From Octopus sinensis (lineage: Eukaryota): a stretch of 38,953 nucleotides of DNA. Positions 1-38,953 of the stretch are shown here, piece after piece. Numbering within the stretch: the first letter of the stretch is position 1; the number at the start of each line of letters is the position of its first letter. Below the pieces are notes generated by a model. The model was given only the letters and a program-made list of their open reading frames with translations. It did not search any database and was not told where the DNA came from. A program made the position numbers and the translations under genes. The stretch lies in the NCBI RefSeq assembly GCF_006345805.1, contig NW_021835711.1, positions 1-38,953 of the forward strand. The letters run 5' to 3'.

Positions 1-659
1 ATCACTACATCAACGTAACTTTCCTCTTTTCGTTTACTTTTCTGTTCTTTTTCTCTTTTTGTCATGGTCATCATCGTCACCTCTTCCTTATTATCAAGCT
101 CCCAACCACTTCCTTATTTTATTTACCTGTTTTTTTTTTATTTATATAAAACTTTGTTTTCTATCCGTTCGCCATCATAATCATCATCGCCGCTCTCTCC
201 ATCACACCACCTCGCATCATATCACATATACCACTAACATGATCGTCAGCACTAGCACGACCATTACCAATACCATCACAAATACCACTAAATTCACCGC
301 TACACCAAATTACCTGACTACAATCAATTGCACAAGGAATGCTGAGTCTACTACGACAATGATTGACATTAATTAACATCTTTCTCATTACTATTACACT
401 GCCACCAACAACCCATTACCACCACTAGCAGAAAAGCCATCATGAACCATTTCGATCCAGCACTGTTGATATCAGCGCCACCAGAATTAACTGCAGCCTC
501 ATCAGCAGCATCAACCGCGTCTATTTCCGAAAAATATAGAGGGCTGAATTTGTCGATTGGGGGGAGAATCTTGTAGTATTGGTGAGCGTTCAACGGTATT
601 GGAACGTTCAAGGGTATAAAGATCGATGATTGAAGTGATAAAGATTGATGATTGGTGTT

Positions 660-1659
660 AAGAAAAATGTAGCTGACAAAGAGGACTGGAAGCTTTTATC
701 ATGATGATTCATGATTCACGTCGAGTATCAAAATACCGTTAGCAGGGCTGCTGCTCAATGTTCTGCGAACATTTTAAAGGCTGTAAAATGTAACATAGAC
801 AACTGGAAGATACACAGTAAGTTCTGTCACAGCACCCGTGCGCCGGAATTCCTACAACAACTGCAGGACAATGTGATGGAAGGTCCAAGCCAGGGAATCT
901 GAATAAGGGCCTTTGCAACCATACTTTCATGGGGCGCAAGGGAATATTCTGATAACCAAATCGAAGGAGAACTGCTTGATGGGGTCTATGAAGCTCTGCA
1001 ACAGACTGTCGCACTTTTGTGAGCCGGAGATAATCTGGTTCTTAGATGAAACGATCTTCTTCCAGGGAAAGGGCACAGCACCAAGAACAGGTAGTTTGCC
1101 TACAATCTGTGATATCCCATGAATCATGAAAACCCAAGTCCCCCACCCACCATAGACTGTGACGGTCTTTGTATGTGTCTGCAGTGAGGATAACTCTATG
1201 CCGCCTCGAATCTTTGGACAAGGCCTTTGGCTCAATTCAGACGGCTATATGTAACTACAGGATCCTGTGGTCAAACGCTGCAAGGCCATATGTGTGGCAA
1301 TAGGTTTCTACGGCTTGCATATATCCGGAAAGTTTCAGAAGTGATTGTCTCAGAATTTCAACGACTTCATCTGCTCTAATTTCTGGTGCATCTGAGAAAG
1401 ACACTAACTACTCTGGCTGCAAAAACCAATCCGAGCTGGTGATCAAGATCGAGGTGTACGAATTACTTTCCATCCACTGAGTGAAGAACGCAATGTACCA
1501 AGTTCCAGAGTTGCCTTGAAGCCGAAGGCGGCTCCTTTGAGTAAACTATTACCTCTCAGAACTAATGTAGTTGATATTTTTTTAAAATCTATTACTTTTT
1601 GATGGGATATTGTGATTTCTTTTTACGCAAACTGTCAAATTTAGTTTGAACACGCCGTA
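660..1659 (+). mobile_element. Decayed Tc1/mariner-superfamily (maT/DD37D-like) DNA transposon; transposase pseudogene with stops and frameshifts
   Basis: Manual translation across frames: IIWFLDETIF (cf. FSDEKIF, first catalytic D), TVTVFVCVCSEDNSMPPRIFGQGLWLNSDGY, RPYVWQ*VS (cf. WQQDSA), QK*LSQNFNDF, C-terminus EAEGGSFE* (stop 1542-1544). A plausible right end lies at 1629-1657, followed by TA. No left TIR found; the left boundary is approximate. Confidence 0.85.
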
Positions 1660-2924
1660 ATCCAACGATATCTGTTAAAACGACATGAAAAGAAAACGTA
1701 TCGAAAAGCAACATAGCAACACAGAGTACGCAATCAATGACACCACCAAGGACTAGGTGAAGGAACCTCTAACAAGATCTGCTTGAAATGGTAGCCATTT
1801 ATTCTTCCCCTTATCAAAACACACTACATTTATTTTAAAATTCGGAAGAATATTTTAGATAATGTATTTCTACACAGGCTGCCTCTTACTAAAATACGGA
1901 ATAGTTAAAACATAATTCTACAAATAACGGTCGGACTGAACTGGGTTAAACAACAATATCTGCAACATGATCACATGTAGCAAGAACGAAAACCATTTTA
2001 GCGTCAAAAACTGCAATGGTATCAACAAATAAAATAAAAACATCAAGAACGTGAACTTCTTCAAGAGCGACAACACCAGAGCCTCAATACTAACGTATCA
2101 ACAGTGGTATCGGCATCATCAACATTTTAAACAACGTCACAGACATTAACCCCACAAGCAGTGCCACCAATCTTTATTTTCCTTCTGCCTACTTCCCTTC
2201 TTTTTGAAAGCCTCGTGCACAACTCAGTTTCGACAATAGCAACTGATGACCATTAACACTCAAAATTGAAATTGCAAACGATGAGACAGAGAGTGAGCTA
2301 GGCAAAGAGATGGGGAGGCAGACTGACAAGCGACCAGAAAACAAAAACGAAAGAACGGAGAGGAAAAATTAAACCAAAGGAGAAGGAAAAGGAAAATAGG
2401 TGGAAGTGTGTGCTTCAACACTAGAGTCATTACGGAGATTGTCAAATTTCTCATATTAGTCACATATGGTATTAAACTTGAGAATTTGTTCCTTAAGGGT
2501 GTCTGGTTCAACCCACGGTCTAATTCATTAACGGATTTAACAAGACAGTGATTTTGTGGATATTGGTGTAGGGTAGGGTGGGAATAAAAGGCAGAATGCA
2601 GTGGGTGGTATTTTGTATTCAATTTTCTTAAATATAAAACGACCACTTCTGCTTAGACAGAAAGTAAGAAAGAAGTAAACTATTTAACAACAAAATCAAG
2701 CAAAATTAGCGAAAATACTGGTGAATATTTATTTTATGAAAATTTATTCATCTTTATTACATTTGAAGGTTTAACTTATTATCATAGCAGCTATATATAA
2801 ATATTATTGTGTCTGGTGAGAATCATTCTCTTTTGGTGCATTATTACTTAACACACACACACACACACACGCATGCACACACACACATACACACATACAT
2901 CCATGTATAGATATATATTCATAC

Positions 2925-3123
2925 CTACTCTAGGCACAAGGCCCGAAAGTTTGGCCTTGTGCCTAGAGATCGACCAAATTACGCAATTGGTACGTAATTT
3001 ATCGACCTCGAAAGGATGAAAGGCAAGTCGGCCACGGTGGAATTTGAACTCAGAACGTAAGACAGACGAAATACCGTTAAGCATTTCACCCAGCGTGCTA
3101 CCGCTTCTGCCAGCTCGCCGCCT
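2925..3123 (-). mobile_element. tRNA-headed SINE, family 1 (Octopus-type)
   Basis: Minus strand starts AGGCGGCGAGCTGGCAGAAGCGGTAG (A-box-like) and has GAGTTCAAATTCC (B-box). It aligns with the copies at 7426-7598 and 16981-17127. Confidence 0.85.
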
Positions 3124-3550
3124 TTTTATAGATATATATTAGATGATAAAACGAATGGTTTATACCTTGTGTCTTACTGGTAAAGCATGGTCATTTTCAG
3201 TGTTCACTAATGGTACAGTAAATGACAGACGGAAGATGGAAGACACGAGAATTTAAATTAATCAGGACAATTGTTTTGACATATCTCGCATCGATCTCTG
3301 GCGAGTGGAATACTTAACAACTGGTTCAGGAGCATATATCCTATAATTTGATGCTTTTCTTTACACGAAATGAGAAGATACCATGTGGAATTGTTATTTT
3401 AACTAGTTATATATATTTGAGACTCGAAGACACACATCTGACAAGGCGAGCTCCCTAGGCACCGAGCATGGTCAGGTCACTAGTGATTTCGCGTTTACAT
3501 TAACGCTCGTCAGTAGCTCGCCTCGCTTGCTAATAAATAAGAAGGTGCAA

Positions 3551-3889
3551 TATTGTGGCTATGAGTTTTTGACTTTTATTTCTAGCAGTGCTGATGCTGA
3601 ATAGCGCCCTCAGTCGCTTTACTGGAGTGTATATTTTTGCCCTTCGGTTGAAAAAGTGCTGACAATTTTAATCTGAAAAGGGTAATTTATTTTAACCCAA
3701 GGCACCGGTGAGACCTACAGAAGAGCGTTGTTGTAAGCGCGAAAGCATTAGTGATCTGGCTTACTAGGTGCTTAGGGAACTCACCACCCTTGTCAGTAGA
3801 TAAGACCGTCCGTTATTGTGGTTATGAGTTGTTTTGATTCTTATTTCTAGCAATATTGGTGTCGAATAGCGCCCTCAGTCGGTTTAGTG
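3551..3889. repeat. Imperfect ~75 bp direct repeat pair (3551-3624, 3814-3889) flanking a degenerate HHR-like motif; possible PLE 3' end
   Basis: Both units read tattgtggYtatgagtt...ttatttctagca...gaatagcgccctcagtcg. Between them is ccta-CAGAAGA-gcg..cgc-GAAA at 3714-3768. Confidence 0.55.
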
Positions 3890-4220
3890 ATATATATGTG
3901 TGTGTGTGTGTGTGTGTGAGCATACTTTTGCATATTCACATAAATATATATATATACGACCTTGAACCCACAAGAGTAAACAAGAGAGACAGAAACAGGC
4001 AGAATCAAGGAAAATGTCCCTTGTATTTGAACACTATGCAAATATTCTTTAAAAAATACTTTTCTTATCATTTTTCTAAACTTAATTGTTTGCCATACTT
4101 ACAGTTGAAAAAGTCTCAATGACTGAAACCGGTACTGAAATGTTTTTTATAAAATTATTTTAGCATTTTCTACCTTGACTTTTTTCCATATATATATATA
4201 CACATATTTATATATATATA

Positions 4221-4410
4221 GGCGTGTCTCTTTGGTCAGAAGCTTGCTTCCCAACCACATGGTTCCGGGGTCCGTCCCACTGCACTGCACCTTGGACATG
4301 TGTTTTCTACTATAACATTAGGCCAATCAAATCCTTATGAGTGTATTTCGTAGACGGAAACTGAAAGAAGCCCGTCGTAAAATATATATATATTAATATA
4401 TAATATATAT

Positions 4411-4464
<54 letters not shown>

Positions 4465-4690
4465 CTGTCTATCGAAATGTGTGTGTGTCTTTGTGTCTGA
4501 GTCTGTCCGTACTAACGCGCCACTCGTTGAAAACCGGTGTTGTGTTTAAGTAACTGTGGTCTGGCAAAAAGACCGATAGAATAAGTACCAGGTTTAACAA
4601 ACCTAATCACTGGGTCGATGTATTCAATCAAAAATTCTTCAAGGCACTGCCCCACCATTGCCGCAGCCAAATGACTGAAACAAATAAAAT
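4221..4690 (+). mobile_element. tRNA-headed SINE, family 2 (Octopus-type, with internal microsatellite)
   Basis: Head agcttgcttcccaaccacatggttccggg; core gtagacggaaactgaaagaagcccgtcg; internal (AT)n/(GT)n; tail gaccgatagaataagtac...aaatgactgaaacaa. These blocks recur in many copies in the window. Confidence 0.85.
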
Positions 4691-4694
4691 ACTA

Positions 4695-4735
<41 letters not shown>

Positions 4736-4754
4736 TGTGTATAATATTAGTCTT

Positions 4755-5327
4755 TCATCCTTTTACTTGTTTCAATCACTTGACTGCAGCCATGCTGGTT
4801 TTTAGCCTAGTACTTATTCTATCAGTTTCATTTGCCGAACGCTAGATTACGGGGCATAAACACACCAACATCGGTTGCCAAGCGATTGGGTTTGGGGAAA
4901 AACCGACAAAATGATACACATATACACACATACACACATATACTATGGGTTTCTTAGATCTTTTCACTTTAATTGGCAGATCGAGAAATTAATTTTTTTG
5001 TAAGTAAACACTTTCAAACTTCGGACACTGGTAGAATGTGTCATATAAAACATCTTTTACTCTTAGCTTTGTTGAGAAAAGTTTCTATTTACGAGGTTAT
5101 TTCGTGTTAAAGTTGTCGTATTTTGGTAATTTTAACCAATCAATGACATGCATTCAGCTGAATAAAATTATTGCTGTTGTTTGTCAACAACAACTACCGA
5201 TGAAAGTGAAAAAATCCGGCTTCTTTCAGTTTCCGTCTACCAAATCAACTTACAAGGCTATGGTCGGTCCGAGGCTATAGTGGAAGACCCTTCCCGAGGT
5301 GCCATGCAGTGGGACTGAATCCGGATG
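4755..5327 (-). mobile_element. SINE family 2, interrupted by a MITE
   Basis: Reverse complement of the family 2 tail (4755-4955) and of the head/core (5218-5327: ttctttcagtttccgtctaccaaatc...gtgggactgaatccgga). Confidence 0.85.
4956..5217. mobile_element. Non-autonomous hAT-like MITE inserted in a SINE
   Basis: TIRs agatcttttcacttt / aaagtgaaaaaatcc (13/15 match). 8-bp target duplication ggtttctt (4948-4955) / ggcttctt (5218-5225). The host SINE resumes cleanly after it. Confidence 0.75.
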
Positions 5328-5674
5328 CATCTAATAATGTATGTGAATCTTCTAAAGGATATATGATCATACGTTCCTCTTATGTTTTTTTTTTTTGACT
5401 TTTTTGTTTTTTTTTTAATTTAAAAGCCACTAATAATTTCTACTCTATAGGTTCCATGCGCACTGAAGAATGTGACTGTTATATTTGAATTGTTAACTGA
5501 CCCATAAGTATACTTCTTGTGTATCGTAATGTTTTGGTAGTTTGTGAGGTTGTAGTGGTCGCCACCCGGTCAGTTTAACAGTTTAATTTATTATTTAAAA
5601 GTTGTTTCTCTTCTGGCTGTTTCTTTCGACCATATCTTTTTCTTATATTTTCTTTTTTGAACAAATGTTCTTTT

Positions 5675-6040
5675 AAACAATTGCAGCGTGGAAGGTGTTT
5701 ATAAGCCATTTAAGAAACACACAAAAACTGTTAGATTCGTACATACATAAATATATAAATACATACACACACATACATACGTACATATATATCATGAACT
5801 AACTGTTACTTTCTCAGATGCAGCACGAAGTTTTGTCAGTGAACAGGTCGCGGTCTGAAAGCGACGAAAATATTTTGACAAATTAAATTTAAATGTTGAA
5901 GTGAATCTAACGGTGTTTGTGTGTTTCTTAAATGGCTTATAAACACCTTACAGGTTGCAATTGTTTTCGTTCATGCACACGATCTCAGATCAAGTCACTC
6001 GCTATGCAAGTACATCTTTTCTTTTAAATTTCTCCGTAAA
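5675..6040 (+). mobile_element. PLE-like short element family A, preceded by an inverted copy of part of itself
   Basis: 5830-6040 aligns with 27146-27339. 5675-5738 is the reverse complement of 5903-5966. Contains an HHR-like motif. Confidence 0.65.
5832..5882 (+). ncRNA. Variant minimal type I hammerhead-like motif (G3:C8 core)
   Basis: Stem I UUUGUCA/UGACAAA; core GUGAACA plus an extra G; stem II GUCGC/GCGAC; GAAA; palindromic stem III AUAU; UU at the cleavage position. Confidence 0.55.
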
Positions 6041-6407
6041 GTACTTTTGGTGTTCACATAATAGGGTACTATTTCAATTGCCTACTAAGTGACTGATATA
6101 TGATTGTTTCTGCTCTTTTTAGACACTAGTTATGTTTGGAGATGTCACAGAACCTCTGTTGTGTCTAATTCTCAAAAGGCAAATATTCAATGTATACTTG
6201 CTTTACATATACTTTTAAACAAATTTTAGATAGTATTTCGACGACTACTACTAAATGGCTGTGTAAGGTACATAATATGTAATGAATATAATGTATTGGA
6301 AATACGTCTGAAATCTGCATGTAGTTTTCTCAGGAATCCGTTTAATTTTATTTCGTGTAGTTATACACTTGCGGTTATAGATAAGAAACTATTGTGAACG
6401 TTAACGA

Positions 6408-6808
6408 TGGTAAGAAGCTTGCTTCTTATCAGCCGCATTGTTTCGGGTTCAGTTCCGCTGTCTGGCATGTTGGGCAATTGTTTTCTACTATAGCCTCAGG
6501 CCGACAAAATTGTTGAGTTGATTTGGTAGACGGAAACTGAAAGAAGCCTGTCGTATACAGACTGTATATGTGTGTATGTGTGTGTATCAATGTGTGTTTC
6601 TTTCTATCTGGGTTTGTCTCCCCCATCACCGTTTGACAAGCGATGGTGATGCGTTTACGTCCCTATTACTTAGCAGTTCAGCAAAAAAGACCGATGGAAT
6701 GAGTACTAGGATTAAGAAATAAGTCCTGGGTCGATTTGTTCAACTGAAACCCTCCAAGGCGGTGCTCCAGCATGGGTGTAGTCAAATGACTGACATAGCT
6801 AAAAGAAT
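6408..6808 (+). mobile_element. SINE family 2
   Basis: Same head, core and tail blocks as 4221-4690 (ggtaagaagcttgcttc; ggtagacggaaactgaaagaagcc; ggcggtgctccagcatgg). Confidence 0.85.
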
Positions 6809-7425
6809 ATGATAGGAAATTTCTTGCTATATTGTTTTGTTTTAAACGTTTTCCTGGACTGCAATATTTCTGTTTTTATCTTCTGTTCTCACGCTCTTTG
6901 CTCTTGTTATATGTTCCTGTTTCTCTGGAAGTCCAGAAAGACCACCAATGTGTGTATGATATGCATCTGTGTGCGTGTGCGTTTGTTTGTGCAGCGTGCG
7001 TGTGTGCGTGCGCGCGTCTACGCATGGCATATCTTTCATCAGTTGGAGAATATATTAGCTATTTCCTTTTAACGTTATAAAATATTAATTGATAATTGCT
7101 TTGTTCTCTCTTTAAACATAGTTGCAATTAGATCTCAACATGGTCTAGTTTTTTTTTTTTATATTTAGACATAATTAATTCTCGATAAATGAGTGGTAAT
7201 TTAATTCTGTGGTGGTTAATTAAATCTTTAAATGCAAAAAAATTAGTGTGAGTCTGTCTTTGTGGAGAGTCATTGCTAGTTTTTACTTTGTGTACAGCCT
7301 TATGTACATGTTCCTTTTTTTCTTTGTCGTATCCACATTGTAAAAAGAAGTTTACAATTTCACACTCCATGACTCGGTGTAGTTTATCACCCTCATACTG
7401 AATAAAGTTTGGCATTCCCTGTTTA

Positions 7426-7598
7426 GGTATTCCTTTCTACTCTAGGCACAAGGCCCGAAATTTTGGGGGAGAGGGCCATTCGATTAGATCGACCCCAGTA
7501 CTCAACTGATGCTTAATTTATCGCCTCCGAAAGGACGAAAAGCAAAGTCGACCTCGGCGGAATTTGAGCTCAGAGCATAAAGACAGACGCTGGCCACT
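7426..7598 (-). mobile_element. SINE family 1, 5'-truncated or rearranged, with target-site duplication
   Basis: Aligns with 2925-3070. Flanked by the direct repeat ttccctgttta at 7415-7425 and 7599-7609. Confidence 0.85.
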
Positions 7599-8057
7599 TT
7601 CCCTGTTTAATAGGTATGAATCACCAAAGGGCAATGAGTTAAGTTTCATAAAATTATATAGCAGCTAGATGAAACGTGTGTTTTGGTATTTTGTTTGACG
7701 GGGGGGGGGGTTCTTTTTTGTTCAACGTAATATAGGTAACTTATCAAATATAGTAACTGGAACGGTACAATGTATTAATTTACCTGGAATTTTCATTTTA
7801 CTTTAAAATTCTCATCAGAATTTGAAATAGTCGATGCCATAATGAGAATCCGAAACATGCAATCACTCAGTGTCAACTTATACACATATATAGGCATATT
7901 CATATAGTTTATTGAAGTTGTCGTCTAACTCCAAGTTATACTTGATAGTGCTGATATATCTTCGATCAATGGCCAATCTGGTCATAAGTACAGAGTTCTG
8001 GAATAATCAATATAAGATTTTATTTGATGTTTGTAAAAGATTTCGCTGCTATATACG

Positions 8058-8180
8058 CGCAGGTGCGGCTGCGAGGTTAAAACTTTGCTTTCCAACCACA
8101 TGGTTCTGAATTCAGCACCCCTCCATGCCTATCAGAGACTTGTAAGTGGATTTGATAGGTGGAAAATGAATGAAGCTTGA
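8058..8180 (+). mobile_element. SINE family 2, 5' fragment (degenerate)
   Basis: tttgctttccaaccacatggttctgaattcag...cttgtaagtggatttgataggtggaaaatgaatgaagc matches the family 2 head and core. Confidence 0.6.
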
Positions 8181-8889
8181 AATCCGTTCTCATGGATATA
8201 AGGTTTACTAAATTTTTATTCCCTCAAATGTCTTGCTCGAGTAAAAACAACGCGCTAAAAATGTTTTATCGTCGTTTTGGGTTTTAACTGCCAAATTTAG
8301 AATGTAAGAAATCTACATGGTGGTTTTCTGTCCGTGTTGATGACATACACTATTATATTTTTAAATATTTATGTCTTTTGACTTTTATCACGCATGCTAA
8401 CCACTGGTATAAGTAATTTAATAATTTACCCTTGTATATATATATATATATATATATATAATCACTACAAGAAGATACTACTATGGTATTAATATTAAGA
8501 TATATTAAATACAGTATAGTATGAGTGGCTCGCTAGCAAATAAAAACCAAATAGGAGTTAATAAATAGAAGGTGCGAAATATCCCCAGCGATTGCTAAAA
8601 ATAAGTGTAAAAAATTAACTCTGAAAGCTACAAAAAACATTTACGTGAAGCAAGCTCATCAAACTAAAACGACTTTTCTCTTGTGAAATACATTCATAAA
8701 AAGACATAGCTGGACAAGGCTTTATCACGTGATTTTGAAATTTAACCAATAAGGTCTTGCTTCCCTTTGGAAGCATCTACCAACTATTAGGCGCTAAATA
8801 AATAGTTTGCTTCGTAATAGTAAATGAGAATAGGAAACAGTTGATAAGCAGCGCCAAATTCAAACGGTTAGATTGTGTGAGGAATACAG

Positions 8890-9065
8890 GGTGTGCAGGT
8901 GTGTATGTGTGTGTCTATGTCCTCGTAACCTAGTGGTTCGGCAAAAAGAGACTCATAGATTGAGCTTCAAAGTATTGGGTTCGATTTGTACGACTAAAAT
9001 TTTTAAATGCAGTACCCCAGGATGACTACAGTCATATAACTGTAACAAGTAAAAGATAAAAGATA
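8890..9065 (+). mobile_element. SINE family 2, 3' fragment
   Basis: cgtaacctagtggttcggcaaaaagagac...gactaaa...acaagtaaaagataaaagata matches the family 2 tail. Confidence 0.65.
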
Positions 9066-10289
9066 GTGCGTATTTATATATATATAATATATATATATTG
9101 TTTGTGTGTTGTTGTGTGTTGTGTGTGCATATGCATATGTGTGCTCACAATTACGACCTGGCACACACGCTTATTACTCCTCTGTACCTCCATATAAATT
9201 CAGTTGCAACGACAGCCTTAACAACGACAGCAGCAATATTAATAACATTAATAACAAGAAAATCATTGTCACTAGAGAAACTATGAAAATGCCTTTTTAG
9301 ATAATTAGGTACTTGTTAATTAAAATGTTGACTGATTAACTGACTAGCGTAGATATCTGACGAGCAGATGTCTGATTATATAAATGACCCAATGGCCATA
9401 TTCCTAGTGACTGATTACATACAAGAAGTCGTTTGTATTTCTCCCTTTTCTTTTTTTTTATGATGACTGATTAGAAATATATCAATCAGCCACCAGTTGA
9501 CTAATTAGATATTTGTATACTACAAGACTGATAATTAAAAATGTTATCCATGTTTTAGTTCTACTATAGATATGTAACACACACACTATAATAAAGCCAA
9601 TGTGTGTGTGTACGTGTGCGTGCGTGTGTATCTGTGCGCATTATGGAATGTTTTCTATACTGGGAAAAGATAGGTAACTAAAGCCATTCTTTACTTGATA
9701 ACCGTTTCTTTAATTAGGCTAACAGGCATCCATTAAAAAAAACTTATATATAATTAGAATTCATAGATTTCATATTCTCACCTGCTCAATATCACGTATT
9801 CAGCCGATGTACAAACGTAGCACCATTTTGCTTATGCTTTTAGTTTGCTTGTTTGTCTGTTTGTTTTTATGTTTTCCATTTGACATTTCGGTGAAGAGCA
9901 TCTTGAAGATGTTATTCTACTTGAATCCCTCCAGAAGTATTCATATGCATTCATAGTACTTACTGAACTAATGACTAGAAAACAATATTCATTTCGACGG
10001 TGTTTTGTGCTAATATGAGGGCTTGTCTGTAATTAAGAAATCTATCAGAAATTACAACGAAATTTCACTCAAGTAATACTGCTCCATCTTTAGAAAATGG
10101 CACATCACATAGTTGTCTGTGGAACCAAATATCAGCCACATCCTGACAGAAATTTTTTTTTAAGTGATAGATAACTCTGGAATGCTTTTATATAGCTGTA
10201 TGCGGGCACAAATGTTACAGGTCCAACAAGAACACGTTTGTGGTGATGATTTGCCCGTACTAAATGTAGCTGAATATATATATATATAA

Positions 10290-10331
<42 letters not shown>

Positions 10332-11048
10332 ATATATATATAGATAGATATATATATAGACAGATAAATGGATGTGCTGATTCATTTGAGAAAGAATTTT
10401 TTTACTTATGACAGACCAAGATACAGTCTACGACTGAGTGTAAATTTTATACGTTCACAAACCATCTATATCAGCTATACATACACAACAATTTCAACAG
10501 TCGCATTAGCAGATAAAAACAATCGGGATAAACATGAATGGCTAATTTGAATAATGCAATTAAATTGATGCTCTGCTGTCTGAGAAAATTTCCACTATTC
10601 ATTCAAAGGTAAATAAACGTCTTTTACATTAGCACAACCTATCAGTTTTCACAGAGAGTGGTAAAGTTGATTGAATTAGGTGATGTATTTTAGTAGAAGT
10701 TACAGATATATATATATATATATATATATATCAATAATTGAGGGTAAAATTAATTAGTTATTAATCAATTTCACCAAGTAGTGTTCAGTATGTAAAAGGA
10801 CCATTTAAGGCGAATTCAAAATATTACATTATATAATTAGGGCTTAGTAAAATAAATTACTTTGCCACATACTGAACTTTCTAGAAATAGCAGCCAAAAA
10901 GTTTTTAGCCATTTCCACTACTTTAAGAAAACTTCTCTCAGATAATGTTTACTCAAAAATAACTCACGAAGGTATGGAGGTAAAAACAGTAAAATATCAC
11001 CAGTACAAAGATCATTTGAGAACGTCAACGTTTCTAGATTAGCCGAAA

Positions 11049-11429
11049 TCTCTCTATATATAAACGGCAGTTTGTCTGTGTGTGTGTCTGTGTGTCTGTC
11101 AGGTTGTACCCTCACCCTGACCATGGCTTTCAACCGATTCTGATGAAACTTGACACACACATAGCCCAATGTCATAATTCAAAACTAACGCAGGCGAAAA
11201 TTTTGAAAGTTCCCCCCCCCATTCTGAAAAAATCGATAATTCGACATGGGGTCAAGAATCAGAAACACAAACCACAGACAGTCTAGGGGACGCAACTCGA
11301 CCTTTTTAACTCTCAAAAAAATTTACCATCATTTTTTTCCCATTTTTTCTATTTTTTGGCTATAACTTCTCTAAAAATGCTTTATAGTTATTTCCTTACA
11401 AACCCGAGCAACGCCGGCGATACTGCTAG
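11049..11429 (+). mobile_element. Non-autonomous Helitron
   Basis: A|TC 5' end with tctctctatatataaa, then (GTCT/GT)n and ccgattctgatgaaactt. 3' GC hairpin ccgagcaacgccgg (11404-11417) lies 8 nt before CTAG|T. No TSD. Confidence 0.8.
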
Positions 11430-11473
11430 TATATATATATGAGAGAGAGAGAGAGGAGGATGGAGAGAGGACT

Positions 11474-11513
<40 letters not shown>

Positions 11514-11664
11514 ACACAAGTGGTGTTTAAAATTTATAGTGCTGTATCTAAGCAGAAATGTTACGACGGGTCATAGATTAACAGAATACAGATATGCAGT
11601 TATAAAAAAGCATGAGACTAACCAACATAGCATAAATGCCTCATCCTCAGGTAAAATCTGAAAC

Positions 11665-11945
11665 ATGAGTCTGGTATTTATTTTATCGGTCTGATTTACG
11701 GGGACGTAAACACACCAACGCCGGTTGTCAAGTGTGGGGGGGACAAACATCGATGCAAAGATACACACATACATACATACATACATACATACATACATAC
11801 ATACATACATACATACATGTCTTTCAGTTTCTGTCTCCAAATACATTCACAAGGCTTTGGTCATCCCGAGGTTATAGTAGAAGATACTTCAGACGGACTG
11901 AAGGTGGAACTAGCGGTTCGGAAACAAGCTTCTTATCACCACACC
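11665..11945 (-). mobile_element. SINE family 2 with internal (TACA)n
   Basis: acgggacgtaaacacaccaacgccggttgtcaag, ctttcagtttctgtct and gaaacaagcttcttatcaccac are reverse complements of family 2 blocks. Confidence 0.75.
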
Positions 11946-12193
11946 TATAATATTTGTGTATATGTGTGTGTATATATAGCGTACGACAGATATATATATA
12001 TATACACCTGCCGTACGCTACCAACAAATGACACCTAACGGTAGTTTTTATTCAACTGTGGTCTCAGTATTACGAGACCCATTCCGATCGGTGAACCTGT
12101 TCTCCTACGTGTTGATGCAGCTAGATTCTAAAAACAAATCGCATATTTTAATTTATCTATACAGATAAATATACATACATAAAACATATTGCT

Positions 12194-12209
12194 AGATAGA
12201 TAGACAGAC

Positions 12210-12292
<83 letters not shown>

Positions 12293-12461
12293 CAGACAAA
12301 TAGATGGATAGATAGATAGATAGATAGACAGACAAATAGATGGATAGATAGATAGATAGATAGATAGACAGACAAATAGATAGATAGATAGATAGATAGA
12401 CAGACAAATAGATAGATTGATAAATAGATGGATATTTAGATAGACAGACAAATAGATAGAT

Positions 12462-12495
<34 letters not shown>

Positions 12496-12514
12496 CAGAC
12501 AGACACACAGACAA

Positions 12515-12571
<57 letters not shown>

Positions 12572-12640
12572 CAGACAGACACAGAGAAACAGATAGATAG
12601 ACAGACAGACAAATATATAAACGGTTAGATAGATGATAGG
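12194..12640. repeat. (GATA)n/(GACA)n tetranucleotide array
   Basis: Direct reading; includes recurring gacagacaaatagat interruptions. Confidence 0.95.
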
Positions 12641-13485
12641 TGGGTAGGCTGTAGGAGAAGGAAATAAAATGTTCCCCTATATAAAACAAATTTATATGAA
12701 AATTTCTGTGTGCACCAGTATTATAAAGTTGAGTTACTGTTTAAATGAAGTAGGCTAATGTGTGTGTGTGTGTGTTTAGATGTATGTGGACATACTTATA
12801 TTAATATATATAAGTGGACGTATATGTAAATATATAAACAGAGGTATCATTAATACATTGTGTAAAATGAATATCACTTTGATTCTAAAGGTGAGTGGAA
12901 TGGGAGAAACACCAAATTTAAGTGCTAGTTTAAATATCTATTAGTATTTATATACATTCTTACACGTTCAATACTTGCCCGGAGCGACTATACACCTCAT
13001 CCCATCGAGGTGGATAAAATATAATGGCAGGCACATTACTGCCATTCAATTGATTTTTTTTTTCTCTTCTCCTTTGAATTTGAAACCTTGTGCCAATCAT
13101 TATAATCATGACTGGCATTTATTTTATTCATTATTATTGTAGTTGTTTGAGTGGCAATGGATGGTAGAATCGGTAGAGAGTCAGATTAAATGTGTAGCAT
13201 ATATTTCGGTTTCTTCTATTTCCATTCTGATTTCAAATCTGAATCGTATAAGTATTAATAATACTTATACTAGAAACGATTCATTCACTTACATTCGTTT
13301 GTATTTGTAACAATGTAAGATATTATCATTTCGTTGTGAACGGTGATGAGTACGGTTCATACATTAGAATGTAAGACAAAACTTACAGAGTTATTGTTTT
13401 TAGCGCTTAACAAGGCACTATCCTAAAGCTCCCATAACAACATTTCACCTTGTGCGCCGGTAAAAATAATTGTAAAATCATTTTA

Positions 13486-13974
13486 GAGTAAAGATTATTT
13501 GCCAACATAACATCGCACTCCTAGTTTAGGACGAATGTTACTGTAATTTAGTCCTAGGAGACGTCGTCTCCAGCTGGCTGTACGACACGATCTGTGTCCT
13601 TATATTTTCGAACAATGGAATCTAGCACCCCTACCCAGCTCAAAACAATATCCGTGTATCGCGATTTCCGGGTTATTTCGCTTCATCATCACAGAACAAT
13701 TGTTCCCTTCATCTAACCGAACAATTATTCTGTACTGATGGAGGGAAATAACCCGGAAATCACGATACACAGATATTGTTTTGAGTTGAGTGAGGGTGCT
13801 AGATTCTCTTGTTTTAAAATAAAAGGACACAGATCGTCTCCTAGGACTAAATATAAGGACACAGATGTCTCCTAGGACTAAATATAAGGACACAGATGTC
13901 TCCTAGGACTAAATTACAGTAACATTCGTCCTACACCAGGACTGCCATGTTATGTTGGCAAATAATCTTTACTC
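13486..13974. mobile_element. MITE with ~77 bp TIRs starting GAGTAAAG (possibly Sola-like) and an internal 31-bp triplication
   Basis: 13486-13562 is the reverse complement of 13897-13974 with a few mismatches. 13588-13608 pairs with 13816-13836. The unit aggacacagatgtctcctaggactaaatata occurs x3 at 13824-13914. No TSD seen; the superfamily is inferred only from the GAG termini. Confidence 0.75.
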
Positions 13975-15559
13975 CAAAGTACTGTTGTTGTACATCTCTC
14001 GATGTGAGATTTACAAATAGTAATTTTCTAATCATTATTTTAGTTTGAAAAATTCAACGCATGAAAGATCTTATAATTAATTCAAGCAACTTTACACAAA
14101 CACGCAATAAGTTAATTGATACCATTTGTATACAGACAATCTATCACGCAAAGGTAATGCCTCTCATTTGTGGTTATATCAGTCTCTTTATCAATCTTTC
14201 TCTTCCCTCTCTCTCTCCCTTGCTTTCACTCTCCTGCTCTCTCTCTCTCTCTCTCTCTCTCTCTATGAATATATATATAGGTGTGTGTATGTGTGTGTGT
14301 GAGTATGCGTGTATATGTTTTGCATGTGTGTACATATAAGTAAATAGCAATTATATTATTCTAAAGATTTTAGACCCCTGCTACATGTAATACTTGTCGT
14401 TTGTGTAGTTGCCTCAGTCGTCACAAATGTCTCCAAGTGAATATATCTTTTTTTTTTATTCTAGCTAGGGTCTATTGTATTTATTCACAGCCAATGAATC
14501 AGTTTCTATGGCAATCCTTTCAGACGATGATGCAATCAAATATAGATATTTTAGAAATCGTAAAAGTGTATACGAAACACTTTTTTGTAAATATTTTCTG
14601 ATTTTCAGTATACAAATATTGGAAACCTAGAATAAATTACAATACATAAAGTTTTATGTGCTGTTGAAAATGGTTGTCAACCTTGCATTTATGAGAAGCT
14701 GAATATACCGAGCCGCATAATTTCATCATGAATACTGAGTCTGATGTAACATTATTTATCACTAATGAACAATGTTTGTTGAAATATTTTTAAATGGCTA
14801 CCGGATGAACAATTAATTTTTGAGAGATTCCTTAAAAACCTCCATAATTTAACCAAACATTTAGTTCTCTCTATTGCAATTAAAAAACGTCATCAAGAAC
14901 TCACCTAAAATATCTAGATTCATCAAAATGTCAAGTTCTTTGAGACTTTATTAAACGTAGACAGCTTTCAAACTTCAGTATTTAAAACGAACCGTCAATA
15001 TATTCGCAAATTATACAACTATGACAACGTCATTACTAAGATATTGGTTTGTAATGCATCTTAAAACCTATCAACTTTTCCTTAAAATAAACAAGCTTTT
15101 AGCAATATAGCCAAATGCAAAATGGGAGAAATCGAGAGAAACGTTTTAATTTTGAAATTAAAATACAACTGGAATATCGTTACAAACCACGCTATAAGCG
15201 ACATATTGAAACGTTTAACAGTTACAAGTTTTAACACAACTAAAGTTTTTCAAATACTTACTAAACATTTCCTTTTAAATCACAAATTCCACAAGCTTCT
15301 CAATTGAGAAATATTAAAATTTTGTATTTATCCACCTAAAATTGTCCATAGATATTAACAAAATCGTATCTTTTGAAATTAAACTGTATTCTTTGAACTG
15401 AAATATCAACCATTTTAATTGCATCAACATTACTTGAAAAATTCTGTTGACCAAGAAATCAAGGTAACTGTGTTTCAATTTCACGTGACTATTTGTTAAA
15501 GAGAAATATCTCAATACATTCATGTCCTCGAGCAATATTTGGAGATCTAAGAACAAGGA

Positions 15560-16130
15560 CATTGCATACAGTTGATCATGGATGGGACTTCAACTGACTG
15601 ACATAGGCAGCCTTGGAAAGGAGTACACGGCCATACGTTTCATCCCTCCAGCACTTTATGTTTTCACTGCGGTTCTAATGACCCCATCTACGAAGCCAGT
15701 GCTGTACGCTTTCATTCCCAAGGATACCCACATCATAAGCTTTAAAACTTCCCTCCTACGATTCCTCCACTCACTTCTTTCCAAAGCTAATTTTTCTCAG
15801 TTCTTTCAATTTGCTTTTTATGCAGTCTTTGTACCTTTTGTGGTTTGTGCTGAGGACGCTTTCCATTGCACAGCTCTCCATAGAACAATTGCTTCGGAAT
15901 CGTATTCTCTTCTATACGTACAGCGTGGTGTATTCAACGCAACTGAGTAGTTATAATGAGAGACTGGATGCTTGTACGTCCTGCGTTTGCAAGAACTTCT
16001 GAATCGAGAGTTTTGCTTTGCTATTTGATGTTGAGTATGTGGCTGAAACATTTTTTTAGGAAAATGCTCAAGCAGCTTTTGTTTTCGTGACGTTATTTGT
16101 TCTGCTGTCAAGATTTCAACCCTTAGATAC
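15560..16130 (-). mobile_element. RTE-clade (BovB-like) LINE 3' fragment, pseudogenised
   Basis: Cross-frame translation: KLLEHF..KCFSHILNIK*QSKTLDSEVLANAGRTSIQSLIITTQLR*IHHAVRIEENTIPKQLFYGELCNGKRPQHKPQK..YKDCIKSKLK..EKLALERSEWR, and a C2H2-like remnant GRVLLSKAAYVSQLKSH. This is the typical RTE ORF C-terminus. Confidence 0.85.
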
Positions 16131-16980
16131 AGAAATACATCTACGTTTTCAGACAGCATCTGTAACATTTGGTAAGATTGAAAATATATTCTAGACAAAT
16201 CGCAGCATCAAGTTGAGTGTTTACAAGCTTTGTTGAGTAAGAACTCGATTGTACTCTTCTGAAGTATGGATAATAGAATGTAGGCATCTTAAGCTGATCA
16301 AGCGCTCCATAGAAAAAAAATGTTTGACACATTCTGAACGTCAAATGGCAAAATAAAGCATAACATCTATAGAAACACGAACCAACAAGTTTCGCAATGC
16401 GACTGCATAATATTACATAGTAAACAAAGTTGTTTCTTTAGTGAACTATGTTTAGTATACATATCGCAGCTTTAATAAAATATAGAATATAGTGTAAGAC
16501 ATTCATCCGTATAGAATGTTACATTAATACAGATAAGTATATCATTTTGCCTCACGTATTCTGGTAGGAGGTGTGTATGTTGTGTGTGCGCGCGCGCGCG
16601 TGCTTGTGTAGTGGAATAATATATCTATATTTAACCATATCTATATGCGGTACATACGCTTTTTATAAAGATTCGAAAGCTGGAAGTAAAGGAGGCAGAT
16701 ATTTCTGTGTCTAATTGACGACTCTGCTATACTCATTACGACGTCTCCCGCCAGTAAAATCCCTAACATAGAAGAAATAGCTGTTTGTCATTCTTTTAAG
16801 TGCAGCGTGAGAAATCTAAACTAAACTTTGAAGTCACCTTTAAAGTAAATACATACGTGTTCATGTCTATGCGTATCTGTGTGTATTTGCGTTTGCGCGC
16901 GCGCGTGTCTAAACCGGTTTATGTATTAGTACTTATTTAGTGCATGTCATCAGGTAGCTTATAATTCTGTTGCAATGCAA

Positions 16981-17127
16981 AAGCGGTGAGCTGGCAGAAT
17001 CGTTAGCACGCCGAATAAACTACATTTCATTTGGTATTACGTTCTGAGTTCACATTCCGTCGAGTTTGACTTGAACTTTCAGAATCATTGAAATAAGTTT
17101 CAGGCCTTATGCCTACATTAGAAAAAG
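16981..17127 (+). mobile_element. SINE family 1 (degenerate)
   Basis: gcggtgagctggcagaatcgttagcacgccg...tacgttctgagttcacattcc...ggccttatgcctacattagaaa. Confidence 0.75.
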
Positions 17128-17162
17128 ATTCTTTCATTATGCTGTTTGGGCTTTATAGGTTC

Positions 17163-17530
17163 AGGCATGGCTATGTCGTTCAGGTTTTCACTTGCGACCA
17201 TGTGCTTCCATATACAGTGCCACTGCGCGGTATCATGGGCAAATGCCCCCCCCCCCACCTAATGCCTCGTGGTTGAATTTGATAGATGGAAGACCGCCGT
17301 CTGTGTGTGCGTGTTTGTTTTGATTTTTGAGTATTTGACAACGCTGCTACTTCACAAGCGCTGCCGGTCGGTTTACGTCCGCAAGTAGATCGGCATAAAA
17401 AAAAACGGATGTTATAAGTACTGGATACTTCAGAATTATGTAATGAGGTTGATTTGTTTTGACTAAAGTCGTCAAGCCAGTAACCCAGCATGGCCGAAGT
17501 CCAATGGCTAAAATATGGGAAAAAATAAAA
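17163..17530 (+). mobile_element. SINE family 2 (degenerate)
   Basis: Head gcatggctatgtcgttcagg...gaccatgtg...ccactgcgcgg; tail gatttgttttgactaaag...cccagcatggccgaagtccaatggctaaa. Confidence 0.65.
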
Positions 17531-18198
17531 GGTATTTGGCTATATGAATGAATAATTTTATCTGTGCATATCTGAATGTTCGCGGATGGTTGTGTGTCTG
17601 TGTGAAATGAATTAAGAAATCCTTATTGGGTACTGTTCCTCCAATGTGTTCTTACCCAAAACAAAGGTAAAAATGTTGCTTTTGTTATTGATGTTGCAAC
17701 ATATATTGCTCTTGGAAAACTATTGCCAGTTCGATTCCAACCATGGCCAACCAGCCTTTATTTATTTATTTTTTTTTCTTTTTAATCTAGAACTATATTA
17801 TGTCGTTCTATTTCTAAGTCGGTTAGGTAAGATTTGATGTAAACTTGGGTGATATTTCTAACATACTGATCACAACGAACAGACTCCCTCACTAGGTGGC
17901 TCTGAAAGTTTTCTGTCTTTCAGGCAGGTCACAGTCATAGTCACTATTTCCAAGGAGATTAATATGTAATGGGAACACGTAAGTACACTTCTCTATAATC
18001 TAATACCATACGACGCACCACACAAAACGGTTGTTGCTGAGCAGCTTATTAATTCCCACACGTTGAAAAATTACATATCATACATTCACAAAAATACATA
18101 TGTTCTCATACACTAATATGTGTATGTGCTTATGTACGCATACGTGAGTGTATCGAGTATGGATGCATATAGGTATATATATATATATATATTGTATG

Positions 18199-18232
<34 letters not shown>

Positions 18233-18327
18233 CGTGTGTGTGTGTGTGTTTTGCATGTAGGAGAGAGTGGACACGCATACACACACATGTATATATACAC
18301 ATGCACACACACACATATATATATATA

Positions 18328-18368
<41 letters not shown>

Positions 18369-21300
18369 GAACACAACTGTGTACATATACACATAAATGC
18401 ATACTGTACAAATATCTATTCATATTTCTCGAATATCGATACATATTTTCGCTAGTTTCCTCCATTTCTTTCTATAAGAGGTTATTTGCAAATATTGATT
18501 TATATGCATTTGCGAATTTATATTTTATTGAATCATTGCCAACATATTAAAAGTTGACGTTTAATCAGAGAGATGAAAACCAAAGTCGACCTTACTGGTT
18601 CACTGTTGAATTTAGGACCTTTTTTTAAAATCTTCTCTATGAAGCTTTACCAGTCTGTCAAAAAGTCATCAGCGCTGTCGGAAATGGTTGGTATTAAATC
18701 AATAAAGATCATATAGATATACACCCTAGCCAGATAATATATGCGATCCACGGAAATTCTCGTTACTGAACAACTTCCTCAGACAAATATACTGAACAGA
18801 ATCAACGATGTACTATCTGTGCTGTTGCTTGATCTGTTGCAAATAGTAGCAAAGTTTTCATAAAATTGCTCCCTTACATTTGACAAATAGACAAGGTAGT
18901 TGTTCATGGTTTACAATTTGGCCATAAAGTCTTTCTAAAGGCCGTTTTAAAGCCACACAACAATCTAAATAAATAAAAATACGGATTCGTTGAAGCACAT
19001 GTCACAATACTGAGTCTGTATTTACATCATTGCGTTTTTGATCCAAGTCCTCGCCAATGCTAGCTCTACCTTTTATCAGTCGGTTTTCATATAAAATATA
19101 TACTACTCAAATCCTAGACATTGTATACAATATTTTGTGATTAATGCCTGAATTAGATTTCTTTAGGCACTGATTTATAAGTCCTTTGCCAAAAGTTTAC
19201 AAGTACAGCTCCTTGGAATTTGATTATTGACAAGAATAAGAAGAAATTTTAAAGTAAACTGAGATCCAAATACAATTTCAGTGTCTGTCATCGAAACAAT
19301 TATAAATGCTGGAACCTAGGTAAAAGAACCGTGCACTTAGCATTCATTTTAAGATTGGAATCAAATCTTTATAGTGGTGTTACTAACAATGTTAAATTTT
19401 GGTTTCTTCCCTATATATCAGAAAACCCATCATTCCCAAACCCGCACTCCTCTTTTAAACTGTTTCAATTATTCGTTGCATCTCTCGTTCCATTGCAAAA
19501 TCTTTCAAGACAAATCTGTAAAGAAATATTGGGAATTACTTTCGCATATTGCCGATTTCGTTTTGCTTCTCTTCTGAGAACATATTTCATTTTTGTTTTT
19601 ATATTCTTTTCTATAATCACGGATTACTATTTCTTACACGCCTGCAGCGTTTCCTGAAAGACCTGCTTCGGGAAAATGTATTTGGGAAGTTCAAAGAAAC
19701 TGATATACCATTGAATTACTTACAAGAGTGCAACTATAAGCAGATGAATTATCATTTTGCTTAGTCACAAAAGATTTCGTTTCAGGAGATGAGTAAATGA
19801 CAGACTGTTATGGTTATGTATTTATCAGACAAAGAATTGTCTACCTCAATTTGGAGTATAGCAGAAATTTTGTGAGTGAATGTTTTTATTCAGAACTTGT
19901 GAAAGATCGTTACAGTGGCTGCATGGAATTTTGGATAGGAAACTTAATCCTTCAGTCGGTTATTACCGCCAGTAGGTACTTGGGTGCATTTAGCCTATAT
20001 CATTCTGTAGCAAGCATTCAGATCAGGTTTCAGATCTTCTGCATCACAATCTATCAGCCGCAGGTGTCCTGAATAACGTCATAGGTGGTGACGTTATTCA
20101 TGGCACATTCCAAGAAACAGCTGTAGTGAAGTATTAACTAATTTGGAATAGAAAACGCAATGCGAGCCAAATTTAACGGGTATTTCATCGTTCCTCCTTG
20201 ATCTCCGTTAATCTTATTCGTGTCAGAGACGAAACTATGACTTAGGTTAATACCATTTATTTTGAATTCATAATCAATAACCTGAAATATTATATTCTTC
20301 TTGACAATGAAAATAAATATTAACTGATACTCCTATGAAACATAAAGCTTAACACTATTGTTCATTTGAAGCAGCTAAGATATCAATGGTTCATCATAAG
20401 TGATGGACAGAAACCAAATCAACATATATTTTCAAGCATAAATATATCAAGCTGTGTGTAGAGCTATGGTAATAGTTGGATGAAACGAATGAGTTTTGTC
20501 ACCTTTTCTAAACATACATGCAAGGGAAGCCAAGATTTGCACAGCAAAATACTGAAGCATACATTTTGCAGGGATTCATCTGCGCGTGGCGATGTAGACT
20601 TTATGGTTTATTTCTACCTCACTGATCACCAAATAATGATACTATTGTTAACTAAGTTATTGGCCATGGAGATAGAAAACATATTTTCTGATAATATAGG
20701 GGGAAATATCCATTGTCTGGTCACTCGATTTAATGCTCCTAGTCATTATGTTTGATAGTTTCTCCAAATGTACTAAATCTTTATGTAACTTCATTTTATA
20801 AACAAAAAAATCATTAAAAAAACCAACTAAAAACAACATACAGCTAACCTTGAAATTAGACATTCATGCTTTTGCTTTAAAATCGGCATTTAATAAGAAC
20901 AGTTGTTTTAAAAAGTCTACAACAAATAAAATCTAGTAGTTTTATGAATTACATAGCTTTCTTCCTCCTCCACCCAGTTGAATCCATAGATGTACAAACT
21001 GAAGCAAACAGATTTGATTCGCGTACAAAGATTCTTCTGTCATTAAACAATTTCCATGTAAATTCATTAGCCATTTCATCACAGATACCAAGAGACAAGC
21101 ATTTCTTTTAGATTATTTATGAGAACCAAAAGAGTTTTATAGATTATTGTCGAAATATGATGGAGCTTTAGCAATTCTTCTTGTTTTGTTTTGTGTATTT
21201 AATAATCGTTTCATGGCACTATAAAGCCGAACGAAGAATTATTTCAACAGCAAAATTAAAGGAAGCAAATTCGCAAACAATAACGGTTACAACAATAAAA

Positions 21301-21702
21301 ATTACGAGAACGACAACATGATCGTCGTCAACAACAACAGCGTCCGCTAAAATTACAACAACAAGTAACAAACACTACTAATACAACCAACACCACCACC
21401 ACCACCACCATGATAACACAATAATAACTAATAGAGTTATCGCTGCTAAGAAGAATTCTATCCAAGTTTTTCTGATTCCTTTGATTGCTGAAAATGCTGG
21501 TATGCAAACGTATGAAATTCTGTATGTGCGGACGCACGCGCACACACACAGGCACACACACGCACACACTCACACACACTCACACACGTGTGTCAATCCA
21601 AATAAATAGCGCATACTCCCAAATAATAAACTTATACCTATATATACAAATACAAATATAAATATATATATTTTTATGCATGTATACACACGCACGCACA
21701 CA

Positions 21703-21703
<1 letters not shown>

Positions 21704-21798
<95 letters not shown>

Positions 21799-21880
21799 AA
21801 TCTATCTGCCTATCTATCTATCTACCTACCTATCTATCTACCTATCTATCTATATACATATCTATTTATCTACCTATATA
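21704..21880. repeat. (TATC)n array
   Basis: Direct reading. Confidence 0.95.
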
Positions 21881-22368
21881 TATATAAATGGACTTTAACG
21901 CAGGTAAAAATCAAATACTTTTACTTCCGACACATGTTTCGAAGATTTCTCTGATATTATTCGAAAGTATATATATATATATTATAATATATATATATAT
22001 ATATTCGAAAGTATATATATATTGTATATGTATATACATATGTATATATATATATACACACACACACACTTATGTATGCTATAATTCGCTCCGAGGAAGG
22101 TACAGAATGATACGCAAGCCCTCAGATCAAACTGCATCTGATCTTATAGCACAAATGCATTTAAGTTGATGATAGTAATCACATAACTGATATTTATGCC
22201 ACTCATCAGTTTACATTACGCTTCAAACTTCTCGTCTGGCTTTACTGTATAGAGTAAGAAAGAATATTGCGTTGATGAGCTGTACTTCGGTGATCTCATA
22301 TGTACACACACACACATACATACATACATATATATATATATAATGCAGATATGTATTATAATATATGC

Positions 22369-22403
<35 letters not shown>

Positions 22404-22880
22404 GTCTAGGACGGGGTTGTACGTCATATAAGAATCCAATAACACTTTACAAGTTCAAATCTACTTCTTAGTCGATTGGTCAATTGGTCAAATCCCAAAC
22501 AGATAGCTTCTTCAATGTCTAGATGAAACAATCGGCTGTTGCTACTCAAACTCTTCCGTCAAAACTCTTCTGTCGCCAACTTTTTACTTACTCGTTTCTC
22601 TCGCTGCAAGGACTGCTCTGTGTCTCTCTGAGAAGTGGTCATATCTCCGCGTGTATGTATGCTTCTATGAGTGTGTGTAGATGTGTGTTTGCTTAAAAGA
22701 AGAGGGGGTGATGTTCAGTTACATCAAAAACAATTTTACATTAATCTGATGGGTTACTCTATACTACTGGAGAGTATAAATTGATTCTTCAAGTGAAATA
22801 TTTGTGACAGTGACTTTCACGACACTCACAGTGACTATCAATAATGTTCAGTTTTAAGAGCGTGTGTATATATATATATA

Positions 22881-23072
22881 TAGGGAGAGTTTACGACAAA
22901 AACAAAAGACGAATACTGGTGGTGTACAAAACAAACAGATGTATTAGTATAACGCTCAGGAATAGAAAAAGTCTTTTACGTTTCGAGCCTCCGCTCTTCT
23001 ACAGAAAGGGACACAGAAAAAAACAATGAGAGAAAAAATGTGTGTAGTGGCTAACGATCTATCATGGCGACT
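22881..23072 (-). mobile_element. PLE-like short element family C with HHR-like motif at 22972-23009, flanked by (AT)n
   Basis: Reverse complement aligns with 34244-34397. Motif: cttt-CTGTAGA-A-GAGC ggag GCTC-GAAA-CG-TA-aaag. Confidence 0.65.
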
Positions 23073-23710
23073 GTATATATATATACATACATATTTGTGT
23101 GTGTATGTATGCACATGCATGCATGTATACCTACATACAGACACACATACATACTTACATACATACATACATACATATAAAGTCCTAGGCTGGTAGAGGT
23201 GCAGAAAATCCAGGTTTCACAACGGTAAAACCATCGTATTGGTTTAGCGAAGAGTAGAATATAATCTAAATAAAAAGACAAAAAAATTCTTTAACACATT
23301 TCTAATGATTAATTACAATTGTTTCTGTTCCAATTCTGCTTCCGACGGCAGTTCACGCAAAAATTCCAGATGAAATAAACATATATTTATATTCATATAT
23401 GTATATATACATGTGTGTTTGTGTGTGTATGTGTGATCATTTGTGCATAACAAATGTTCTACAAGAAATATGTGACTGTGTACGTTTGAAATGTTGAGTG
23501 AGATTGTAATGTAATGAATTGATGTTTTCCATATAGAGATAGGATGTTAATAGGAACTAAGGCATAAAGGGAATCAGCGCAAATCCATTCTGTGCTGTTA
23601 ATAATAACTATAACAACAACATCGACGACAACAACGATGATGTAAATAATGCTGACGATGATGATGATGACGATAACAACAACAACAACAATAGTAATTG
23701 GTAGAATGTG

Positions 23711-24108
23711 GAAGAGGAGGGGGAGGAGAAGAAGAAGAAGAAGAAGGAGAAGGAAGGAGGGAGAGAAAAGAAGAAAAAGAAGAGAAAAAAGAAAGAGAAA
23801 AGAAGGGAGAAGAAGAAGAAGAAAAAAGAGGGGGAAGAAGAAGAAGAAGAAGGCGGGGGAAGAAGAAGAAGAAGAAGGAAGGAGGGGGAAGAAGAAGAAG
23901 AAGAAGAAGAGGGGGGGAAGAAGAAGAAGAGAAGAAGAAGAGGAGGGGGAAGAATAAGAAGGAGGGGGGGGGGGAGATGGGGGGAAGAAGAAGAAGAAGA
24001 AGGAGGGAGGGGGAAGAAGAAGAAGGAGGGGGAAGAAGAAGAAGAAGAAGGAGGGGGAAGAAGAAGAAGAAGAAGAAGGAGGGGGAAGAAGAAGAAGAAG
24101 AAGAAGAA
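23711..24108. repeat. Polypurine (GAA)n/(GGA)n/G-run tract
   Basis: About 400 bp that is almost exclusively A and G on the + strand. Confidence 0.95.
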
Positions 24109-24739
24109 AATTTGAAGGTAGAAAAAAGAAGGTAAAACACTAAGCTAGCTGTGCAGATGAGCCTGTCCGCTTAGCACAGCAGACCATGTGGCCAATTTAC
24201 TCTACGGCACGTGGTGCACCGGTGACTGACCTCCTGGTTACAGATTTCTAAGTGTGAGTTAGCTTCAATGCAACACCAGCTTAACACACTTTAAGCAACA
24301 AAACTGCATCTGTTCCTCTTGCTACCGTTTCATTAAACCTTCTGTATTTCTGACGCACCTAAGGGTTGCCTTTAATAGAAGTGGATGTTACGATAAGCCT
24401 ATTGTTATTTGCTTTTGCTGTTAGTTCGATGAGGCTTTTTTTTTTCCTCGTAGCAAAAGTAGTAATAGTAGCAGCAGCAATGGTGACAGTAAGGATACTA
24501 ATAGTTGTAGCTGTACTAGTAGACTATTTGTGCTATCGGTTTGGTTTTCTTAATAATTCTTTACTTATTTGCGTGTAACTATTGTATATATGGTTGTGTG
24601 TGTATGTATATATAATTTGCTGGTTACGATTTTTCTTCTTTTTTGCCACTGACGCCGCCTTTTCACCCTCCAAACTCTCTCTTTTCCGTTCTTTCTTCAT
24701 CCCTGTGTCTTTTACATTTATCACCTTTATTTTGTATCG

Positions 24740-24935
24740 TTTTACTTTTGCAGTAATTTGACTGCGGCCAGAAAGTGTTTTAGTGAAACAATCGAACCTA
24801 GAGCTTAATTTTTTTAAAGTCTAGTACTTATTCTATCAGTCTCTATTGCCGAACCGCTAGTTAAAAGGAATATAAACACACTAACACAGTTGTTAAGCTG
24901 TGGTGAGGGAACAAACAGACATAAAGCCATACGCA
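24740..24935 (-). mobile_element. SINE family 2, 3' fragment
   Basis: ttgactgcggcc...ctagtacttattctatcagtctctattgccgaaccgctag...ggaacaaacagaca. Confidence 0.7.
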
Positions 24936-24957
24936 CATGGATATATATATATATATA

Positions 24958-24995
<38 letters not shown>

Positions 24996-25074
24996 TATAT
25001 ATATTTATATATATATATATATTAAAATATAATATTTATATTTATATATATATTAAAATATATATTTATATATT

Positions 25075-25112
<38 letters not shown>

Positions 25113-25182
25113 TATACATATATATATATTTATATATATATTAAAATATATATATTTATATATAGAGAGAGTTTGGAGGGTG

Positions 25183-25239
25183 AAAGGTGTAACACCGTCC
25201 AAATAAGGACTGTCACTTAACGATGGCAAATAGACTTTA

Positions 25240-25271
<32 letters not shown>

Positions 25272-25321
25272 CTTCTCTCTCTCCCTCCTTCTCTCTCTCT
25301 CTCTTCTCTCTCTCCTCTCTC

Positions 25322-25353
<32 letters not shown>

Positions 25354-25456
25354 AGTGTGTGTGCGTGCGTGTGTATATATGTATACGTATATATATATAT
25401 ATATAAATAAATATATAATATTTAATATATATATATATATATATATATATGTATAA

Positions 25457-25489
<33 letters not shown>

Positions 25490-25506
25490 ATTTATATATT
25501 ATATTT

Positions 25507-25551
<45 letters not shown>

Positions 25552-25647
25552 TATATATATTATTTATATATATATTTATTTATATATATATATATATATA
25601 TACGTATACATATATACACACGCACGCACACACACTCACACAACACC

Positions 25648-25707
<60 letters not shown>

Positions 25708-25826
25708 AGGAGGGAGAGAGAGAAGGAGAGAGAGAGAAGGAGAGAGAGAGAAGGAGAGAGAGAGAGAGTAAAGTCTATTTGCCATCGTTAAGTGACAGTC
25801 CTTATTTGGACGGTGTTACTACCTTT
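25183..25826. repeat. Inverted duplication: MITE end + (TC)n + (AT)n + (GT)n mirrored around an (AT)n centre
   Basis: 25183-25242 is the reverse complement of 25766-25826. The microsatellite order and unique interruptions (gtgagtgtgtgtgcgtgcgtgtgtatatatgtatacgta) are mirrored. Confidence 0.85.
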
Positions 25827-26172
25827 TTTAGCCCCAGGAAAACGTTCTTTTACTTTGATAAATAGACTTTACTCTGTAGTGCTGTTACTACTTATGTTTT
25901 TCCCTTTACGAGATCAGTGTTTGTGTGTCACTTTAAAATTATATACTTCAAACAAAGCCTAGTGCTGCTATCTCTAGCGAACACTTATCCTGTCTCGATG
26001 AAGTAAAATAATCCAGAAACCATTGATCCGGTGGTACGGTTTAAGGCAGAGTGTGGACATTAGCTCCCTTGATCGAGGTATAAGGACGTAGTTGTGCTGA
26101 AAAACATGTTTTCTTGGGGCTAAAAAGGCAGTAAAACCGTCCTAATTAGGACAGCCACATTAGTTGGCACTC
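25766..26172. mobile_element. GAGTAAAG-terminated MITE related to 13486-13974
   Basis: Left end gagtaaagtctatttgcca...tttagccccaggaaaac. Imperfect right TIR gttttcttggggctaaaaagg...ttggca (26109-26169). An additional terminal copy aaatagactttactc lies at 25860-25874. Confidence 0.6.
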
Positions 26173-26225
26173 TCTAGTACTGTTAGTACTTATTGCTCGA
26201 TCAAAGATTTAAATCTAACTTTTTT

Positions 26226-26383
<158 letters not shown>

Positions 26384-26917
26384 ACAGTAGTTATCTAAAG
26401 CTTGCGTACACACTTGGTAGTATACCGATTAAAGCAGTTTCACTGTCTATGGCTACATGATGTCTTCCACAGGATGAATATGAAAGCCACTGGATCTACT
26501 TCGGGAATTATTCAGTGTTCATCGAGTGTGTAACAAAATAAGAGAAAGAGAAAATGGAATTCACGCGATCCTGTATTAATCATTAAGATTGTTTCGACGC
26601 ATTCTGCATCGGTCCCATGTGGGTGAGATTTTGTACAGATGGCTGTGCTGCTTCATTCGGTGAGGATGTGCCGCGGCACGTTATATATCGCTCATTAATC
26701 TCTGTTTCGCATATTTCGATTGGAATAAAGTTTCTTCATTTACCAGTAGCTAGTGGTGTACAAGTGAGAGATCAGAATTTAGAAAAAATGTCACGAAAGG
26801 AGTGAAAGGAATGATTTTAAAATAGTACTTACATTTGTTTTAACCTATTGCATTCTTATTCCACATGACAGAACTTAGATCAATATAAGAAATTATTATC
26901 ACGCCTCTATGAAACAG

Positions 26918-27095
26918 TATGGCTGAAAGGTTGAGACGTTAGTTTCATAAACTCGAGATTTCCGGTTCGATCCTACTGCTAGGCATCTTGTGCAAATATC
27001 ATTTCCTTCAGTTTCGGTCCTAGCAATAGGATTTGAGTGCAGTTGATTCTGAAGAAATTATGCACAGGCCCGTCGACTGTGTGTGTACAGACATG
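26918..27095 (+). mobile_element. tRNA-headed SINE 5' portion (family 2-related)
   Basis: tggctgaaaggtt (A-box-like), ggttcgatcc (B-box), gcccgtcg followed by (GT)n. Confidence 0.6.
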
Positions 27096-27147
27096 ACACA
27101 TAGTATCGCGCTGATTCTGCCTAAACCTTCTGTTAAAATCCGTGATT

Positions 27148-27198
27148 TTTGTCAGTGAAGAGGTCGCGGTCTGAAAGCGACGAAAATATTTTGACAAA
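27148..27198 (+). ncRNA. Family A hammerhead-like motif (core GUGAAGA, G3.G8 mismatch)
   Basis: Same architecture as 5832-5882. Mirrored on the minus strand at 28181-28231. Confidence 0.45.
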
Positions 27199-27353
27199 TT
27201 AAACTTAAATGTTGAAGTGAATCTAACGGTTTTTGTGTGTTTCTTAAATGGCTTACAAACACCTTCCACGCTGCAATCGTTTTCGTTTCAGCACACGATC
27301 TCGGATCAAATCACTTGCTATGCGAGTACATCTCCGTAATATATATATATATA

Positions 27354-27398
<45 letters not shown>

Positions 27399-27429
27399 AT
27401 ATATATATATATAATATATTATATATACT

Positions 27430-27531
<102 letters not shown>

Positions 27532-27619
27532 TATATATATATATATATATATACTTAATATATATATATATAGATATATATATATATATATACTTATATA
27601 TATATATAAGTATATATAT

Positions 27620-27677
<58 letters not shown>

Positions 27678-27807
27678 CTTATATTTATATATATATATAT
27701 ATACCGGAGTAAACACATAAATGTGAAACAAGGTGGAAAAAAGAGTACTCAAATACCAGTGGTAGAGTAATATGCTTTATTTTAAGCAGCAGAAAATTCA
27801 ACAAAAT

Positions 27808-27845
27808 CTGTTACTCTGAGTTTCTCGTTGCCGTTCATCAGACAG
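27808..27845 (-). ncRNA. Minimal type I hammerhead ribozyme, family B
   Basis: Exact reverse complement of 27858-27895. Lies in the element 27701-27851, which has a second copy at 38023-38180. Confidence 0.75.
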
Positions 27846-27857
27846 TTTTTGCAAAAA

Positions 27858-27895
27858 CTGTCTGATGAACGGCAACGAGAAACTCAGAGTAACAG
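27858..27895 (+). ncRNA. Minimal type I hammerhead ribozyme, family B
   Basis: Stem I CUGU/ACAG (extendable GCAAAA/UUUUGU); CUGAUGA; A-CG(GCAA)CG-A; GAAA; stem III CUC-A-GAG; GUA site with predicted cleavage after 27891. Confidence 0.75.
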
Positions 27896-27951
27896 ATTTT
27901 GTTGAATTTTCTGCTGCTTAAAATAAAGTATATATATATATATATATATTA

Positions 27952-27999
<48 letters not shown>

Positions 28000-29444
28000 T
28001 ATATATATATATATAAGTATATATATAGATATAAGTATATATTACGGAGATGTACTCGCATAGCAAGTGATTTGATCTGAGATCGTGAGCTGAAACGAAA
28101 ACGATTGCAGCGTGGAAGGTGTTTGTAAGCCATTTAAGAAACACAAAAACCGTTAGATTCACTTCAACATTTAAGTTTAATTTGTCAAAATATTTTCGTC
28201 GCTTTCAGACCGCGACCTCTTCACTGACAAAAATCACGGATTTTAACAGAAGGTTTAGGCAGAATCAGCGCGATACTATGTGTCATGGCTGTACACACAC
28301 AGTCGACGGGCCTGTGCATAATTTCTTCAGAATCAACTGCACTCAAATCCTATTGCTAGGCTCGAAGCTGAAGGAAATTATCAATAGATAATGTGTACCT
28401 CTTTCCCGGATAAATTCCATTTGTAAGTTGAGTTCATTGTCGTGACCTGTAAGGATGAGATATTCTGGAACCTTTTAGAGCTTAAATTGGTTTATACTTC
28501 CCTCTTATCTTACCTGTTTCTGATATCACTTTCTCAATTTTTTTAAATTTCACTTTTCTTTTTATATAACATATAATAATACACAGATTTTGCAACACAT
28601 TGATTATAAACCTTTTCGCTCTCTGCCCTTGATGTTTATCTAGATCCCATTGTAGCGTCCTATATTTCATAGCGTAGGGGCCCTTTTAACTGAAAATAAT
28701 GAAAAGTGTTTACGTCACCCCCACCTACCTCTTTTTATGGACTTTTTGCACTATCTAATTGAATTCTTCTAAAGTTTGTTTCTTTATGTGTTAAGGGGTA
28801 CTTAAGAAATTAAGATTCGAGGGAACATCTAACAATATTTATTTACAACCTGCAGCCAGTTCTGAACTGTCAACTCTTAATGCTTTTATTCACAATAAAC
28901 GCAATCTACTACCATTAGATCTTTTAATGGTGATAGATAAAAATTAGAAATGAATTACAACCGCATGGTCTATTCCTGCCACTCCAAAATTGTAGCTGCT
29001 TTTCTCTTAGATGATTTCTGCTGTAATAATGGCAACGTGGAATTCCTTCATCTTTTAGCTCTCTTTTTTTTTTTGCAACAGACGATGACACTACATTTGA
29101 ACTGATGTAATGCTTGCATTGTTCGATTGAATGGTGCCGTCTGAAATGGTCGTATTACGTTAACACCTGACATCATGTTACTAATTTCATTTTATTCACC
29201 TTACTTCCAGGTGTGCGGATAATACCGGACTGACTTGGTGCCTCAACTTAAGGGCCTAATTCAATTGAATCTTAAATATATCTTTGTATATGAGTATATG
29301 TATATAAAATGATAAGAGAATATATACATAGAGACAGTGAGAATATAACAATATGAGTGTGTGTCTGTGTATATATATGGCAAATGGAAGATGGAAGTGA
29401 TTATTATTAATCACGACAATTGTTTCGGCACATCTAGCATCAAT

Positions 29445-29532
<88 letters not shown>

Positions 29533-29849
29533 ATTTATTTATTTTTTTATCTAGTTTCAGCTCACAAGCTGTGGCCATGCTGGGGCACCACCCTATATAT
29601 ATATATATATACTCTTATCTTTCTCTCTCTCTCTATTTTTTTTTTGTTTTATTAATTTCGGTTATGTGTCTGCGGTCGTACTAGAGCACCACCGTGATAT
29701 TTCACTTTTACTTATGACTCTTCTTCGGCTGATTTCCCCCAGGGTGGTGCGGTTTCATCATCACTCCTGTATGTGCTATTTTCTTGGTTGTTGATCCATT
29801 TTCTGTATGAGGGAGCTTCACACCGCTGCACTTCTCTCTACCTCATGGA

Positions 29850-31060
29850 GAGCCGTCGGCTTATCTGGTATGTGGAGTACACAATGTTATTTCTTTTTTG
29901 ATGACATTAATGCCCACATTGTGTAGGTTACTTAATTTTTGTGTCATGGCATTGGCGTGCTGCAGGTCTTTGGAACCTAAGCTATTGCATTGCTTTCTCT
30001 TGTATTTAGACGGAATGGACTGTACCTCTGTAAAATACAACGGCATCCAGTTCGGGCATTTGTATAACATTGTGTTGCACCTTCACTTTAGGGAATAAAG
30101 TCGTAGGTTTTTCATCTGCTGCACTGTTACAATCCTTTCAATGTAGAGACATTGGACTGCTTCAATCTTCGCTCTTAGTTTGGCGTTATGTGGTGACCAT
30201 AGCTGAGAGGTGTAGTACAGGTAGCTGAGAACAAAAGATCTCCACAGGCTCAACATAACTTCTTGGTCTCTTACCTTGTACCTTCATGGTCCGTATATGA
30301 AGGCTGCGCTGCATTTGTGAGCTGATAGTGCAGTGCTTGAAAGTTTCCAGTGTTAAACTGTACATCGTTTACTTCGAAAACCACTTTTACTTTGCATGTA
30401 GGTCCCATTGTATGCTTGCGAGGTCATCTGAATTCTTTATTGCTTGTGATAGCTTTTTGCATCATTAATGTAGATAGTGACACTCGCTGTCTGAGTAAAC
30501 ATGAGCATGTCTAAGACAGTTATTATAAACAGTAATGGTTCCAGGGCAATTCTCTAGGGAACGCTACTTAGAATTTGAGCTTTCACAGAGAGGGCTGCAA
30601 CTGCCTCACTTCTGTCTTTAAGGAAATCATGCAACCACTCTCCAAGTTTACTAGCAGCTTGTGACATATCGTACCATGATCTACGTTCTCAAAGGCCTTC
30701 GCGAAGCCAAGATATATTATACTGCCATCTAAATAGTTAGGGAGCTGTTTCAAACCCCAGGCATGATGCTGTAAGTGATGTGTGACGCAGCTTCCTCCTG
30801 AATGAAACTCATATTGTGTATTGTTTAGTTCGTATTTTTCTTCTTGGAACATTATCAGTATCTTTTTGATGATTTGTTCCATGACTTTACGTATAAGTGA
30901 AGTCACAGAGATTGGCCTGAGTCTTTAACCTCCGCTCTGCTCCTACCTTTGTGGATAGGACATATGATGCATTCTTTAGGCCCTTTAGGAAGTTTATCAC
31001 TTGCAAGGAAACTCTGGAAAATATCTGAAATGGTTTCGCTAAAGCCTGCTTATATGATCT
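29850..31060 (-). mobile_element. CR1/Jockey-group LINE reverse transcriptase fragment, pseudogenised
   Basis: YKQALAKPFQIF; HKG.SRAEVK; TSLIRKVMEQIIKK...QYEFHSGGSCVT...IIYLGFAKAFENVDHG (cf. QHGFRSGRSC, YLDFAKAFDKVDH). Degenerate VPQG.LGPLLF and YADD regions near 30560 and 30465; YTSQLWSP near 30200. Confidence 0.85.
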
Positions 31061-32363
31061 CATGTGTGTGTCTCTCTCTCTTACTCTCTCTCTCTCTCTC
31101 TCTATTACTCTCTTTCTTTCTCTTTCTCTCGTGCCTGGATTCCAGAAAATAGTGCGGATACATCTCCAAGATTTAGTTCCTGGCAAATCACAAATTAATA
31201 GGTGTGATTAAACGATACAGAACTGGTCAACTTCATGCTGTAAAAAATAAGACGAGCATTTGAAAGGGCCGCCATCAAAACATCATCCTTCCATAAGGCC
31301 TCAAAAAATTTAGATAAATCTAAAGTATTCTGTTTTCTTATTAACCCATGTGACCATATATCTTTTGAAACTAATTTTTTTACGATTAATTTTGAAAATA
31401 ATTGAGAAATTTACTAAAATAACATTTTCATTCATGTGAACTTTCCGCACGACTGTCACGTGAGAATAATACATGAACGTTGACCAATCAATTTGTACGT
31501 TAACGGATAGCGTTCTCCTACTTTAAGAGCAAACATTTTCTATGACAACGGCCAGAATATACATAATTCGCAACAAAATTCCATACACGATACACATTTG
31601 AAATTTTGTTCTCAAACTGGTATTCTAATATTTTACATTATAATTAAATTCTAATTAATTGTAATTTATTCTGTGTATATTTTTGCTATTCCTCGGATTA
31701 TTGGTTCAATATCTATGTATATATATATATAACCTAGTCTCGCACGGAGCAGCCTTGAACAAAGCAGACGTTCATAGAATTGTATTTAACTTTTGTGTAC
31801 ACCCTGAAGTGGGAAGAGATGTGATGCGGATATATTCTCTGGGGAAATTTCTCATCGTAAACAAAGGGAAACCATCCAAACTTGTTATTTTCTGTTCCCA
31901 GATAAAGAACTGAATCATTATTTGTTGTTGAAGATGCGCAGAGCAGATAAATGCAAGCGTCATGCAGTCCGATAGAATCGTCAACAGTCGATTGCGTTTT
32001 CATATTGTCTTCGAGGAATGACTTCTCCCGAGAATATTTCTGTACTAATGATCTCCCTACCTTCCGAGTTTACACGAACAAATTAAATATGACAATATAT
32101 TTTATTCAACGCTGCTTCGTGCGACTTTGATGCGTTTGTTGTGATTTGACCGAGTTTTAGGCATGTCAGAAAATATATTATTTTCTTTTCGTATATATAA
32201 ATCCTATCGTCCCTGTAGGGCCGTGAAAGACGGCTTCCGTGAAAAATACAGAAATGCATGCGTTCTACAATTCGATGATATCATTAATATCTAATATCTT
32301 CTAAGAAAATTTCTATGCGAAAGAAATCTTCCTATGTCAAAAGCACACGGTATATAGACTAGA

Positions 32364-32399
<36 letters not shown>

Positions 32400-34243
32400 T
32401 GTGTATGTGTCTGCCTAGACAGATTTATCAACTGGATATTTATTACATTTAATCCATATTATTACCAGCAGCTTAATTTAAGTTGCCTTTATGTGGAACA
32501 TTTATTGCTAACCAAAACTCTCCCGACCTGCCAAAAATAAATGCTTTATCTACCTCAAATCTCACATCGTATATAAAACACATTTGAGTTCCAAATGCCC
32601 ATGATAAAAAAAAAAAGGACAGGAATGAGGTTGATCCTGGTTGGAATGCCTCCGAACCAAAGGCTCCTTTACCAAGCTTGACAAGGAGCTAAAGAAAACA
32701 ATAATAAAATGGACTTTGCATCTTCGTTCCAGTAATTGAAAATATGATATCTCCAATCAAATTTTGACGAAGACAAACAAATATATAATTATGTCACACA
32801 GAAAAAGACAAACATAAAGAAGAAACAAATATTGCAATTAATTTAAAGGTAGAAGTAGAATATCTGTTCTAAACAGATTGTAGGTGGTTTGTATCACGTG
32901 TAAGAAGTTTGTTGTATGTATTTTTTTCCGTGTGCACGTGTATCTCTGTTCACGCGTGCGTGTGTGAGTAAATACATATATATATATATATATATATGAA
33001 TGAATGAAAGAATGAGCTTATGTGTAATTGTATTTGTATGCGTATTTATGCGGTTGTGTGCAAATGAATCACTATATGCGTGTGTGTGTGTGTGTGTGTG
33101 TGCGCGCGTATGTGTACGTGTGTGTAAGTTGCGTGGGCTTATCAAAAATGGGTTCCTGTCTCAATTAGCTTTGTGCTTTTATTATAATCCCCTGCTCCGC
33201 CCGTACCCATTTCCTCTATGACTTTAATATAAACGTCAGTAATTGAATGATTAGGGAGACATGACCCTAACATCTTGTGCAAGGCACGGTGTTAGAAGTT
33301 TCTTAATCTAGCCCAATTGCATTTGAACAGATGTCTTCAAATGTCTTAGGTATTGTTTCAGCAACGGAGAGGTTTAGAAGAAACACACCCACACAATTAT
33401 ACGCAAAATCACGCATGCACGCACACACGCACACACACAGAAAACACATACACACACGCACACACGCACACGTAAACACAATACAACTCAAACAGACGCT
33501 AACACACGCATGTGTATTCAATTTTAATAAAATCTCCAAACTCTGTGTTATTTAAGCACATTTTTACGGCGGTATGCGACATTTTAATTAAGGAAAGCAG
33601 TGTATCCTGACAAAAATAATGCTAAATGGTGGAAATGATTTTGAATTTGATGCACACACACACACATATGCTCACACATACACATGCAATTATTCAAACG
33701 CGCGCGCGCACACTTATATGTGTGTCTATATATATACACATATACATACACACATACACATATATTCATATATATAGACACACGCACGCACATATATGTG
33801 TATACATATTTATATATATATATATAAATATATACATTGCCCCAGCATGGCCACAGCTCATAAGCTGAAACTAGAATCAATCAATCAATATATATATATA
33901 TATATATGCACACACATATGCATGTAGACATACCGGAATTCTAGGTAATGCTGACATATATGTATCTACATACGTCGAAAGAAAAAGGCATCGTTCATCC
34001 TTTGGATTGATGAGCAAACCGTATAATTTTATTTGGTCCTCGTCGACCAATGAGAAATGGTTATTATAATCGAGAATGAGAGACAGAGTGTGATAGAACT
34101 GAACTAACAGAAGCTCGGCAAAATGTAAATATCTTGAACGTCCGCAGGTAATTCTATTTCAAAAGATTGTATCCTTACATTCATTCATCCATACGTAGAT
34201 CTGTCCATTTATCTATCTGTCTGTCTGTCTACCTATATATATA

Positions 34244-34397
34244 TTTCTCTCCTTGTTTTTTTCTGTGTATCTTTCTGTCGAAGAGCGTAGGCTTGAAACG
34301 TAAAAGACTTTTTCTATTCCTGAGCGCTATACTGATACATATTTTTGTTTGTACTCCACCTGCCTTCGTCTTTTGTTTATTTTCGTAAACTTTCCCT
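34244..34397 (+). mobile_element. PLE-like short element family C with HHR-like motif at 34270-34307, flanked by (AT)n
   Basis: tcttt-CTGTCGA-A-GAGC gtag GCTT-GAAA-CG-TA-aaaga. Homologous to 22881-23072. Confidence 0.65.
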
Positions 34398-34416
34398 TTA
34401 TATATATATATATATA

Positions 34417-34838
34417 GGTCGTCCCTCACGACGCCTCAAGACTGCTTCCACACATTTTCCTCATTCATCTCCATCTTCCGTAATGGTCCTCAGTTTCTGC
34501 ATCCTTTCCTTACTAGTATCCTCCCGCAAGCTCTCAATATAGGTCGTCTTTCTCCTTCCTCTCCTGGTTCTTCCTACCGGTGGCTGTCAGAGCACTAACT
34601 TGTTAGCAATTTCATCGGTATGTCTGATCCAGTATTCAGCTAGTCTCACCTTTTATGGTCTATCTTCAATATTACTTTTGCTATGCGTCAATGTTTGCTT
34701 AGGACTCTTCCAGGAGACATTGAGAGCCATTCTAAGCATTCTCGCATAACAATCATCCAACTGCTTCTTCAATGCTTTAGTGAGCGCCCATATTTCAGCC
34801 CCGTATAGAAGAGAAGATTCCACTGTTGCCAGAATGTA
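34417..34838 (-). mobile_element. RTE-clade LINE 3' fragment (distinct from the 15.6-16.1 kb family)
   Basis: LATVESSLLYGAEIWALTKALKKQLDDCYARMLRMALNVSWK...RLAEYWIRHTDEIANKLVL*QPPVGRTRRGRRKTTYIESLREDT. Confidence 0.85.
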
Positions 34839-34839
34839 G

Positions 34840-34938
34840 TTATATATATATAATATATATTATAAATATATATATAATATATATGATATGGATTGTATAG
34901 ATATATATATATATATATATATACATATATATGTTGTG

Positions 34939-34969
<31 letters not shown>

Positions 34970-35456
34970 CATATAATATGTATGTGTTATATATATATAT
35001 ATATAAATTATTATATATATATATAATATATCTATATACATATATGTATGTGTATATATATAAGATATACTAGATATATGTATGTATATATATATAGACA
35101 TATATCTGTATATATATATATATATAACATATATATGTATGTATAGTATATATATATATACAATTATATGTATGTGGTATATATAAATAACATATATATG
35201 TATGTATATATAATATACATATATATGTATGTAATATATATAGATATACGATATTATATGTATGTATAATATATTAGATATATATAATGTATTGTATTAT
35301 ATATATATCATATACATATATATGTATGTATATATAATATATATATATATCTCTACCATATACATTATATATGTATGTATCTTCTATATATATCATATAT
35401 ATGTATATATATATACATATATATGTATGTATATTATATATATATACATATATATG

Positions 35457-35487
<31 letters not shown>

Positions 35488-35976
35488 CACATATCTATGG
35501 TATGTCTATATATATCTAATACTATATATGTATGTATATATATATATACATATATATGTGTGTATATATATATACATTATATATGTATGTATATTATATA
35601 TATATATATACATATATATGTATGTATATATATATATATATATACATATATATGTATGTATATATATATATATATATAATACATATATATGTATGTATAT
35701 CTATATATATACCTATATGTATGTATATATATATATGTATGTATATATATACATATATATGTATGTATATATAATATATATGTATGTATATATTAATATG
35801 TAGTATATATTACATATATATGTATGTATATATATATATATACATATATATGTATGTATATACATATACATATATATGTATGTATATATATATGTATGTA
35901 TACATATGTATATATATACATATATATGTATATATATATATTAATACATATATAAGTATATATATATATATATATA
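34840..35976. repeat. Long (AT)n/(ATGT)n low-complexity tract
   Basis: Direct reading; recurring unit tacatatatatgtatgtata. Confidence 0.95.
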
Positions 35977-36114
35977 TGAATAAAAAATGGAGTTAACGCA
36001 GGTTTAAAATAAACAAGTTACAACATCTTTACTTGGAAGATTTTTGCTGCCCTGGTAAATACTTATTTATTTTTCCGTGTTAATTGTTAACAAGGTAAAA
36101 ATACACTCATCTAT

Positions 36115-36162
<48 letters not shown>

Positions 36163-36170
36163 TATGTATG

Positions 36171-36579
36171 TAAATATATGAAAGAATGGAGTTGAACCGA
36201 CGAATTACAAAATTCCTTTATTTCGACATATGTTTCGAAGGCTGCATATTCCTAATTGCGAAGGAATAAGGAGTTTATTATGCCGCTTTCTCATCAGGAA
36301 AAGCAAGGAACTTATGTCAAATCAAGATGCACAAAATACTTTTAGATGACTGCTCACACGGAGCCATAGTGATTGTCACCATGGGCTCCGTGTGAGCAGT
36401 CACATCTAAAAGTTTTTTGTGCATCTGATGTTGACATAAGTCCTTGCTTATCCGATGAGAAAGCGGCATAATGTACTCCTTATTCCTTCGCAATTAGGAA
36501 TATGCAGCCTTCAAAGCATATGTCGAAAATAAAGGAATTTTGTTAATTCGTCGTTCAACTCCATTCTTTCATATATTTA
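36171..36579. repeat. ~200 bp-arm fold-back palindrome of PLE-like family D
   Basis: Arms 36171-36372 and 36376-36579 around a 3-nt loop (ttg), with many single-base indels between the arms. Confidence 0.9.
36221..36301 (-). ncRNA. Type I hammerhead ribozyme, family D (canonical core, GUC site)
   Basis: Minus strand: UUUC-CUGAUGA-GAAAGCGGCAUA...UAUGCAGCCUUC-GAAA-CAUAUG-UC-GAAA. Long stem II (10/12 pairs) and palindromic stem III. Confidence 0.8.
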
Positions 36580-37559
36580 TATTTTTTAAAAAATACATAC
36601 AAATTTCCACACGAAAGCACTAACTTCAAACGAGTCTTCTCTGATGTGAATTGCTACAGGTATCGGTTAACCGAATTATCCATAACAAGATAATTCATTC
36701 AACTACTCAATATTCATATGTATGTATATATATATATATATTATATATATATATTATATATAATTCATAATAAAAGGGCAAACGAAAAATTTCTAATGCG
36801 AAATATGCCGAAAAATTGGACATATTGTCCATTAACCATATATTTTTTCACAATATGTCCAATTTTGTCCAATGTTTCGGCATATTTGGCATTAGAACAT
36901 TTTTGTACTTGCCCTTATTTATGAATTATATAAATTTAACCTTTAAAAGTATTTTTTTAATATGCTGGCCATTGATAAAATTTTGGGGGAAAAAGAAAAG
37001 AAATGCTATCCTACATTAGATATATATATAATATATATATATAATATATATATATTATATATATGATATATAATATATATATATATATATATATACATGC
37101 ATATATACATACATATATATATGTAAAAAAAATACAAACTGGGACAGAAACGCAAAACATTTAAAAGACGATACAAAAAACACGGACGGGACATTCGAAG
37201 CCTTCAATATTCAGTCAAGAACCGGATCATCCTAGCAATTTCGACTGATTAATCTTGAGATTGCTCCGATCTGGCCAGTGGCCAGCCACAAAGGAAAGGC
37301 TAAGCCAAGCGCATTAGATTCCTTGGAAGAAAGCCTCGAATGTATACAAAACAAGGACGCAAAAACGGACGTTGTTTCACGAATAAGAATACAAAAATAC
37401 ATAAAAGCAATAATGATAATAATAACAAAGACAGGACGTTACAGACAGGCGTCTTCGACAGGACGAGTAAACTTTGAGCTGGCGTGTTAGAAAAGTGCCT
37501 TAGGGCAGAGAGAAAAAATGTGTCTTGCCACGACAACTGCTAAGCAGGAAAGGCCGGCA

Positions 37560-37589
37560 AATATATATATAGTAGTATATATATAAGTA

Positions 37590-37629
<40 letters not shown>

Positions 37630-37721
37630 GATATAGTATATAGATATCTATATATATATAGTATATATATATATATATATTATATATATATATATATATA
37701 TAGTATATATAGTATATATAT

Positions 37722-37775
<54 letters not shown>

Positions 37776-37860
37776 GTATATATATATAAGATATTAGTAT
37801 ATATATATATATATTTTATATATATATAGTATATATATATATATTATATATAGTATATAG

Positions 37861-37891
<31 letters not shown>

Positions 37892-37960
37892 TATATATAT
37901 TAATACATATATATATATGCATATATATATATACATACTATATATATACATTACATTATA

Positions 37961-38006
<46 letters not shown>

Positions 38007-38022
38007 TATATATATAGATAGT
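37560..38022. repeat. (AT)n tract
   Basis: Direct reading. Confidence 0.95.
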
Positions 38023-38180
38023 ATACCGGAGTAAATACATAAATGTGAAACAAGGTGGAAAAAAGAGTACTCAGATACCAGTGGTAGAGTAATATGATTT
38101 ATTTTAAGCAGCAGAAAATTCAACAAAATGTGTTACTCTGAGTTTCTCGTTGCCGTTCATCAGACAGTTTTTGCTAGAAT
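38023..38180 (-). mobile_element. PLE-like short element family B, second copy, with HHR at 38130-38167
   Basis: Near-identical to 27701-27852. The HHR core is intact, with one stem I mismatch (ACAC for ACAG). Not folded back. Confidence 0.75.
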
Positions 38181-38953
38181 GGAACATATATATCAATTCA
38201 ATCTCTTACTCTTACAAACGCTACACCTTTAAAAAGAAATGGACTTGGTTTGATGGCCCTTTAGAAAAAACGGTCAATCTTCGAGCGATAAACAAAAGGT
38301 CAAAAAATATGTATATATATATAAAAAAACTTATAAAAATTATAAAAAATTATAAAATACGAGGAAAAAAACGAGGAAAAAACCTATTGCCGTTAATGAG
38401 ACAGTACAAATTAATGCATAGAAATTAAAACCTGTTATAAATTACTGCATACATTTATATTAAAATCCACCATATATATATATCAACATACACAAAAGGA
38501 TGCGCGCTCGTAAACGCCATACATATACAGACGTATGAATATAAATCTAAATTATACACATAAAAGCATGTGTACATATATTCACGCAAAACCGTCTCGC
38601 ACGCAAGCTAAAATTCATCTATGTAGCAATTCTCATATACTGAGCAAGGAGGGGGAACGAAAGAAAGAAAGGGAAAAGAGAGAAAAAGGAACGAGGGAGG
38701 GGTAGGAGGGAAAAAACTTGTAGCGATATTATTGGCATCTATAGAGGCCAGTATACATACACAAGTTTGAATTGATACATATACATACAGTCGTGTGTAT
38801 GCGTGCTTAAGCACAAGCATATTTCACTTACACATACACAGATACGCATGCTTACAAATACATATGCTTTGCTATACACAAACTTATATAAACATTCTAA
38901 ATTTGACAACATTGCTTTTTTTAAAAAAACATTGCTTTTAAAAAATGGTTGCA

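What the first reader, a model, noticed from the sequence alone, without database searches (positions are those of the whole stretch)
27775..27928. Perfect spacerless 144-bp palindrome placing two family B hammerheads back to back
Seen: 27780-27923 is a perfect palindrome with one intact HHR per strand, diverging from the centre (27851|27852). The unrearranged copy at 38023-38180 continues tttttgc-tagaatgg, so the fold-back occurred just upstream of stem I. Stem III (ACUCAGAGU) has a 1-nt loop, so it cannot close as a monomer but can pair intermolecularly. Inference: any read-through transcript carries the ribozyme plus its antisense, forming a 72-bp hairpin that would block cleavage and could feed ADAR or Dicer. 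Inverted partial pLTRs are a known PLE insertion signature.
Basis: partly seen in the sequence, partly recalled or inferred. Interest (0 to 1): 0.75.

Follow-up and report, generated by a model that had tools for sequence, protein, structure and literature searches.

The report
Back-to-back ribozymes from jumping-gene insertion
A perfect 154-base DNA palindrome with a hammerhead-ribozyme motif on each strand is really there, but it is likely the ordinary head-to-head remnant that Penelope-type jumping genes leave when they insert, and any RNA read through it is predicted to fold into a hairpin that silences the ribozyme.

Summary
The palindrome is real and longer than stated: 154 bp (27775-27928), centre 27851|27852. 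Each strand has a minimal type I hammerhead core, but stem II lacks the usual G10.1-C11.1 pair, so "intact" is unproven.

It has the published anatomy of a Penelope-like (PLE) insertion: head-to-head 5'-truncated pLTRs, a tail (71 nt) on one arm only, and both ends in (TA)n. Head-to-head junction palindromes and opposite-strand hammerhead pairs are already in print (PMC3846280, PMC4209133). A second, older pair from another family lies in this window (13482-13978).

Public contigs from two organisms show the same family folding back 2 nt away, at CT|AG; two contigs show the same tail-less end. The fold point therefore looks clustered, not fixed to one base; this exact junction was not among the rows shown.

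Best mechanism (inferred): two target-primed cDNAs joined head to head through a short self-complementary word. No PLE ORF, transcription, editing or small RNA was shown. The scan found a similar case in another genome.

The parts
27775..27928 (.). Perfect spacerless 154-bp palindrome, centre 27851|27852; two family B pLTR fragments head to head
27852..27901 (+). Family B minimal type I hammerhead motif: extended stem I, core C3 at 27862, 2-bp stem II with GNRA loop and A opposite A at 10.1/11.1, palindromic stem III, predicted cut after A27891
   Evidence: activity untested
27802..27851 (-). Mirror copy of the same hammerhead motif (C3 at 27841, predicted cut after 27812)
27704..27774 (-). 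71-nt 3' extension ('tail') present on the left arm only; ends at the family's commonest (TA)n-joined 3' end
   Evidence: table 7 (TA-rich loose ends before 38022 in all 4 runs)
27339..27703 (.). Interrupted (TA)n array at the 3' end of the left arm (likely target)
27929..28042 (.). Shorter interrupted (TA)n array at the 3' end of the right arm; the arm's end matches a recurrent tail-less end of the family
   Evidence: (run X2, 2 contigs with TA-rich letters before 38098)
27001..27338 (+). Left outer arm: 146 bp of flank plus a family A pLTR-like relic (27147-27338) whose hammerhead core has G3 opposite G8
28043..28378 (-). Right outer arm: inverted copy of 27001-27338 (6 substitutions and one 2-nt indel in 338 columns), with the same G3/G8 state
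38026..38302 (-). Unrearranged family B copy, 3' end at (TA)n, continuing 5' past the fold point; used as reference

Best explanation
The palindrome is two truncated copies of one hammerhead-bearing repeat joined head to head inside a (TA)n tract, likely the dead-end inverted pseudo-LTR product of a Penelope-like retrotransposon insertion. Inferred mechanism (twin target-primed reverse transcription): the element's GIY-YIG/RT protein, supplied from elsewhere in the genome, nicks both strands of the (TA)n tract. One cDNA starts at the end of the 71-nt tail and the other at the tail-less site. Both stop just 5' of hammerhead stem I. Their 3' tips anneal through a short self-complementary word of the element (GC here, CTAG in other copies) and each is filled in on the other, which gives a palindrome with no spacer. 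The target likely was the TA centre of an older inverted duplication of the flank. Predicted consequence: read-through RNA from either side is a 75-bp hairpin inside about 340 bp more of duplex, so the ribozyme would not fold. Shown: the anatomy and the recurrence of both end types and of a near-identical fold in other DNA. Inferred: every enzymatic step. My odds: about 0.85 that it is a PLE insertion by-product, about 0.5 for this exact route.
For: Anatomy matches published PLE insertions: an inverted 5'-truncated copy next to the 5' end, a tail at one end only, microsatellite bias (PMC8557442 passages); palindromes at head-to-head junctions (PMC3846280). A purified PLE protein cuts and extends both strands of AT-rich DNA, starts at two sites that bracket the tail, and is predicted to be a dimer (PMC11167929). 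TA-rich loose ends before 38022 in 4 of 4 runs (13, 16, 11, 17 contigs). TA-rich letters before 38098, the right arm's own end, in 2 contigs of X2; pieces starting at 38098 with 8-16 unaligned letters in X6 and X7. Loose ends behind 38177 that read back as the reverse complement in X2 (2 contigs, 16 letters, agreement 1) and, for the first 7 letters, in X1 (2 contigs, agreement 0.85). Of the centres from 38160|61 to 38178|79, only two are natively self-complementary (GC, CTAG), and these are the two folds seen. A second, older head-to-head hammerhead pair lies at 13482-13978 (107 of 125 columns identical, cores 45 nt apart). A TA-centred flank inversion with no hammerhead lies at 25183-25826, so such targets exist without family B.
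Against: No PLE RT or GIY-YIG frame was found among 195 ORFs scanned; the only RT hit is a weak RVT_1 match at 30586-30924, below the Pfam cut-off and not linked to family B. The tail is 71 nt against the 30-40 nt in print. The window's own G|C junction was not among the 24 of 114 loose-end rows shown. The microhomology argument rests on two junction types. Snap-back of one cDNA gives the same sequence. The arms do not date the events: 0 differences in 77 bp has probability 0.25 at the outer arms' rate. Evidence comes from contigs only, and library fold-back artefacts in a high-copy repeat cannot be excluded.
Confidence: 0.5

Rival explanations
1. Same PLE origin, but by self-priming: one cDNA (or an antisense RNA, as Arkhipova and colleagues proposed) folds back on its own 3' end just past stem I, is extended into a hairpin, and the copy is resolved at the tail boundary and joined to (TA)n.
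For: It is the published reading of these junction palindromes (PMC3846280 Discussion). The arms are identical over 77 bp, as one template predicts. CTAG could form a mini-hairpin (recalled DNA-structure knowledge, not tested).
Against: The G|C junction would need non-templated A in place of the native T to close a 4-nt loop. It needs a separate step to end the second arm at the recurrent tail-less site beside (TA)n.
Confidence: 0.28
3. Sequencing or assembly artefact (fold-back read at a hairpin-prone TA tract).
For: The exact junction was not seen in independent data (partial listing); no genome was held to check; long TA tracts flank it.
Against: A chimeric read would mirror everything. Here the right arm drops the tail at a site used by other copies, the TA arrays differ in length, the outer arms differ by 6 substitutions and an indel, and the sequence returns to unique flank. 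Near-identical folds exist in two other runs.
Confidence: 0.07
4. A selected regulatory element: the locus is kept to make dsRNA for ADAR or Dicer, or as an antisense switch on the ribozyme.
For: The fold is very stable (z = -23; nearly end-to-end duplex over 1378 nt). Penelope copies give small RNAs in a rotifer (PMC3846280).
Against: The copy is young (1 of 149 bases from the majority letters), so perfection needs no selection; the older pair at 13482-13978 has simply decayed. No host exon was detected by Pfam in the window.
Confidence: 0.03

Closest known systems
Inverted pLTR insertion units of endonuclease-positive Penelope-like elements (Penelope/Poseidon, Neptune, Nematis; PMC8557442, PMC3846280)
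   Same: Head-to-head 5'-truncated pLTR copies, palindrome at the junction, tail on one end only, AT-rich or microsatellite target, hammerhead inside the pLTR.
   Different: No ORF here; the palindrome is 154 bp against the 18- and 38-bp ones named for Adineta vaga; the tail is 71 nt against 30-40; it is nested in an inverted duplication of the flank.
Minimal type I hammerheads of metazoan PLEs (PMC4209133)
   Same: Full core, short stem I, palindromic stem III suited to dimers; pairs on opposite strands were reported at about 100-700 bp.
   Different: The cores are only 20 nt apart. Stem II is 2 bp rather than long and lacks the 'highly conserved' G10.1-C11.1 pair (A opposite A in most of the depth, A-U or A opposite G in the rest).
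Non-LTR retrozymes (bioRxiv 10.64898/2026.07.22.740005, part 1 read)
   Same: Non-coding, type I hammerhead, thought to derive from PLE pLTRs; many occur as solo copies.
   Different: Defined by head-to-tail tandem units; this locus is an inverted pair with no tandem array.
L1 twin priming (recalled; seen here only as search listings)
   Same: Two primed cDNAs joined by microhomology give an inversion.
   Different: In L1 the two cDNAs copy different parts of one RNA; here both arms copy the same 77 nt, which gives a palindrome.

Membership tests
Endonuclease-positive Penelope-like element | Single ORF with telomerase-like RT and GIY-YIG endonuclease | tested here: inconclusive
   None in 195 window ORFs or upstream of the 38-kb copy. 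Truncated copies are expected to lack it, and no genome was held to look for a full copy.
Endonuclease-positive Penelope-like element | Inverted 5'-truncated pLTR copy adjacent to the 5' end (head to head) | tested here: met
Endonuclease-positive Penelope-like element | Optional 3' tail on one end only | tested here: met
   71-nt extension on the left arm only; both end types recur in other runs. Longer than the 30-40 nt in print.
Endonuclease-positive Penelope-like element | Insertion bias for AT-rich DNA or (TA)n | tested here: met
   Both arms and the 38-kb copy end in (TA)n; TA-rich loose ends in 4 of 4 runs, two small (TG)n/(CA)n-type rows in X7.
Endonuclease-positive Penelope-like element | Target-site duplication | tested here: inconclusive
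   Cannot be read inside interrupted TA arrays.
Endonuclease-positive Penelope-like element | Clade assignment (Poseidon, Neptune, Nematis, Hydra) by RT phylogeny | not testable with these tools
   No linked ORF; three collection scans types found no copy.
Minimal type I hammerhead ribozyme | Core C3-A9, G12-A14, A15.1-U16.1 and H17 | tested here: met
Minimal type I hammerhead ribozyme | Palindromic stem III able to pair between two molecules | tested here: met
   Duplex of 4+4 bp with a central mismatch, -7.4 kcal/mol.
Minimal type I hammerhead ribozyme | G10.1-C11.1 pair closing stem II | tested here: not met
   A opposite A in all three window copies; U or G alleles at 11.1 in other copies, no C allele listed at 2% or more. 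A GCAA-to-GGAA loop allele keeps GNRA.
Minimal type I hammerhead ribozyme | Self-cleavage at H17 | not testable with these tools
   Needs an in vitro assay or cyclic-phosphate sequencing.
Non-LTR retrozyme | Two or more head-to-tail units, each with a type I hammerhead | tested here: not met
   The copies are inverted or solo.

The most novel reading that the evidence does not exclude
These short palindromes record how PLEs finish integration: both arms are separately primed cDNAs (one from each RT start site) that stop at the 5' edge of the hammerhead and anneal through native GC or CTAG words. This would replace the published self-priming model, tie the hammerhead's boundary to the 5' junction, and, if priming sometimes uses sister chromatids, make PLEs a source of inverted duplications of host DNA and of long dsRNA. 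The family would also carry an active hammerhead variant without the G10.1-C11.1 pair.
Probability: 0.25. Interest if true: 0.55.

Novelty: new member of a known kind. Interest (0 to 1): 0.22.

Why it matters
As a single locus it matters little: it is a young, non-coding transposon remnant of a published type. Its value is as a clean footprint. How PLEs form tandem and inverted ends is stated to be open (PMC8557442, PMC3846280). This high-copy family shows two alternative 3' ends and fold points within 2 nt of each other at the ribozyme's edge, so a genome-wide count could tell twin priming from self-priming at low cost. The stem II variant without G10.1-C11.1 would widen hammerhead search patterns if it cleaves.

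Tried and rejected
No genome was held, so no genome-wide count of family B folds was possible.

Pattern scans found 0 copies in viral contigs, metagenome contigs and prokaryote genomes.

Rfam gave no hammerhead match at E up to 1; its miRNA hits over the palindrome are below the gathering scores and reflect any long hairpin. ARAGORN found 0 genes.

The run search listed no RNA holder on record; this is no evidence either way. X7 is only guessed to be RNA.

Splice-site idea: the left arm begins right after a pyrimidine-rich AG, as an intron end abuts stem I in D. virilis Penelope (PMC4209133). No joint was seen in 4 of 4 runs, and the CTAG folds include bases upstream of that point, so I set it aside; contigs show presence, not absence.

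My first idea that the right arm lost the tail by a later microhomology deletion was dropped when the same end turned up in other copies.

Priming through the cDNA's own stem I hairpin was rejected: it would leave the ribozyme in a loop rather than duplicate it.

The idea that 26920-27100 is an old SINE rests on recall; it had no second match in the window beyond the inverted arm and stays untested.

Summed contig depth falls 3.6- to 16-fold between bins 38159-68 and 38189-98 in the four runs, but the tool warns that this is no copy number, so I use it only as a hint.

The paper on dimer-cleaving PLE hammerheads (PMC5785218) is not held and is known here only through a review.

Full report
OBSERVATION. 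An exact scan of all centres in the window gives one non-microsatellite palindrome with arms of 10 bp or more: 27775-27928, arms of 77 bp, centre 27851|27852. In 30 mononucleotide shuffles of the window without microsatellites the longest arm was 10 bp. A loose hammerhead scan returned the motif on both strands of the palindrome and once more at 38122-38175 on the minus strand. The left arm plus its extension (27704-27852) matches 38026-38174 at 145 of 149 bases. Rfam reported no hammerhead.

THE RIBOZYME. All core bases are present, with a GUA triplet at 27889-27891. Stem I has 4 bp, a mismatch and 5 more bp. Stem II is 2 bp with a GNRA loop, and has A opposite A where minimal PLE hammerheads show a 'highly conserved G10.1-C11.1' pair (PMC4209133, parts 1-2 of 4 read; supplements not seen and may show such variants). 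In four public runs position 11.1 is mostly A, with U at 0-20% and G at 5-26% of summed depth and no C allele listed; a loop allele keeps GNRA in 3 of 4 runs. So this is a family trait rather than decay of this copy, but activity is untested. Stem III can close weakly as a monomer (3 bp, 3-nt loop, about -0.7 kcal/mol) and much better between two molecules (-7.4). The isolated motif prefers a fold that buries the core (-7.6 against -2.2 to -2.9). Inside the palindromic RNA the native stem I pair has a probability near 1e-48 (all); the RNA is a 75-bp hairpin. Each transcript carries only one sense ribozyme, so the two motifs cannot form a dimer in cis.

SURROUNDINGS. The left arm carries 71 extra nt (27704-27774) and then 365 nt of interrupted (TA)n; the right arm goes straight into about 114 nt of (TA)n. 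Beyond these, 27001-27338 and 28378-28043 are inverted copies, with 6 substitutions and one 2-nt indel in 338 columns; three of the substitutions are in the outer 18 bp. Both outer arms hold a relic of a second hammerhead family (A) with G opposite G at core positions 3 and 8, whereas the third copy at 5831 has G3-C8. With the shared order of TA interruptions, this points to a local duplication. The whole 1378 nt folds nearly end to end. The window holds two parallels. One is an older head-to-head hammerhead pair of a third family at 13482-13978: 107 of 125 columns identical, cores 45 nt apart, a 12-bp palindrome and a 13-nt spacer at the junction. The other is a TA-centred flank inversion without any hammerhead at 25183-25826. 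Of 195 ORFs scanned with Pfam, three had hits, all below cut-off; one is an RVT_1 relic at 30586-30924 with no link to family B. The organism was not determined; the DNA resembles octopus DNA by my recall only.

INDEPENDENT DNA. No genome is held. I laid 4 of the 24 listed runs on the unrearranged copy, 38019-38302: X1 and X6 (organism A, DNA?), X2 (organism B, DNA?) and X7 (organism A, RNA guessed). All are contigs; 24 of 114 loose-end rows and 32 of 1772 pieces were shown. Three results. First, the common 3' end abuts TA-rich letters in all four runs (13, 16, 11, 17 contigs). Second, two X2 contigs have TA-rich letters before 38098, which is the right arm's own end; X6 and X7 have pieces that start there with 8-16 unaligned letters (letters not shown). 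So the missing 71 nt is an optional tail, not a one-off deletion. Third, behind 38177 two X2 contigs continue as the exact reverse complement for up to 16 letters, and two X1 contigs do so for the first 7 letters of their consensus (agreement 0.85, then unrelated letters). That is a spacerless fold centred at 38175|38176, 2 nt from the window's fold (38173|38174). The window's exact junction was not among the rows shown, no strand-changing joints were listed, and table 6 (piled ends) was empty. Between 38160 and 38179 only two centres are natively self-complementary, GC and CTAG, and these are the two folds seen; this is two junction types only. At three of the four differences from the 38-kb copy the palindrome carries the runs' majority letter, so it is 1 of 149 from the majority and young.

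MECHANISM. Shown: head-to-head arms, tail on one, (TA)n at both ends, recurrence of both end types and of a near-identical fold. From print: PLE insertions often have an inverted 5'-truncated copy at the 5' end, a 30-40-bp tail at one end and a microsatellite bias (PMC8557442, 12 of 13 passages). Palindromes at head-to-head junctions are abundant in rotifer PLEs and were read as self-priming (PMC3846280, passages and Discussion). A purified PLE protein cuts and extends both strands of AT-rich DNA, starts at two sites bracketing the tail, is predicted to be a dimer and does not need hammerhead cleavage (PMC11167929, parts 1-2 of 4). Inferred: two cDNAs, primed on opposite strands of a TA tract from the two start sites, stop at the 5' edge of stem I and anneal through GC or CTAG. 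This needs no non-templated base and explains the one-sided tail. Single-cDNA snap-back gives the same sequence and remains a strong rival. Whether the flank inversion is older or part of the same event cannot be dated (0 of 77 differences has P = 0.25 at the outer rate).

COMPARISON. It works like the inverted-pLTR end product of an endonuclease-positive PLE, and three of the structural features tested are met. Membership by ORF could not be tested. It is not a non-LTR retrozyme by the tandem criterion (bioRxiv 10.64898/2026.07.22.740005, part 1 of 5). Opposite-strand pairs of minimal hammerheads 100-700 bp apart are in print, and dimer cleavage is covered in a review (PMC6765202, passages). 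Compensatory changes at 10.1/11.1 are reported in cricket hammerheads (PMC2837043, passages). Seven library searches (mostly listings seen) turned up no paper on this family or on folds clustered at the hammerhead edge; most subscription papers are outside the library. An earlier AI note from another genome (e1-9995956) reached the same general verdict; it is no independent evidence, and I had written the same reading before seeing it.

VERDICT. Real, young, and of a known kind. The ADAR/Dicer idea is plausible physics without evidence. What is worth keeping is the testable junction pattern and the unusual stem II. Interest 0.22.

Noticed in passing
window 13482-13978: Older head-to-head pair of minimal hammerheads from another family (cores at 13689 minus and 13735 plus), with a 12-bp palindrome and 13-nt spacer at the junction. 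Its stem II is also flanked by A and G rather than G10.1-C11.1; the right arm holds a short tandem duplication.
   Followed up: partly
window 5831-6017, 27147-27338, 28043-28232: Family A hammerhead: the copy at 5839 has a G3-C8 core swap, while the two copies around the palindrome have G3 opposite G8; the predicted triplet is UUU. The 5831 copy is truncated right at stem I and has an inverted 64-bp fragment at 5675-5738.
   Followed up: partly
window 25183-25826: Inverted duplication centred on a long TA array, copying (CT)n, (TG)n and about 55 bp of unique flank almost exactly, with no hammerhead found. May be a TA-hairpin repair product or an assembly artefact.
   Followed up: partly
window 22867-23035 and 34244-34412: Two solo copies (89% identical) of a third hammerhead family, each with one core mismatch, a 4-nt palindromic stem III, and a 3' end in (TA)n.
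   Followed up: partly
window 38173-38230 (minus strand): The fold point follows a pyrimidine-rich AG with GT donor-like words 36-53 nt upstream and a TATA-like run 15-19 nt upstream; no spliced form was seen in four runs.
   Followed up: partly
window 30586-30924 (minus): Weak RVT_1 match (E 9e-05, below cut-off); looks like a decayed LINE-type RT fragment.
   Followed up: no
window 26920-27100: Possible old tRNA-derived SINE with a B-box-like word near 26966 (recall only); the outer inverted arm cuts through it at 27001.
   Followed up: no
window 37120-37560: A 440-bp unique-looking segment between two TA arrays, next to the family B copy; possibly another microsatellite-targeting element.
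   Followed up: no
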